A stretch of DNA of 59,979 nucleotides from an uncultured Enterobacteriaceae bacterium (GCA_964523765.1 CAZFZX010000006.1:1-59979), one strand, 5' to 3'. Counted from the first letter of the stretch, positions 1-59,979 are shown. A program made the numbers and translations. Notes: generated by a model not told the origin, from the letters alone.

Positions 1-180
1 TAGACGTAGCATCATGAACGTCGCCAGAGATAGTCCGAGATAAGCATGTAACAGGTATCCGAGAGTGTTCGATCCTTCTTCGGCCAATTCGCCGGTTAGA
101 AATGCGGCGATACCGAAGCCGGCCATGCCGAAATGAAGTATTTTGGCGTACAGGGGATATGAATAGTCTTGGTTCGTCAT
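1..180 (-). CDS. b-type cytochrome (cytochrome b561-like) membrane protein, N-terminal 60 aa only; the gene runs off the left edge
   Basis: Absent from the ORF track because it is open at the window edge. The reverse complement reads ATG(180-178) MTNQDYSYPLYAKILHFGMAGFGIAAFLTGELAEEGSNTLGYLLHAYLGLSLATFMMLRL. GGAGGA lies at 185-190, 4 nt upstream. Two hydrophobic helices each carry a His (ILHF, LLHAY), as in dihaem cytochromes b. Confidence 0.45.
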   Translation of the reverse strand, partial: MTNQDYSYPLYAKILHFGMAGFGIAAFLTGELAEEGSNTLGYLLHAYLGLSLATFMMLRL

Positions 181-313
181 GGTGTCCTCCTCTTTACTAC
201 TTAACCAACGGCTGAAGGGATGATGGGGCCGGACGGTAGAGAAGAAAATTGGACAAATGCCGGCAAAAGCACTTTTTTGGGCATATGCCGGAAACTTGCG
301 GGCGTCGGGGTAG

Positions 314-651
314 GGTCAAAGTTCGAAGGCGAGCGGAGGCCCCCGGCGGTCGGACAGTGAGGCTTCAGCCGGCATCCGCGGGAGTGACCTGGGGCGGGCT
401 TTGCAATACATCCATGCACACGCGTGCGAAGCCGTGACGGTTCAGGAACTGTGTAACGCGGCCGCGGTAAACCGGCGTGGCTTCAATAGCGCGTGATGAG
501 GTGCGTGGCCCCGCGGGTTTCGACCAACAACAATTTGCGGCGTGTGATAGTTTTCGTACAAATTCCTGGGGAAGGAACGAGTCGGATACCCGACGCTAAA
601 TACGCGTTCCAAAACATCGAACAGTTTCGGGTTGAAGGTCGATTGCTGGAT
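314..651 (+). pseudogene. remnant of an AraC/XylS-family regulator (C-terminal HTH region only, with stop and frameshift)
   Basis: The frame open from 314 reads ...LQYIHAHACEAVTVQELCNAAAVNRRGFNSA and stops at TGA 494-496 (first HTH-like segment). Similarity continues in another frame (493 onward): CVAPRVSTNNNLRRV...TSRIPDAKYAFQNIEQFRVEGRLLDI (second HTH-like segment). No N-terminal sensor domain fits between 181 and 314. The right end abuts repeat copy A. Confidence 0.3.
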
Positions 652-733
652 ATCACCGCCGTCATACCGGCCCCGGATCGAGTCCGGGGTGACGGGAGTT
701 GGAGTATCGATGAAAGCGGAGCATCTTTCGGAA
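652..733 (-). repeat. MITE-like hairpin repeat, short form, copy A
   Basis: Its reverse complement aligns along its whole length with 1926-2007, with about a dozen mismatches by manual alignment. It contains the hairpin CCCCGGA-TCGAG-TCCGGGG and the terminal motif CATCTTTCGGAA. Confidence 0.85.
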
Positions 734-751
734 CACCTAATCAGAGGTTCC

Positions 752-1267
752 TTAGTTCGTAATCAGATAGCGTTTCTCGTCGTTTATGAAAACAGACAAA
801 TCGTCCAGCAGTTCCCGATAATGCCCGCTGCTTCCGGGAAAAGTTTCCAGGACACCGGTGACCAGGTGCCGTAGATGTCGATCGACGAAATCCCGTTGCG
901 CCTTGACTAACGATTCCTTCGCCTGTTCGCCACCAGCAACGTGAGCCTCCCGAAAACTGAGGTAATGCATGAATTCCAGCTCCACCGTCAGGTGGTCCGG
1001 AAGTTCTGCGCGGTGGTCCCGCTTGAGGCCGAAGAACTCGTAGAAACGGGTTAACTCCTCATACAGCACTTCCTGCCCCTCGGTGGAATAGGTCGCTTCA
1101 TGCAGAGAACAGGCGCCCTGGTGTGCGCTGCATTCAAAGTTCGCGATGTACTGCAGCTGCCGCTCTTGTTTCTCGGCCGTTTCGTGCTGCGGATAGCGGA
1201 AAGCATCGGCGAAGTATTGATAGGCGGCACAACGTTGTTGTGCCACGTCGAGAAGCCCGTGCTCCAT
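752..1267 (-). CDS. TorD/NarJ/DmsD-family redox-enzyme maturation chaperone (type II DMSO-reductase-family chaperone-like)
   Basis: The internal Met of ORF 752..1363 is used: MEHGLLDVAQQRCAAYQYFADAF.... Family-like blocks are YEELTRFYEFFGL...LPDHLTVELEFMHYL and QRDFVDRHLRHLV. The ATG overlaps the stop of the upstream ORF by 1 nt (TGATG, 1265-1269). Confidence 0.6.
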   Translation of the reverse strand: MEHGLLDVAQQRCAAYQYFADAFRYPQHETAEKQERQLQYIANFECSAHQGACSLHEATYSTEGQEVLYEELTRFYEFFGLKRDHRAELPDHLTVELEFMHYLSFREAHVAGGEQAKESLVKAQRDFVDRHLRHLVTGVLETFPGSSGHYRELLDDLSVFINDEKRYLITN

Positions 1268-1884
1268 CAGACTTCCGGTAGCACCTGGTTCGTTCTTTCC
1301 AGCGTGAGTACCTCCCGCTTTTCGGCGTCCGGGTACTCCACCTCGATACCGTATTCCTGCCAACGAGAGAAAACCTTCTGCTCCAACTCAACGGGCAGTC
1401 GATACACCGGTTGAAAACGGCGGCCGCCAAGGGCCGGATCGGGATCGAAGTCCCAGTTGCGCGTCGCGTCGATTAAGATCCGGGTCCAACGGCCGGAACC
1501 GTACTTTTTGCCATTCCTTACTGCCGGATCCACGCCGGGATCAAATATGGAGCCGCCTGTAGGGCCATACAGGGTGATTCCGCCTTGGCCGGCATCTACC
1601 CGGAATGCGATCGCCCAATCGACCGCCTCCGGGTCGCGGATATCGATGTCCTGTTCGACGACGGTCACGTGCTTGAACAGCATCATCGCGATGCTGCGCG
1701 ACCAAAGTGCTGCCGCTACTTGTTGTGCGTGGCCACGGTACTGCTTGTCGATCTGAACCACCACGTTGGTACCCGATGTTTTCGCCGACAGTGCTCGCCA
1801 TACCGGGCTTTCCGGCGGCAGATAAGGGTCGATATCGTTTATTCGTTTAACCAACACAGCAATAAGGATCCTGTTAGTTGCCAA
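1267..1884 (-). pseudogene. UbiD-family (prFMN-dependent) decarboxylase, C-terminal ~205 aa fragment; the N-terminal half or more is missing
   Basis: DPYLPPE...IDKQYRGHAQQVAAALWS...FKHVTVVEQDIDIRDPEAVDWAIAFRVD...RILIDATRNW matches the C-terminal part of UbiD enzymes, which are normally about 490 aa. The only start is TTG 1884, with an in-frame TAA at 1894-1896. Repeat copy B begins at 1926. Confidence 0.65.
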
Positions 1885-1925
1885 GAAAGAGAGTTATCTC
1901 CCCACCGACTCAATCGAAATATGCG

Positions 1926-2007
1926 TTCCGAAAGATGCTTCACTTTCGTCGTTACTGCAACTGCCATCACCCCGGACTTGATCCGGGGCCCGTATGACGG
2001 TGATGAC
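1926..2007 (+). repeat. MITE-like hairpin repeat, short form, copy B
   Basis: TTCCGAAAGATGCTTCACTTTCGTCGTTACTGCAACTGCCATCACCCCGGACTTGATCCGGGGCCCGTATGACGGTGATGAC. It has the same left terminus and hairpin as copies C and D, and is inverted relative to copy A. Confidence 0.85.
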
Positions 2008-2031
2008 ATGCCGCTGTAGGGAGTCGAAACA

Positions 2032-2051
2032 TCGAAGGATGCTTTTACTTT
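2032..2051 (+). repeat. solo terminal-repeat fragment of the same element family
   Basis: TCGAAGGATGCTTTTACTTT resembles the element terminus CCGAAAGATGCTTCACTTT, 25 bp after copy B and in the same orientation. Confidence 0.35.
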
Positions 2052-2472
2052 ATTTGCAGTGCAGCATCGCGCGACAGGCAAGTCTTCATTAACTAACGGT
2101 CGGATGATCCCGTCGCCCACTATCGACCGGAACCGCCAGCAGGAGTTACTCGGTCTTTATTGATCGGACAGAACACTACCCTGCCGCGTGTACTTTCTGC
2201 AAATCCGCGAAACAAATCCGCCCCTTTTCGGTGACGAAGAGAGGCTCGGGCCACCAGAAATTTCGATTCGCTCCGGTACGCACCGATGCCGGGCATCTGC
2301 TTTTGGTGTAATATTGACCGCCGTCGTGGTTCGGTGCGACTACTTCGTTGCGTCAGCCCGACGCGTTGATTTGGGCGCATCGTCCGGCGCACGAGCCGAT
2401 CAGGATGGTTCCGTACTGCTCAATCACGGATCGTCCGATCACGAGACGGTAAACACGCAGTTGGAGGTCGAT

Positions 2473-3489
2473 ATGCTCCCCGTAGGTTATTTCCCTTGCA
2501 CTCAAGATGCGACGAACGGCGAAAATGTCGCCGGTTTGATCGCCGAGATCATCGAACAAGCCCGGTTGTGCGAGGACGTCGGTTTCGACGGATTCTATTT
2601 TGCCGAGCATCACCAACAAGATGATTGTTTTTTGCCGGCGCCGGTATTGTTAGCCGGCCTCATCGCGATGCGTACGCGGCACATTAAAGTCGGAACCTGC
2701 GTGCTGCTCGCGCCGCTGTATCATCCGATCCGGTTGGCTGAAGACATTGCCGTGATTGATTTAGCTGCCGAGGGACGTTTCGCGGCCGCCGCCGTGGGCA
2801 TCGGTTACCAGCCAAACGATTTCAACGCCTTCGGCGTATCGATAAAGGAGCGTGCGCGGCGCACCGAAGAATGCATCGAGATATTGCGTGAAGCATGGAG
2901 CGGAAAGCGTTTCAGTTACCCGGGCAGATACCACGCGTTTGAAGATATTCGGGTAAGCCCGGTCCCGTATCAACGAGGCGGGCCGCCCATCTGGCTGGCG
3001 GCGTGGTCACCGCCGGGTATGGAACGCGCCGGACGGATGGCCGATGGCTGGATCGCCGATCCGATCCAGTCGCTGCCCGTGATCAGGGATTACGCCGCCA
3101 GCTACCGGGAAACGGCGGCTGCCAACGGGCGTAAACCCTACGTCGTGCTGATGCGCGATTGTATCGTCGGGAAGGATCGGGCCGCCGTCGTTGCCAAGAG
3201 CGTGCCGACGATGACGCAGCACCGATGGTACTTTGAAAATGGCGCCTACGTACTCGATGACTATCTCAAAGACGTCGATAAGCCTGATGATCTGACTTTC
3301 GACATCTGCGCCCAAGATCGTCTGATCGCCGGTTCGCGCGAGGAATGCGTGGACCAACTTCAGATGTGGCGCGACGAAATCCAACCCGACTATCTGATCG
3401 TACGCCTGCGCCAAACCGATGGCCCGCCCCAGGCCGAGGCGCTGGAGGACATCCGAGTGTTCGGCGAAAGCATCATACCGCGGCTTTAA
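2473..3489 (+). CDS. LLM-class (luciferase-like) flavin-dependent oxidoreductase
   Basis: The internal ATG of ORF 2188..3489 has GGAGG at 2463-2467. MLPVGYF...EDVGFDGFYFAEHH...GRFAAAAVGIGYQPNDF...PPIWLAAWSP is typical of LLM proteins. Confidence 0.8.
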   Translation: MLPVGYFPCTQDATNGENVAGLIAEIIEQARLCEDVGFDGFYFAEHHQQDDCFLPAPVLLAGLIAMRTRHIKVGTCVLLAPLYHPIRLAEDIAVIDLAAEGRFAAAAVGIGYQPNDFNAFGVSIKERARRTEECIEILREAWSGKRFSYPGRYHAFEDIRVSPVPYQRGGPPIWLAAWSPPGMERAGRMADGWIADPIQSLPVIRDYAASYRETAAANGRKPYVVLMRDCIVGKDRAAVVAKSVPTMTQHRWYFENGAYVLDDYLKDVDKPDDLTFDICAQDRLIAGSREECVDQLQMWRDEIQPDYLIVRLRQTDGPPQAEALEDIRVFGESIIPRL

Positions 3490-3609
3490 GTTACTGTTCC
3501 GGGTCAGGCGCGGATAGGTGATAGCAAACGTCGCGTACGATAACGTTACTCCTGTGGCCCCGAAGTACGGTCTGTTTCGGCTCGAGTGTTTTAGGTTCGG
3601 AGAGGTGAC

Positions 3610-4362
3610 GTGAACGAGGTAGAAAGCGAAAGGGTGGACGGCTGCGTCCGGATCCGCTTATCGTCCGGCGCTACGAATATGCTGACCACCGATGTCATCA
3701 GGGCCCTGTCGGCGGCGCTTGAAGATGCCGAACGTGCTGCCCAAGGTGTGATGCTATGTGGAGGCGAAAAGTTCTTCTCCAATGGCGTCGATCTTGAATG
3801 GGCTCTGTCGCAGTCGAGTACGGAAATACGCACCATGTTTCTTGCCCTGGGCCACTGCATCCTAAAGGTCATGGAATCTCCGTTGCCTGTCGTCGGCGTC
3901 ATCAAAGGACATGCCATTGGCGGGGCGATGGCGCTACTTCTCGTCTGTGATTATCGATACGGGGCTACCGGGCGAGTGCTGCTCGGTAAACCCGAAATTC
4001 TGCTCGGCGTTCCTAATCCCTACTTTGGCGACCAATTACTGCGCTTCGTCGCAGGGGACTTTATTGCCTCGGACCTGATTTACAGCGGGAGGCTGGTCAC
4101 GGCCGATGAAGCCACCGCGCTTGAGCTGATCCACGGCGTCGAGAGGAAAGACGAAATTGAAGCCGTTGCATGGCAACAGCTAATGTTCCTTAGCGGCCTC
4201 GCCCCGGAAGCATTTGCTGAGTCGAAACGAATGCGAACGGGACGCTTTTGCTCCGATGTCCGAGAGCAGATGTCGGCGCGTGTCGCGCGCCAAGTAGAGA
4301 TCTGGAGCAGCGAAGACGCCCAGGCCAGGTTACGCGACGCCGCGAAGCGGCTTTCTCGCTGA
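3610..4362 (+). CDS. enoyl-CoA hydratase/isomerase (crotonase) family protein
   Basis: GTG start with GAGAGG upstream. VRIRLSSGATNMLT...MLCGGEKFFSNGVDL...VIKGHAIGGAMALLLVCDYR is the crotonase fold signature. Confidence 0.75.
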   Translation: MNEVESERVDGCVRIRLSSGATNMLTTDVIRALSAALEDAERAAQGVMLCGGEKFFSNGVDLEWALSQSSTEIRTMFLALGHCILKVMESPLPVVGVIKGHAIGGAMALLLVCDYRYGATGRVLLGKPEILLGVPNPYFGDQLLRFVAGDFIASDLIYSGRLVTADEATALELIHGVERKDEIEAVAWQQLMFLSGLAPEAFAESKRMRTGRFCSDVREQMSARVARQVEIWSSEDAQARLRDAAKRLSR

Positions 4363-4775
4363 CGAATTCGGCGGGGCAGCGGAAACTTTTTCGATACTAT
4401 TTAGGGAACCTCTGATTAATTCATGGAACGTCGCCTTGCGCCCAAAATGGCCCAGGTATGCGTTGCGGCGCTTGCCAATAGTCCGGGCTGTTACCTGCGA
4501 TCCGCGCCTTGACCTGAACAATTTTGAGACCGCTTCTAGATAGTGTTGCCGCCCAACAACTCGAGCATAGATCCGGCCGGCAAGTAAAGACCAAGATACC
4601 TTGTAGACGGATGGAGCCTTTTTCAGCCGCGCATACAGACAGGTGGGCGTCGGTTGCCAAGGGCGCTACCGCGATGCAACATGGGCTGGCCGAGACCGGC
4701 TCAAGGTTCGTGGAGTGGAATTCCAACGAGCTTTGAATACGCTCAACCAGCGTCAATCCGTGCTAGGAGAAAAAA

Positions 4776-5639
4776 GTGGTACAACTCATCGACAGCGATA
4801 TCCAAACCCGTGAAGTACTCGACTGGCGGGGTCTGCATCTTCTGCACCATCCGGCATCATCGTGCTCGAAGAAGACCCGGATCTTCCTAAACGTCAAGGG
4901 GATCGACTGGGAGTCAAACGTCGTCGACATCTTTGGCGGCGAGAACTACGGCGAGTGGTTTTTGGGGATCAATCCTCGTGGCCTAGTGCCGGTCTTAGTA
5001 GACGATGGTGCCGTGCACATCGAGAGCAACGACATCCTCATGGTTCTGGAGCAGAAGTTTCCCGAGCCCAGTCTGATCCCGGCGGGCGGGAAATCAGAAA
5101 TGGAGGTATTGCTTAAACACGAAGACGACCTTCACCTCGATCTGCGAACCTTGAGTTTTCGATTTCTTTTTGTCCGCGAAGGTCCGCCGAAAGCTCCCGA
5201 AGCCCTCGCGCGGTATCGTAATACGGGGTCCGGCACCGTGCGGGGTGAGCAAGATCCGGAGAAAGCGGTGCAGATCGATTTCTGGGAAACGGTCGCACGG
5301 GATGGAATAGCGGACGAAGCCGCGCGGCGCTCCGCGTTGAAATTCCGCGATGCTTTCACGGAACTCGAAGAGCGCCTTGGTGATAATCGCTACCTACTCG
5401 GAAGTGCCCTGAGCGTGCTAGACATTGCCTGGTTCATCTATGCCGATCGTTTGATGCTGACAGGCTATCCGATCGCCGCGCTACATCCTCGGATCGGCAA
5501 CTGGTTCGAGCAATTCCGGGATCGCCCGGAGTTCGCTAAAGAGGTTGAAATGCCGGGCGATGCCAAGAACATGCTCGCAGCAGCACGCCGCGAACAGGAA
5601 AAAACAGGGAAGACCTTGAGCGAGGTTGCGGGGTTTTGA
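4776..5639 (+). CDS. glutathione S-transferase family protein
   Basis: GTG start after AGGAGA. The N-terminal thioredoxin-like part contains INPRGLVPVLVDDGAVHIESNDIL, followed by a helical C-terminal domain. Confidence 0.7.
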   Translation: MVQLIDSDIQTREVLDWRGLHLLHHPASSCSKKTRIFLNVKGIDWESNVVDIFGGENYGEWFLGINPRGLVPVLVDDGAVHIESNDILMVLEQKFPEPSLIPAGGKSEMEVLLKHEDDLHLDLRTLSFRFLFVREGPPKAPEALARYRNTGSGTVRGEQDPEKAVQIDFWETVARDGIADEAARRSALKFRDAFTELEERLGDNRYLLGSALSVLDIAWFIYADRLMLTGYPIAALHPRIGNWFEQFRDRPEFAKEVEMPGDAKNMLAAARREQEKTGKTLSEVAGF

Positions 5640-5716
5640 ACTTTTTTACCAGTGGACGAATGGTGCCGGAGTTGACTTATTCACCCACCGGTCGCCGCAA
5701 AAACCGCTTCCAATGA

Positions 5717-6223
5717 CTACTTGGGAGTCAATACTATCAGAGGAATCTGGCGAGCGCCGGCACGCTTCTTATAGGGCGCAAACCCGCTGTACAGTTCGAG
5801 TGCCATTTCCCACAGCCGGTCGTGTTCACTATCCATCGCTTCACGAGCCAAGTAGGTTCCACTGCATCCATGACACAGTACATCCACCTCCGGATTAGTC
5901 TTGAGGTTGTAATACCAGCCAGGGTGCTGTGGCTTCCCGCCATGAGAGGCCATCAAGATAATGTCGTCACCTTCAACTAAATAGAGGAGCGCCGCCTCGC
6001 GTGGTTTACCGCTGCGCGCACCTTTTGTCGTCAGCAATAGGGATGGAATTGTTCGGGTGAGGGTCCCTGCGCTTAATCGTCCCCCGCTCAGCTTCAGCAG
6101 AACAGGATCGATGTGCGTAATAACATTGAGGATGAGCCAGGTGCCCGGTCGGCTCGATAGCATGGCCTCGTTCAATCGTTTCCACCATGAACGCTTTTGT
6201 GATCGGGTAATCAAATTTTCCAT
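5717..6223 (-). CDS. nitroreductase-family deazaflavin-dependent oxidoreductase (DUF385-like)
   Basis: LLLTTKGARSGKPREAALLYLVEGDDIILMASHGGKPQHPGWYYNLKTNPEV is the characteristic core of this family. Confidence 0.75.
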   Translation of the reverse strand: MENLITRSQKRSWWKRLNEAMLSSRPGTWLILNVITHIDPVLLKLSGGRLSAGTLTRTIPSLLLTTKGARSGKPREAALLYLVEGDDIILMASHGGKPQHPGWYYNLKTNPEVDVLCHGCSGTYLAREAMDSEHDRLWEMALELYSGFAPYKKRAGARQIPLIVLTPK

Positions 6224-6437
6224 CGGCTCGATTACTCCTTATGCTGAGGAAAGCGATCCGGACGAATGGTGCCGCGCACGCGCTCGGTTACCCGCAGCGG
6301 GCGGACCGCCGATCGTCGCACCGACGCCGTTACGAAACGTTTGATTGAAATCATCGAACTCGCACCGGAAGACGAATAGTCGTCGCCGATCGGGAACGGC
6401 AGTTCGCAATGCCCGAATCGTACCCGGGCCTTGAGTT

Positions 6438-6932
6438 TCAGAAAAGCCGAAATTGCCCACCCGCCTCTACCAAGGTCCGGTAGTCCGCCAGCCACCGATC
6501 CCCCCACCAGTTCGCGTTTGCCTCGGAATTGCGCTGCTCGAGCTGGCCGGAGTCGCTCAGAAAATGAAAGCATTCGTGACTCAGTGTGTGTACGGCGCAT
6601 TCCTCGAGATCGTCGAAATGAAACGTTTGTTCGCCCGAATACCATCCTTGGCTGTGACGGGCGGACGGGACCCGCCCCCAATGCTCGTAGGCGAACGGCG
6701 GTGCCATGAGTACGTTGACACTGGCACGGATCCGGTAGCCATATTCGACGCGGCGTCCCGGGGTCTCCCCGGGAAATGTACATTCGCCGTGCAGCAGTAC
6801 TGTTTTTTCGAGCGGCAGCAACTTGACCCAGTCGAGCCCCGATGTGTCGTAGGTAGCCAGCTTCTGGTCTATGTAAGCGAATACGTGGGGCATCCCCACT
6901 TTGTCGATGATCGCGTAGTTGCAGTTTGTCAA
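6438..6932 (-). CDS. hypothetical protein with an HExxH (HECFH) motif
   Basis: 164-aa ORF with ordinary amino-acid composition, unlike the overlapping Arg/Pro-rich shadow ORFs. It contains LSHECFHFL. The start is uncertain: TTG 6932 or ATG 6893. Confidence 0.5.
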   Translation of the reverse strand: MTNCNYAIIDKVGMPHVFAYIDQKLATYDTSGLDWVKLLPLEKTVLLHGECTFPGETPGRRVEYGYRIRASVNVLMAPPFAYEHWGRVPSARHSQGWYSGEQTFHFDDLEECAVHTLSHECFHFLSDSGQLEQRNSEANANWWGDRWLADYRTLVEAGGQFRLF

Positions 6933-7137
6933 CGACGTTGGGGTCGAAGCAGTTCTTGGAAATGGCCGCGCCGATCTCTACATGAGCCTTTCATGGCGAG
7001 ACATTATAGAACGCCTAAGCAAACCTCTGCATTGTGCTCGCAAATCTCGGCGCTCCGGATCGCCGGGGCTGTCAATTTTGTCTGTTGCCTGCGATTATGC
7101 GAGCCGACTTGGCCGGACGCTACGCGAAAGGAGCCTG

Positions 7138-8316
7138 ATGAAACCGATCGCAGACATCGCTCGCAAACAGGCGCGCTACACCGCGTGGCGGCGTGACCTT
7201 CACGCCCATCCGGAACCGGCGTACGAAGAACACCGCACGGCGGATTTCGTTGCCGAAAAGCTCACCGAATTCGGGATCTCTTTCGAGACCGGTATCGGGC
7301 GTACCGGAGTGGTCGCGACCATTCGCAACGGCGCCAGCGGCCGAACCATCGGCTTGCGCGCCGATATGGATGCCCTGCACCTGCAGGAATTGAATGAATT
7401 CGACCACCGCTCGACTAACGACGGCGTCATGCACGCCTGTGGTCACGACGGGCACACGACGATGCTGCTCGCGGCGGCGGAGTATCTTGTCGATAGCGCT
7501 CGGTTCGATGGTACGGTGCACCTTGTCTTTCAGCCGGCCGAGGAAGGTGAAGCGGGCGCGAAAGCGATGATGGACGACGGCCTGTTCGAACGGTTCCCGA
7601 TGGATGCAGTCTACGGCATGCATAACTGGCCGGGGTACCCGGTCGGCAAGATGGCGACACGGAGCGGCCCGATCATGGCGGCGATGGACGTATTCGAGGT
7701 AACGGTCATCGGCCGCGGCGGGCACGGGGCACTGCCGCATCTCACCGTCGATCCAATTCTCGTCGCCGCGCAGCTCGTTACCCAATGGCAAGGGATTGTT
7801 TCGCGCAACGTCAATCCTATCGATGCAGCGGTCGTTTCGGTCACTCAGTTCCACGCCGGCGACGCGTGGGCAGTGATCCCGAACGAGGTCGTGTTACGCG
7901 GCACGGTGCGATCGTTCAAGCCGGAGACGCGCGCGATGCTGCAGGAGAGAATGAAACAACTTAGCGCCGGTATCTGCTCCGGGAACGATTGTGACTATGA
8001 ATGGTGGTACGAACACCGCTTCCCGCCGACGGTGAATTCGGAGCAGGAAACGCGGGCGGCGGCGGCAGCGGCGACGGCGCTTGTAGGCGATGTCAATTTT
8101 GACCACGAAGTAGAACCGTCGACCGGTTCGGAAGATTTCGGTTATCTATTGGAAGAGAAGCCCGGTTGCTACATTCTCATCGGCAACGGGTCCAGCGATA
8201 ACGATCGCCTGTTACACAATCCCCATTACGACTTCAACGACGAGATTATTCCGATCGGCGCGAGCTATTGGGTCGGGCTGGTCGAACAGGAACTCGCAGC
8301 GGGACGCGGGCTATGA
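7138..8316 (+). CDS. M20-family amidohydrolase (hippurate hydrolase / N-acyl-amino-acid amidohydrolase-like)
   Basis: Internal ATG with AAAGGAG at 7127-7133. WRRDLHAHPEPAYEEHRTADFVAEKL...ADMDALH...MHACGHDGH...FQPAEEG are M20 peptidase motifs. Confidence 0.85.
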   Translation: MKPIADIARKQARYTAWRRDLHAHPEPAYEEHRTADFVAEKLTEFGISFETGIGRTGVVATIRNGASGRTIGLRADMDALHLQELNEFDHRSTNDGVMHACGHDGHTTMLLAAAEYLVDSARFDGTVHLVFQPAEEGEAGAKAMMDDGLFERFPMDAVYGMHNWPGYPVGKMATRSGPIMAAMDVFEVTVIGRGGHGALPHLTVDPILVAAQLVTQWQGIVSRNVNPIDAAVVSVTQFHAGDAWAVIPNEVVLRGTVRSFKPETRAMLQERMKQLSAGICSGNDCDYEWWYEHRFPPTVNSEQETRAAAAAATALVGDVNFDHEVEPSTGSEDFGYLLEEKPGCYILIGNGSSDNDRLLHNPHYDFNDEIIPIGASYWVGLVEQELAAGRGL

Positions 8317-9167
8317 CGAAACGATTGGAGACGACGGTATTCGTCGATGGTTACATTTTTCTCGAAGGCCCGCGATGGCACGCGGGGCGGTTGTGGGTGT
8401 CTGACATCTGGGCGCATAGAGTCTACGGGATCACCGAAGACGGCCGGGCCGAAGTCGCCGCCGAAGTACCGGCCCGGCCCTCCGGGCTGGGGTTTCTCCC
8501 GGACGGGACGCCGCTGATCGTCTCCATGCAGGATCACCGGATCGTTAAGCTCGTCGGCGGCGCGCTCGCGCTGCATGCCGATATCGGTAACGACGTGCGC
8601 GCAGACCTCAACGACATGGTGGTCGACGACACCGGCCGCGCTTATGTCGGCAACATGGGCTACGATTTCTTCGCCGGCGCCGAACCCGAGCAGGCGGAAA
8701 TCACACTGGTCGACACCGACGGCTCGCACCGGTGTGTCGCGGAAGGTCTCGATTTTCCGAACGGGATGGTGATCAAGGATGAGGGCTCGACCTTGGTGGT
8801 CGCCGAATCGTTCGGGGCGCGACTTACGGCCTTCGATCGGAGCCCTGACGGGAGTTTGAGCAACCGCAGAGTTTACGCTGATCTCGAGGGATTGATCCCG
8901 GACGGAATGTGCCTGGATCAAGACGGAAATATCTGGGTCGGGGGTGCCATGGGCGGCGAATTCGTACACGTCGATGCGCACGGAAAGGTCGTCGCGCGCA
9001 TCGACGTTAAACCCGATGCCGCGATTGCTTGCCAGCTCGGCGGCGCCGATGGGCGCACGCTGTATTGCCTCATTTACGGCGGTGGAATGGAGGAGTTGTC
9101 GCGCGGCGAGCCCGGTGCGCGGATCGAAACCGTACGGGTCGAATCACCAGCCGCCGGATCACCGTGA
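8313..9167 (+). CDS. SMP-30/gluconolactonase/LRE-family beta-propeller protein
   Basis: The ATG overlaps the upstream stop (ATGA 8313-8316). FLEGPRWHAGRLWVSD...NDMVVDDTGRAYVG...DFPNGMV...PDGMCLDQDGNIWVG. Confidence 0.8.
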   Translation: MTKRLETTVFVDGYIFLEGPRWHAGRLWVSDIWAHRVYGITEDGRAEVAAEVPARPSGLGFLPDGTPLIVSMQDHRIVKLVGGALALHADIGNDVRADLNDMVVDDTGRAYVGNMGYDFFAGAEPEQAEITLVDTDGSHRCVAEGLDFPNGMVIKDEGSTLVVAESFGARLTAFDRSPDGSLSNRRVYADLEGLIPDGMCLDQDGNIWVGGAMGGEFVHVDAHGKVVARIDVKPDAAIACQLGGADGRTLYCLIYGGGMEELSRGEPGARIETVRVESPAAGSP

Positions 9168-9314
9168 CGCTTGCCGGCGAGCGGCCGCCGGACAGTCGTC
9201 GAATAGCACGGCAATCGCTCGGATATTTCGATTACACTACCGGACCGGTACTATTTCGACGGCTCAGTAAGCCGATAGCCGCGGTCGAACCCTTTACCCG
9301 GAGGACAGAAAACA

Positions 9315-9944
9315 ATGAAACTACATGATTGCCAAATGGCGCCCAATCCACGCCGTGTGCGTATTTATCTGCACGAGAAAGGTGTGGAAGTTGAAAAGGT
9401 CGAACACAACATCCTCGCCGGCGAAAACATCGAAGAAGCGTATCTCAAGATCAACCCCTGGGGCACGTTGCCGGCGTTGGAACTCGACGACGGCACGGTC
9501 ATCCGTGAAGCACCGTCGATCTTTCGCTATATCGATTCCATCAAACCGGACCCGAACTTGTTGGGCAACGACCCGAAAGAGGCTGCCGAAATTGAGACTT
9601 GGGAACGTTTTTCCGAACTCCAGGGCATGGCCGCGATTGGCGAGTTTTTCCGTAATCAAATGCAGGATTTGAGCGGCCGAGGTTTGCCCGGCCCGGCCCG
9701 TCTGGAGCTCATTCCGGAACTCGTCGAACGCGGCAAGCAGCGCGCCGCTTGGTTTTACGAGCAGATCGATCAGCGCCTGGGCGAATCGGAATATCTCGGA
9801 ACCGATCGCTACACAGTCGCCGATATCACCGCGCAGTGCGCGGTCGACTTCGCTAACGCCGTGGGTTTACCGGTACCCGAGAGTTGCGCCAACATCGCAC
9901 GTTGGCACGCGGCGGTCAGCGCGCGTCCGAGTGCCGCCGCATAA
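9315..9944 (+). CDS. glutathione S-transferase
   Basis: MAPNPRRVRIYLHEKGVEVE...INPWGTLPALELDDGTVIREAPSIFRYI plus a C-terminal helical domain. GGAGGA lies upstream. Confidence 0.8.
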   Translation: MKLHDCQMAPNPRRVRIYLHEKGVEVEKVEHNILAGENIEEAYLKINPWGTLPALELDDGTVIREAPSIFRYIDSIKPDPNLLGNDPKEAAEIETWERFSELQGMAAIGEFFRNQMQDLSGRGLPGPARLELIPELVERGKQRAAWFYEQIDQRLGESEYLGTDRYTVADITAQCAVDFANAVGLPVPESCANIARWHAAVSARPSAAA

Positions 9945-9963
9945 CTTGTGAGCTAATTATGCG

Positions 9964-10123
9964 CTCCAAAAGAAGCTTCACTTTCGCGCTTCTACCCGCG
10001 CCCGTCACCCCGGGCTAGACCCGGGGTCCAGTTAAATAATGTCCGCCGGCGGCGGGCTTTATCTACTGCATCCCGGGTCCGTCACCCCGGACTCGATCCG
10101 GGGCCGCTATGACGGTGACGATG
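9964..10123 (+). repeat. MITE-like repeat, long/composite form, copy C
   Basis: CTCCAAAAGAAGCTTCACTTTCG... contains hairpin CCCCGGG-CTAGA-CCCGGGG, central hairpin CCGCCGGCGGCGG, then GTCACCCCGGACTCGATCCGGGGCCGCTATGACGGTGACGATG (the short-form module). It lies between convergent genes. Confidence 0.8.
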
Positions 10124-10216
10124 CACGGTCGCCGGCCCTTATTCCGAAACTGATCGATAATTCGCAACGGCTATCTAGCTCCGCGCCGGCCGATAGAGAG
10201 ACCGGCGCGGCCGAGT

Positions 10217-11026
<810 letters not shown>

Positions 11027-11065
11027 TGCTTCTTCCTTTATCAACAATAATGATTGAACGCCGGT

Positions 11066-12361
11066 TCAATCGATGACGCGCTCTCCTGACGCGAAAGCGA
11101 GCCATACGATAGCGCCGAAAATATTAATTCCCGCGGCTAGCGCAAACGCCGCGGAATAGGTGCCGGTGACATCGACCAACCAGCCGGTGATCGCCACGCC
11201 GATGATCCCGGGGATCGTGCCGGCCGTATTGGTGATCCCCATCAGGACATCCGCGTAACGCGGTGCGATGTCGAGGTGATTCGGGACAAAGCCGGACCAC
11301 GTAAACGCCCCAGCCCCCAAAGCACCGCACATGAGCAATACGGCGATGCCGGCGGAATCGACGTCGCGCGCGAGCAGCATGAAGATCGCAGAACCGACGA
11401 GGCCGACGGTCTGCATGATTTTGCGGACCGCCGTCAGGCTGAGTCCCCGCCTCACCAATAGATCCGCGGCCCAGCCGGCGAAGTTGCCGACGATGAACAT
11501 CGTCAACCATGGCGCCGCCGAATACAGGCCCGCGCTCGTAATACTCAAACCGAGAGCACCCCGGAAATAGCTCGGCAACCAAGCGAGCAGCATGTACAGC
11601 ACCCAGTTGCTACAGAAATGATTGATGAGCAACGCCCAGATCGCCGGGGTTGAAAGGAGCCGGCGCCACGGTATCGGCGGTTTCTCACCGTCCGGGGGGG
11701 CGACTTCTCGGAGCAGTTTCAACTCTGCTGGCGAGACTTTCGGGTCGGTGGCCGGATCGTTGTGCGCCTGAAAGTACCAGACCGCCGTCCATAGGAAACC
11801 TGCCGCGCCAAAGATATAAAAAACGCTCTCCCAGCCATACTTGCTCACGATCCAACCGGTTGTCGTCAACGCGAACAAGGTCCCGAGCGGAATGCCGCTG
11901 ATTAGGATCGCGACAGCCCGGGAGCGCTCCGCCGGCAACACCCAACGGCCATAGATCGTGTAAGCGGCGGGAAACATCGCGGCCTCCCCGAGGCCCATCG
12001 CGATACGCGTGATAATCAAGATTGGCAGCGACAGAAAAGCGGCGGTTGGAGTCAGGATCGTGAAGATCGACCACCACAACACCGCGACCCCAAGGACGAT
12101 GCGCCCACCGTGACGATTCGCAATCCAACCGCTCGGCGCCATAAACAACATGTAGCCGATGAAAAAGGAAGACAATACAAAACCCTTGACGGTTTCGGAC
12201 CATCCGAATTCTTCCTGCATTGCCAGTGCGGCGACGGAAATGTTGACGCGATCGATGTAGCATACGAACACCGCGCAAAAACAGAGCGCGATGACCGAAT
12301 AGCGCCGCGGCCACCGCGTCTCGCCGCCGGTCGAGGCGGTTGCCGGTTCCGGTGCTGTCAT
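11066..12361 (-). CDS. MFS transporter (anion:cation symporter/ACS-like)
   Basis: 431 aa with about 12 hydrophobic segments. CYIDRVNISVAALAMQEEFGWS...SGWIANRHGGR resembles ACS-family MFS permeases. Confidence 0.75.
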   Translation of the reverse strand: MTAPEPATASTGGETRWPRRYSVIALCFCAVFVCYIDRVNISVAALAMQEEFGWSETVKGFVLSSFFIGYMLFMAPSGWIANRHGGRIVLGVAVLWWSIFTILTPTAAFLSLPILIITRIAMGLGEAAMFPAAYTIYGRWVLPAERSRAVAILISGIPLGTLFALTTTGWIVSKYGWESVFYIFGAAGFLWTAVWYFQAHNDPATDPKVSPAELKLLREVAPPDGEKPPIPWRRLLSTPAIWALLINHFCSNWVLYMLLAWLPSYFRGALGLSITSAGLYSAAPWLTMFIVGNFAGWAADLLVRRGLSLTAVRKIMQTVGLVGSAIFMLLARDVDSAGIAVLLMCGALGAGAFTWSGFVPNHLDIAPRYADVLMGITNTAGTIPGIIGVAITGWLVDVTGTYSAAFALAAGINIFGAIVWLAFASGERVID

Positions 12362-12505
12362 AGTATCCCCTCCACGGTCGTGCGAAGATAAGGCATAACT
12401 CGCGAATTGGGAAATCGAAGTCTTCCACGCACGGCCAATGCGATGCCACGGGTACGGTGCCGATGACCGGCCCGAATTCCCCTAGCGACAAGAGGACGAC
12501 GGACC

Positions 12506-13207
12506 ATGACCCAAGATGTTTGTTTGATCAGCGGTGTGGGACCGGGAACCGGCACGGCGCTGGCCCGGCGTTTCGCCGAAGGCGGCTACCGCATCGCGAT
12601 GATCGCACGCGATACCCAGAGGCTGAGCGCGCTCGAGCAGGAGATCAGCGGCGCGAAAGCTTACCCTTGCGATGTCTCCGACGAAGCGGCCGTAAAGGGG
12701 GCCGTCGAGGCGGTGCGCGGGGAGTTGGGCGCTCCGTCCATCCTGATCCATAACGCGGTGCGGGGCACGTTCGGCAGCTTTATGGAGATCGATCCGGCCG
12801 ATCTGAAACGCAATTTCGACATCAACACCATGGGTTTTCTTTATCTCGCGCGGGCCTGCGCGCCGGCAATGCTAGAGGCCGGCTCCGGGGCGATCATCGC
12901 TTCGGGAAACACCTCCGCCTTGAGGGGGAAACCCAACTTCTCCGCTTTTGCCCCGACCAAGGCGGCGCAGCGCGTATTGGCCGAATCGATGGCGCGGACA
13001 TTAGGACCGCAGGGTATCCACGTCGCCTACATCGTCATCGATGCGGTGATCGATCTTGCCTGGACACGCGAGATGTTGCCCGATGCGGCCGACGATTACT
13101 TCATCCAACCTACCGCAATCGCCGAGACGGCCTATCAGGTAGCGCATCAGGATCGCAGCGCGTGGTCGTTTAATGTGGAACTGCGGCCGTTCGGCGAGGA
13201 GTGGTAA
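12506..13207 (+). CDS. SDR-family oxidoreductase
   Basis: LISGVGPGTGTALARRFAEGGY (Rossmann Gly motif) and NAV. It is divergent from the MFS gene. Confidence 0.75.
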   Translation: MTQDVCLISGVGPGTGTALARRFAEGGYRIAMIARDTQRLSALEQEISGAKAYPCDVSDEAAVKGAVEAVRGELGAPSILIHNAVRGTFGSFMEIDPADLKRNFDINTMGFLYLARACAPAMLEAGSGAIIASGNTSALRGKPNFSAFAPTKAAQRVLAESMARTLGPQGIHVAYIVIDAVIDLAWTREMLPDAADDYFIQPTAIAETAYQVAHQDRSAWSFNVELRPFGEEW

Positions 13208-13231
13208 CGCGAAGGCGCGGTTGGAAACACG

Positions 13232-14035
13232 CTAACCGAGGAATTTCGCTAACGTCATATCCGTATAGAAAGGCGTGAGATCCGGGGTAAAGGCCGGGTG
13301 CGCCAGCAGCGTATCGAAATGGGCCACGGCGCGCGGATAGGCCGTTGTCGCATCCTCGTCGAAAATTACCTGATAACCCGAGGCCTCGATGCGTTCCCGT
13401 TCCGATCGGCAGAGCGCGAACAAGACGAGTTCGGCGGCGAAGCAGATATCGGCGAGACTGATCTGTGCGCCGACGAGAAAACCCGTACCGGCCTTGAGTG
13501 CTTCCTCAATCCCGCCGAGATAGTTGGAAAACGCCTTCTCCATGTCGTCGTGCAAGGCCTGGGTCAGACCCTTGCCCATCAAACCGAACAGGTAGCGCTG
13601 GCCGTCACGGGCGAATACCAACGACACGTCCAGAAACGAGTCGATGCGAGCCGCGCTATACGGGTCGCCGCCATACAGCGGCGGTCCGTTGCGGGCGAGC
13701 CGTGCAACTGCCCGCATCATGCTGTTCGACTCGAAAATGCCGAGCGCGCCGTCCGGACTGAATGCCACCGGTACCGTACCGAAGGGATTCGCGGCGAGGA
13801 ACGCATCGGTCTTGTAGAGGACACCCGAGAATCCGGCGCGCGCCCGGCGTGCGTACGTTTTGTCTATGCGATCTTCTTTGCCGAGCGGTCTCGCGTCGAA
13901 ATCCCACAGCCACTCGGCGAGTTCCTTCGGTGTCGCGCCCCGTATTTCAAGATCCACGCCCCCCAGGCGCGCGGCAATTGTTGCCTTGTAGAGCCGGGGA
14001 TTGGGTAAATAGGAAAAGATACGTAGGTCTGCCAT
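13232..14035 (-). CDS. glutathione S-transferase-like protein
   Basis: N-terminal thioredoxin-like segment (...ANPFGTVPVAFSPDGALGIFESNSMM) and a helical C-terminal domain (SLADICFAAEL). It starts 30 bp downstream of the kinase gene on the same strand. Confidence 0.55.
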   Translation of the reverse strand: MADLRIFSYLPNPRLYKATIAARLGGVDLEIRGATPKELAEWLWDFDARPLGKEDRIDKTYARRARAGFSGVLYKTDAFLAANPFGTVPVAFSPDGALGIFESNSMMRAVARLARNGPPLYGGDPYSAARIDSFLDVSLVFARDGQRYLFGLMGKGLTQALHDDMEKAFSNYLGGIEEALKAGTGFLVGAQISLADICFAAELVLFALCRSERERIEASGYQVIFDEDATTAYPRAVAHFDTLLAHPAFTPDLTPFYTDMTLAKFLG

Positions 14036-14065
14036 CGTCGCTCGCTCGTTTCGGACGACGCGGAA

Positions 14066-15322
14066 CTACAAGCCGGCGCAAAGAGGTTGTAGGTTCGCGA
14101 CTAACTCCGAGGCGCTCTGGTAGCGGTCTTTCGGATCCTTCGCCAGCAGCTGGTCGACGATCGGTTGATACTGGGAAAGAAACTCCGGCAACGTCGGGAC
14201 ATCGGCATACAGATGTTGATAGACCAGCGCGCCGGGAGAACTCGCACGGAAGGCTTTTTCACCGGTCAGCATCTCGAACAGAATCATCCCCAAGCCGTAC
14301 AGATCGGTGCGCTGGTCGACGTCCTGACCAAGGCCCTGTTCGGGGCTCAGGTAGTTGAGCGTGCCGAGGATACTCCCGGTTTTGGTCAAGTCCCAGGATC
14401 CACCGAGATGCTTGGATATAACGAAGTCCGCTAGGGCTAGAGAATCGTCGGAACGAAACATGATGTTCCCGGGCTTCAAGTCGCGATGGACAATGTTTCG
14501 CGTGTGGATCGCTTCGAGTCCGAAAGCGATGTTCAAGGCATACAGCAATGCCTCCTCTGTATTGACGCCGTGTTCGATGCGTTGCTTGAGATCGCCGCGG
14601 GTAAAAAACTCGACGGCTATGTAACCGTAACCGGGCGTAAAATCGTGGCCGTAGAACTTCACAACGTAAGGGCTTTCGATCGTCGCCAGCAGGGCCGCCT
14701 CTTGCGCGAAACGTTTGGTGACGGTGGCGTCGTCGATAGAGTGCAAATCCATGATCTTCAATACCAGCGTTAACTGGTCTTCCAGGCGCTCGGCGAGATA
14801 AACGCGCGAATGGGCACCCTGACCGATCAGCCGTACAAACTTGTACCCGCTCTCGACCTGCCCTTCCCGGCTCGCCAAATCGCCGAAGATTTGCCGGTCC
14901 TGCTCGTATCGACTATCGTCCAGCGGGTCCACTTTCCGCGTGCCGGGTCCGTTAACGCCGATTGAATTCAGGATCCGGGGCAGGGAGTCACCGGTAAACT
15001 CCGATTTGATCACATAGGTGGTCGCTTGCATCTCGGCGACTTTGCTGGCGACAAAGGTATCATTTTCATCGGCCAGCATGATCGTGGGTGGCAACGTGGT
15101 GTCGAGCATAAATATCGCGAGCCAGGCGAGACCGCTTTCGGTACCTCCCAGCCGGTCTTCGATAACGAGCAGATCATACAAATCCCAGTCGAACCCTTGG
15201 GTGGGCCGTCCAATTTGCTCGGGGTCGTATTCGGTGACTTCTACTGTCGGATCGAAAGCGGCAAACATGCGCCGTAGGGCCGACATGTACTGCTTTGAGT
15301 CGTTGATAATGATGATCCGCAT
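14066..15322 (-). CDS. receiver-like domain fused to a Hanks-type Ser/Thr protein kinase
   Basis: The N-terminal ~120 aa has a CheY-like pattern (MRIIIINDS...DLLVIEDRL...TIMLAD...YVIKSE). Kinase motifs are GQGAHSRVY, VLKI, HRDLKPGN and SPE. DFV replaces DFG (14420-14428). Confidence 0.8.
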   Translation of the reverse strand: MRIIIINDSKQYMSALRRMFAAFDPTVEVTEYDPEQIGRPTQGFDWDLYDLLVIEDRLGGTESGLAWLAIFMLDTTLPPTIMLADENDTFVASKVAEMQATTYVIKSEFTGDSLPRILNSIGVNGPGTRKVDPLDDSRYEQDRQIFGDLASREGQVESGYKFVRLIGQGAHSRVYLAERLEDQLTLVLKIMDLHSIDDATVTKRFAQEAALLATIESPYVVKFYGHDFTPGYGYIAVEFFTRGDLKQRIEHGVNTEEALLYALNIAFGLEAIHTRNIVHRDLKPGNIMFRSDDSLALADFVISKHLGGSWDLTKTGSILGTLNYLSPEQGLGQDVDQRTDLYGLGMILFEMLTGEKAFRASSPGALVYQHLYADVPTLPEFLSQYQPIVDQLLAKDPKDRYQSASELVANLQPLCAGL

Positions 15323-15455
15323 GGGTCATTTCGCTACAAGAGTGGCGACGGCACGCCGGGCACCGCCGGGATCGGATTTTCGAATTATGCCACGTTGTCC
15401 GGCATCAATTGTGAACGCAGCCACAACACGGTCCCGCGTTGTAACGCACGCGCGC

Positions 15456-16217
15456 TTACCACGGGTTGTAGTTGCCCGGCGCGGGCTGTGCTGGCGCTGC
15501 GGGCGGCGAGGACGGGCCGTGAGAATGACCGCCGGGATCGGCGCTCTGCTGATCGCCCTGCCGATACCCCGCGTCGTGGTCGGGGAGGACCTGAATCGAC
15601 TGGGGCGCGGCCGCCTCGACCTCGATTTGCAAACAACTCAAGCCGTCGCAGAAGTAGGTTTCCTGCGGGTGAACCTCGCCGCTGAAAGAACCGGATATGA
15701 GCGTTAGTATGCCGGCGTAGGTTGTGAGATAGGTGCCGTCGGCTTTCTCGTCACAGCTCCCAGCGACGCAGCTTACCGCGAGCCCGCTGGAACCACGGAT
15801 ACCGATCGTGGCGGTTTTCGTGCTGATCCGAAAACTCTTACGGTTTGACTTGCCGATGATGCCGGTGACAAAACGTACGCTGCCTTTCAGGAGATTGAAA
15901 AAACTGCGCTCGCTGCCATCGGCCGATCCGCGATAAACGTAGTCGGCGAGACGATATTCGGTGTCGGCTTTCAGGGACGCGTAGCCGCCGTCGGTAAACT
16001 GGATCTGAACCTTGCCGTCTCCGGTGGTAACGGTGTCACCGGAGAATACCGGGTCGTTTTTAATCAGATAACGACCGGCCCCGCTCGCGTCGACGGCTTT
16101 GACTTCACCCTTCGCAAAAACGACTTTACCAGCTGAGGCGGCAGCCAAGACTTCTACAGCCGGCCAGAATAGAGCTAGCAATACTCCCGACAAAAACAGT
16201 ACCCGCAGATCGTACAT
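15456..16217 (-). CDS. secreted FecR-domain protein with a Pro/Gln-rich C-terminal tail
   Basis: Signal-like N-terminus (VLFLSGVLLALFWPAVEVLAAASA). The FecR-type beta core is GDTVTTGDGKVQIQFTDGGYASLKADTEYRL...GSVRFVTG. The low-complexity tail is GHSHGPSSPPAAPAQPAPGNYNPW. Confidence 0.7.
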   Translation of the reverse strand: MYDLRVLFLSGVLLALFWPAVEVLAAASAGKVVFAKGEVKAVDASGAGRYLIKNDPVFSGDTVTTGDGKVQIQFTDGGYASLKADTEYRLADYVYRGSADGSERSFFNLLKGSVRFVTGIIGKSNRKSFRISTKTATIGIRGSSGLAVSCVAGSCDEKADGTYLTTYAGILTLISGSFSGEVHPQETYFCDGLSCLQIEVEAAAPQSIQVLPDHDAGYRQGDQQSADPGGHSHGPSSPPAAPAQPAPGNYNPW

Positions 16218-16404
16218 CGCTCGCTGTTACTCCGCTCACTGACCCAATCGGATCCGATCTTCCGCAGCATGCGCCAGCACGCCCGGCGAATCAACCGCGA
16301 GCGGTCCAAGGTTTTCGGCGCTGCGCTGTCCAATTTCGGCATTGTGGTTCGCTATCGAAGTCAACGGCGTTACAATTTCGGTTTCTTGGATCTGTCTTCG
16401 AACT

Positions 16405-17289
16405 ATGTCTGGAGCAACCGTGACTGATATCCGATTCGCTGCACCTACCTCGATCGACGAAGCCGTCCGCTGTCTCTATGAAGCCGGCGACTCTGCCAGA
16501 GTCCTGGCCGGCGGTACTGACTTGCTCATTCAATTGCGTGCCGGCCGGGTACGCCCGAATATGATCGTCGATATAAAAAAGATCCCCGAATTGAAACAAA
16601 TTCAGGCGAAAAATGGCGGTTACCGGATCGGCGCCGCCGTTGCCGGCGTTGAACTCAGTGATCATCCAGACGTTAAGACGGTCTGGCCGGGCGTCGTCGA
16701 AGCGATGGACTTGGTCGGATCGAGGCAGGTCCAGGGCCGTGCCAGCCTCGGCGGTAATCTCTGCAACGCGTCGCCGGCAGCGGACAGTGTCCCGGCGATG
16801 ATTGCCGCCGGCGCGACTTGCACCATCGCTGGTCCGGCCGGCCGGCGTGAGGCCAAAGTCGAAGACATCGTAACTGGTCCGGGGCAGACCTCGCTTGCGC
16901 CGGGTGAGTTCGTGGTCAGCTTTTTTCTACCGGCCCGGCCGCCGCATTCGGGTGATGCGTATCTGCGGCTGATCCCTCGCACCGAAATGGATATCGCCGT
17001 GGTCGGCGCAGGGGTCAGCGTGAGTCTCGACGATGGCGGGGTTTGCGTCGCCGCGCGGGTGGCGCTGGGCGCGGTCGCGCCGACACAGTTACTGGTCGAG
17101 GCCGGAGCCCAAGCGCTGATCGGAACTCAAGTCGATGCGGCGGCGCTGGCCGAACTCAGCGCGGCCGCGAGTGCCGCCTGCAAACCTATTGACGACAAGC
17201 GCGGAACGGTTGCCTATCGAACGAAGGTGGCCGGAGTATTGGCGCGGCGCGCGGCGGAAATGGCGCTTCAACGCGCGAGGGCAAACTAA
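16405..17289 (+). CDS. xanthine-dehydrogenase-family FAD-binding (medium) subunit
   Basis: FAAPTSIDEAV...VLAGGTDLLIQLR...GGNLCNASPAADS...DKRGTVAYRTKVAG. The start is ATG 16405 or GTG 16420, the latter 5 nt after GGAG. Confidence 0.85.
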   Translation: MSGATVTDIRFAAPTSIDEAVRCLYEAGDSARVLAGGTDLLIQLRAGRVRPNMIVDIKKIPELKQIQAKNGGYRIGAAVAGVELSDHPDVKTVWPGVVEAMDLVGSRQVQGRASLGGNLCNASPAADSVPAMIAAGATCTIAGPAGRREAKVEDIVTGPGQTSLAPGEFVVSFFLPARPPHSGDAYLRLIPRTEMDIAVVGAGVSVSLDDGGVCVAARVALGAVAPTQLLVEAGAQALIGTQVDAAALAELSAAASAACKPIDDKRGTVAYRTKVAGVLARRAAEMALQRARAN

Positions 17290-17765
17290 TGGCGAAACAT
17301 CACGTCACCAGCGCCGTCAACGGCGATCCGGTCGAGTTCTTATGCGATACCGAGGATACCTTGCTCGATGTTTTGCGTGACAACTTGCGCTTGACCGGAA
17401 CCAAAGAGGGCTGTGCGTCGGGAGACTGTGGCGCTTGCAGTGTTACCATCGACGGGCGTCTCGTATGCGCCTGCCTGGTGCTCGGCGTAGAAGCTGATGG
17501 CTGCTCCATCGAGACCATCGAGGGCATCGCCGAGGGCGATCACCTGCATCCGCTGCAAGAATATTTCCTCGAGGAAGCGGCTTTGCAGTGCGGGATCTGT
17601 ACCCCGGGATTTATCGTCGCCGCGAAGGCCCTGCTCGAGCGCAACCCCGATCCTAGCGAGACCGAGATACGTTACTGGTTAGCCGGTAACCTATGCCGGT
17701 GTACCGGTTACGACAAGATCATCACGGCCGTCCGCAAAGCGGCGGCAGCGCTGCGGGAGGGCTAG
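17289..17765 (+). CDS. xanthine-dehydrogenase-family [2Fe-2S] (small) subunit
   Basis: GCASGDCGACSV...CGICTPGF...NLCRCTGY Cys clusters. TAATG overlap with the medium-subunit gene. Confidence 0.9.
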   Translation: MAKHHVTSAVNGDPVEFLCDTEDTLLDVLRDNLRLTGTKEGCASGDCGACSVTIDGRLVCACLVLGVEADGCSIETIEGIAEGDHLHPLQEYFLEEAALQCGICTPGFIVAAKALLERNPDPSETEIRYWLAGNLCRCTGYDKIITAVRKAAAALREG

Positions 17766-17768
17766 ACC

Positions 17769-20066
17769 ATGGGTAAGGAAGAACGACCGTTCAAAACGGT
17801 CACCGCAGGCGAAAAGCGCGGCGATTATCGCTGGGTCGGGACACGAACGATACGCCCGGACGGGATCGAAAAAGTCACCGGGCGCGCCGCCTTCGGTGCC
17901 GATCTTCACCTGCCGGGTATGCTAACGGGCCGTGTCGTTCGGAGCCCGCACGCGCACGCTCGTATCCTCTCGATCAAAACCGATGCGGCCTTGGCTTTGG
18001 ATGGGGTGAAGGCCGTAGTGACGGCTGCAGACTTCCCCGAGCTCGACCCTAAGGAGCGTGGAGCCGGAGAGGCGCCGGTTAATTTCCGCGACCTGTCACG
18101 CAATGTGATGGCGCGCGACAAGGCACTGTACGACGGTCACGCGATCGCGGCGGTGGCCGCCATCACCCCGGCTATTGCGGATCGGGCGGCGGCACTCATC
18201 GAAGTCGAATACGAAGTACTGCCGCATGTGATGGACGCGCGCGAAGCGATGAAATCGGACGCGCCGCTCCTACACGATGACATCTTTACCAAAGGCGTCG
18301 ATCCGAAGCCCGAGGCGGCTTCCAACGTCGCCCAACGTTTTGAGTTCAAGCTCGGCGACACCGACGCCGGTTTCGCCGAAGCCGACGCTATCGTCGAGAA
18401 CGAGTTCACCACCCAGCCGGTTCACCAGGGCTACATCGAGCCGCACGCCTGCGTCGCCGATACCACCGAAGACGGTACGTCGACGGTCTGGTGCAGCAGC
18501 CAGGGCCATTTCATGGTGCGCAATTTCAGCGCCACGGTGTGCGGGATGGATCTCTCCAAGATCCGCGTGCTGCCGGCCGAGATCGGCGGCGGTTTTGGCG
18601 GTAAAACGACGGTCTATCTCGAACCCGTTGCGATCATTCTGTCGAAGAAGGCGCGTAAGCCGGTCAAAATCGTGATGAGCCGTGAGGAAGTCTTTCGCGC
18701 GACCGGGCCGACCTCGGGTAGCCATGCCCGCGTAAAGATCGGCGCGAAAAAGGACGGGACGATCACCGCCGCCGAGTTGACGATGGAATACGAAGCCGGC
18801 GCATTCGCCGGCTCACCGGTTCAATTGGGCTGCATGACCGCTTATGCCCCCTATGCGCTGGAGAACGTCAAAACGGTCGGCTACGACGTCGTCGTCAACC
18901 GGCCAAAGGCAGCGGCCTACCGCGCCCCCGGCGCGCCGGCGGCCGCCTTTGCGGTCGAATCGGCGCTCGACGAATTGGCCCGCGAGATCGACGTGGATCC
19001 GATCGCGCTGCGCGAAAAGAATGCCGCCGAGGAGGGCACGCAAGCGGCTTATGGACCCAAGTTTCAACAGATCGGTTACCTCGAGACGCTGACGGCAGCC
19101 AAGACGCATCCGCACTACTCGGCGCCGCTCGGACCCAACCAGGGCCGCGGCGTAGCCTCCGGCTTCTGGTTCAACATTGGCGGGGAATCGAGTGCCGCGG
19201 TGCACATCAACGAAGACGGCACCGTCGACGTCGTCACCGCGAATCCCGATATCGGAGGTTCCCGGGCTTCCATGGCGATCATGGCGGCCGAGGTCCTCGG
19301 CGTCGATATCGATCGCGTAAAGCCGCAGATCGCCGATACCGCTTCGAGCGCCTACAGTATGCTCACGGGCGGTAGCCGCGTTACTTTCGCCGTCGGCAAG
19401 GCGGTCTGCGAGGCGGCGGACGATGTCGTGCGTCAGCTACGCCAGCGCGCGGCCAAGATTTGGGACATCGACGCCGATGCGATCGAATGGCGCGACGGCG
19501 AAGCGACAAAAGTCGGTGCAACAGAAGGCGGAACCTTGACGCTCGCGGCGATCGCGGATACCGCGGGAAAAACCGGCGGCCCCATCAGCGGTAAGGCCAA
19601 TATCAATGCTTCCGGCGCCGGCCCGGGTTTCGGCACGCAAATCTGCGACGTCGAGGTGGATCCGGAGACCGGTCGGGTCACGATCGTCCGTTACACCGTG
19701 ATCCAGGATGTCGGTACGGCGATCCATCCGAGTTACGTCGAGGGACAACTTCAAGGTGGAGCAGCTCAGGGCATCGGCTGGGCGTTAAACGAGGAATACA
19801 TCTACGACGACGACGGTCGCCTGCAGAATCCCGGTTTCCTGGACTACCGCATCCCGGTTGCCTCGGACCTGCCGATGATCGATACGGTCCTGATAGAAGT
19901 GCCGAACCCCGGCCATCGCTTCGGCGTTCGCGGCGTCGGTGAAGTCCCGATCGTCCCGGCGCTCGCTGCCGTGGCCAACGCCGTCGCTGCGGCCGCCGGC
20001 GTGCGCATGAGCGACCTGCCGATTTCACCGCCGAAGCTACTCGCGGCCATCGAAGCAGCGCGTTGA
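17769..20066 (+). CDS. xanthine-dehydrogenase/aldehyde-oxidase-family molybdopterin-binding (large) subunit
   Basis: 765 aa. VTGRAAFGADL...PHAHARILSI...GGGFGGK.... The active-site-loop region reads AAYRAPGAP (18915-18935), which is a generic XDH-family sequence and not a CO-dehydrogenase signature. Confidence 0.9.
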   Translation: MGKEERPFKTVTAGEKRGDYRWVGTRTIRPDGIEKVTGRAAFGADLHLPGMLTGRVVRSPHAHARILSIKTDAALALDGVKAVVTAADFPELDPKERGAGEAPVNFRDLSRNVMARDKALYDGHAIAAVAAITPAIADRAAALIEVEYEVLPHVMDAREAMKSDAPLLHDDIFTKGVDPKPEAASNVAQRFEFKLGDTDAGFAEADAIVENEFTTQPVHQGYIEPHACVADTTEDGTSTVWCSSQGHFMVRNFSATVCGMDLSKIRVLPAEIGGGFGGKTTVYLEPVAIILSKKARKPVKIVMSREEVFRATGPTSGSHARVKIGAKKDGTITAAELTMEYEAGAFAGSPVQLGCMTAYAPYALENVKTVGYDVVVNRPKAAAYRAPGAPAAAFAVESALDELAREIDVDPIALREKNAAEEGTQAAYGPKFQQIGYLETLTAAKTHPHYSAPLGPNQGRGVASGFWFNIGGESSAAVHINEDGTVDVVTANPDIGGSRASMAIMAAEVLGVDIDRVKPQIADTASSAYSMLTGGSRVTFAVGKAVCEAADDVVRQLRQRAAKIWDIDADAIEWRDGEATKVGATEGGTLTLAAIADTAGKTGGPISGKANINASGAGPGFGTQICDVEVDPETGRVTIVRYTVIQDVGTAIHPSYVEGQLQGGAAQGIGWALNEEYIYDDDGRLQNPGFLDYRIPVASDLPMIDTVLIEVPNPGHRFGVRGVGEVPIVPALAAVANAVAAAAGVRMSDLPISPPKLLAAIEAAR

Positions 20067-20139
20067 GCGATCGCGCAGGTATGGTGCCCGGTAGGGATCG
20101 GTTACGGATGAAGGTTCGTCGTTGCGGGATGGTGCGTTA

Positions 20140-20388
20140 ATGGCTCGGGTCGTACTGCAAACGGATGTCGCCCGTGATTTCGCTAACGGCCGATCCGAGA
20201 TCGAGATCGCGGCGACGAATGTACGGCAGTTGATCAAACGGCTCGACGGGAAGTTTCCCGGTATCGGGGCGCGCCTCGGCGAGCGGACGGCCGTCGCCAT
20301 CGATGGCGAGATCTTCCAGGAACCTCTACTCGAAACGATCCGGGAAGACAGCGAGGTGTACTTTCTGCCGATGATAGAAGGCGGCTGA
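20140..20388 (+). CDS. MoaD/ThiS-family ubiquitin-like small protein with a C-terminal Gly-Gly
   Basis: 82 aa: MARVVLQTDVARDF...AVAIDGEIFQEPL...EVYFLPMIEGG-stop. Length, the beta-grasp-like pattern and the terminal GG fit sulfur-carrier proteins. The stop overlaps the next ATG (TGATG at 20386-20390). Confidence 0.6.
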   Translation: MARVVLQTDVARDFANGRSEIEIAATNVRQLIKRLDGKFPGIGARLGERTAVAIDGEIFQEPLLETIREDSEVYFLPMIEGG

Positions 20389-21428
20389 TGGTTCCCGATC
20401 CACATTCGCGGGAGATGTCGACTTGTATCACCGGCCGCTTCGCTCCCGCGCCCTCGGCGCCCGCTTGGTTTCACTCGGCGCTCGAGCATCCGGTATCGTC
20501 CAATTTCGTCGAGGTCGACGGTTGCCCGATCCACTATCTACTGTGGCCTCGATTCGGCGACGGCGAAGACAGGGGTGGGTTGTTGTTTGTCCACGGCGGC
20601 GGCGCGCACGCTAACTGGTGGCGCTTCATCGCGCCGTTTTTTACCCGTGATTTTCGCGTTGCCGCGATCGATTTGTCCGGCATGGGCGACAGCGGCCGGC
20701 GCGACGATTACGACGCGATCCAACGCGCCGACGAAATGAAGGCGGTCATCTCTGCCGCCGGTCTGCGAGCGAAACCCTTCGTCATCGGTCACTCGTTCGG
20801 CGGACTCATGACCATGCGTTTTGGAGCCGCCTATGGCGATGAAATCGGCGGCGCCGTGATCGTCGATTCGCCGATCCGGCGTCCCGAGGAGCGCGCCAAA
20901 TTCAAACCGCCGAAAGGCATGGGCTGGATGCGTGTCTACGATACGTTTGAAACTGCGGTCGACCGTTTCCGTCTGTTGCCGGCACAGGAATGCGCGAACG
21001 CTTTCCTTGTCGATTTCGTCGCGCGCCACTCGATCAAGGAGGTCGAGACGGGCTGGGCGTGGAAGTTCGACATCGGCGTCCTGTCTTCGCGCCGCTTCGG
21101 CGAACCCTTCCATGAACATCTGCAGAAGGTCCGCTGCCGGGCCGCGCTGATCTTCGGCGAGTCCAGTGCGCTGGTCAGCCGCGAAACCGCCGCCTACATG
21201 TCGGAATTGATGGGTCCGCAAGCCCCGATCGTCGAAATCCCGGAAGCTCGACACCATGTTATGCTCGACCAGCCGTTGGCGTTCGTCGCAGCGTTACGCG
21301 CGATCCTCGACGGATGGGTGCGAACCGACAGCGGGGAACCACCGCGACGACACTTCGCCCTGACCAGCCATACGCCAAAGTTGACATTTGTCTTCGATGG
21401 ATCAACGATTTTCGACCGTCGACGATAA
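20388..21428 (+). CDS. alpha/beta-fold hydrolase
   Basis: LLFVHGGGAHANWW...DLSGMGDSG...FVIGHSFGG (GxSxG nucleophile elbow). The start could be a few codons downstream. Confidence 0.75.
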   Translation: MVPDPHSREMSTCITGRFAPAPSAPAWFHSALEHPVSSNFVEVDGCPIHYLLWPRFGDGEDRGGLLFVHGGGAHANWWRFIAPFFTRDFRVAAIDLSGMGDSGRRDDYDAIQRADEMKAVISAAGLRAKPFVIGHSFGGLMTMRFGAAYGDEIGGAVIVDSPIRRPEERAKFKPPKGMGWMRVYDTFETAVDRFRLLPAQECANAFLVDFVARHSIKEVETGWAWKFDIGVLSSRRFGEPFHEHLQKVRCRAALIFGESSALVSRETAAYMSELMGPQAPIVEIPEARHHVMLDQPLAFVAALRAILDGWVRTDSGEPPRRHFALTSHTPKLTFVFDGSTIFDRRR

Positions 21429-21495
21429 CTAAGACCCGCGACCGATAGTCTGCGAACCTGCTTCGTTTGACGGGTCCACCACTAGGAGAAAAAAG

Positions 21496-22146
21496 ATGAA
21501 ACTGTTGAATTCGTTCGGGCCCAACCCGCGCGCCGTGCGCATGTTCATGATCGAAAAAGGCATCGAACTGCCGACCGAAGAACTCGATTTACTGGGCGGC
21601 GATAATCGTGCCGAGCCCTATGTGGCCAAAAATCCGGGCGGTCAGATGCCGGCGTTGGAACTCGATGACGGCACCGTCTTCGGCGAAACGGTCGCGATGT
21701 GTGAGTACCTGGAAGAGAAGAACCCCGACCCGGCATTGATCGGGTCTAGCGCCGAAGAGCGGGCCAACACCCGGCAGTGGATGCGGCGCGTCGAATTGAA
21801 CATCACGGAGAACATGTACAACGCATTCCGCTATGCCGAAGGGATCGACATGTTCCGGGATCGGCTGTTCTGCATTCCGGAAGCCGCCGACGGCTTGAAG
21901 GCGAAAGCGGCGGGCAGCCGGAAATGGCTCGACGGATTGATTGCGGGCCGGGATTTCGTCGCCGGCGATAAGCTGACGATGGCGGACATCATCCTCTATT
22001 GCTGCTTGGATTTCGCCAAAGACGTTGGCCAGCCGCTCGACACGGATCTCGAAAACCTGTCCGCGTGGTTCGCCCGCATGGACGGCCGCCCGAGTGCTTC
22101 GGCGAGTCTGCACCCGGCTGCCGGCGAGGTGAAGATGCGGGGTTAG
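21496..22146 (+). CDS. glutathione S-transferase
   Basis: AGGAGA RBS. PNPRAVRMFMIEKGIEL...KNPGGQMPALELDDGTVFGETVAMCEYL. It is a paralog of 9315..9944. Confidence 0.8.
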   Translation: MKLLNSFGPNPRAVRMFMIEKGIELPTEELDLLGGDNRAEPYVAKNPGGQMPALELDDGTVFGETVAMCEYLEEKNPDPALIGSSAEERANTRQWMRRVELNITENMYNAFRYAEGIDMFRDRLFCIPEAADGLKAKAAGSRKWLDGLIAGRDFVAGDKLTMADIILYCCLDFAKDVGQPLDTDLENLSAWFARMDGRPSASASLHPAAGEVKMRG

Positions 22147-22238
22147 GAGTCTGCCGCGAGTCCTGTTGATGAGCCCCGGCGCCGACCTCATCGGATGGGT
22201 AGCCGGGGGCGTCTCTCCAGCGCCGTGAGCGCCGTGCA

Positions 22239-23801
22239 ATGAGTTGGCAGGACCTTGTCGAGAAGATCGCCAAACGCCGTGAACTCGCGCGCGGCCAGGG
22301 TGGCCCGGAAGGGATAGCGAAGCAGCACCGGGACGGCAGGCTTACGGTGCGCGAACGCATCGACGCCCTGCTCGACGAGCATTCGTTTCGCGAACACGGG
22401 CGTATGGCCGGCGGCGCGGTACTCGATGATGACCGTGAGGTCGTCGAGTTCACGCCGGCCAACTATGTCGTCGGTTTCGGCAAGATCGCCGGAAGACGCG
22501 TGGTCGTCGGCGGCGAAGACTTCACCTTAAAGGGCGGCTCGCCCAATGCGGCGGGGTTGCGCAAAAGCGTTTACGCCGAACATCTGGCGGTACAGTACCG
22601 CACCCCGCTGGTGCGCCTGCTCGAAGGCGGCGGCGGCAGCGTCGGCGCCGGCGACGATGATCCCCGCAAACCAAAAACGGTCGGGAACCCCGTCTACGAT
22701 GCGCCGCGCTTTCGGATCATCGCCGAGGCGATGGGCGCCGTACCGGTAGCATCCGCCGCGCTCGGGCCGGTCGCCGGATTTCCTGCCGGGCGCCTCGTTG
22801 CCTCCCACTTCTCAGTTATGACGGAAACAACATCGCAAGTCATGGTCGGCGGGCCGGCACTGGTCAAGCGCGCGCTCGGGCGCACCCTCACTAAGCAGCA
22901 ACTCGGTGGGGCGGCGGTGCACCGGAGGTCGGGCGTAGTGGACAACATCGCGGCGGACGAAGCGGATGCGTTCGAGCAGATCCGGACTTTCCTGGCCTAC
23001 CTGCCGCAAAGCATCTGGGAGCGAGCACCACGAGTTTCCTGTGATGACCCGCCGGATCGCTGCGAGGACGAACTGCTATCGATCGTACCGCACAACCGGC
23101 GGCATGCCTTCGACATGGGTCGGGTTATCGACTTGGTGGCCGATCAGGGCTCCTTCTTTCCGCTGATGGCCGGATTCGGACCCTCTCTGATGGTCGGTCT
23201 CGCGCGCCTCAACGGCCAATGCGTCGGCGTAACGGCGAACGACTGCCGACATCTCGCCGGCGCCATGACCGCAGCCGCAGCCCAGAAGATGCGTCGCATG
23301 ATCGAACTCTGCGACACTTTTCATCTACCGATGGTGCATTTCGTCGACGAACCGGGGTTCATGATCGGAGCAGACGCCGAAGCCGACGCTACGATCCGCT
23401 ACGGCATGGCGGCCGTCGCTGCGGCGGCGACCGCGTCGATTCCGTGGGCCTCGGTACGGGTGCACAAGTGCTTTGGCGTAGCCGGCGCGGCGCACTTCGG
23501 ACCCGACGCTTATCTGCTCGATTGGCCGTCGGCCGAATCCGGCGCGCTGCCGCTGGAGGGCGGCGTCGCGGTCGCCTTCGGTCGCGACATCGCACAAGCG
23601 CCGGATCCCGAAGCCAGGCGCAGCGAACTGGAGGCCCGATTCGCTAGTTCGCGCAATCCATTTCGCGCCGCCGAGTCATTCGCGGTCCATGAAATGATCG
23701 ACCCGCGCGAAACCCGGCCGATGCTATGTGATTGGATCGAATGGATCCAGCCGCGCCTGGAGGGTCTCGTCGGTGAAACGCGGTTCCTGATGCGCCCCTG
23801 A
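22239..23801 (+). CDS. acyl-CoA carboxylase carboxyltransferase (beta) subunit family protein
   Basis: 520 aa. GKLTVRERIDALLDEHSF...GFGKIAGRRVVVGGEDFTLKGGS...FVDEPGFMIG are typical of propionyl/methylcrotonyl-CoA carboxyltransferase domains. Confidence 0.8.
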   Translation: MSWQDLVEKIAKRRELARGQGGPEGIAKQHRDGRLTVRERIDALLDEHSFREHGRMAGGAVLDDDREVVEFTPANYVVGFGKIAGRRVVVGGEDFTLKGGSPNAAGLRKSVYAEHLAVQYRTPLVRLLEGGGGSVGAGDDDPRKPKTVGNPVYDAPRFRIIAEAMGAVPVASAALGPVAGFPAGRLVASHFSVMTETTSQVMVGGPALVKRALGRTLTKQQLGGAAVHRRSGVVDNIAADEADAFEQIRTFLAYLPQSIWERAPRVSCDDPPDRCEDELLSIVPHNRRHAFDMGRVIDLVADQGSFFPLMAGFGPSLMVGLARLNGQCVGVTANDCRHLAGAMTAAAAQKMRRMIELCDTFHLPMVHFVDEPGFMIGADAEADATIRYGMAAVAAAATASIPWASVRVHKCFGVAGAAHFGPDAYLLDWPSAESGALPLEGGVAVAFGRDIAQAPDPEARRSELEARFASSRNPFRAAESFAVHEMIDPRETRPMLCDWIEWIQPRLEGLVGETRFLMRP

Positions 23802-23879
23802 TTGCGTCCGCATTCCGTCGCGTTCGCCGACACTCGTCCGGCGACTGGTGAGAAAATGCGGGCTAGTAAGAAATGTGGG

Positions 23880-25115
23880 TTATTTGTCCGCCAGCTTCAA
23901 ACGTAAATAGTTGAGCAGACTAATCACGCTGTACTGCCGAATGCGTTCGCGGTCGCCGGGCAGCCGGATCTGTTCGACCTCAGTGCCAGCGGCGGTCGCG
24001 ATGCCGAGAAAAGTAGTCCCGGGCGGCAGCGTGCTCGGCTCGTCGAGGTCGTGCAGTCCGGTTGTCGAGATCCCGATGTCGGCGCCCAGCGTCTCGCGTA
24101 CGGCGGCGGCCAGGCGCCGCGCCGCCTCCGCGGTACCGATGGCGTCGCGGGGAACGCCCAGCAGGCTCTCGCGCACCGCGCCGGACGCGGGTACGATGCC
24201 GCCGCGAAATACCTCCCCCGAGGCATCGATCGCGGTCAACCGCTTAGCGATGAGGCCGCCGCTGGTGATTTCCGCCACGGCCAGCGTCAACCCTCCTTCC
24301 CGTAGGCGGTCGAGGACAACCGATTCCATGGTCTCGCCGTCGATGCCGAAGATGGTATCGCCGAGGATCTGCCGGACCTCGCGTTCTTCTGTGTTTAGCA
24401 TTGCGAGCGCCCTAGCTTCTTCTTCGGCCTTGACGGTGATCCGCACTTTGAGTCCTTCGATGCCGCTGGCCTGGAAAGCTAGCGTTGGGTTGCCGGCCTC
24501 ATCGAGCGCCTCGATCCGTGCAGCGAGCAATTCCGCGAGGCCTGATTCCGAATGGCCCCAGGTTCGCAACACGCGGCTCATGATGATGCCGTTGAACCCC
24601 GCGCGCCGCCGCAAATCGGGCAGAATGCTGCCGGTCATCATGGTTTGCATTTCATGCGGCACACCGGGTACCGCGTAGATAACCTTTTCTCCGACCGGGC
24701 AAAGCAGGCCCGGTGCGGTGCCCGGCATTTCCGCCAACGTGCTCGCGCCCTCCGGGACATCCGCCTGGCGCAGGTTGTTTTCCGGCATTACGCGACCGAG
24801 CGATTCGAACATGTGGCGGATCCGTTCCCCGATCTCCGGCTGGCGTACGAGTGGCGCGCCCATCACTTCGGCGATCGCTTCACGCGTGATGTCATCCTGG
24901 GTCGGCCCGAGTCCGCCGCAGGTTATCACCGCATCGCTGCGCGTAAGCGAATGGCGGATACACTCGACCATGCGATCAAAATTGTCACCAACCTTCAATT
25001 GATAGAGCGAGTCGATACCCGAGAGAGCCAATTGCTCGCCGATCCAGGCAGAGTTCGTATCGGTGATCTGGCCGAGCAACAGCTCGGTACCGATCGCAAT
25101 CACCTCGCAGCGCAT
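23880..25115 (-). CDS. cinA: CinA-family protein (MoCF-binding domain plus nicotinamide-nucleotide amidohydrolase PncC domain)
   Basis: MRCEVIAIGTELLLGQITDTNSAWIGEQL...VITCGGLGPTQDDITREA and a C-terminal CinA/PncC-like half. Confidence 0.85.
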   Translation of the reverse strand: MRCEVIAIGTELLLGQITDTNSAWIGEQLALSGIDSLYQLKVGDNFDRMVECIRHSLTRSDAVITCGGLGPTQDDITREAIAEVMGAPLVRQPEIGERIRHMFESLGRVMPENNLRQADVPEGASTLAEMPGTAPGLLCPVGEKVIYAVPGVPHEMQTMMTGSILPDLRRRAGFNGIIMSRVLRTWGHSESGLAELLAARIEALDEAGNPTLAFQASGIEGLKVRITVKAEEEARALAMLNTEEREVRQILGDTIFGIDGETMESVVLDRLREGGLTLAVAEITSGGLIAKRLTAIDASGEVFRGGIVPASGAVRESLLGVPRDAIGTAEAARRLAAAVRETLGADIGISTTGLHDLDEPSTLPPGTTFLGIATAAGTEVEQIRLPGDRERIRQYSVISLLNYLRLKLADK

Positions 25116-25293
25116 GATGACAGCGGCCTCTTAGCCGGTTTTGGTGCGATGCCCGAACATGGAACCACTATGCCCTGTGCGCGGTGCCCTGTCATCACCG
25201 CTTTCCGGCGGGCCGCGTTGTCGCCACCCGGGGGAGGAGAAGCCGGTTCCTGTATCATGCCGGATATCGTCAACACGCCCGAGTGCCCGCCGA

Positions 25294-26463
25294 TTGAACG
25301 CTGAAAGAATTCACGGGCCCCTTCTCCTGCCCGTATATGTACCCGCACTGCTACTCGGGATCGCTGCACAAGCGATTCTTGTACTGTTGCCGCTCTACGT
25401 CATTGCAGTGGGCGGCAGCCTCGCCGCGGCCTCGACGGCGGTCGGTTGCCGCGGCCTCGGCATGATGGCCTTCGACATACCCGCGGGGGTCCTGGCCGCA
25501 CGCCTCGGTGACAAAGCCGTCATGCTGTTAGCGATCCTCTTAGTGGGCGGCTCCCAGTTCGCCTATACGTTGACTGACGATGTCGGCCTCATTTGCCTGA
25601 TCGCCTTCGTCAACGGCGCCGGCGCCAGTTCGTTTCTTCTTGGCAGAATGTCCTACATTACCGACGTCTGTATTGCTACGGCGCGGGGGCGGGTCATTGC
25701 CATGATTGCCGGAAGCCTGCGCGCCTCGGCGCTGGTCGGTCCGATAGCGGGCGCCGTCGTGGTCGAATTTGCAGGATACGCAACCGCGTTCTACGGCGCA
25801 GCCGCCTCAGCAGTGCTGGCGTTTGGGTGCGTCGCCGTGTTCGCCAGGCACGAACGGCCGCTGCTGCGGGAATTGAAATTTCGTACGGTCGTGAATCTGG
25901 GCGTCGAATACCGCCGTGTCTTTTCGACCGCGGGCGTCGCCGCGATCGCCTTCATGCTCATGCGCTCGGCACGAACCGTGCTGATCCCGCTGATCGGTGC
26001 CGCCGTCGGACTGGATGTCGCCGCCATCGGTTTGATCGTCTCGACTTCGGCTGCGGTCGACGTGGCACTGTTCTACCCCGCCGGATTGATCATGGACAAA
26101 TTCGGACGGCGTGCCACCGCAGTACCGAGCTCCGCGCTGCTCGCCGTATCGCTGGCGGCAATGGCGCTTGCCTCCGGATTCTATTCGCTGCTCGCCGTCG
26201 CTATGCTGGCCGGGATCGCAAACGGCTTGTCGACCGGGATCGTGATGACCCTCGGCACTGATCTCGCGCCACCCGAACGGCGTAGCGAGTTTCTTGGGCT
26301 ATGGCGGCTGCTCACTGATGCCGGTACCGCCGCCGGGCCGATGACAATCGGTATGGTCGTAGCGGTCGCTCCTATCGGGATCGCGAGCCTCACCATAGCC
26401 GGCCTCGGTGCGCTCGGTAGCTATATTGTGTACCGCTTCGTCGAAGAAACTCTCGAACGCTGA
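25294..26463 (+). CDS. MFS transporter
   Basis: About 12 hydrophobic segments. There is no in-frame ATG near TM1, so TTG 25294 is the best candidate and the start is uncertain. The upstream part of ORF 25141.. is Arg/Pro-rich and unlikely to be coding. Confidence 0.65.
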   Translation: MNAERIHGPLLLPVYVPALLLGIAAQAILVLLPLYVIAVGGSLAAASTAVGCRGLGMMAFDIPAGVLAARLGDKAVMLLAILLVGGSQFAYTLTDDVGLICLIAFVNGAGASSFLLGRMSYITDVCIATARGRVIAMIAGSLRASALVGPIAGAVVVEFAGYATAFYGAAASAVLAFGCVAVFARHERPLLRELKFRTVVNLGVEYRRVFSTAGVAAIAFMLMRSARTVLIPLIGAAVGLDVAAIGLIVSTSAAVDVALFYPAGLIMDKFGRRATAVPSSALLAVSLAAMALASGFYSLLAVAMLAGIANGLSTGIVMTLGTDLAPPERRSEFLGLWRLLTDAGTAAGPMTIGMVVAVAPIGIASLTIAGLGALGSYIVYRFVEETLER

Positions 26464-26584
26464 ATCCTCCAGGTCGAACAACGTGTCGGCCTGCAACCCA
26501 GTACGCTCCCGAGCCGTGCTAATCTAGGCAGCTTCCGATTCATTCAGCGGGGCGAGAGATCTGCTGCCCGATAAGGAGTTGAGA

Positions 26585-27736
26585 ATGAGCGCAAGCGGAC
26601 CACTTGTGGGATTCAAGGTGATCGAACTGGCCGGCATCGGGCCCAATCCGATGTGCGCCATGCTGCTGGCTGATATGGGGGCCGAAGTCATTCGGGTTGA
26701 TCGAGTCGTTGACGCCGGCCTCGGCATCCCAGTCGATCCCAAATTCGCCGTGCTCGACCGCGGCCGGCGTTCGATCGCCGTGGACCTCAAAAAGCCGGAA
26801 GGCGTCGAGTTGATCCTGAAACTGGTCGAACAGTCGGACGCCTTGATCGAAGGTTTCCGTGCCGGCGTCACCGAGCGTCTCGGTCTCGGCCCCGAGGACT
26901 GCCTGGCGCGCAATCCAAAGCTGGTCTATGGCCGCGTTACCGGCTGGGGTCAGGATGGTCCGCTGGCAAAGGCCGCCGGGCACGACATCAATTATATTTC
27001 GCTCGCCGGAGCTGCACATGCCATCGGTCCGGCCGACGCCCCGCCGCCGCCGCCGCTCAATCTCGTCGGCGACTTCGGAGGCGGTGGCGCTTATCTCGCG
27101 ATCGGGGTCCTGGCGGCCTTGCTCGAAGCGCAAGCGTCGGGACAGGGTCAAGTTGTCGACGCCGCCATGGTCGACGGCGTCGCCTCGCTCATGGCCGCGA
27201 TCTACGGCCTGTACGCGGCCGGCGTCGTTACCGATGATCGCGGCACGAACATTCTCGACGGCGGTGCCCATTACTACGACGCCTATGAGACCGCTGACGG
27301 GCGCTATATCTCTATCGCCTCGATCGAATCGAAATTCTATGACGAGTTACTCGAACTGACGGGTTTCGAAGACCCCGAAAAGAAAGGACATCGTGATAAA
27401 ACGCGATGGCCGGCTTTGTCGGAAAAAATGGCCGCGCTGATCAAGACCAAAACTCGCGACGAATGGTGCGAACTCCTCGAAGGGAGCGAGATTTGTTTCG
27501 CGCCTGTGTTAACCCTGGCCGAAGCACCCCGTCATCCGCACAATGTTGCCCGGGAGACGTTCGTCGAGGTCGATGGCGTGGTGCAACCCGCACCCGCACC
27601 GCGTTTCAGCCGCACGCCGTCGAAGATCCAGAAAGGAGCATCGAAGCACGGCGCCGATACCGAGGCGGTGCTCGCCGACTGCGGCTTCGATCGAGATCAG
27701 ATCGCTGCGTGGAAAGGGAACCGGGTGATCGCCTGA
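26585..27736 (+). CDS. family III CoA-transferase (CaiB/BaiF), alpha-methylacyl-CoA racemase-like
   Basis: AAGGAG at 26573-26578 precedes the ATG. GPLVGFKVIELAGIGPNPMCAMLLADMGAEVIRVDR...GRVTGWGQDGP...GHDINYISL. Confidence 0.85.
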   Translation: MSASGPLVGFKVIELAGIGPNPMCAMLLADMGAEVIRVDRVVDAGLGIPVDPKFAVLDRGRRSIAVDLKKPEGVELILKLVEQSDALIEGFRAGVTERLGLGPEDCLARNPKLVYGRVTGWGQDGPLAKAAGHDINYISLAGAAHAIGPADAPPPPPLNLVGDFGGGGAYLAIGVLAALLEAQASGQGQVVDAAMVDGVASLMAAIYGLYAAGVVTDDRGTNILDGGAHYYDAYETADGRYISIASIESKFYDELLELTGFEDPEKKGHRDKTRWPALSEKMAALIKTKTRDEWCELLEGSEICFAPVLTLAEAPRHPHNVARETFVEVDGVVQPAPAPRFSRTPSKIQKGASKHGADTEAVLADCGFDRDQIAAWKGNRVIA

Positions 27737-27801
27737 GTGCGCGCTTAGGTCTCCCGGCCACCGGTTGAGCCTTCTGCAAAAAGCGGGTGAACGTTGCTAG
27801 C

Positions 27802-27830
27802 TTGACAGATCCCACAGTGTCTTTCAGATT
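27802..27830 (+). promoter_or_regulatory. candidate sigma70-type promoter (TTGACA-N17-CAGATT)
   Basis: Perfect -35 hexamer at 27802-27807, a 17-nt spacer and a weak -10 at 27825-27830, about 80 bp upstream of the carboxylase operon start. Confidence 0.2.
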
Positions 27831-27856
27831 AGCGGGCGGTGCACGAGAATTATCAC

Positions 27857-27876
27857 TGGCTGCGCAAGCGCAGCCA
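27857..27876. promoter_or_regulatory. perfect 9+9 palindrome (TGGCTGCGC-AA-GCGCAGCCA), candidate operator upstream of the carboxylase operon
   Basis: Read directly from the sequence. It lies 33 bp upstream of ATG 27909, between the candidate -10 and the RBS GGGAGGG. Confidence 0.4.
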
Positions 27877-27908
27877 AACCCGATAAACGCCGGGAGGGAT
27901 TGACGTAC

Positions 27909-30056
27909 ATGGCTGCAAGAAAACGGATAACCCAGGGGAAGAAGAACTGGATCGCTCTGGACGCGGGCGGCACGCTCACCGATGCGGTCATCGTCGACGC
28001 CAAGGGTCAATTTCTGGTCGGTAAACACCTGACCAACAAGCAGGATGAGTCCGTCAGCTTTCTCGGAGCCATCCGCGACGGCGCCGCGACCGACAACCGC
28101 GACCTCGACAACACGCTCGGGAACAGCGACGTCATCGTCTATGCCGGTACCATCATGCTCAACACGCTGCTGAGCAAAACGGGTGCCAAGGTGGGGCTGA
28201 TGGTGACGCAGGGGTTCGAGGACTACCTCCTAATGGAGAAGGGCGAAGGTGGGTGGATCAGTTACCCCTATACCGATCGCTTGCACACCGTCACCCATCA
28301 CCACGAAGATCCGGCTATCCCGCGCGAACGGATCGTCGGGATCCAGGGGCGGTTGGATATGTTCGGCGGCGAAGTGATCAAATTGCGCAAGCAAGACGTT
28401 GAGGAGCAGACAGTCAAACTCCTCGATGCCGGTGCAGAATCGATCGCCGTGATGTTCTTGTTCTCGCACATGAATCCCGAGCACGAACAAGAGGCGGCGA
28501 AGATTATCCGCCGCATCGACAAGAAGATCCCCATCGTGTTGTCATCCGAGATCGCGCCGACGCACAAAGAATACACGCGACTCGCCAGCGTCGTGGCCCA
28601 GGCCTACGCCGGCGAACGCGCCCGCGAACACTTTCAGCAGGTCGAACACAAAGCCCGCGTTCACGGTTTCGATAAGGAAGTCTCAACGCTGCTCGCGCAC
28701 GGCGGAACGGTCCCCATCAGCACGAAACGCCTATACGAGTCTTACGTCTCGGGACCGGTAGGCGGCGTGCTCGGCGGTCACTACATCGGCGATATCCTCG
28801 GCTCCGGCAATGTGGTTGGCTGCGATATCGGTGGCACCAGCTTCGATGTCGGTATCATCCGCGACGGCCTGATCCCGATCGTGCGGGAGCCGACGTTGCT
28901 GAGTTTCCGCACTAATATTCCTATGATCCACAGCGAATCGATCGGCGCCGGCATGGGCTCGGAACTCGGCGTCCATCCGCTCACCGGCAAACTGACGGTG
29001 GGACCGAAAAGCGCTGGCTCCGATGTCGGACGCTGCCTCAACTGGGACGTGCCGACGATCACGGACTGCCACATCCTGCTCGGCTACCTCAACCCGGGAA
29101 ATTTCCTCGGCGGCGATGTGCAACTCGATCTCGACGCGGCCGTGAAAGCGCTGAAACCTATGGCGAAACATTTCAATACGGAAATCTACGAGTTCGCCGA
29201 GCGTGCGCATCTGCTGGTGTGCGATTACATGCGCGAATTCCTGGTCAATATGTTGCGCGGGCGTGGCTACAACACCAGGGACTATACCTTGATGATGTAT
29301 GGCGGCGGGGGGCCCCTGGGTCTCGCCGATGTGGTCTCGGGACTGGAGATGAAAGATGTCGTGAGCTTTCCGTTCGCCGCTGTTTTCTCGGCATTCGGCG
29401 TTTTATGCGCGCCGCGCCGCTACCGCTACCATCAGAGTATCGTCGCCGGTTGTCCGCCTGGGGACGAATCACACGTGCGGCAGGTCAAGGCGCTCGCCGT
29501 CGACGCCATCAACGAAACTTGGGCCAAGCTCGAAGTTCGTGCCGAGGCCGATTTCAAGCTGCACGGCTGGGACTTCGGCAAGGCTACGCTTTCGCGGGTC
29601 GCCTACGTTCGCTTTACCAATCAGCTGTCGGATTTCGAAGTGGTCTGGCCGAAGGCGACGTTATCCTCGATCGACGACCTCGATGAGCTGATGCGGCGCT
29701 TTGAAAAAGTCTACACGACGATCTATCCGGAGCAGGCGATGTATTCGGAAGTCGGCTTTCAAATCCTCGAAGTCGCGCTCACCGCCGACGTCGCAACCCC
29801 GAAACCGGCGCTGCCGGAAATGAAGATGTCGCGGCGTAAACCCGATTCCGCGGCCGAGAAAGAGGCACGCCCGGTATACTTTCGCGGTAAGCGCAAGGAA
29901 TTTCGCGTCTACGAGATGGACGAGCTCAAGGCCGGCAACGTGGTTAACGGCCCAGCTGTGATCGAGCATCCGGCGACCACCCTGTACATCCCACCAGATA
30001 ACCACGCGGCGTTCGACAAGCGCCGCATCATCCACTACCGCCAGGGTACGAAATAA
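27909..30056 (+). CDS. hydantoinase A/oxoprolinase-family subunit; acetone-carboxylase beta-subunit-like
   Basis: ATG 27909 follows GGGAGGG. WIALDAGGTLTDAV...GCDIGGTSFDVG (ASKHA ATPase motifs). At about 715 aa it matches the size of the acetone carboxylase beta subunit. It is first of three co-oriented genes. Confidence 0.8.
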   Translation: MAARKRITQGKKNWIALDAGGTLTDAVIVDAKGQFLVGKHLTNKQDESVSFLGAIRDGAATDNRDLDNTLGNSDVIVYAGTIMLNTLLSKTGAKVGLMVTQGFEDYLLMEKGEGGWISYPYTDRLHTVTHHHEDPAIPRERIVGIQGRLDMFGGEVIKLRKQDVEEQTVKLLDAGAESIAVMFLFSHMNPEHEQEAAKIIRRIDKKIPIVLSSEIAPTHKEYTRLASVVAQAYAGERAREHFQQVEHKARVHGFDKEVSTLLAHGGTVPISTKRLYESYVSGPVGGVLGGHYIGDILGSGNVVGCDIGGTSFDVGIIRDGLIPIVREPTLLSFRTNIPMIHSESIGAGMGSELGVHPLTGKLTVGPKSAGSDVGRCLNWDVPTITDCHILLGYLNPGNFLGGDVQLDLDAAVKALKPMAKHFNTEIYEFAERAHLLVCDYMREFLVNMLRGRGYNTRDYTLMMYGGGGPLGLADVVSGLEMKDVVSFPFAAVFSAFGVLCAPRRYRYHQSIVAGCPPGDESHVRQVKALAVDAINETWAKLEVRAEADFKLHGWDFGKATLSRVAYVRFTNQLSDFEVVWPKATLSSIDDLDELMRRFEKVYTTIYPEQAMYSEVGFQILEVALTADVATPKPALPEMKMSRRKPDSAAEKEARPVYFRGKRKEFRVYEMDELKAGNVVNGPAVIEHPATTLYIPPDNHAAFDKRRIIHYRQGTK

Positions 30057-30082
30057 CGGACGACCATCGGGAACTTTGAATC

Positions 30083-32314
30083 ATGACTAAGAACCAGACA
30101 TTGTTGCAAAAACTGGACGCCTCGGAGCAACTGTACGAGAAAACGGGGCATTACCAGGGCCTGAAGAAGTTACCGGTGCACGACAAGGACCCATTGAAGT
30201 TCGAAGCGTTTCACTCGCGCATCCTGTCGACCATCATCTCCGTGCGCGAGACCATGAAGCACATCGCTTCGTCGCCGGCGATCCGCGACTTCGAGGAGTT
30301 CGTGATCGGTCTCTATACTCCGGAAGGGGACGCGATTGCCCTATCGACCGGCATCATGGTGCACGTACACACCACCTCGGAATTCATCAAGTTCATGATC
30401 CGCAACGGCTACGAAGACGACCCCAAGATCCGCGAGGGTGATATCTTCGAGAACAACGAATCCTGGGCCGGCGGCGTCCACACCCCGGACGTGATGACCA
30501 CTACCCCGTTTTTCTACAAAGGGGAGTTGATTTCCTGGATCGGATCGGTATCGCATGAACTCGAAGCCGGGACCTACGAAGGTCCGGGTATGTCTGTATT
30601 TGCTCCGGACCGCTTCGGTGAAGGCCTGCACATCAGCGCCGAGAAGGTCGGCGAGAACGACCACTTCCGCAAGGACTACCTGTTGCGGCTCAAGATGAAT
30701 CTCCGCAATTCGAACTGGTGGACGCTGGATGACAAGGCCAAGCTGTCGGGCTGTCTCATGATCCGCGAGGCGCTGACCAAGGTGATCGAGGAGTTCGGGA
30801 TCGACTACTACAAGCAGGCGATCCGCGAACTGATCGAGGAAGGCCGGATCAACTTCATCAAGCGCGTCAAGACGACGATGGTGCCCGGTGTCTACCGCGG
30901 GCTAACCATGCCGGTGCACAAGCGATCGCACATCCCCGCGACGCACCCGCTCGCTAAGAACGATTTTATCGATCTGGTACGCAACGATATGGAGGTCACC
31001 GCCGAGGGACATATCGAACTTGATTTCGAGGGCTCGACGGGCTGGAGCTTCCACCCGTTTAACTGCGCCGTCGGCCCGATGAACGGCGGTTTCTGGATCA
31101 CGCTGACCCAACTCCTGAACTATGACGGTCGGGTCAACGATGGCGCTTATCTCGCGGTGAAGCAATATCTGCCCGAGGGTTCTATCGTCAACGCGAACTA
31201 CGCGGGGGCCGCTACGTCACTCGCCTGGTGGACCTTGATCCCGATCTTCGCGAACGTCTGGCGCCTGATCGGAATCAGCTGGTTCGCCCGCGGTTTTGTA
31301 GAAGAGATCATCATGTCGACGCCGACTTGCATCGCCGGCGTCTCGGGCTTCGATCAGTATGGCCAACCGACCGGCTACCAGAACTTCGAAATGGCCGCGG
31401 AGAGTTTTGGCGCCCGCGGCGTCGATGACGGCATGGACTGCGGCAGTCCGATCTGGAACTCCGAGGGCATGCAGGGCGATGCCGAAGTCTGGGAGATGAC
31501 CGGTCCGAACGTCTATATCGGCCGCAGTTTTACCCCGAATCACCACGGGCCGGGCCGCTTCCGCGGTGGTAATGCCTGGGAGTCCCTATGGGTAGTGCGC
31601 GGATCGCGCCTGGTCAACGTCACGTTGTCGTCTTCCGGCGCGCATAACGGCGGCGTGTTCCACAAAGGTCTCTTTGGCGGCTACCCCGCGCCGGGATGGA
31701 AATGCCTGTGGGCGCGCGGCGTCGACCTGCAGGCTATCGCGGACCGCGACGAGCGGATCCCGCGCAGTGTCAACGAGGCCGAAGAGATGTTGAAGGATGG
31801 GCGTCTCGAGGCAGAAGAATGGTATTGCGGCCCGCTCAACACCTGGTCGCCGAACCTTTCCGACGGCGACATCTTTGGCGTCATCTACACCAGCGGACCG
31901 GGCTACGGCGATCCGATCGAGCGCGATCGGGAAATGATCGAAAAGGATCTCGCCAACGGGCTGGTCACACCCGCATACGTACGCAAGGTTCACGGCTTCG
32001 CCAAGACGGAAGCCAAGACAGAAGAATTGCGGGCTAAGATCCGGCGACAGCGCCTCGATGAGTCGGTACCGGCGTCGCAATGGTGGCGCGAAGAACGCAA
32101 ACGCGCGCGTACCGGCGATGTCGGCAAGGTCGTTGCGGAAACGTTTGCCCGCTCCGCATCGTTATCGGAAAAGATTAAGGACGTCTATCTCGATTTCTGG
32201 CAATTGAAGAAGTTTCCCTACACCGATACCGGCACGACCGACTTCCGTACCACGGCACCGACGGGCTTCTACTATCCGAAGTCACCGCAGAAGCCCTACG
32301 TGAAAGGCGCTTGA
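30083..32314 (+). CDS. hydantoinase B/oxoprolinase-family subunit; acetone-carboxylase alpha-subunit-like
   Basis: 743 aa. GDIFENNESWAGGVHTPDV...SWIGSVSHELEAG resembles the metal-site region of hydantoinase-B/AcxB-type proteins. Confidence 0.8.
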   Translation: MTKNQTLLQKLDASEQLYEKTGHYQGLKKLPVHDKDPLKFEAFHSRILSTIISVRETMKHIASSPAIRDFEEFVIGLYTPEGDAIALSTGIMVHVHTTSEFIKFMIRNGYEDDPKIREGDIFENNESWAGGVHTPDVMTTTPFFYKGELISWIGSVSHELEAGTYEGPGMSVFAPDRFGEGLHISAEKVGENDHFRKDYLLRLKMNLRNSNWWTLDDKAKLSGCLMIREALTKVIEEFGIDYYKQAIRELIEEGRINFIKRVKTTMVPGVYRGLTMPVHKRSHIPATHPLAKNDFIDLVRNDMEVTAEGHIELDFEGSTGWSFHPFNCAVGPMNGGFWITLTQLLNYDGRVNDGAYLAVKQYLPEGSIVNANYAGAATSLAWWTLIPIFANVWRLIGISWFARGFVEEIIMSTPTCIAGVSGFDQYGQPTGYQNFEMAAESFGARGVDDGMDCGSPIWNSEGMQGDAEVWEMTGPNVYIGRSFTPNHHGPGRFRGGNAWESLWVVRGSRLVNVTLSSSGAHNGGVFHKGLFGGYPAPGWKCLWARGVDLQAIADRDERIPRSVNEAEEMLKDGRLEAEEWYCGPLNTWSPNLSDGDIFGVIYTSGPGYGDPIERDREMIEKDLANGLVTPAYVRKVHGFAKTEAKTEELRAKIRRQRLDESVPASQWWREERKRARTGDVGKVVAETFARSASLSEKIKDVYLDFWQLKKFPYTDTGTTDFRTTAPTGFYYPKSPQKPYVKGA

Positions 32315-32325
32315 GGAGAATTAGC

Positions 32326-32835
32326 ATGGCAGACGATACATTGAGCAGTCAGGAAGTCACCAACGCTTTGATGAACCGCGATCTGGCGTGGCCGGAACTC
32401 GTCAAACTCATGCGTGAACCGAAATCGGAAAACCGCTTCGACGAGATGATCGCCGCCGTCCAAGCCATGGTCCCGTGGAAAGAAAAGATCCTGCTGCCGC
32501 TCGGTGAGAATTTATTCATCGTCGCGAAAAAGGGTAAGGCGATCATCAAGACTATGGGCGGCGCGGAACTCTGTGCCTGGAATGAGAACTGGAAGATGAA
32601 GTGTCGGGTACGGATCCGAAAGACGAAGGCCGAGTTGAACAAGATCTTCCCGCCCGAGCATATGACGATAGACCCCAACCTCGTCGAACTGCGCGAATGG
32701 ATCTGCCCGAAGAGCGGTGCGTTGCTGGACGTCGACTGCGTACCGCCAACCTATCCGGTGGAGGTCGATTTTACGCCGGATCTGGAAGCTTTCTATACCG
32801 AGTGGTTGGGGCGGAAACTGCCGGTACGCTTATAA
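32326..32835 (+). CDS. acetone-carboxylase gamma-subunit-family protein
   Basis: ATG 32326 follows GAGGAG. ~169 aa; ...LVELREWICPKSGALLDVDCVPPTYPVEVDFTPDLEAFY matches my recollection of the small gamma subunit that accompanies AcxAB-type carboxylases. Confidence 0.65.
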   Translation: MADDTLSSQEVTNALMNRDLAWPELVKLMREPKSENRFDEMIAAVQAMVPWKEKILLPLGENLFIVAKKGKAIIKTMGGAELCAWNENWKMKCRVRIRKTKAELNKIFPPEHMTIDPNLVELREWICPKSGALLDVDCVPPTYPVEVDFTPDLEAFYTEWLGRKLPVRL

Positions 32836-33316
32836 ACGCAATTGCAGTTCGGATGATGGCGGGGAGGCCGGACGAGGCGTCGATGAGGCAAACAGTACGA
32901 GAAATATCGACTACACTGTAAGTATACGCTTCCCGCGGCGAGTGCGGCGGGAAAAGGAGAAGCGCGAAGCCGGTGGGACGTGCGTAATAGGAGCGCTGTT
33001 CCGGGCTAGCATAAGCCCAACCGCCTCTACATGGCAGGTTGCCTGACACGGCCGCTAGGTGACGAACATCGCCTTCGCGAATGCGCCAAAGAAGGACAAA
33101 TAAACCCCGCCGGGGCACGGTGGCTTTTCGCTGATTGCCGGATCTCGCCCGGTGCGACGATCGTCCTACCATTCCGCCGCGCGGGGCCAGTCAGAGTAGA
33201 TCCGCTTCCGGCGAAGCCGGCGGCCTTCAGGATCATCTGGTCGCGGCTGCGACCATCACCTTAGCGAATGCACCGAACAAATACGTGCAAACCGCGTTAA
33301 AACAACCCTTCGAAAC

Positions 33317-33748
33317 TCACTGCTGTATCGATCGCAGATAGATGATCATCTCGAGGACGCGCCCGCGCAGCGCGGTTTCGGAAGCGACGCTGGAACCCTT
33401 CCATTCACCGCCCCAGATCGGCATCTCTTTCGACCCGTGAGCGCCACCGAGGGTCGTTCGCCCGTCGATCGTCTCGAAAATGCGGTCGAATGGGAACGTA
33501 CCACCCGCGTTCTCAGTCAAGACGGTTAAATCGGCAGGCTGTTTCGTCAACATTTTGGCAAACGGCCCGGCCCCTTTCGCGTCGACGCCATGACAGACCG
33601 CGCAGTAATCGCCGAAACGACGCTTGCCGGCCGCCTCGACTCCTTCGTCCGCCGAGGCGATCCCGGCGAACACGAGGACGGAGCAGGACAATGCGACGCC
33701 TAAGGCGCCGTGAAAACTCAAGATACCTTGCGGCGACATTTTCTTCAC
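33317..33748 (-). CDS. c-type monohaem cytochrome, secreted
   Basis: CAVCH haem-binding motif and a signal-like N-terminus (KKMSPQGILSFHGALGVALSCSVLVFAGIASA). The start is GTG 33748, ATG 33739 or ATG 33763. Confidence 0.7.
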   Translation of the reverse strand: MKKMSPQGILSFHGALGVALSCSVLVFAGIASADEGVEAAGKRRFGDYCAVCHGVDAKGAGPFAKMLTKQPADLTVLTENAGGTFPFDRIFETIDGRTTLGGAHGSKEMPIWGGEWKGSSVASETALRGRVLEMIIYLRSIQQ

Positions 33749-33928
33749 GGTTCTTTCCCTCATCGTTACGCTTGAACGATAACCGCACGACACGGCGGCT
33801 ATCGTGCGAAGGTTACACAAAGGAAAGCGCGGCAATGCTGACGCGGGTCAGAAACGGGCCATCGGAAAACGCGGGCGCCGCGCGGGGGGAGCCGGTCGAC
33901 TTCAGCAGGCCGGGAGCACGGCCGACTT

Positions 33929-34681
33929 TCAGGCTAGATTTCTTGCGGCCGCCGGGCTATGAACGATTTCCGACAAGCGAATGCGGTCGATGATTCGCAC
34001 TTGCTTGACGTTAACGGAGGCGACACCGGCATCGTGGAATCGCCGCAACGTCCGGCTGACGGTTTCCGGCGCGAGGCCGAGATAGCTGCCGATGTCGTAG
34101 CGCGACATCGGCAAATATAAGGCGTTTGGATCTCGGCTCAGGTCATGCAGGCGCGTACTGAGTTCAATGATGAAATCCGCGACTCGCTGCTCCGCGCTGG
34201 TGTGGTCGAGCCGGGTCCGAGCATGGCGCTCCATGTGAATTCGATTTGTGATCTTCGATTCGAAATTATCCCGGATCTCCGGTCTGTCGCGGAATAACGC
34301 CGTAAGATCACTGACCGCGAGTGAGCAGTATGCGCTTCTCTCCAGGGTTACAACGGAGTCGTAGTAAACCGGTCGTTGCATCGCCCCAGCGCCGACGATA
34401 TCGGAGGGCAGCAGAAAGGCCGTCACCGATTCGCGGCCGTCGTCGTCGTCGACGATCGCTTTCGCCGACCCGGACCGCAGAAAATAATACGCGGTCATCG
34501 GCGCGCCTTGATTAAACAGATAAGTCCCGCGGGGAACCGGCGGCCGCGCTTTGACGATAGTAGAGAGCGTTTCAAGGACTTCCGCACCCAGATGACCGGG
34601 AAGGCAGAATCCGTGTAGCTGACAAGCCATGCAGATCTGCGCGGACGCGGAAAAGGGTCGATTCGATTCGTCGCTCTCCAT
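33929..34681 (-). CDS. fnr: Crp/Fnr-family regulator of the FNR/ANR type (N-terminal Cys cluster)
   Basis: CMACQLHGFC gives the C-x2-C-x5-C spacing of the FNR [4Fe-4S] ligands, and a fourth Cys lies in SAYCSL. It also has a cNMP-like beta-roll and a C-terminal HTH (IGSYLGLAPETVSRTLRRF). Confidence 0.75.
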   Translation of the reverse strand: MESDESNRPFSASAQICMACQLHGFCLPGHLGAEVLETLSTIVKARPPVPRGTYLFNQGAPMTAYYFLRSGSAKAIVDDDDGRESVTAFLLPSDIVGAGAMQRPVYYDSVVTLERSAYCSLAVSDLTALFRDRPEIRDNFESKITNRIHMERHARTRLDHTSAEQRVADFIIELSTRLHDLSRDPNALYLPMSRYDIGSYLGLAPETVSRTLRRFHDAGVASVNVKQVRIIDRIRLSEIVHSPAAARNLA

Positions 34682-34813
34682 GATTCGGCTCTAGTCGAAG
34701 TTCGCTCCGTGATCGAAGTTCCGTCGGCAGTTAGGCGATGTTCCCGCGGCGCCGTCACACCCGCCACGGGCTGCGCGAATCAGGACGCTTGAAGATTTCT
34801 GACCAACAACTTT

Positions 34814-34827
34814 TTGATTTTCATCTA
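34814..34827. promoter_or_regulatory. FNR/CRP-type box TTGAT-TTTC-ATCTA (9/10 match to TTGAT-N4-ATCAA)
   Basis: Read directly from the sequence, about 133 bp upstream of the fnr-like ATG. It could be an autoregulatory site. Confidence 0.35.
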
Positions 34828-35053
34828 ATTTACCTAGTTTCTGCCGATAATGCGACTGCCCGATACAGAACGCTGTTACTACGCCCGCGGGCGAACGCCT
34901 AGGCAGCGCGCCGTGTCACAGCACAGACCCCAAGTTTCCACCGGTTCGTCGCGCAATACGGCGATAGCGTTCCCGGTCAGCCTTTGAGTTCGACGTTGAA
35001 TGCGGACAGCTCGCATACGACCATCGGGTTCCGTTTCGTGCGCTAGCGGGGCT

Positions 35054-35392
35054 TCATTTCTCGGTGGGCAAGTCGGGCAGACCAAAGGGAGTCGCGTACT
35101 GTAACGCGAGCATATACATCAGACCGCCGTGCGGTTGATCGATTTTAGCCTCGAAATAGACGAAGTCGAAAATGTCGTCCGCGCGCTCGTCCTCTACCAT
35201 CACGGTCAAGATTTCTTTCTCGGACTGTTCCCCCAGACCGCGGTACTTCAGCGGCGTGATCTTTCCGATACCGCGCGCAGTGTTGATATTCGCTGTAACG
35301 ATACCCCAGCGTTCCTTGAGCGTTTCGAGAACACCCGGCGCGACCCCTTTGGGGACCACACACGTTATTAATTTGTGACCATCGCTCTTCAT
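35054..35392 (-). CDS. PII-like (GlnB-fold) small signalling protein, paralog 2
   Basis: 112 aa: KLITCVVPKGVAPGVLETLKERWGIVTANINTARGIGK...KEILTVMVEDERADDIFDFVYFEAKI, a beta-alpha-beta/loop/beta-alpha-beta pattern. ATGA overlap with the upstream gene (35389-35392). Confidence 0.65.
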   Translation of the reverse strand: MKSDGHKLITCVVPKGVAPGVLETLKERWGIVTANINTARGIGKITPLKYRGLGEQSEKEILTVMVEDERADDIFDFVYFEAKIDQPHGGLMYMLALQYATPFGLPDLPTEK

Positions 35393-35775
35393 TGGGCTTC
35401 GGCACCCTCGATTTGTTCGCCGAGTAGGCGTTCTGCGATTTCATGCGGCACGTGTGTCGCGGCCTTCTCCAGCGGGGTCACGTAGATGAAGCCCATCCCG
35501 GGCGTGTCGAGTTTACCGGCCTCGTACATGTACTCGAACACGCGATCGACTTGATCGGTGGCCACCACGATAGTGATGACTTCTTTCTCGACTTCCACCG
35601 TCAACCCGAGAACGCCGAGTCGTTCACGAACGCCGCTGCCTCTCGCGTAGTAGACCGTGGCGCCCTGGGCGCCGGCATCCTGCGCAGCGTCGACGATCGT
35701 ATCCGCCAAGCCTCGTTGGACGATGCAAGTAATGAGCGACACGTCCGTGAGGACGATAATGTCATGCTTTTTCAT
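35389..35775 (-). CDS. PII-like (GlnB-fold) small signalling protein, paralog 1
   Basis: Internal ATG 35775 of ORF 35389..36006. 128 aa: SLITCIVQRGLADTIVDAAQDAGAQGATVYYARGSGVRE...KEVITIVVATDQVDRVFEYMYEAGKL. ATGA overlap with the DUF1538 gene stop (35772-35775). Confidence 0.7.
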   Translation of the reverse strand: MKKHDIIVLTDVSLITCIVQRGLADTIVDAAQDAGAQGATVYYARGSGVRERLGVLGLTVEVEKEVITIVVATDQVDRVFEYMYEAGKLDTPGMGFIYVTPLEKAATHVPHEIAERLLGEQIEGAEAQ

Positions 35776-37541
35776 GTCGATCCTCCAACGGCCTGCTCCT
35801 CTTCCCAATGTTCGGCGCGCCTGCGCTTGGCAATCTTCCAACGCACCCACTGGCCGGTGGCGAGTACGGAAACGATGGGGCCGATCGACGCCATGGCCAA
35901 GATACCAAACCCGTCTGCCGCGCCCACCGCCCCGCCGAGCCCTAGGCCCATAGCGAGAACCAGCGGGACGGTAACAGGCCCGGTCGTGACCCCGGCGCTG
36001 TCCCACGCAATGTTTACGTACTCTTCGGTAGAGATCGCCGTGAGAACCACGGCAATCGTGTACCCGGGGATGATCAGGACGGCGATCGGCAGGCTAAAGA
36101 CGATTTTCAAAATGCCGAGCGCGATGCCGGTACCGACACCGACCGAAACCGCGTTGATCAACATCGATTTTCGAAAGGCGCCGTTGCTGAGGCTTTCCAC
36201 CGTCATACCGAGCGCGTTCAGCGCCGGCTCGGCCATGGTCGCGCCGAATCCCAAAACCCACGCGAACACGGCGGCGATCCCGATACCCAGGCCAACATCG
36301 TAAAGCGGTGAATCGGGGACCACTTCGATCGTCGTGAACGCGCTCGGTACGAGACCGCCGGACTGGCCGCCGAGTTTCGCCAGACCGTAGCTCAAACCGA
36401 CGTTGAATATGACCATGCCGACGACCGCGAGTGTAATGCCGTAGGCGATATTTGCGGGGTGACGGATCTTTTCGTGCAGCACGAACCGCATCACGAGGAA
36501 CAAGAACAACACCAGCGGCAGGATCGCTCGGGCGCCGCTAACGACCTCGAGCATGGGCGTGCGGGCATGCCAGGGGGCGCTTTCGGTTACCGCTGCAACG
36601 CTTGCGGCGGCGATGATACTGTCAACGTCTTCGACGCTGGCAACGAACAACGCGAGACCGTAAACGGCGAGGATCGGAAATAGCGACGCCAGGGTGACGA
36701 TGCCAAAACCCGACAACGAGGAGCGTCCGCGCCCAGCGGAAGTCGCCATACCGATCCCGAGCGCCAGCACCAGCGGAACCGTAACCGGCCCGGTGGTAAC
36801 GGCGCCGCAATCCCACGCCAGACCGAGCACGTGGCGCAACTCGGGGTCGGCAGCAAAATAGAAGGTCAGGCCGATCAGCGGCGCTAGGACCGCATAAATG
36901 AGCGGCTTCAAGCTCCATCCGTAAATGAAACGGAGTGTCCCCAGAACCGCCGCGAGACCCACGCCGATCCCTACGACCAATACCAGCCGACCGGACCAGT
37001 TATTCAACAGGGCGTACAAATACGGGGTCTTCTCTACGTTCACGATGGCCCCGGCCGCTTTGAGCGCGCCGATCGCCGGTTCGGCGAAAGTGACTCCGAT
37101 CCCCAGCAGGAAGGTGATCAGCAACACGGCCGGCAAGGGCGCCTTCGACGGCAGGATACTACCGATGGTTTCACCGAAGGGCATCAAACCGACTTTCAAA
37201 CCTTCCATGAACAACATCAAACCGATGATGACAGCGGCCAGGCCGCCGGTAATGATCCACGAATCGGTGACGTTCTGACGCAGGATCAGAAGTTGAAACA
37301 ACACGAGGTAGGCGGCGAGCGGAACGACCGCTTTGGCTTGATCCCGAAAGCGGACGCTTACGTAGGGTTGTACCAGCCGGTAAACGTCGAGCGAGCGGAG
37401 TTGGAGTTTCGCCTGCCGATGCGCCACGCGTTCGGCCTCGGACTCGATGCTCGGGGCGAGTACGCTATAGCTCAAATATCGTTGTTGGGTCGTGATCTCG
37501 CGGATGAAAGCACCGAAACGGACCTTGTGCTCTGTAGCCAT
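35772..37541 (-). CDS. DUF1538-family polytopic membrane protein (internally duplicated)
   Basis: 589 aa and highly hydrophobic. Two repeats carry near-identical motifs: AWDCGAVTTGPVTVPLVLALGIG (36750-36818) and AWDSAGVTTGPVTVPLVLAMGLG (35940-36008). FAEPAIGAL and MAEPALNAL also pair up. Confidence 0.8.
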   Translation of the reverse strand: MATEHKVRFGAFIREITTQQRYLSYSVLAPSIESEAERVAHRQAKLQLRSLDVYRLVQPYVSVRFRDQAKAVVPLAAYLVLFQLLILRQNVTDSWIITGGLAAVIIGLMLFMEGLKVGLMPFGETIGSILPSKAPLPAVLLITFLLGIGVTFAEPAIGALKAAGAIVNVEKTPYLYALLNNWSGRLVLVVGIGVGLAAVLGTLRFIYGWSLKPLIYAVLAPLIGLTFYFAADPELRHVLGLAWDCGAVTTGPVTVPLVLALGIGMATSAGRGRSSLSGFGIVTLASLFPILAVYGLALFVASVEDVDSIIAAASVAAVTESAPWHARTPMLEVVSGARAILPLVLFLFLVMRFVLHEKIRHPANIAYGITLAVVGMVIFNVGLSYGLAKLGGQSGGLVPSAFTTIEVVPDSPLYDVGLGIGIAAVFAWVLGFGATMAEPALNALGMTVESLSNGAFRKSMLINAVSVGVGTGIALGILKIVFSLPIAVLIIPGYTIAVVLTAISTEEYVNIAWDSAGVTTGPVTVPLVLAMGLGLGGAVGAADGFGILAMASIGPIVSVLATGQWVRWKIAKRRRAEHWEEEQAVGGST

Positions 37542-37580
37542 GGGCTCTTTATCCGGGCGGGTTCGGGGACGCGGCGCGGG

Positions 37581-38069
37581 CTAACCGGGCTCCGCCGCTT
37601 GCTGTCCCGCGTGGTAGGTTTCGTAGACATAGATCGGGATGTGCATCGATCCGAGGTGGCGTTCGATCAGCGGTTTGACCTCGGCCCATTGCATTCTACC
37701 CACGCCGGTCGCCAGCCGGGGCAGCGCCAGGGAAGCGATTTTTTCCTCGACAATGAACGCGGACAACGCATGGAGGGCGTGGCTGACGTGCGTTGCTGAA
37801 GCCGGTCCCGGCCGCTGATTGTGGCTCCGGGGCGGGTCCTGGGTGAGCAAATTGACGATCCGGGTGCCGTCCGCTCCGGCCCAAGCCCATAAGCCGCCTG
37901 CCTTGCAGCCGCCCGAGTGGCAATAGTGGCGAAAATCCTTGTACATTGCCGGCCACTGCTGGCGGAGCGACAAAGCCAGACCAGCGTCGAAATGGTCGTC
38001 CGGGGCAACGCCGTGGGCGATGGCGACTGCCTTGGTGAGGAGAATGTCGCCACTAACGTAATGCAACAT
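37581..38069 (-). CDS. macro-domain protein of the TARG1/OARD1 type (ADP-ribose-binding or ADP-ribosylhydrolase-like)
   Basis: YVSGDILLTKAVAIAHGV...DAGLALSL... and LALPRLATGVGRMQWAEVKPLIERHL...IPIYVY parallel the GDLF...SLAHCIS...GAGIA and MPRIGCGLDRLQWENV blocks of TARG1-type macro domains. It ends 39 bp upstream of the DUF1538 gene on the same strand. Confidence 0.6.
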   Translation of the reverse strand: MLHYVSGDILLTKAVAIAHGVAPDDHFDAGLALSLRQQWPAMYKDFRHYCHSGGCKAGGLWAWAGADGTRIVNLLTQDPPRSHNQRPGPASATHVSHALHALSAFIVEEKIASLALPRLATGVGRMQWAEVKPLIERHLGSMHIPIYVYETYHAGQQAAEPG

Positions 38070-38150
38070 AACCGGTTCCTTGTTCGGAATCCTTATTGGG
38101 TCGAATCCTGCGTCGACAGAGGAAATCTAGACGCTTTCGTCAATCGTCGA

Positions 38151-38164
38151 TTGCGCGAGATCAA
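38151..38164. promoter_or_regulatory. weaker FNR-type box TTGCG-CGAG-ATCAA (8/10)
   Basis: It lies in the divergent region, about 88 bp upstream of the macro-domain ATG (38069) and about 145 bp upstream of the TPP-enzyme ATG (38303). Confidence 0.25.
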
Positions 38165-38302
38165 GTATTGTGGCGTTTGTCCATCACAAATGCGGTGCGG
38201 GCCGAGGGCCCGTCCTACCGTTTCGTCTCCGCCTCGACAGGCTACATTCGCGGCCAACGCTCGTGGTAGCATCGTCGGTTCTTTACATCCGGGGACGGGG
38301 AA

Positions 38303-39952
38303 ATGGGAGTTCATGGGGGCAGGCTCGCGGCGCGGGCATTAAAACAGGCTGGCGTCGAGTGCATTTTCACGCTCAGCGGTGGTCACGTAATGGCGATTTA
38401 CGATGGCTGCCTCGACGAAGGTATCGATGTTATCGACGTCCGCCACGAACAGGCTGCGGTGCACGCGGCCGATGCGTGGAGCCGGATGAATCCCGGCAAG
38501 CTGGGGTGCGCCGTGTTGACCGCGGGGCCCGGCGTCACCGATGGGGTGACGGGCGTGGCGAACGCCTGGCGCGCCAACAGTCCCATCCTGGTGATCGGCG
38601 GGCAAGGGCCGTTTAACAACCTGCGGCGCGGATCGCTGCAGGAAATGGACCATGTGGCAGTAATGAAGCCCATCACCAAATGGGCCGACACCTGCTACGA
38701 CACGCGGCGGATCCCGGATTACATCGAGATGGGGATCCGTCATGCGGTTTCGGGCAACCCGGGACCGGCATTTCTGGAAATCCCGATGGATATCTTGAGT
38801 GCTGAAGTGGAATGGGAGGACGTGCGTTTCCCCACGATGCGCCCGGAGCCGCCGCTGTTCATTCCCCCCCAGGTCGACATCGACGCCGCCCTGAAGATTC
38901 TTACCGCCGCCGAGCGGCCGGTGATGATGGCTGGTACCAGCGTGAAATGGTCCAATGCATCGGCCGCCCTGCAGAAATTCATCGAAACCGTGCATATCCC
39001 GACGTTCGTGAACGGTATGGGGCGGGGCACGGTGAGACCCGGCACGCCGGAACTCTTAAATCGGGTAAGAAAAGAGGCCATCAGTCAGTGCGACGTGTTC
39101 GTTTGTGCCGGCGTGCTCCTCGATTTTCGTCTCGGCTACGGCGCTACGATCCCCGCCGATGCGAAGATCATCCAACTGGAGATCGAAAACGAACTGATCG
39201 GGACAAACCGTTCGGCCGATGCGGCGGTAGTCGGCAATATCGCCGCGGCTTTCGACGCGATGCTGGAATCGATCGGCAACAGCGATAACGTCCTGGATTA
39301 CAGCGGTTGGCGAGACACCTTGATCAGCCGCGAAACGGAGCTCGAAGAAGCCTTCGTCGCGCAACTGAATTCCGATGACGTGCCCATCGACCCATTGCGT
39401 TTGTGCCGTGAGATCCGGGATTTCGTGGTGGGTAAAGACATGATTCTCATTGGCGATGGCGGCGACATCGTCGCGCAGGCGTCGAAGGTCTTACCCGTCC
39501 CGGAAGAAAACTGCTGGATGGACCCCGGTCCCCTCGGCACGCTTGGCGTCGGAATGCCTTTCGCGCTGGCAGCCCAACTGGCCAAACCGGAAAAAAGGGT
39601 CCTGATCATCTACGGCGACGGGGCGTTCGGCTTAAACGGGTTTGAGTACGATACGGCGGTGCGGTTCGAACTGCCGATCGTCGGGATCGTCGGCGTCGAT
39701 GCGGCCTGGGGTCAAATGGCGAGACCGCAAGCCGCTGTTTTCGGGGTGAACCGGCTGGTAGCAACCAAGCTCAATTACACCCGCTACGATAAGATTGTCG
39801 AAGCCATGGGCGGACACGGCGAATACTGCGAACGGCCCGAGGAGATCGGGCCGGCTCTGGAACGAGCGTTCGCCTCCGGTAAGCCGGCACTCGTAAACGT
39901 CGTGATGCGCCAGGACATCGGCACCGGGATGAAAGGCAGCACCTATATTTGA
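38303..39952 (+). CDS. thiamine-diphosphate-dependent enzyme (acetolactate synthase large subunit / 2-hydroxyacyl-CoA lyase / oxalyl-CoA decarboxylase-like)
   Basis: LKQAGVECIFTLSGGHV...RHEQAAVHAADAW...LTAGPGVTDGVTGVANA...LQEMDH plus a C-terminal GDGAF..N TPP-binding motif (IIYGDGAFGLNG). Confidence 0.8.
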   Translation: MGVHGGRLAARALKQAGVECIFTLSGGHVMAIYDGCLDEGIDVIDVRHEQAAVHAADAWSRMNPGKLGCAVLTAGPGVTDGVTGVANAWRANSPILVIGGQGPFNNLRRGSLQEMDHVAVMKPITKWADTCYDTRRIPDYIEMGIRHAVSGNPGPAFLEIPMDILSAEVEWEDVRFPTMRPEPPLFIPPQVDIDAALKILTAAERPVMMAGTSVKWSNASAALQKFIETVHIPTFVNGMGRGTVRPGTPELLNRVRKEAISQCDVFVCAGVLLDFRLGYGATIPADAKIIQLEIENELIGTNRSADAAVVGNIAAAFDAMLESIGNSDNVLDYSGWRDTLISRETELEEAFVAQLNSDDVPIDPLRLCREIRDFVVGKDMILIGDGGDIVAQASKVLPVPEENCWMDPGPLGTLGVGMPFALAAQLAKPEKRVLIIYGDGAFGLNGFEYDTAVRFELPIVGIVGVDAAWGQMARPQAAVFGVNRLVATKLNYTRYDKIVEAMGGHGEYCERPEEIGPALERAFASGKPALVNVVMRQDIGTGMKGSTYI

Positions 39953-42822
39953 GTCTCGCGGGCGGGCGCGGCGTCGACGACATTGGATTCGTGTGCTAGA
40001 TCGGGCTCGCCGCAATGGGCGAGGATATGTCGGCGAGCGTGGTCCCTGAGCTTCACCGCTGCCGACCACGGGTCGAGGTCTCTATCCGGTGCCAATGATG
40101 CGCCAACGGCCACCGTTATCGCGCCGCGGCGCGGGTACCATGAGTGTGCTCGCAGTATCGAACGGGTACCGTGGATCGCGATCGGGACGACCTCGACCCC
40201 GGCCGCGACGGCGGCTGTGAAAGCACCCATGTGAAACGGCAGGACGCCCGGCATCCGTTTGAACGTGCCTTCGGGAAACACCATCAACGCATGCGACTCG
40301 GCCACGGCCCCCGCGGCGTCCTCCAGTTCGGCGATCCCTTTGGTGCGGTCGAAGCGCTCAACGAAACGCGCGCCGATCCGGGCCAATGGACGGCGCAGCA
40401 GCCAGGATTGCCGGAGTTCGCCCTTGACCAGAAAATCCACCGGGTACGGCAGCAGGGATACGAGCAACGGGCCGTCGAGATAGCTCTGGTGGTTGGCGAC
40501 GAACACGCACGCCCGCGGCCGTGGCGGGATGCCTCCCTCGACCGAGATCGGGGTTGCGGTGAGCGGCGCGAGAGAACGCGCTAGCGCTCCGATGCCTCGC
40601 CACAGGACCGTCCGTGGCAACACCATCGCCAGCGACCAGGTGCAGACGCCGACCACGGAAAATACGCCCCAGGCATAGCACGCAAACGCTGACTCAGCCG
40701 CGAACCGGAAAAGCCGGCGCAACTGGGGCGCGATCCCCGCGATCCCGAGCCGCACAATCTGCACCCAGACGGCTTTCTCTTGCTGCGCCAACTGACCGCG
40801 CTCATACAACTTACGACTCGCGGCGCGCCGGATTTTCCCGCTCGAAGTTTTCAATATCGTGTTGGGGGCGACCAGAACGACGTCGTCTGGCGGCGCCGTT
40901 ACCACATCGGTGGCGATTTCGTTGATGGCGGTACGCAAGCGCTCACGGGCTTCCGGTTGTTTCTTGCGCGTCTCCGCCAGCACCACCAGCCGCTCGGTAC
41001 CGGTCTGCGCGTCGGCTGAGCCGAAAACCGCCACGCGGCCTTTGCGAATACCGTCTAGTTCGCCGATCAAATCCTCGAGTTCGGTAGGATAGATATTGCG
41101 CCCCGCGCGAATGATGAGGTCTTTGCTGCGGCCGGTGATGAACAACTCGCCTGCCGCGATGTAGGCAAGGTCGCCCGTCTCCAACCAATCGTCCTGAAAC
41201 AGCCCGGCGGTTTTTTCCTGGTTGCGGTAATAGCCGCGCGTAGCGGACGGCCCGCGAAACTGCAGCCGTCCTTCATTGCGCTCCGGTAATTCGCGGCCCG
41301 AGCCGTCGACCACGCGGATCTCATGGCGCGGCAGCGGCAAGCCGCAGCTGACGATCCGCAGCGCCTCACCCGCCGACGTCTCGGGCGCTATAGGCCGCGC
41401 CTGCGCTTCTCTCGCCAGAGTGCTGCGGTTTATCGTATCCACCAGCGGACCCCGCCCGATCGGGCTGAAGGTCAATCCGACGGAGCATTCGGCGAGCCCG
41501 TAGACGGGAAACATCGCGGTGCGGCGAAACCCATAGGCGGCAAACCGCTCACAGAAAGCTTCCATCGTCGCCGGACTGATCGCCTCGGCGCCATTGGCGA
41601 CGATCCGCCAATGGCTGAGATCGAGGCCTTCGATATCTTTGTCTTCGATCCGCCGCAAACAGAGCTCAAAAGCGAAATTGGGCGCCGCCGACAAGGTCCC
41701 CTGGTAACGGTGTATCGCCCACAACCAGCGCTGCGGTCGGCTTAGAAACTGTAGCGGCGGCATGATCACGAGCCGGATCGCATGATAGAGGCTGCCGAAC
41801 CAGGCTCCGATCAATCCCATGTCGTGATAGAGCGGTAACCAGCTGACGAATACGTCGCGGGAATTGACCTGCATGCCGGTGCCGTCAGCACGAATATTGG
41901 CGAGGAGGTTGGCGTGCGACAACGCAACGCCCTTCGGGTCACCGGTGCTACCCGAAGTGTATTGGAGAAAACCGATATCCTCCGCACGCCGCACGACGGG
42001 TTCACGCGCGAAGTCGGGCTCAGTGAGTTCGCCGACGGTAAAAACGTGCCTGAGCGAGTCGACTTGGGAGGTCAGCAGATGCGCTACGGTTTTCGCGTCG
42101 GCGACGGTGATCAGCATGCTCGCGCGACAGTTTCCGAGAATGCTGCTCTGACGGCGTAGATGGTCCTCGAGTTGTGCGCGCCTTACCGGCGGATAGATTG
42201 GTACCGGAACGGCGCCGGCTAGAACGACGCCATAGAAGGCGAAAAAATAGTCGCGACTCGTCGGCAGCATCAGTGCGACGGTTTCCCCCGGATCCAGTCC
42301 GTACTTCTGTAACCCCGCGGCCACCGCCGAGGCGCCGTCCCATAATCCCCGATACGTAATGATTTCGCCGTCTGTGTAATCGTCGTAGAACTGTATGTGC
42401 GCCCGTTCGGGATTGCGCTCGACGTGCCAGCGCAAAATGTCGGACAAGGTTTCGGCGCCGTCGGGAGCCGGTTCGGCGTCGCCGGACGTCACGTCGATCG
42501 CTTCGAGCGACAGTTTCGCTGTCTTACCGCCCGCGGCCCTAATTAAGGCCCGGAGTACATCACGCGGCGTTTCGGCCGAGGTGGTCCATTGCTCGGAAAG
42601 GGTCACACCGAAGGTACGTTCGACCCGGGCAAACATCTCGACCCGTCCGAGGCTGTCCAGTCCGAGATCCCGATCGAAAGACGAATCCAGGGTCGGCGGG
42701 CGAGCGGAGGTGTCATGCGGGTGCAGTTCGTGAGTGACGGCGGCCACCACGTCGAGCAGAGTGGCGGCGGCGCGCTTCGGATCGGTCATCGAGGGTACGG
42801 ACGATGGGGACGAGGAATCCAT
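39943..42822 (-). CDS. tri-domain fusion: N-terminal acyl-carrier domain, fatty-acyl-AMP-ligase-type adenylation domain, TM segment(s), and C-terminal PlsC-type (lysophospholipid) acyltransferase
   Basis: ACP-like DLGLDSLGRVEMF (Ser57, 42652-42654). AMP-binding FLQYTSGSTGDPKGV with the FAAL-like LAGAVPVPIYPP. Hydrophobic FACYAWGVFSVVGVCTWSLAMVL. Acyltransferase blocks NHQSYLD (HxxxxD, 40474-40491) and VFPEGT. It overlaps the TPP gene 3' end by 10 bp (convergent). Confidence 0.8.
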   Translation of the reverse strand: MDSSSPSSVPSMTDPKRAAATLLDVVAAVTHELHPHDTSARPPTLDSSFDRDLGLDSLGRVEMFARVERTFGVTLSEQWTTSAETPRDVLRALIRAAGGKTAKLSLEAIDVTSGDAEPAPDGAETLSDILRWHVERNPERAHIQFYDDYTDGEIITYRGLWDGASAVAAGLQKYGLDPGETVALMLPTSRDYFFAFYGVVLAGAVPVPIYPPVRRAQLEDHLRRQSSILGNCRASMLITVADAKTVAHLLTSQVDSLRHVFTVGELTEPDFAREPVVRRAEDIGFLQYTSGSTGDPKGVALSHANLLANIRADGTGMQVNSRDVFVSWLPLYHDMGLIGAWFGSLYHAIRLVIMPPLQFLSRPQRWLWAIHRYQGTLSAAPNFAFELCLRRIEDKDIEGLDLSHWRIVANGAEAISPATMEAFCERFAAYGFRRTAMFPVYGLAECSVGLTFSPIGRGPLVDTINRSTLAREAQARPIAPETSAGEALRIVSCGLPLPRHEIRVVDGSGRELPERNEGRLQFRGPSATRGYYRNQEKTAGLFQDDWLETGDLAYIAAGELFITGRSKDLIIRAGRNIYPTELEDLIGELDGIRKGRVAVFGSADAQTGTERLVVLAETRKKQPEARERLRTAINEIATDVVTAPPDDVVLVAPNTILKTSSGKIRRAASRKLYERGQLAQQEKAVWVQIVRLGIAGIAPQLRRLFRFAAESAFACYAWGVFSVVGVCTWSLAMVLPRTVLWRGIGALARSLAPLTATPISVEGGIPPRPRACVFVANHQSYLDGPLLVSLLPYPVDFLVKGELRQSWLLRRPLARIGARFVERFDRTKGIAELEDAAGAVAESHALMVFPEGTFKRMPGVLPFHMGAFTAAVAAGVEVVPIAIHGTRSILRAHSWYPRRGAITVAVGASLAPDRDLDPWSAAVKLRDHARRHILAHCGEPDLAHESNVVDAAPARETQI

Positions 42823-42857
42823 GTGTTTCCACCCGCGAGTTTCGAGCTAAGTAGGTG

Positions 42858-43017
42858 CTCCGAAAGATGCTTCACTTTCGTCGTTACTCCAACTGCCGTC
42901 ACCCCGGACTTGATCCGGGGTCCAGTCAAACGATGTCCGCCTGCGGCGGGCTTCTTCTACTGGATGCCGGATCAAGTCCGGCATGACGAAAGTGATCGAT
43001 ATTTCGGATCAATTATC
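42858..43017 (+). repeat. MITE-like repeat, long form, copy D (best-preserved nested palindrome)
   Basis: Termini CCGAAAGATGCTTCACTTTCGTC and GACGAAAGTGATCGATATTTCGG are inverted repeats. Internal hairpins are CCCCGGA-CTTGA-TCCGGGG, CCGCC-TGC-GGCGG and GCCGGA-TCAAG-TCCGGC. The right end is ...GGATCAATTATC. Confidence 0.85.
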
Positions 43018-43116
43018 TAGAGTAAACGAATCGCGTACGGCTAACCACGGAGAAAACTGGGTCGATTCGCTCGTGCTCTCAGTGGCCATTTATACGCTTC
43101 GGTCACACGCGGCGCC

Positions 43117-44268
43117 TCAGCTGTCCCCTTTCGGTACGATGCGCAACAACTTGCCGTCCCATTCGTCGGTTAACAGATAGAGATACCCGTCCGGCCCTTG
43201 GACGACGTCGCGGATGCGACCGAAGTCGCCGTCCAGCATACGTACTTCATCGACGATCTGATCACCGCGAACGACCAGACGCACTAACAAACCAAACTTG
43301 AGGGAGCCGCCGAACAGATCGCCGCGCCACGCCGGAAACGCTTCGCCGGTGTAGAACGTCATACCGGACGGGGCAATCGAAGGAACCCATTTGTGAATGG
43401 GTTGCACCATGCCGGGTTTGTGCGTCCCTTCGCCGATCTTGGTACCGATACCGTAGTTGCGCCCGTAGGTAATGACCGGCCATCCATAGTTGGCGCCCAC
43501 GCGCATGATGTTGACCTCGTCACCGCCCTGCGGGCCGTGCTCATGGGTCCAAACTTCCCGCGTATCCGGATGAACCGCTATCCCCTGTATGTTGCGATTC
43601 CCGGTGGTATAGATGCCGGGCGCGGCGCCGGGTTTTCCGTGGAACGGATTGTCTTTGGGCACGGTACCGTCGCTGTGCAAGCGGACCAGCGAACCCGAAT
43701 GCAGGCTCGGGTCCTGTGCGTCATCGCGCTGGCCGCGTTCGCCCAGGGTAATGAACAGGTATCCGGCGTCGTCGAACAGCAGGCGTCCGCCGAAGTGCCT
43801 GCCGCCGCCGGCTTTCGGCTGGGCGCGAAAGATTACCTCGTGCCCGGTGAGTTCCGCGCCGTCGAATCGCGCGCGCAGCACCTCGGTGGAGTAACCGCCG
43901 GGCCCGTGCCCGGCGTAGCTGAGATAAATCCAACGCGTCTGTTCGAATTCGGGATGCAAGGCGATGCCCATTAACCCCCCCTGCCCGTGCTCCGTGATCG
44001 GCGGCACCCCACTGATCGGCGTCGGGACGAGTGCACCTCGCGCAAACAGGCGCAGAGCGCCCCCGCGTTCGGTGATCAGGATGTCACCGTCCGGCAAAAA
44101 GGCCATGCCCCAGGGATTAGCGAGCCCCGCGGTGACGGGTTCGATTCGGATCCCCGCCGAATCCGCAGACAGTGAAGAACTGCCGAGTGCCAAGGCAATC
44201 AGCAGACACAGCGCCCCCGCGAGTCCTGGTTCCGGTCGCCGGTCGCCTCTGAAATCGGATCGCTTCAT
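43117..44268 (-). CDS. PQQ-dependent sugar dehydrogenase (soluble aldose/sorbosone dehydrogenase, YliI-like), secreted
   Basis: Signal peptide. LANPWGMAFLPDGDILITERGG...HGQGGLMGIALHPEF...HFGGRLLF...GNRNIQG...EHGPQGGDE. Confidence 0.85.
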   Translation of the reverse strand: MKRSDFRGDRRPEPGLAGALCLLIALALGSSSLSADSAGIRIEPVTAGLANPWGMAFLPDGDILITERGGALRLFARGALVPTPISGVPPITEHGQGGLMGIALHPEFEQTRWIYLSYAGHGPGGYSTEVLRARFDGAELTGHEVIFRAQPKAGGGRHFGGRLLFDDAGYLFITLGERGQRDDAQDPSLHSGSLVRLHSDGTVPKDNPFHGKPGAAPGIYTTGNRNIQGIAVHPDTREVWTHEHGPQGGDEVNIMRVGANYGWPVITYGRNYGIGTKIGEGTHKPGMVQPIHKWVPSIAPSGMTFYTGEAFPAWRGDLFGGSLKFGLLVRLVVRGDQIVDEVRMLDGDFGRIRDVVQGPDGYLYLLTDEWDGKLLRIVPKGDS

Positions 44269-44284
44269 GCGGATGTCTTTCTAC

Positions 44285-45100
44285 TCAGTTCATTCTGATC
44301 CCGCCGCACACGTTCAACGCCTGGGCGGTGATCTCTTTGGCCTCGTCGGACGCGAGGAACACGGCGGTGTTACCGATGTCCTCGGCGGTTTGCGGGTTGC
44401 CAAACGGGATCATCTGCTTGACGACGGCGTCATAGGCGTCCTCCGGCGAAGCGCCGTCGAGGGCCGGATTCGTGCGGGTCATATACTCCGCCAATCGTTC
44501 CCACATGGGCGTCCAGATAATACCCGGACAGATGCAATTCACATTCACATGGTACGGCGCGAGTTGCAACGCGATCGATTGCGTCAGCGAGATCACGCCG
44601 GCCTTGCTGGCCGCATACGCCGGTAGAAACTCGACACCCTGGCGACCCGCGACCGAAGAGATATTGATGATGCGGCCGCTGCCTTGCTCCTTGAAGTAGG
44701 GAACCACGGCGCGGCAGGACAGGAACACGCCTTTCAAGTTGACGTCCATGACCAGATCCCAGTCCGCTTCCAGGACATTTTCGATCAGCGGCGGGGTCTC
44801 CGGCGCTGTGGTCGGAAGACCGTCGACACCGGCGTTACAAACGATCGTATCGATGCGACCGAAAGCGGCGCGCGCGGCCTCGACCATCTGCCCGCAGTCG
44901 TCCGCGCTACGAACGTCCGCCTGGTTGGCGATTGCTTCACTTCCCGTCTGCCGTACCTTCTCGGCGACCGCATTCGCCCGATCCAGGTTCGCGTCGCTCA
45001 CCACGACGCGCGCGCCCTCTCGTGCCAGGCACAAACTGATCCCTTCACCGAGGCCGCCGCCTCCGCCGGTAACGATCGCTACATTGTCTTCTAAACGCAT
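44285..45100 (-). CDS. SDR-family oxidoreductase
   Basis: ATG 45100 follows AGGAGGGAG. VAIVTGGGGGLGEG...NAG...YAASKAG. Confidence 0.85.
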   Translation of the reverse strand: MRLEDNVAIVTGGGGGLGEGISLCLAREGARVVVSDANLDRANAVAEKVRQTGSEAIANQADVRSADDCGQMVEAARAAFGRIDTIVCNAGVDGLPTTAPETPPLIENVLEADWDLVMDVNLKGVFLSCRAVVPYFKEQGSGRIINISSVAGRQGVEFLPAYAASKAGVISLTQSIALQLAPYHVNVNCICPGIIWTPMWERLAEYMTRTNPALDGASPEDAYDAVVKQMIPFGNPQTAEDIGNTAVFLASDEAKEITAQALNVCGGIRMN

Positions 45101-45367
45101 TTTTCTAGCTCCCTCCTGAACTGTCACCGACTGCGCGCGTCAGTGTAACCGAACAACAGTCTACGCCGACACGATACCGTTCGCCCGAATGCGGTGGACT
45201 CGGGATGGCCACTGTGGAAATATCCTCCGGCAGGGGATCGCGTCCCGTACGCGGGGCCAAGATCGGACGCCGCCGGGATCGGCGGACGTTTTCCCAACGG
45301 TCGGTGACATGGCTTGAGCGCCGGAAAGACGGCCACATTCAAAAAGTAAAAAGTCGGGAAACACTAT

Positions 45368-46396
45368 ATGGCTGACAACCCCATCGATCACTTTACGGTC
45401 GACAATGACGATTTTCGTTACATCGGTCGCGACCTGCAGCGGCCGGAATGCATACTTGCCGAAAAGGACGGTACCTTGTGGTCGGCAGACGCGCGCGGGG
45501 GAGTCGTTCGGATCGCAGCCGACGGCCGGCAAACCATCGTCACGCAAGCCCACTCGGAGGCCTTCGGAGCCGGCGACGAGGATTCCGAGAAGTTCACGGC
45601 GGGGACCCTGCCGAACGGCCTCGCATTCGCCGATAACGGCGACATCTGGATCTCGAACTTCGGCACCGACTGCCTCGAACGCATGACCCGCTCGGGCGCG
45701 AGCAAAGTTGTTCTGGACCGGGTCGACGGCGAAGCGATTGGCAAAGTGAATTTCATCGCACGCGACAGCCGCAACCGGATCTGGATCACGGTCTCGACCC
45801 TGATCCCCGAGTGGCCGCGAGCGCTTTGCAAGGACGTCGTGGATGGCCGCGTCCTGCTGTACGAGCAAGGCAAGGGCGCCCGCGTCGTCGCCGACAATCT
45901 GCACTTTACGAACGAATGCAAGCTCGATGCGCGCGAAGAGTATCTCTATGTCGTTCAGACCTGCGGGCGTAACGTAGTGCGCTATCGGATCGAGCCGGGC
46001 GGGGACCTGACTGGCCGCGAAGTTTTCGGTCCACGAGACCACGGCCGTTTCATCGACGGCATTGCGTTCGACGCCTACGGTAACCTGTGGGGCACTTACA
46101 TCATGAATGATGGTATTTTCGCCATCACGCCGGACGGTGAACGCAAGATGATTTTTGATGACTCGACCGGGGAGGAAACGAAAAAGCTCGATGATGCATT
46201 CCAGACCGGGCAACCCCTTGCAATGGATCTGCTCCTGGAATGCGGCGGTACGGTAGCGCCGTGGTGTGCCTCGGTAACGTTCGGCGGGACGGACTTAAAG
46301 ACGGTCTATGTTGGCAGCCTGCGGGGAACGACGATCCCGTATTTCGCCTCGCCCGTAGCCGGGCTGCCGATGGTCCATTGGAACGCGACCTACTGA
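45368..46396 (+). CDS. SMP-30/gluconolactonase/strictosidine-synthase-like beta-propeller protein
   Basis: PECILAEKDGTLWSAD...LPNGLAFADNGDIWISN...ARDSRNRIWIT...IDGIAFDAYGNLWG. The antisense ORF 45161..46213 was rejected as a shadow ORF. Confidence 0.75.
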   Translation: MADNPIDHFTVDNDDFRYIGRDLQRPECILAEKDGTLWSADARGGVVRIAADGRQTIVTQAHSEAFGAGDEDSEKFTAGTLPNGLAFADNGDIWISNFGTDCLERMTRSGASKVVLDRVDGEAIGKVNFIARDSRNRIWITVSTLIPEWPRALCKDVVDGRVLLYEQGKGARVVADNLHFTNECKLDAREEYLYVVQTCGRNVVRYRIEPGGDLTGREVFGPRDHGRFIDGIAFDAYGNLWGTYIMNDGIFAITPDGERKMIFDDSTGEETKKLDDAFQTGQPLAMDLLLECGGTVAPWCASVTFGGTDLKTVYVGSLRGTTIPYFASPVAGLPMVHWNATY

Positions 46397-46429
46397 GCCG
46401 ATGAAAAGAGCCGAGGCGCGCTGAACGGT

Positions 46430-47578
46430 ATGGCGCTCGACCAGAAACTCGGACCCAACGAGTCGCTCATTGGCGTCGCCGGGGGACGCAATCGGCTCGG
46501 CACTCCCGCCCTGCTGATCGACCTCGACGCGTTGGAACGCAATATCGCGATCATGGCCGACTATCTCGGGTCGAAGAACCACGGACTTCGACCGGTTGCC
46601 AAGATCCATAAATCGGTCGAAATAGCGCGACGCCAGGTAGCGGCGGGGGCTCTCGGCGTATGTTGCGCCACACTTGCCGAGGCGGAGGCAATGGTGGATG
46701 GCGGAATCCCCGGAGTCCTGCTGTTTTCTTCGGTCGTCGGCGATCCCAAGATCGCGCGATTGGCCAAATTGAATGCCCGCGCTAAAGATTTCATGGTCGC
46801 CGTGGACGACCCCGACAACGCCCGGCAACTTGGTCGCGCCGTGGCCGCCACGGGGCGGCGACTCAAGGTCCTGGTGGACTATGAAGTCGGCGGGCGACGT
46901 ACCGGCCTGGCATCCCTCGTTGAGGCATGCGACTTGGCGCTCAAGGTGGCCGGCGACGAGTGGCTGGAATTCGCCGGCGTGCAGGGTTACAGCGGCCGAG
47001 ATCAACGCGTCCCGGATTTCGGCGAGCGCGCGCAACGCCAGGCCGGCGCCGTGGCGCCGCTGCGCACTTTGTGCGACCGCCTGGACGCGCTCGGTCTGTC
47101 CCCCGGAATCGTGACGGGCGGCGGTACCGGAACCCACGCTATCGATCACGAACAAAGCGTCTTCACCGAAAGCCAAGCCGGCACCTATGTCTTCATGGAT
47201 GTCAATTACCTGTCCACGCCGCTGCGCCGGGACGATCCCACGCCGTTCGAGACCGCGCTATTCGTCCGCACCAGCGTGATCAGCGTAGCCCAGCCGGAGT
47301 TCGCCATTACTGACGCCGGGATCAAGGAATTCTCCACGGCGGCGTTCCCCCCTCGACTCAATAGCGGCGCGCCGGCGGGCGCGAGTTACGACCTGGTGGG
47401 TGACGACCTCGGGCGGATCAATTTCGCGCATCCCGACGACAAGATGCGGCTCGGCGATGCGGTGGAGTGCGTTACTCCGAAATGCTACGCTACATTGAAC
47501 TTATACGAGGTCTATCATTGCGTTCGCGGCGACACGCTGGTCGACATCTGGCCGATCGACGCCCGCACGACCTGGTGA
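46430..47578 (+). CDS. DSD1-family PLP-dependent enzyme (D-serine dehydratase / D-threonine aldolase-like, alanine-racemase N-terminal fold)
   Basis: TPALLIDLDALERNI...GLRPVAKIHKS (PLP-Lys context)...GVCCATLAEAE... Confidence 0.7.
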   Translation: MALDQKLGPNESLIGVAGGRNRLGTPALLIDLDALERNIAIMADYLGSKNHGLRPVAKIHKSVEIARRQVAAGALGVCCATLAEAEAMVDGGIPGVLLFSSVVGDPKIARLAKLNARAKDFMVAVDDPDNARQLGRAVAATGRRLKVLVDYEVGGRRTGLASLVEACDLALKVAGDEWLEFAGVQGYSGRDQRVPDFGERAQRQAGAVAPLRTLCDRLDALGLSPGIVTGGGTGTHAIDHEQSVFTESQAGTYVFMDVNYLSTPLRRDDPTPFETALFVRTSVISVAQPEFAITDAGIKEFSTAAFPPRLNSGAPAGASYDLVGDDLGRINFAHPDDKMRLGDAVECVTPKCYATLNLYEVYHCVRGDTLVDIWPIDARTTW

Positions 47579-47734
47579 GCGGACGGACGTCTCGTCTTCG
47601 GTGATCCGCCACTGTCCACGGAACGAAGCCCCTTCAACGATAGACCGGCGCAGCGCCGGGGCCCCTTGCCTTTACTGGCGGCGACCGCGCGGCCGACAAT
47701 AACCGACTGACGGACGAACACAGGACGATACGCG

Positions 47735-48511
47735 ATGCAGGGTTTATTCGATTTGACAGGAAAGACGGCGCTGATCACCGGATCGAGCAAGGGGATTGGT
47801 CGCGCCATTGCCCATGAAATGGCGCGTCAAGGCGCCCAGGTGGTTATTTCCAGCCGCAAGGCCGATATCTGCCAAGCGGTCGCCGACGAAATCAATGCCG
47901 AGCTCGAAAAGGCCGCCGGAGGAGCGGTCGTCATCCCGGCGAATATCAGCCATAAAGAGGAACTGGAGCGGCTGGTCGATGAAACCCGGTCCCAACTCGG
48001 CCGGATCGATATCCTGGTATGCAATGCGGCGGTCAACCCCTACTACGGACCGATGAAGGACATGCCGGATTCCGCTTTCGAGAAAATACTCGGGGTTAAC
48101 ATCCAATCCAACCATTGGCTCGCGCACATGGTGCTACCGGAGATGGTCGAGCGCAGGGACGGATCCATCATCATCGTCTCCTCCGTAGGCGGCCTGCGCG
48201 GTAGCGCGGTGCTTGGCGGCTACTGCATATCGAAAGCAGCGGATCTGCAGTTGGTGCGTAACCTCGCGGTCGAGTACGGCCCGCAGAATATCCGCATCAA
48301 CGCGATTTCGCCCGGTTTGGTACGCACGGAGTTCGCGCGCGCGCTTTGGGAAAACCCGGAGATCCTGAATGCGCGCACCGGCGGCGATCCGCTGCGGCGG
48401 ATCGCGGAACCAAGGGAGATCGCGGGCGCCGCCGTGTATCTCGCCTCGAGCGCTGGCTCGTTCACCACCGGACAGAATATCGTCGTCGACGGCGGCGCCA
48501 CTATTTGGTAG
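47735..48511 (+). CDS. SDR-family oxidoreductase
   Basis: ALITGSSKGIGRAIA...NAAV...YCISKAA...PGLVRT. Confidence 0.85.
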   Translation: MQGLFDLTGKTALITGSSKGIGRAIAHEMARQGAQVVISSRKADICQAVADEINAELEKAAGGAVVIPANISHKEELERLVDETRSQLGRIDILVCNAAVNPYYGPMKDMPDSAFEKILGVNIQSNHWLAHMVLPEMVERRDGSIIIVSSVGGLRGSAVLGGYCISKAADLQLVRNLAVEYGPQNIRINAISPGLVRTEFARALWENPEILNARTGGDPLRRIAEPREIAGAAVYLASSAGSFTTGQNIVVDGGATIW

Positions 48512-48759
48512 CGATACCGAGCGCCCTGCTAACAACAACCCCTCGGCCCACTTTGCATGCATCGAATCGCGGCCGCCGGAGTGGAGCCGCCGGGTTCAGC
48601 GCCAGGACCCCCGCTGCAGAGTCACTTTGGCAACCCGTTCAATCGCTTTAAGCCATTAGCCCTTCTATACTAGGCGCCTATCGACTACCCGTGGTCTGCG
48701 CGGCGGAAATGCCGCACGGTCCGTTAAACTAACCAATTTTAATAGTCCCGAGGGCAATT

Positions 48760-49653
48760 GTGAGCACATTCGAACAGCAGTTAGAGAAGATCAAAACCGG
48801 CGACGGGTTCATTGCGGCGTTGGACCAGAGCGGCGGTAGCACGCCCAAAGCGCTTGGCCAGTACGGCGTCACGGACGAAGCATGGTCGAACGACGAAGAA
48901 ATGTTTACGGTCGTTCACCAGATGAGGACACGGATCGTTACGAGCCCGAGTTTCGATGGCGCGCGAATTCTCGGTGCGATCTTGTTCGAAAACACGATGG
49001 ACAGGGAAATCGAAGGAAAGCCTACGGCGGATTATCTTTGGGACGTCAAGAACGTTGTCCCGTTTCTCAAAGTCGACAAGGGCCTTGCCGACGAGAACGA
49101 CGGCGTCCAGCCGATGAAGCCGATGCCGAGTCTCGACGAATTATTGCAAAAAGCCAAATCGAAGAACATCTTCGGTACCAAGATGCGTTCGGTGATTAAG
49201 CAGGCAAGTCCGAGCGGCGTTGCCGCGGTCGTGAAACAGCAGTTCGAACTAGGGCGCCAGATCGTCGGCGCCGGTCTGGTACCGATCATCGAGCCCGAGG
49301 TCGATATCCATTGTCCGGACAAAGCGCAGGCCGAAGAGCTGCTGCGCGCGGCGATGATGGAGGAGTTGAATCATTTGAGCGCCACAGAGGCCGTGATGCT
49401 GAAGCTCACCCTACCGGAGGAAGACAATTATTATGCCGACTTCGTGAAGCACGCGAAGATCGTGCGGGTGGTCGCGCTTTCCGGCGGCTATTCGCGTGAG
49501 GAAGCCAACGCGCGGCTCAGCAGAAACAACGGTGTGGTCGCGAGCTTTTCGCGCGCGCTTGTCGAGGGGCTCAGCGCGCCGCAGTCGGACGACGAATTCG
49601 ATCGGATGCTGGGTACTTCGATCGATAGCATTTGCGCCGCTTCCAACACCTGA
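48760..49653 (+). CDS. class I fructose-bisphosphate aldolase (short, ~296-aa bacterial type)
   Basis: GTG start after [22 protein letters not shown]...GAILFE...PFLKVDKGL...PIIEPEV... Confidence 0.75.
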
Positions 49654-49719
49654 AACCTTCTTTTCGTGGATTGATAAAAAAATAAGGCGTTCCATCCGAT
49701 GCAGACGACATGAGCCTCT

Positions 49720-50512
49720 TTGTCCACGAAAATCATCGCGATACTGCTGGCGGCGGCGGTATCGCCGATGTTGCCAGCCGCCGACTTGCCGACGATCTCC
49801 GACCCGGCGATCCAGGCCTGTATCGACAAAATGATGCCGGCGAAGTCTCTCACCCAAAATCTCGCTCTGCGATCGTTTGACGGATCGGGACTGATCGAGG
49901 AATCCATTGCCAAGTTGTATTGGCGCCGCGCCGATGACGACAAATCGCGCGCAGTGCTGCGATTGACCGCGCCGCCGAGCCGCAAAGGCGTTGCCGTGTT
50001 GATGGTGGAAAGCGATTCGTCGGAACCAACCATGTACTTGTATGTACCGGATTTGAAGCGAACGCGGTGCGTCACCGGCAAGCAACTCGCGACCATCGAT
50101 GATGGGTACCGATTTCAGCTACGAAGAATTCTCGCATTTTCAGAAAGCGGCCGCCGACAGTGAAACAAAACGGACCGAGGATCAGACCGTGGCCGGTGAA
50201 CCTGCCTACGTGCTCGAAACGATATCCGGTGGTGAGGGATCGGCATACAGCCGCATCCTGACGTTCGTCGATCAGGCGCGCTGCGTGCCGTTGCAAACTC
50301 AGTTTTTTGGGCTCGACGGCGAATTGAGTAAGGAATTGCTGGCGGCGCCCGCCCAGATCAAACCGGTCGGTGACCGCCATGTGCCACATCGGGTAGTGAT
50401 GCACGATCGGAAGAAGAACACGCGGACCGAACTCATCGTCGAAAACGTCGAAGTCGATGTCGATCTCAACGACAGCATCTTCAGTCCGAAACGCCTGGGG
50501 ATGGCACCCTAA
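49720..50512 (+). pseudogene. LolA-like outer-membrane lipoprotein-sorting protein, split by a frameshift near 50057-50100
   Basis: ORF 49720..50163 has a signal peptide and ends ...MYLYVPDLKRTRCVTGKQLAT. ORF 50099..50512 in another frame begins MMGTDFSYEEF.... Joined, they give the family pattern ...P.L.R.R...G....F/MMG(S/T)DFSYE(D/E). The second frame is open only from 50057. Confidence 0.6.
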
Positions 50513-50521
50513 CCCTGTCTG

Positions 50522-53236
50522 GTGATCTCCAAGCTTCTCGAGTGGCTTGTCGACCACCCCTATGTGGTCGTCCTATTCGCCATATTCGTCTTCTTCTTTG
50601 CCTTCGACGAAACCGTCGACACGCAGAATCGCCGGATTAAGATTAGTGTCGATTCGTCGATAGAGAACCTGCTGCCCGCCGAGGGACCGACCCTCAAGGT
50701 CTACGCGAGCGTGCGCGACCGATTCATTGGCGATGACGTGCTCATCGTCGTATGGCTCGCCGACGATCTGTTTACACCGGAGCGTCTGGCCGCACTCAAG
50801 CGGCTGACCCGCAGGCTGGAGAAGATGCCGGGCGTCGACACCGTCGACAGCCTGGCATCCGCGGTGTATGTGCGCGCGGAAGAAGATTTCACCGAGATCG
50901 GACCGTTTCTGGACACGCTTCCCGCCAATATCGAGGAAGCACGGCGTCTCAAGGGCGACGCTCTTGCCAATCCGCTCTACATCGGCACACTAGTCTCCCA
51001 CGACGGGCGCGGCGCGGTACTGGCGGTGCACTTCGCTCCGGGTCTGGACACAGCCGCACTCGGCGAGGAGATCGACGCCATCGCGCTGGCGTCGCGGGAA
51101 GAAGCGGGCAACGTCGAACAATTCGTGACGGGCCCGATCGTTGCCCGGCTCGAAACCGGCCGGACCCTATTTTCCGACATTCAACTCGTGTTCCCGCTCG
51201 CGGTCTTCGCGACCTTCTTGGTCAGCATGATCGGTTTGCGTTCGCTGCCGGGCGTACTGCTGCCGTTGATCGTCAACGGGATTTCACTATTGATCACCAT
51301 GGCGATCTTTATTCGTGCCGGCTACGCCCTCAATTTCGTCACGGTCATCATGCCGCCGGTAGTTTTCGTCGTCGGGTTCGCCTATGCCGTACACGTGGTC
51401 AGCGATTTCGAACGCGCGCTGGCGAGTGGGCTCGAGAAGATCGCGGCGATAAAACATTCTCTCGACGAGGTGTTTGTGCCCTTGACCCTCACGGCCTTCA
51501 CGACCGGCATCGGCTTCGTCTCGTTGATGATGAGCAACATCGAAACCATTCAGATATTCGGACTGTTTTCCGCGCTCGGAACGATGCTGAGCTGGTTGTG
51601 CGCGGTGGTACTGGTGCCGGTCGGGCTCCGTTTTCTGCCGGTGCCTAAACGGGCGTCCGCGAGCCCAGGCTTTTTGCTGAACTTCGTGCCGAAGATTTCG
51701 AAGTTCGATCTCGAAAACCGCAGGTTTATTCTGATGGGCGGCTTTCTCGTTGCAGCGCTGTCGGTAATTTGCGCGAATCAGATCAAGGTCGGGACCGATT
51801 ACCTGAGTAACTTTCCGGCGGACAGCGAAATACAACGGAATTTCGCGGCGGTCGGAAAATCTTTTTCCGGCGCGGTACCGCTGCAGATACTGGTCGAGAG
51901 CGACGTTCCCAATGTATTCAAAAACCCCGAGGACCTTCGGGAATTGGACCGCTTACAGCAATGGGTGACGAAACAACCAGAGGTTGGCGGCGCCGTCTCT
52001 CTAGTCGACTACATGCGCATGCTGCACCTCACCTTCGTGCCGGACATTACGCCCGAGAAGGCGATCCCCGAAACTTACAACTTGTCCGATCAGCTGCTGT
52101 CCCTCGGTGCCGGTGATGACGTCGAGCGATTTGCCGACGTACGCTACAAAAGCACGCTGATGCACGTCCGCTCGACCGCGGTGAGCTCGAACGCGCTCAG
52201 CGCGCTTGTTACCCGCATCGAGGATCGGCTAGGCGAATTGCCGGAACATCTGCGAGGTAAAGTAACGGGTAGCTCGGTTCTGCTTGCGCAGACGATGGAC
52301 GAGATCACTCGCGGGCAGATCATGAGCTTATCTGGTGCGCTCATCATCATTTACCTCATTCTCTCGATTTTGTTCGGGTCCTTGCGCGTCGGCGCGGTGG
52401 CGCTCATTCCGAATCTGCTGCCTATTGCCGCTTTTTTCGGGATCCTGGGCTTGACCGGTATTACGCTCAATCTTGCTACCAGCCTCGTGGCTACCGTTGC
52501 GTTAGGGATCGCGGTCGACGACAGTATCCACTACTTCTCCCGGTTTAATACCGAATCGCGGAAGCTCGCTAACGAAGAACTCGGCGTTGAGCGCGCGATC
52601 GCGGCGATTATCCGTCCCGTCACGTTCACGACGGCGGCGTTGTGCGCCGGTTTCCTGGCGCTACTGGTCAGCGATCTGCGCAACCAAGTCGAATTCGGGA
52701 TCCTCGCGGCGTTAACCCTTTTCTTCGCCTGGCTGGTCGACCTCACACTCAGTCCGGCGCTCAGCAGCGGGTTGCGCTTCGTCACCCTGTGGGAAGTGCT
52801 GACGGTCGACTTGGGTGCGGAGCCGCATAAGAAAATCCCCCTGTTCAAGGGACTCACCCACCGGCAGGCGCGGATCGCGGCTTTATTTGGACGCATCGAA
52901 CCCTATGAACCGGGTGATCGGATCCTTTCTTTTGGCGAAGAAGGCAACGAGATCTGTATTCTGATCGAGGGGGTCGTCGTCGCCCAGGTGTCGCGGCCGG
53001 AGGGCAACCGCGTGTTGCGTGCGTTGCACCCTGGGGACGTGTTCGGCGAGGTCGCCCTGTTTACCGGCAAGCGCTCCGCCAACATCGACGCCATGACCGG
53101 GGTGCGCGTTTTGTGGCTCAACCAGGAGAGTCTCGAACGGATCCAATCCCGCTATCCGCGCATTGCCGCGCGGCTTTTCTGGAATCTCACAGGGACGGTG
53201 TCCGAACGCCTCGCGGACATCACCCGGCGCGTGTGA
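50522..53236 (+). CDS. RND-superfamily (MMPL/HpnN-like) exporter fused to a C-terminal cyclic-nucleotide-binding domain
   Basis: 904 aa. It has two blocks of about 6 TM helices with large loops. The C-terminal 136 aa (52826-53233) form a cNMP-binding fold with the phosphate-binding cassette FGEVALFTGKRSA (53042-53080). GTG start. Confidence 0.8.
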   Translation: MISKLLEWLVDHPYVVVLFAIFVFFFAFDETVDTQNRRIKISVDSSIENLLPAEGPTLKVYASVRDRFIGDDVLIVVWLADDLFTPERLAALKRLTRRLEKMPGVDTVDSLASAVYVRAEEDFTEIGPFLDTLPANIEEARRLKGDALANPLYIGTLVSHDGRGAVLAVHFAPGLDTAALGEEIDAIALASREEAGNVEQFVTGPIVARLETGRTLFSDIQLVFPLAVFATFLVSMIGLRSLPGVLLPLIVNGISLLITMAIFIRAGYALNFVTVIMPPVVFVVGFAYAVHVVSDFERALASGLEKIAAIKHSLDEVFVPLTLTAFTTGIGFVSLMMSNIETIQIFGLFSALGTMLSWLCAVVLVPVGLRFLPVPKRASASPGFLLNFVPKISKFDLENRRFILMGGFLVAALSVICANQIKVGTDYLSNFPADSEIQRNFAAVGKSFSGAVPLQILVESDVPNVFKNPEDLRELDRLQQWVTKQPEVGGAVSLVDYMRMLHLTFVPDITPEKAIPETYNLSDQLLSLGAGDDVERFADVRYKSTLMHVRSTAVSSNALSALVTRIEDRLGELPEHLRGKVTGSSVLLAQTMDEITRGQIMSLSGALIIIYLILSILFGSLRVGAVALIPNLLPIAAFFGILGLTGITLNLATSLVATVALGIAVDDSIHYFSRFNTESRKLANEELGVERAIAAIIRPVTFTTAALCAGFLALLVSDLRNQVEFGILAALTLFFAWLVDLTLSPALSSGLRFVTLWEVLTVDLGAEPHKKIPLFKGLTHRQARIAALFGRIEPYEPGDRILSFGEEGNEICILIEGVVVAQVSRPEGNRVLRALHPGDVFGEVALFTGKRSANIDAMTGVRVLWLNQESLERIQSRYPRIAARLFWNLTGTVSERLADITRRV

Positions 53237-53270
53237 ACGGCGCTCGTAGTAAGGGACGGTCGAACGTCGA

Positions 53271-53645
53271 TTAGACGGCGATTTGCCACAGCCAGTAGAG
53301 ACCAAACGCGAAACCCAGCGCTTCGCCCGCGGCGGCGATGCGCGGAATGATCCCGGGCTTGCCGTCGAGCACGCGGCTCACGATGCGTCCGAACAGGAGC
53401 CCGCCCATGAACACGACCGCCAACAGCAAGGCCGAGAAGGCGAGCGATTCAACAAATGCTGCGGCGATGAACACCCCCGCGCTGGCAATGGTGACGCCCC
53501 CTGCCCCGGAGCGTAGGAAATTCTTCGCATCGACATCGTCCGCGCCTAAGGCATAGGGGAACGCTACGGTTTCGACCGGCCTGAACAGAGCCCGCAAGCC
53601 CACGATCAAGAAAATGGCGCCGGTTATCAGCAGGTAGGCGGTCAT
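53271..53645 (-). CDS. small 4-TM membrane protein (DUF4345-like)
   Basis: 124 aa with four hydrophobic segments. RSGAGGV and GRIVSRVLDG resemble DUF4345 proteins. Confidence 0.5.
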   Translation of the reverse strand: MTAYLLITGAIFLIVGLRALFRPVETVAFPYALGADDVDAKNFLRSGAGGVTIASAGVFIAAAFVESLAFSALLLAVVFMGGLLFGRIVSRVLDGKPGIIPRIAAAGEALGFAFGLYWLWQIAV

Positions 53646-53818
53646 CGCAGCGCAACCTCGCGGCTCGTTCGTTTCAATTCGTCGGTGTCTTAACCAAGAC
53701 TCCCAGACTCACAAGGATAAGGGCCGGGTTTGGTAAAGTCGATGTACTCTGCCCGTGGGGTCCGCCGACGCCGGCCGGGCCGTTGGACGGCACTGGTGTT
53801 TGCCGCTATAAAGCGCAT

Positions 53819-55009
53819 ATGAAAGGACCGCTGTCGGGCTATCGCATACTGGACATGAGCCGCGTGCTATCCGGGCCGGCAGCGACCATGTTGCTGGCCG
53901 ACCAAGGTGCCGATGTCATCAAAGTGGAACCGCTCGCGGGTGATATCACCCGGCAGATGGGCGTTGGCCGCCAGGGTATGACCGCCGGTTTTCTGAACAT
54001 CAATCGGGGCAAGCGTGCGATTGCACTCGATCTGAAGTCGGCGACCGGGGTCGATATCGTTAAGAAGATAGCGGGCACTGCGGACGTTTTCGTGCAGAAT
54101 TTTCGCCCCGGTGCGATCGACAAAATGGGCCTTGGCGCGGACGTCATTCGGGAATTGAAACCGGACATCATCTACGTCTCCATCAGCGGGTTCGGGGACA
54201 AGGGCCCCTACGCCCACAAGCGCGTTTACGACCCGGTGATCCAGGCGCTCTCCGGGGTCACCGATATCCAGGCCGACGGCGAAGCGGGCCGTCCACGGAT
54301 GATGCGCACCGTCGTACCCGACAAGACCACCGCGTTGACGGCCGCGCAAGCGATCACGGCTGGACTGCTCGCGCGCGAGCGCAGCGGCGAAGGCCAGCAC
54401 ATCAAGTTGGCGATGCTGGATGCGATGATCGCGTATTTGTGGCCCGAAGGGATGATCAACCTGACGATCGTCGATGACGAACGTGCGCCCGGCGTCGGAC
54501 AAATCGCACAAGATCTGGTGTTCAAAACACTGGACGGCTATATCACCGCCGGCGCCATGTCGGATCAAGAATGGGAAGGCATGTGCGCGGCGCTGGAACG
54601 CCCCGAGTGGGTGAACGACGAGCGCTTCAACACGACCGCGAACCGCTTCATCAATATCAAGGAACGTCTCGCGGAAACTTCGAAAGTGATCGAGACGCGC
54701 AGTAGCGCAGAATGGTTGAGCCGGATGGATGCCAACGGCGTACCCTGCGCCCCGATCCTGATGCGGCCCGAGGTGATACGACACGAACAGGTCCTGGTTA
54801 ACGAACTCATTACCGAATACGAGCATCCGATTCTCGGCCGAGTCCGTCAGCCGCGTGCGGCTGCCCGTTTTGAAGGTGCGTCGGCCCCGCAGCATCCGAT
54901 CGCGCCGCACCTCGGTCAGCACAACGGCGAAGTGCTTAGCGAAATCGGTTACTCAGAAGCGGATATTCAGGACCTCGTCACGAAAGGCATACTCTCCGCG
55001 CCCCGATAG
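53819..55009 (+). CDS. family III CoA-transferase (CaiB/BaiF)
   Basis: Internal ATG 53819. GPLSGYRILDMSRVLSGPAATMLLADQGADVIKVEP...FLNINRGKR... Confidence 0.85.
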   Translation: MKGPLSGYRILDMSRVLSGPAATMLLADQGADVIKVEPLAGDITRQMGVGRQGMTAGFLNINRGKRAIALDLKSATGVDIVKKIAGTADVFVQNFRPGAIDKMGLGADVIRELKPDIIYVSISGFGDKGPYAHKRVYDPVIQALSGVTDIQADGEAGRPRMMRTVVPDKTTALTAAQAITAGLLARERSGEGQHIKLAMLDAMIAYLWPEGMINLTIVDDERAPGVGQIAQDLVFKTLDGYITAGAMSDQEWEGMCAALERPEWVNDERFNTTANRFINIKERLAETSKVIETRSSAEWLSRMDANGVPCAPILMRPEVIRHEQVLVNELITEYEHPILGRVRQPRAAARFEGASAPQHPIAPHLGQHNGEVLSEIGYSEADIQDLVTKGILSAPR

Positions 55010-55023
55010 TCTGGGCATTAGAC

Positions 55024-55220
55024 GATTGATCCGAAATGTCGATCACTTTTTAATCCGGGATTAACTGATGAAGGTGATTACCGTCATGCCGGATTCAATC
55101 CGGCATCCAGTAGAAAAAGCCCGCCGCAGGCGGACATTGTTTGACTGGACCCCGGATCGAGTCCGGGGTGACGGCAGGCGGACCTACGAACAGCGTGAAC
55201 CGCATTTCGGATCAATTATC
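55024..55220 (-). repeat. MITE-like repeat, long form with a ~30-bp internal insertion, copy E
   Basis: The termini GATTGATCCGAAATG... and ...CATTTCGGATCAATTATC are inverted repeats. The interior is the reverse complement of copy D (GCCGGATTCAATCCGGC, CCGCCGCAGGCGG, CCCCGGATCGAGTCCGGGG). It lies between convergent genes. Confidence 0.85.
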
Positions 55221-55268
55221 TGCTCGGCGCCGCTTATCCAGCTTCCTGGCGCCCGCGATCGCATGTGC

Positions 55269-56186
55269 TCATACCAACTCCACGATGCGCGCGACTGACT
55301 CGCGCAGTTTCGGTTCGTCGACGCCGTCGAGCCGCAATCGTGTCACCACCAAGTGCGTCGCGGTCAACGCCTCTTTGTATTCGGCGAGTTTGTCCGCAAC
55401 ATAGTTTGCTTCGCCGATGACGGCCCAGTCGTCGACGGGGGCGTGCGGTTTCCGTCCCGTCGGCAGTTTAGTCGCCGCTAGGCGCTTGCGCAGTGCCGCG
55501 ATATCGTCGCCGCGCTCGCTCACGAAAACCGTCCGCATGATCGGGCGGGTCTCGACAGGTGAGTGACCGGCTTGCTCGACCGCCTCGCTGTGGCGTTCGA
55601 TGTTTATTCGTAGATCGCTCAGCGTCTCGATCGGAGAAGCGAGATACGGCAGGCCCAAACGCCCCGCCTGGGCCAATGCTTTGGGACCGAACGCCGCGAC
55701 CCAGATCGGCGGATGCGGCCGCTGCACGGGCAGCGGATCGACGATAACCCCGCTATTGGCGTCGTCATCAAGGGATACGGGTTCGCCCGCCCACGCTCGT
55801 CTCATGAGCGCGAGCGTCCACTCGAACTGCCGGCGTTTCGCGCCGGGTTCGATATTGAACGCTGCCAGCACTTCATGCGCATAACCGCGCCCGACGCCGA
55901 GCAGTACCCGACCATGAGAGAGTCGATCCAACACCGCGACCTGTTCGGCAGCGAGTAGGGGGTTGCGCAGCGGCAGCAGGAACGAAGTGGTCGCCAAGCG
56001 TATGGTGTCGGTACCGGCTGCTACGCCGGCGAGCAGCATTAAGGGATCGGGGATAGCGCGCTCGTTGAAATGGTTTTCCGGCAACCAGAACGATTCATAA
56101 CCGAGCACTTCGGCAAAGCTCGCCTGTTCCGTCAAGCTGGCGGCCGAGAGGTCGTCGAAGTTCCAGGGTGTGAGTCCGAGTCGCAA
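55269..56186 (-). CDS. LLM-class (luciferase-like) flavin-dependent oxidoreductase
   Basis: TTG 56186 lies 6 nt after GGAG and gives MRLGLTPWNF...; the alternative is ATG 56225. FAEVLGYESFWLPENHF...GRVLLGVGRGY...PPIWVAAFGP. The upstream part of ORF ..56423 is Arg-rich and was rejected. Confidence 0.75.
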   Translation of the reverse strand: MRLGLTPWNFDDLSAASLTEQASFAEVLGYESFWLPENHFNERAIPDPLMLLAGVAAGTDTIRLATTSFLLPLRNPLLAAEQVAVLDRLSHGRVLLGVGRGYAHEVLAAFNIEPGAKRRQFEWTLALMRRAWAGEPVSLDDDANSGVIVDPLPVQRPHPPIWVAAFGPKALAQAGRLGLPYLASPIETLSDLRINIERHSEAVEQAGHSPVETRPIMRTVFVSERGDDIAALRKRLAATKLPTGRKPHAPVDDWAVIGEANYVADKLAEYKEALTATHLVVTRLRLDGVDEPKLRESVARIVELV

Positions 56187-56334
56187 ACCGGTGCTCCGTG
56201 AGCGTAAAGAGCAGGAAATATACATCACTCTGAGCCACAATCGGGCACGCCGCGCCGGAAATTCGATCGACGGTGCCGGTTCCATCAACCTCTTTGACTT
56301 CAGGTGGCGCGATCGCTTCGCGTCGTTCCCCGAT

Positions 56335-56859
56335 TCATTCGCGCGGATAGCGCCAGGTATCGGCAGGCTGTGCCGCCGTTTCGTCGATCGTCCACTGCGG
56401 CAGCGCGAACCCTTCGGCGACATCGACGAACACCATGCGTACTCGGGTGCCGATCCCTACCTGCCGGATGACTTCCGGCGTGGCGAATTGGCCGTCCGGC
56501 ATCACGAGGTTGCCGCCGACGCGCAGCGCCTCGTGTTCGCTCGGCCGCGCTTTCTGTTCGTCCAAATCAACGAGCAGGATCAGATACGGCACCTTGTCTT
56601 TGAATGCCGGTTGAATGGCATGATGTACTTCGCCGTAGGAGTGCACCGTGCCCTTACCTTCGACCGCAACCCACTCGCACTCGCGCTCACCGGTCCACGG
56701 GCAGGCGGTGGTCGGCGGATAACGCAACAGACCGCTTTTCACACCGCGCTGCAGCCGAAATTCGCCGGCCGCGCAATACTTGAAGAAATCGCGGTTCTCG
56801 CCGTCGAGATCGTCGACCGTGAGCAACATTCCCATGTATTCACCTTGCGTTGGCATCAT
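56335..56859 (-). CDS. DUF35-type Zn-ribbon/OB-fold protein (thiolase partner)
   Basis: The real start is ATG 56859 or 56856, just after the thiolase stop, with GGGAG overlapping it. FFKYCAAGEFRLQRGVKSGLLRYPPTTACPW...VEGKGTVHSYGEV...YLILLVDLDE.... Confidence 0.75.
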   Translation of the reverse strand: MMPTQGEYMGMLLTVDDLDGENRDFFKYCAAGEFRLQRGVKSGLLRYPPTTACPWTGERECEWVAVEGKGTVHSYGEVHHAIQPAFKDKVPYLILLVDLDEQKARPSEHEALRVGGNLVMPDGQFATPEVIRQVGIGTRVRMVFVDVAEGFALPQWTIDETAAQPADTWRYPRE

Positions 56860-56867
56860 CGCACTCC

Positions 56868-58142
56868 CTATCGATGGTCTTTGGCCATCACCACCGCGGA
56901 GCCCGCGCCGGGGTGTGCCCAGCCGAGATTCGCGCTGAGCTCGACCTGTTTGATTTGGCGGCACCCGCCTTCGGCATAATCGTAGGTGTGCTGCCGGCGA
57001 CCATCCGTCCCGGGCGGACAGGAATCGTCGATTTCGCCGCGCAGTTGCCGGACGTTTTCGATCACCATGCTCATGCCGTGGGTATAGCCTTCGCACAGGT
57101 GGCCACCCGATGTGTTGTTGGGCCGCTTGCCGCCGAGTTCGATGGTCCCGTTCGACACGTAATCGCCGCCTTCTCCTTTCGCGCAAAAGCCATAGTCTTC
57201 CAGCTGCATCATGGTCGTGAAGGTAAAAGCGTCGTAGGAACCGGTGACGTCGATGTCTTCCGGCCCGACGCCCGCATTGGGCCACAGGATGTCGCGCGCA
57301 TAGACGCCGGCAACCGTCGAGATGGGACCGGCCTGATAATGCAGATGAATATCGCCGTGCGATTTGCATACTCGACCAGCAACCGACTGGATCACCGCCG
57401 GTGGGCGCGGGCAGTCGCGAGCGCGGTCGATACGCGTGACGATGACGCAGGTAGCGTTGTCGGTCTCGACACAGCAATCGAGCAAATGTAGCGGCTTGCA
57501 GATGATCCGAGAATTGATCACGTCATCGATGCTATAACGCCGCTTGTAGTAAGCCTTCGGATTGTTCGAAGCGTGCCTGCTGTGCGCGACTTTAACCGCC
57601 GCTACTTGCTCGGGCGTCGTCCCATATTCGTACATGTGCCGCATGAACGACGGTGCGAAGAGTTGGCCCGCGCTTTGCCAGCCGTAGGCGCGATGATGGA
57701 TCTGATCGCCGATTATGGGTGCGGCCGATCGGGCACCGGTGCCGCCGATGCGTACCTGCGAATAACCGTTCATCGCGCGATAGATCGCCACCGTTTTGCA
57801 CATCCCGGCCTCAATGACCCCGATAGCGATCCCTATCAGGCACTCCGTCGAAGAACCGCCGCCGAAGATATCCGTATAGAAGTTCAGACGGATCCCCAAA
57901 TCGGTCGCGACGTGCGGCGCGAACGTGGAATCGTTCAAGGAATAACTCAACATACCGTCGATGTCGCCGGCAGTCATGCCGGCATCCGCGATTGCGTTGC
58001 CTACCGCCCAGCTCGCGAGCGACCGGGTGGTTTGGTCGGAGCCGCGGCGATAGCTGGTTTCGCCGACGCCACATATCGCGTATTTACCGCGCAAATGGCG
58101 CGGCGACGATGCGTCTACTTCGCTGGTGCTAGACAGCGTCAT
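56868..58142 (-). CDS. thiolase-like protein of the SCP-x / lipid-transfer (Ltp) type
   Basis: YAICGVGETSY...GGGSSTEC...NPKAYY...LLDCCVETDNATCVIV...NTSGGHLCEGYTHGM. It has the typical pairing with a downstream DUF35 gene. Confidence 0.8.
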   Translation of the reverse strand: MTLSSTSEVDASSPRHLRGKYAICGVGETSYRRGSDQTTRSLASWAVGNAIADAGMTAGDIDGMLSYSLNDSTFAPHVATDLGIRLNFYTDIFGGGSSTECLIGIAIGVIEAGMCKTVAIYRAMNGYSQVRIGGTGARSAAPIIGDQIHHRAYGWQSAGQLFAPSFMRHMYEYGTTPEQVAAVKVAHSRHASNNPKAYYKRRYSIDDVINSRIICKPLHLLDCCVETDNATCVIVTRIDRARDCPRPPAVIQSVAGRVCKSHGDIHLHYQAGPISTVAGVYARDILWPNAGVGPEDIDVTGSYDAFTFTTMMQLEDYGFCAKGEGGDYVSNGTIELGGKRPNNTSGGHLCEGYTHGMSMVIENVRQLRGEIDDSCPPGTDGRRQHTYDYAEGGCRQIKQVELSANLGWAHPGAGSAVVMAKDHR

Positions 58143-58299
58143 CGGTGTTCTCCCGGAAACGTTTCTCCGGCCATTCTACCCATATGATGGCCGCAACGCG
58201 CCCCGGCGGGCGTTCGCGGCTCCGGTCAGTTTGTTAGAATTCTCGAACCTCAGCGACGATGACACGGGAGCACGAAGATGGCAGGAAACTAACGACAGC

Positions 58300-59070
58300 G
58301 TGCGGGTCGAAGACCACGGCCGGGTCCGACTACTCACTATCGATCGACCCGATGCCTTGAACGCGATGAACAATACCGTGTTCGCCGGGATTGGAGATGC
58401 GTTGGCGGCAGCACGGACCGCCGAGGCAACGGCGGTGGTCGTGATCACCGGCACCGGGAGAGCTTTTTCGGCCGGGCAGGACCTGGCGGAGATGCAGGCC
58501 GGATTGGCGGTAGACGGCGAACACCAGTTTCCGCGGATGTTGGAACAGCTCACGAGTTTCAACAAACCATTGATCGCCGCAGTGAACGGATTGGCGATCG
58601 GTATCGGAATGACCATGCTCGCCCACTGCGACCTCGTGTTCATGGCCGCCGACGCCAGACTCAAGACTCCCTTCCCGCAATTGGGTCTTGCCCCCGAAGC
58701 GGGAAGCAGCTACACCTTCATTCAGCGCATGGGCTGGCAGAACGCGGCCTACACCCTGATGTCAGGCCGCTGGTTCAGCGCCGCCCAATACCACGAAATG
58801 GGTTTGGCGTGGCGGGTCACCGAACCCGAGGATCTGTTACCGGAAGCGATGACCGTAGCCGAGGAACTTGCCGCGAATCCGATACCGTCACTCATCGCGA
58901 CCAAGGAACTCCTACTCGGCAGCAGCGGACGACCAACCGACGCTTGGGCCGCGCATGAGCGAGAGATCGCCGCCTACGGCCATTTACTCGGTGCCGCGGC
59001 CAATCAAGAAGCCGTAGCCGCGTTCATCGAGAAACGAGAACCGGATTTCACCCGGATCCCCGGTATTTGA
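58300..59070 (+). CDS. enoyl-CoA hydratase/isomerase family protein
   Basis: VRLLTIDRPDALNAM...VVITGTGRAFSAGQDL...AVNGLAIGIGMTMLAHCDL. There is no in-frame ATG; GTG 58300 was chosen, with TTG 58231 as the alternative, so the start is uncertain. Confidence 0.7.
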   Translation: MRVEDHGRVRLLTIDRPDALNAMNNTVFAGIGDALAAARTAEATAVVVITGTGRAFSAGQDLAEMQAGLAVDGEHQFPRMLEQLTSFNKPLIAAVNGLAIGIGMTMLAHCDLVFMAADARLKTPFPQLGLAPEAGSSYTFIQRMGWQNAAYTLMSGRWFSAAQYHEMGLAWRVTEPEDLLPEAMTVAEELAANPIPSLIATKELLLGSSGRPTDAWAAHEREIAAYGHLLGAAANQEAVAAFIEKREPDFTRIPGI

Positions 59071-59617
59071 AACGGTCGGAAGTGCGCCGGGAGGACAAAC
59101 CCGCAGTTCAGAACGCGCACGCAACGGGGACCACTATACGGGCGGTTGGCAAAACCGTGCACGTCCGTAAAGCCGCCCCGCGAGAGTCATGTCAGCAAGT
59201 TATCTCGGACGCATTAGAAATCCCACATCATCCGGGTAAAACGGAGAAGACGATCCTCTAGAAAAACTCACAAACCCGACCGTGTAGTGCCATAACGACT
59301 TTTTCAAATTCCAATCTATTGGATTCTAAACAACTTGTTGGTTCGTGATGTTGAAGATGGGCTGGCCGATATCGACCAGATCATCGATACGGAACTGGCC
59401 CGCATTCGTTTGGACCGGCAGCCTGGAATTCCGTTAAGACCCTGGCCAAGGCTGCACCATGCGACCGCCGCCGCTCCGAGTTGAGTACTGTGTCCCCGGA
59501 ATTCCACTATCTCCCCACTCAATGTCACAAAATGGCATCTCTTTTCGTCTACTGTTTCAAAGATCAAAATAGCAACCGCTTTGTCCAAAAGACACGGTTG
59601 AAACAAAGGTGAAACAA

Positions 59618-59979
59618 ATGGACGACAATTCAGAAAATAAAGTAACGATTATCGGCGGTGGGGTAGCTGGGCTAACGGCCGCTATCTTTCTAGCTCAAAA
59701 TGGCGGACATGTCACCCTATATGAGCAAGGAAAAAAGCTGGGCGGCCGAGCGAAAACAACTAACAAAGATGGCGTTTTATTCAACATGGGTGCGCATGCC
59801 CTCTATGTCGGTGGAGCGGCCGATAAAACGTTCCAAGAAGTAGGTATTAAGCTCAGCGGCAAACGGCCGGTTTTCGCCAAATCTATCGGTGTTCGTGATG
59901 GTCGAGATCATATCTTGCCCGGGACACCGGCCGAGCTTTTCAAAACCGATCTCATCAACTTTAAAGAAAAAATCAATCT
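59618..59979 (+). CDS. FAD/NAD(P)-binding oxidoreductase (phytoene-desaturase/amine-oxidase-like), N-terminal 120 aa; runs off the right edge
   Basis: Absent from the ORF track. It reads MDDNSENKVTIIGGGVAGLTAAIFLAQNGGHVTLYEQGKKLGGRA... (GxGxxG dinucleotide fold plus the GGR motif). AAAGGTGA lies upstream. The region is visibly more AT-rich than the rest of the window. Confidence 0.6.
   Translation, partial: MDDNSENKVTIIGGGVAGLTAAIFLAQNGGHVTLYEQGKKLGGRAKTTNKDGVLFNMGAHALYVGGAADKTFQEVGIKLSGKRPVFAKSIGVRDGRDHILPGTPAELFKTDLINFKEKIN

Follow-up and report, generated by a model that had tools for sequence, protein, structure and literature searches.

A DUF1538 membrane protein and two PII-like proteins form a conserved three-gene unit with the features of a candidate PII-gated cation/proton antiporter

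Few signal processors are as widespread as the PII proteins. In the GlnK-AmtB pair, a PII trimer plugs an ammonium channel, while in the SbtB-SbtA pair a PII-like protein controls a Na+-dependent bicarbonate transporter. To our knowledge, all known transporter targets of PII carry nitrogen or carbon species. Two distinct PII proteins can also act together, as in the NifI1/NifI2 couple, which binds nitrogenase as a 2:1 heterotrimer (PDB 9P1X, PMC12439982).

On the transporter side, the closest described system is UmpAB of Halomonas zhaodongensis, a DUF1538 Na+(Li+,K+)/H+ antiporter (PMC5484666) and the one characterized DUF1538 system. UmpA and UmpB act as a heterodimeric antiporter in E. coli KNabc vesicles, an assignment made in a single heterologous-complementation study, and they were active from a clone that carried no PII gene, the cloned fragment having ended at umpB (PMC5484666). 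UmpAB homologues are cited in the literature for salinity adaptation, and among Pfam families DUF1538 ranks in the top 20 as a predictor of optimal growth pH, alongside Mrp, Trk, and Kdp. The original prediction for the locus described below held that no function had been assigned to any DUF1538 protein; since UmpAB has been characterized as an antiporter, and the NCBIfam models UmpA and UmpB match both halves of the protein at hand, this statement is outdated.

The window analyzed here is a stretch of 59,979 nucleotides from an uncultured Enterobacteriaceae bacterium. The predicted arrangement of four minus-strand genes, one 39-bp gap, and two ATGA overlaps matches the ORF list and the sequence exactly (Table 1). 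The gap (37580-37542) separates the macro-domain gene from the DUF1538 gene, and the overlaps join the DUF1538 stop to the PII-1 start (35775-35772) and the PII-1 stop to the PII-2 start (35392-35389). A Shine-Dalgarno sequence, GGAGGA, lies 5 nt upstream of the PII-1 ATG.

Table 1. Features of the DUF1538 locus and its surroundings, in window coordinates
Feature	Position	Strand	Product	Basis or location
Macro-domain gene	38069-37581	minus	162 aa	ORF list and sequence
DUF1538 gene	37541-35772	minus	589 aa	ORF list and sequence
PII-like 1 (PII-1) gene	35775-35389	minus	128 aa	ORF list and sequence
PII-like 2 (PII-2) gene	35392-35054	minus	112 aa	ORF list and sequence
FNR-type regulator gene	34681-33929	minus	250 aa	Pfam, NCBIfam, Cys motif
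Gene with CxxCH heme motif	33835-33317			Downstream of the module
FNR/FixK-type box TTGATCTCGCGCAA	38151-38164	minus		About 82-95 nt 5′ of the macro start codon

The DUF1538 protein belongs to the same family as UmpAB (PF07556), which it matches twice (E 1e-105, 352 bits vs a gathering cut-off of 22.6). Its N- and C-terminal halves share 31% identity, which confirms the internal duplication that had been read from the sequence. Like UmpAB, it has two homologous repeats ordered A then B, with about seven helices each: the N half is UmpA-like (206.5 bits, residues 64-294) and the C half UmpB-like (181.6 bits, residues 336-573). Both scores are far under the cut-offs of the equivalog models NF041627 and NF041628 (490 and 500 bits, respectively). 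On sequence grounds, the protein is a homologue of UmpAB and not an orthologue, and because the scores are so far under these cut-offs its substrate could differ from that of UmpAB. The two systems also differ in architecture. UmpAB is a heterodimer encoded by two separate subunit genes, whereas the window protein, whose activity is predicted from its sequence, is a single fused chain with a conserved N-terminal extension of 60-70 residues; such fused two-repeat proteins are encoded in at least 553 matched stretches of species genomes. Units of the window type always carry two PII genes, whereas no PII partner is mentioned for UmpAB.

Across nine repeat copies with 24-31% identity, each repeat has one invariant Glu in an AEP motif (E154 and E438 of the window protein) and one invariant Asp in a (W/F)D..GVTTGP motif (D244 and D514). 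In an AF2 model of moderate confidence (pLDDT 74.5, pTM 0.75), the helices break at both carboxylate motifs, and no solved structures resembling this model were found.

The two small proteins, predicted to be PII-like paralogs, are 33% identical to each other (E 1e-16), and both are members of the PII superfamily, PII-1 by Pfam and PII-2 by profile and fold searches. PII-1 matches Pfam P-II (PF00543) with 43.6 bits vs a gathering score of 25, and matches PII proteins in the PDB at 1.6e-5 as a single sequence and at 2.4e-7 as a family profile. PII-2 has no match in a Pfam search, and its relatives carry the source name "hypothetical protein". Its family profile retrieves PII proteins from the PDB, the best being NifI1 (9p1x_H) at 2.1e-5, and hhalign relates it to the PII-1 family with 99.7% probability. 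Its AF2 model (pLDDT 83.5) has the beta-alpha-beta/loop/beta-alpha-beta topology, and a Foldseek search with this model returned GlnB/GlnK proteins as all of the top 50 matches (TM 0.6-0.76, probability 1.00). The profile searches thus place both proteins inside the PII/GlnB-like superfamily, a placement on which the original prediction hinged.

Within that superfamily, their sequences set the DUF1538-linked proteins apart as a subfamily that lacks the GDGK motif and has a shortened T-loop. Compared with canonical GlnB/GlnK, whose T-loop has ~20 residues, theirs is shorter by 4-6, and the B-loop reads D-x-P-(G/H)-x-G-hydrophobic vs the canonical T-G-x-x-G-D-G-K. With residue equivalences read from alignments and established GlnB numbering, the nucleotide-phosphate ligands of canonical PII (K90, R101, and R103) are not conserved in these families, and no basic residues occupy the positions aligned with R101/R103. 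The window proteins therefore depart from canonical GlnB/GlnK in T-loop length, B-loop, and R101/R103; of the features that the original prediction had marked for inspection, the PII fold is present, and the canonical T-loop length and nucleotide-site residues are not. Conserved Gly, Arg, and Lys positions are found in the T-loop and at the base of the ligand cleft, and the shortened T-loop of PII-1 contains a near-invariant R-E-R-L-G. The missing conservation of K90, R101, and R103 in the pair counts against a gating model.

A census of 80 species-level genomes from about nine phyla found the order DUF1538-PII1-PII2 in every genome whose contig reaches far enough, so the PII pair that such a census was to look for is present wherever it could be seen, and the arrangement goes beyond chance. 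PII-1 lies directly 3′ of DUF1538 in 79 of the 80 genomes, the single exception being a contig end, and PII-2 follows PII-1 in all loci that extend far enough (73/73). In 54 of 79 loci, DUF1538 and PII-1 overlap by 4 nt. In more distant systems, the gene behind DUF1538 encodes a fused double PII (three Firmicutes) or a single PII (two Alphaproteobacteria), and these five distant loci with DUF1538-PII linkage are on a plasmid or chromid. Judged by record titles, the carriers are largely marine lineages. They include autotrophs (Nitrospinota, Mariprofundaceae, Chromatiaceae, and clam symbionts) as well as heterotrophs (Halieaceae, Pseudohongiellaceae, and Pseudomonadales).

Such strict and often translationally coupled PII-DUF1538 linkage is consistent, by analogy with GlnK-AmtB and SbtB-SbtA, with the ligand-gated transport module that had been proposed. 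The absolute linkage and the coupled first junction would also suit PII-like proteins that are indispensable to the structure or assembly of the transporter, much like the cytoplasmic rings of Ktr/Trk, and are not ligand-dependent switches; the loss of the canonical nucleotide-phosphate residues and the occurrence of fused double-PII forms point the same way. We nevertheless regard a purely structural role as improbable, given that UmpA and UmpB alone gave antiport in E. coli (PMC5484666), that systems differ in how many PII domains they have (one, two, or a fused pair), and that the conserved Gly, Arg, and Lys of the T-loop and cleft base are what would be expected of a sensor. The activity of UmpAB from a clone lacking PII argues that the PII proteins are regulatory rather than catalytic.

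Compared with described PII systems, the gating model finds both parallels and departures. As in GlnK-AmtB, a PII-fold gene adjoins and is co-expressed with a transporter gene and the T-loop has conserved Arg residues, and GlnK and GlnB are the closest solved folds to PII-2. However, AmtB is unrelated to DUF1538, the window-type T-loop is about 5 residues shorter, P-(G/H)-x-G-hydrophobic stands in the B-loop in place of G-D-G-K, R101 and R103 are missing, two distinct PII proteins replace one, and the DUF1538 unit has no nitrogen-metabolism context. Like SbtB-SbtA, it would pair a PII-like sensor with a Na+-linked secondary transporter in one operon, and the idea of adenine- or cyclic-nucleotide sensing is common to both. 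It differs in that the window PII proteins show no sequence or fold preference for SbtB over GlnB/GlnK and that the unit comprises a PII pair and lacks a carbon-concentrating context. NifI1/NifI2 likewise consists of two adjacent paralogous PII genes that are conserved together, with NifI1 as the best PDB match of the PII-2 profile, and provides the precedent for a PII heterotrimer, so that PII-1 and PII-2 may form a heteromer. Its target, in contrast, is a soluble enzyme and not a transporter, and the NifI proteins keep the canonical ADP/ATP/2-oxoglutarate residues that the window PII proteins do not. The natural 1:1 PII-PII fusions of Firmicutes argue against a simple 2:1 trimer for PII-1/PII-2. 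A transporter with two repeats has no obvious fit to a threefold PII trimer, which is a point against the gating model.

Clues to the substrate come from the neighborhood, surveyed as the 25 commonest families among 136 immediate neighbors. The extra neighbor seen most often is a Na+/H+ exchanger of the CPA1 type that carries a cNMP-binding domain (11 loci, three phyla); its gene is co-directional with DUF1538 in 7 of the 11 and overlaps the DUF1538 start in 3. These 25 families include no RuBisCO, carboxysome, or carbonic-anhydrase genes and no amtB, glnA, or nitrate genes. The same PII-gated architecture could still carry bicarbonate, ammonium, nitrate, or another metabolite in place of Na+/K+/H+, as all well-studied PII-transporter pairs (GlnK-AmtB, SbtB-SbtA, and PII-NrtABCD) handle such species, many carriers are autotrophs, and the window protein is only a distant relative of UmpAB. 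This alternative appears unlikely in view of the neighborhood, which is led by a Na+/H+ exchanger and devoid of the listed carbon and nitrogen genes among its 25 commonest families, the many heterotrophic carriers, and the paired membrane carboxylates, which suit cation/proton over anion binding. The guess of an inorganic-carbon transporter had been drawn from a nearby carboxylase; this is an acetone-carboxylase-type cluster that has no link to DUF1538 loci elsewhere, and with it the guess loses its footing. The neighboring Na+/H+ exchanger could mean a complementary activity and not the same one, which speaks against an antiporter.

The genes flanking the three-gene unit are local additions to what is a widespread DUF1538/PII-pair unit. 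The macro protein is of the TARG1/DarG type, as predicted: its full length can be aligned with the DarG macro domain (5M31, 2.3e-9) and human TARG1 (4J5R, 2.5e-7), and NCBIfam DarG matches it with 75 bits over residues 2-154, in the N-terminal macro half of the 338-position model. Pfam Macro scores 18.1 bits against the 162-aa protein, under its gathering score of 22, and in the PTKKHW motif a DarG lysine is aligned with an Arg in the window copy. The locus does not have the make-up of a DarTG toxin-antitoxin system: only the macro half is present, without the DarG C-terminal domain or a DarT toxin gene nearby, and the flanking genes encode a TPP enzyme and DUF1538. The link of the macro gene to DUF1538 is confined to one clade: an 88%-identical orthologue lies 5′ of DUF1538 in four contigs of 87-88%-identical relatives (L090-L093), in which the macro, DUF1538, and two PII genes are kept together. 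No terminator-like site was found in the 39-bp gap, and the macro gene is probably co-transcribed with the module as a clade-specific addition.

The product of the FNR-type gene matches Pfam cNMP_binding, HTH_Crp_2, and Crp, and its translation has an N-terminal C17-x2-C20-x5-C26 cluster, a combination that defines an FNR-type regulator; NCBIfam Fnr gives 137 bits, under its cut-off of 228. This gene and the CxxCH heme motif of the putative c-type cytochrome gene downstream agree with the prediction. At DUF1538 loci, homologues of the FNR gene occur only in L001/L002 and L090/L092, and in the latter two, three other genes lie between it and the module. On the gene strand, TTGATCTCGCGCAA has 2 mismatches from TTGAT-N4-ATCAA and is one of 31 such two-mismatch matches in the window, vs 15 expected. 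Three diverged intergenic sequences share the 17-nt block that contains it without a single difference, and the block is found nowhere else among the loci. In L001, an 82%-identical relative without the macro gene, TTGATCTGGGGCAA lies at −109 of DUF1538, and family-wide, FNR-type boxes are enriched upstream of DUF1538 (12/77 vs 2.7%). These sequence patterns suggest that TTGATCTCGCGCAA is probably the control site of the operon, with the FNR-type protein as its candidate regulator. The conserved unit is a three-gene operon, and in about one lineage in six it is possibly under FNR/ANR control. Of the proposed FNR input, the upstream box holds, being perfectly conserved in relatives and enriched in other lineages, whereas the FNR gene is clade-specific and not a general feature.

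Together, the terminator-free gap, the four contigs with macro gene and core, and the conserved box 5′ of the macro gene would fit a five-gene system in which macro, FNR, and transporter genes belong together and the macro domain supplies an ADP-ribose-linked input. That reading is very improbable and largely refuted by the census, which found the macro gene at none of the DUF1538 loci of the 80 species genomes (0/80). It is also absent from L001, where the box directly precedes DUF1538, and the intervening genes in L090 and L092 and the Arg in place of a DarG lysine weigh against it as well. The original prediction, in which the macro domain may add such an input, allowed for its reduction to the three-gene core should the macro and FNR genes never be linked to DUF1538 loci, and the absences from the 80 genomes and L001 bring about this reduction.

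The reading we moderately favor is that the module is a DUF1538/UmpAB-type cation/proton antiporter gated by the PII pair. The transporter would be a secondary ion transporter, most likely for monovalent-cation/proton antiport, built of two homologous repeats that are probably inverted in the membrane and that would each place a Glu and an Asp inside the membrane where helices break. Two paralogous cytoplasmic PII-type sensors would be made in fixed proportion via translational coupling, and a mixed PII-1/PII-2 complex would probably dock on the cytoplasmic face of the transporter via its Arg-rich T-loops. A small-molecule signal, perhaps an adenine nucleotide reporting energy state or a cyclic nucleotide, would then open or block transport. 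In the window clade, the macro gene appears to have been inserted between promoter and transporter gene, on the same transcript and outside the conserved mechanism. The analysis shows the family membership, the PII fold, the strict linkage and overlap of the genes, the conserved carboxylates, and the conserved and enriched FNR-type box; contact between PII and transporter, a heteromeric PII complex, the substrate, and the ligand are inferred. A more specific version, in which PII-1 and PII-2 make up a PII subfamily of their own whose ligand site is non-canonical and, as a mixed complex, gate a cation/proton antiporter of a fold without solved relatives, is rather doubtful and is offered tentatively.

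The compact three-gene module is kept unchanged in at least 73 species genomes, drawn from about nine phyla, and would place in a physiological setting a Pfam "domain of unknown function" with one heterologous characterization and no solved structure. It also allows the annotation of PII-2 proteins, now named "hypothetical protein", to be corrected. Since the known transporter targets of PII all handle nitrogen or carbon, a PII pair on a cation/proton antiporter would bring ion and pH homeostasis under PII control as well. If true, the more specific version would add a first cation/H+ transporter to the targets of PII and, next to NifI1/NifI2, a second heteromeric PII system. It would link ion and pH homeostasis with energy state, with cyclic nucleotides, and, via the FNR boxes, with the supply of oxygen in hundreds of species, most of them marine.

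The DUF1538 transporter gene and the two PII-like genes behind it, PII-1 and PII-2, form a three-gene core with a wide distribution. A word-indexed search returns thousands of proteins with 66-89% identity, every one named DUF1538 or unnamed, while an exhaustive search of 1.84 billion representatives yields 3027 clusters at E ≤ 0.001 and a scan of one genome per species matches at least 553 stretches. The best 80 of these, still 60-70% identical to the window protein, were compared as loci. Their carriers, listed by record titles, include Gammaproteobacteria, Alphaproteobacteria, and Zetaproteobacteria as well as Nitrospinota, Nitrospirales, SAR324, Bdellovibrionia, Myxococcota, Planctomycetota, and Thermoanaerobaculia; Thiorhodococcus minor DSM 11518 is a culturable carrier. 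At 79/80 loci the next gene 3′ of the transporter gene is a PII-1 orthologue, the sole exception being a contig end, and a PII-2 orthologue comes next in all 73 loci of sufficient extent; the paired PII genes of the original prediction hold up across this census. The transporter and PII-1 genes overlap by 4 nt in 54/79 loci, and the PII-1-PII-2 junction measures at most 30 nt in 65/73.

The link to PII also holds in distant DUF1538 members (24-40% identity). In the Firmicutes Vescimonas, Paraclostridium, and Peptoclostridium, the gene behind a fused DUF1538 gene encodes a 222-224-aa protein annotated as P-II family, with a C half above the Pfam P-II threshold and a divergent N half; in Paraclostridium, this N half matches the PII-1 family profile with 85% probability. 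Judged by these matches, the Firmicutes proteins are natural PII-PII fusions. Methylocystis and Chelativorans (Alphaproteobacteria) carry two split DUF1538 genes and then a single PII gene. Since the link spans the 80 loci and the distant members, the PII partnership is a property of the whole family and is not specific to this locus.

At the window locus, the predicted arrangement of four co-oriented minus-strand genes matches the ORF list and the sequence, as do the 39-bp gap between the macro and DUF1538 genes (37580-37542) and the ATGA overlaps at both the DUF1538/PII-1 and PII-1/PII-2 junctions. No terminator-like site was found on scanning the macro-transporter gap, and a GGAGGA ribosome-binding site lies 5 nt upstream of the PII-1 gene. 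The window also encodes an Aas-like fusion protein that joins a phosphopantetheine-binding domain to an AMP-binding enzyme and an acyltransferase; it is syntenic (67% identity) in L001, an 82%-identical relative.

Features of the window and of related loci (L013-L076, module loci from species genomes; L086, L088, and L094, Firmicutes loci; L090 and L092, close relatives of the window)
Feature	Location	Strand	Product or size	Remark
Macro gene	window 38069-37581	-	162 aa	ORF list and reverse-strand sequence
Membrane protein (DUF1538) gene	window 37541-35772	-	589 aa	ORF list and reverse-strand sequence
PII-1 gene	window 35775-35389	-	128 aa	ORF list and reverse-strand sequence
PII-2 gene	window 35392-35054	-	112 aa	ORF list and reverse-strand sequence
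FNR box	window 38151-38164	-		upstream of macro gene
FNR-type site	window 34814-34827		TTGATTTTCATCTA	upstream of FNR gene
Aas-like fusion	window 39943-42822	-	959 aa	
Acetone-carboxylase-type cluster	window 27900-32835	+	hydantoinase A 718 aa, hydantoinase B 743 aa, acetone-carboxylase gamma subunit 174 aa	
Tandem PII-PII protein	L086:6548-7222			annotated simply "P-II family nitrogen regulator"
Tandem PII-PII protein	L088:5629-6297			annotated simply "P-II family nitrogen regulator"
Tandem PII-PII protein	L094:5466-6134			annotated simply "P-II family nitrogen regulator"
GCS2, AstE/AspA-type, DUF3429 genes	L090:7765-10680			between PII-2 and Crp/FNR gene
GCS2, AstE/AspA-type, DUF3429 genes	L092:6158-9128			between PII-2 and Crp/FNR gene
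CPA1-exchanger loci	L013, L014, L015, L016, L019, L029, L035, L039, L046, L059, L076			module flanks

The window DUF1538 protein contains two DUF1538 domains (Pfam, E 1e-105) with halves 31% identical to each other, which bears out the internal duplication first read from the sequence. Its N half matches UmpA (206 bits) and its C half UmpB (182 bits) in NCBIfam, scores that fall far under the equivalog cut-offs of 490 and 500 and mark the protein as only a distant, fused relative of UmpAB. UmpA and UmpB are paired DUF1538 proteins of Halomonas zhaodongensis; their co-expression confers salt and alkali tolerance on E. coli KNabc and Na+(Li+,K+)/H+ antiport on everted vesicles (PMC5484666). In light of this published pair, the original statement that DUF1538 proteins lack any assigned function is wrong.

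Alignment of nine repeat copies from five systems (24-31% identity) reveals an invariant Glu-Pro per repeat within an AEP motif (E154, E438) and an invariant Asp within a (W/F)D..GVTTGP motif (D244, D514). Both motifs fall at breaks within membrane helices in the AlphaFold2 model (pLDDT 74.5, pTM 0.75). Cation- and proton-coupled carriers typically bury carboxylates at breaks of this kind, and on this likeness we infer that the conserved Glu and Asp residues form ion sites. The N-terminal 71 residues hold 12 Lys/Arg, the inter-repeat linker 1 (with 5 Asp/Glu), and the C-terminal tail 6, a charge distribution that suggests opposite membrane orientations for the two repeats. No solved structure resembling the transporter was found by phmmer, by the nine-repeat profile, or by Foldseek with the AlphaFold2 model (best TM 0.11-0.15), so there is no fold-based mechanism to borrow. 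Ten long DUF1538 representatives (801-1332 aa) searched for domain fusions contain DUF1538 alone. Residues 1-70 of the fused gammaproteobacterial-type proteins constitute a conserved, Lys/Arg-rich N-terminal extension of low model confidence. Its invariant residues are R8, F9, P59, Y60, and R64, it is missing in the Firmicutes and split forms, and it is a candidate PII docking site.

The two small proteins had been predicted to be GlnB-like paralogs, a view upheld by profile searches for the PII fold and by modeling. PII-1 exceeds the Pfam P-II threshold (43.6 bits vs 25), matches archaeal and bacterial GlnB/GlnK structures, and is labeled "P-II family nitrogen regulator" by genome pipelines. 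PII-2 has no Pfam match; it shares 33% identity with PII-1 (E 1e-16), a profile of 73 orthologues finds NifI1 as its best match among solved PII proteins (2.1e-5), and, profile against profile, it matches the PII-1 family with 99.7% probability. The AlphaFold2 model of PII-2 (pLDDT 83.5) has the beta-alpha-beta/loop/beta-alpha-beta topology, and its top 50 Foldseek matches are all GlnB/GlnK-type PII proteins. By these Pfam, profile, and fold matches, both are assigned to the PII superfamily as non-canonical members. Compared with three reference PII sequences, ten DUF1538-linked PII domains have a T-loop 4-6 residues shorter, an E-x-EKE(I/V) motif preceding the conserved Lys (= K58), and a P-(G/N/H)-x-G-hydrophobic B-loop in place of G-D-G-K. 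Non-basic residues align with R101 and R103, so the ligand may differ from the ATP/ADP/2-oxoglutarate set. Within the T-loop, R-E-R-L-G is near-invariant in PII-1, and an Arg and a Gly are invariant in PII-2; T-loop Arg residues include R50 and R52 of PII-1 and R51 of PII-2.

Clustering of the flanking ORFs of 79 loci reveals no conserved neighbor beyond the three-gene core. The commonest is an ~826-aa CPA1 Na+/H+ exchanger with a C-terminal cyclic-nucleotide-binding domain, present at 11 loci from Nitrospinota, Gammaproteobacteria, and Alphaproteobacteria, co-directional in 7/11, and overlapping the DUF1538 start in three (L013, L014, L076). Adenylate/guanylate cyclase and GAF proteins recur as neighbors at low frequency. 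By their record titles, the carriers belong largely to marine groups. UmpAB homologues have been cited as salinity adaptations in cable bacteria, and in a machine-learning study of optimal growth pH, DUF1538 ranks within the top 20 Pfam predictors, together with Mrp, Trk, and Kdp components. Taken together, neighbors, habitat, and the salinity and pH literature favor a function in monovalent-cation/proton homeostasis over carbon or nitrogen uptake. Inorganic-carbon transport had been proposed from a carboxylase operon 2 kb away. An acetone-carboxylase-type cluster is indeed present, but DUF1538 modules at other loci have no such cluster linked to them, and a Pfam scan of 136 immediate neighbors places no RuBisCO, carboxysome, carbonic-anhydrase, amtB, or glnA genes among the top families; the census thus leaves this proposal unsupported.

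The macro protein is of TARG1/DarG type, as predicted. It differs from DarG in the absence of the C-terminal domain and of a DarT neighbor, and at residues ~68-73 an Arg (DPPRSH) occupies the second-Lys position of DarG PTKKHW, which is Lys (DPPKSH) in the 88%-identical L090 orthologue. In four contigs from relatives at 87-88% identity, an 88%-identical macro orthologue lies ahead of the transporter gene, and the macro gene is absent from L001 and from all 80 species-genome loci. The suggested ADP-ribose-linked input is hence not supported, and the 80-locus census rules out macro and FNR as conserved partners of DUF1538, both being confined to the window's clade. There, an apparent insertion has placed the macro gene between an FNR-box promoter and the transporter gene. 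The module and the FNR gene of L090 and L092 have three further genes between them (GCS2, a carboxylate-amine ligase; AstE/AspA-type; DUF3429), and a DUF2189 gene lies upstream of the macro gene. All four are missing in the window, where 34682-35053 is the PII-2-FNR interval, so by this comparison the window locus is recently rearranged.

The weak FNR box noted upstream of the macro gene (TTGATCTCGCGCAA) is not significant alone, as 1 of 31 window matches vs 15 expected, but it gains weight from conservation and family-wide enrichment. Three upstream regions that have otherwise diverged share the 17-nt block TTGATCTCGCGCAATCG without a single difference, and L001, where no macro gene is present, carries TTGATCTGGGGCAA at -109 relative to the transporter gene. 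In 12/77 loci, the 250 nt upstream of the transporter gene contain a TTGA-N6-(T/G)CAA box, four of these boxes being perfect TTGAT-N4-ATCAA, vs 17/627 for the other ORFs of these loci (binomial p about 1e-6). This pattern marks the box as a real conserved element and points to FNR/ANR-type control recurring in about one lineage in six, although an FNR gene lies near the module only in the window's clade. Across the whole window, TTGAT-N4-ATCAA matches at ≤ 2 mismatches number 31, vs 15.0 ± 3.6 in shuffles and reached in 0/100 of them; codon composition or a large FNR regulon could account for the excess. TTGATTTTCATCTA, one mismatch from the FNR consensus and ~135-145 nt upstream of the FNR gene start (34681), may be an FNR autoregulation site.

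In the proposed mechanism, the transporter would be a two-repeat cation/proton antiporter, and PII-1 and PII-2, produced in fixed ratio, would assemble into a mixed complex that docks via its T-loops on the transporter's cytoplasmic face and gates transport upon an energy-state or cyclic-nucleotide signal. A regulatory rather than catalytic role for PII is argued by the UmpAB precedent because the cloned insert stops at umpB and UmpA/UmpB are active in E. coli without a PII gene (PMC5484666). NifI1/NifI2, two PII paralogues that form one heterotrimer with non-equivalent ligand pockets (PMC12439982), provide a precedent for a mixed complex, whereas the natural Firmicutes fusions, with their 1:1 ratio, point to another stoichiometry for this system. 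That the PII proteins bind and regulate the DUF1538 transporter is probable; the full proposal of a PII-pair-gated cation/proton antiporter is narrowly favored, and the cation/proton substrate is a tentative, somewhat doubtful assignment. Transporters under PII control are already known. The searchable literature describes no PII pair attached to the DUF1538/UmpAB family: the searchable papers mentioning DUF1538 or PF07556 do not mention PII, and a preprint on a PII "valve plug" has nothing that bears on such a link. The three-gene core represents a robust, widespread, and easily testable module.
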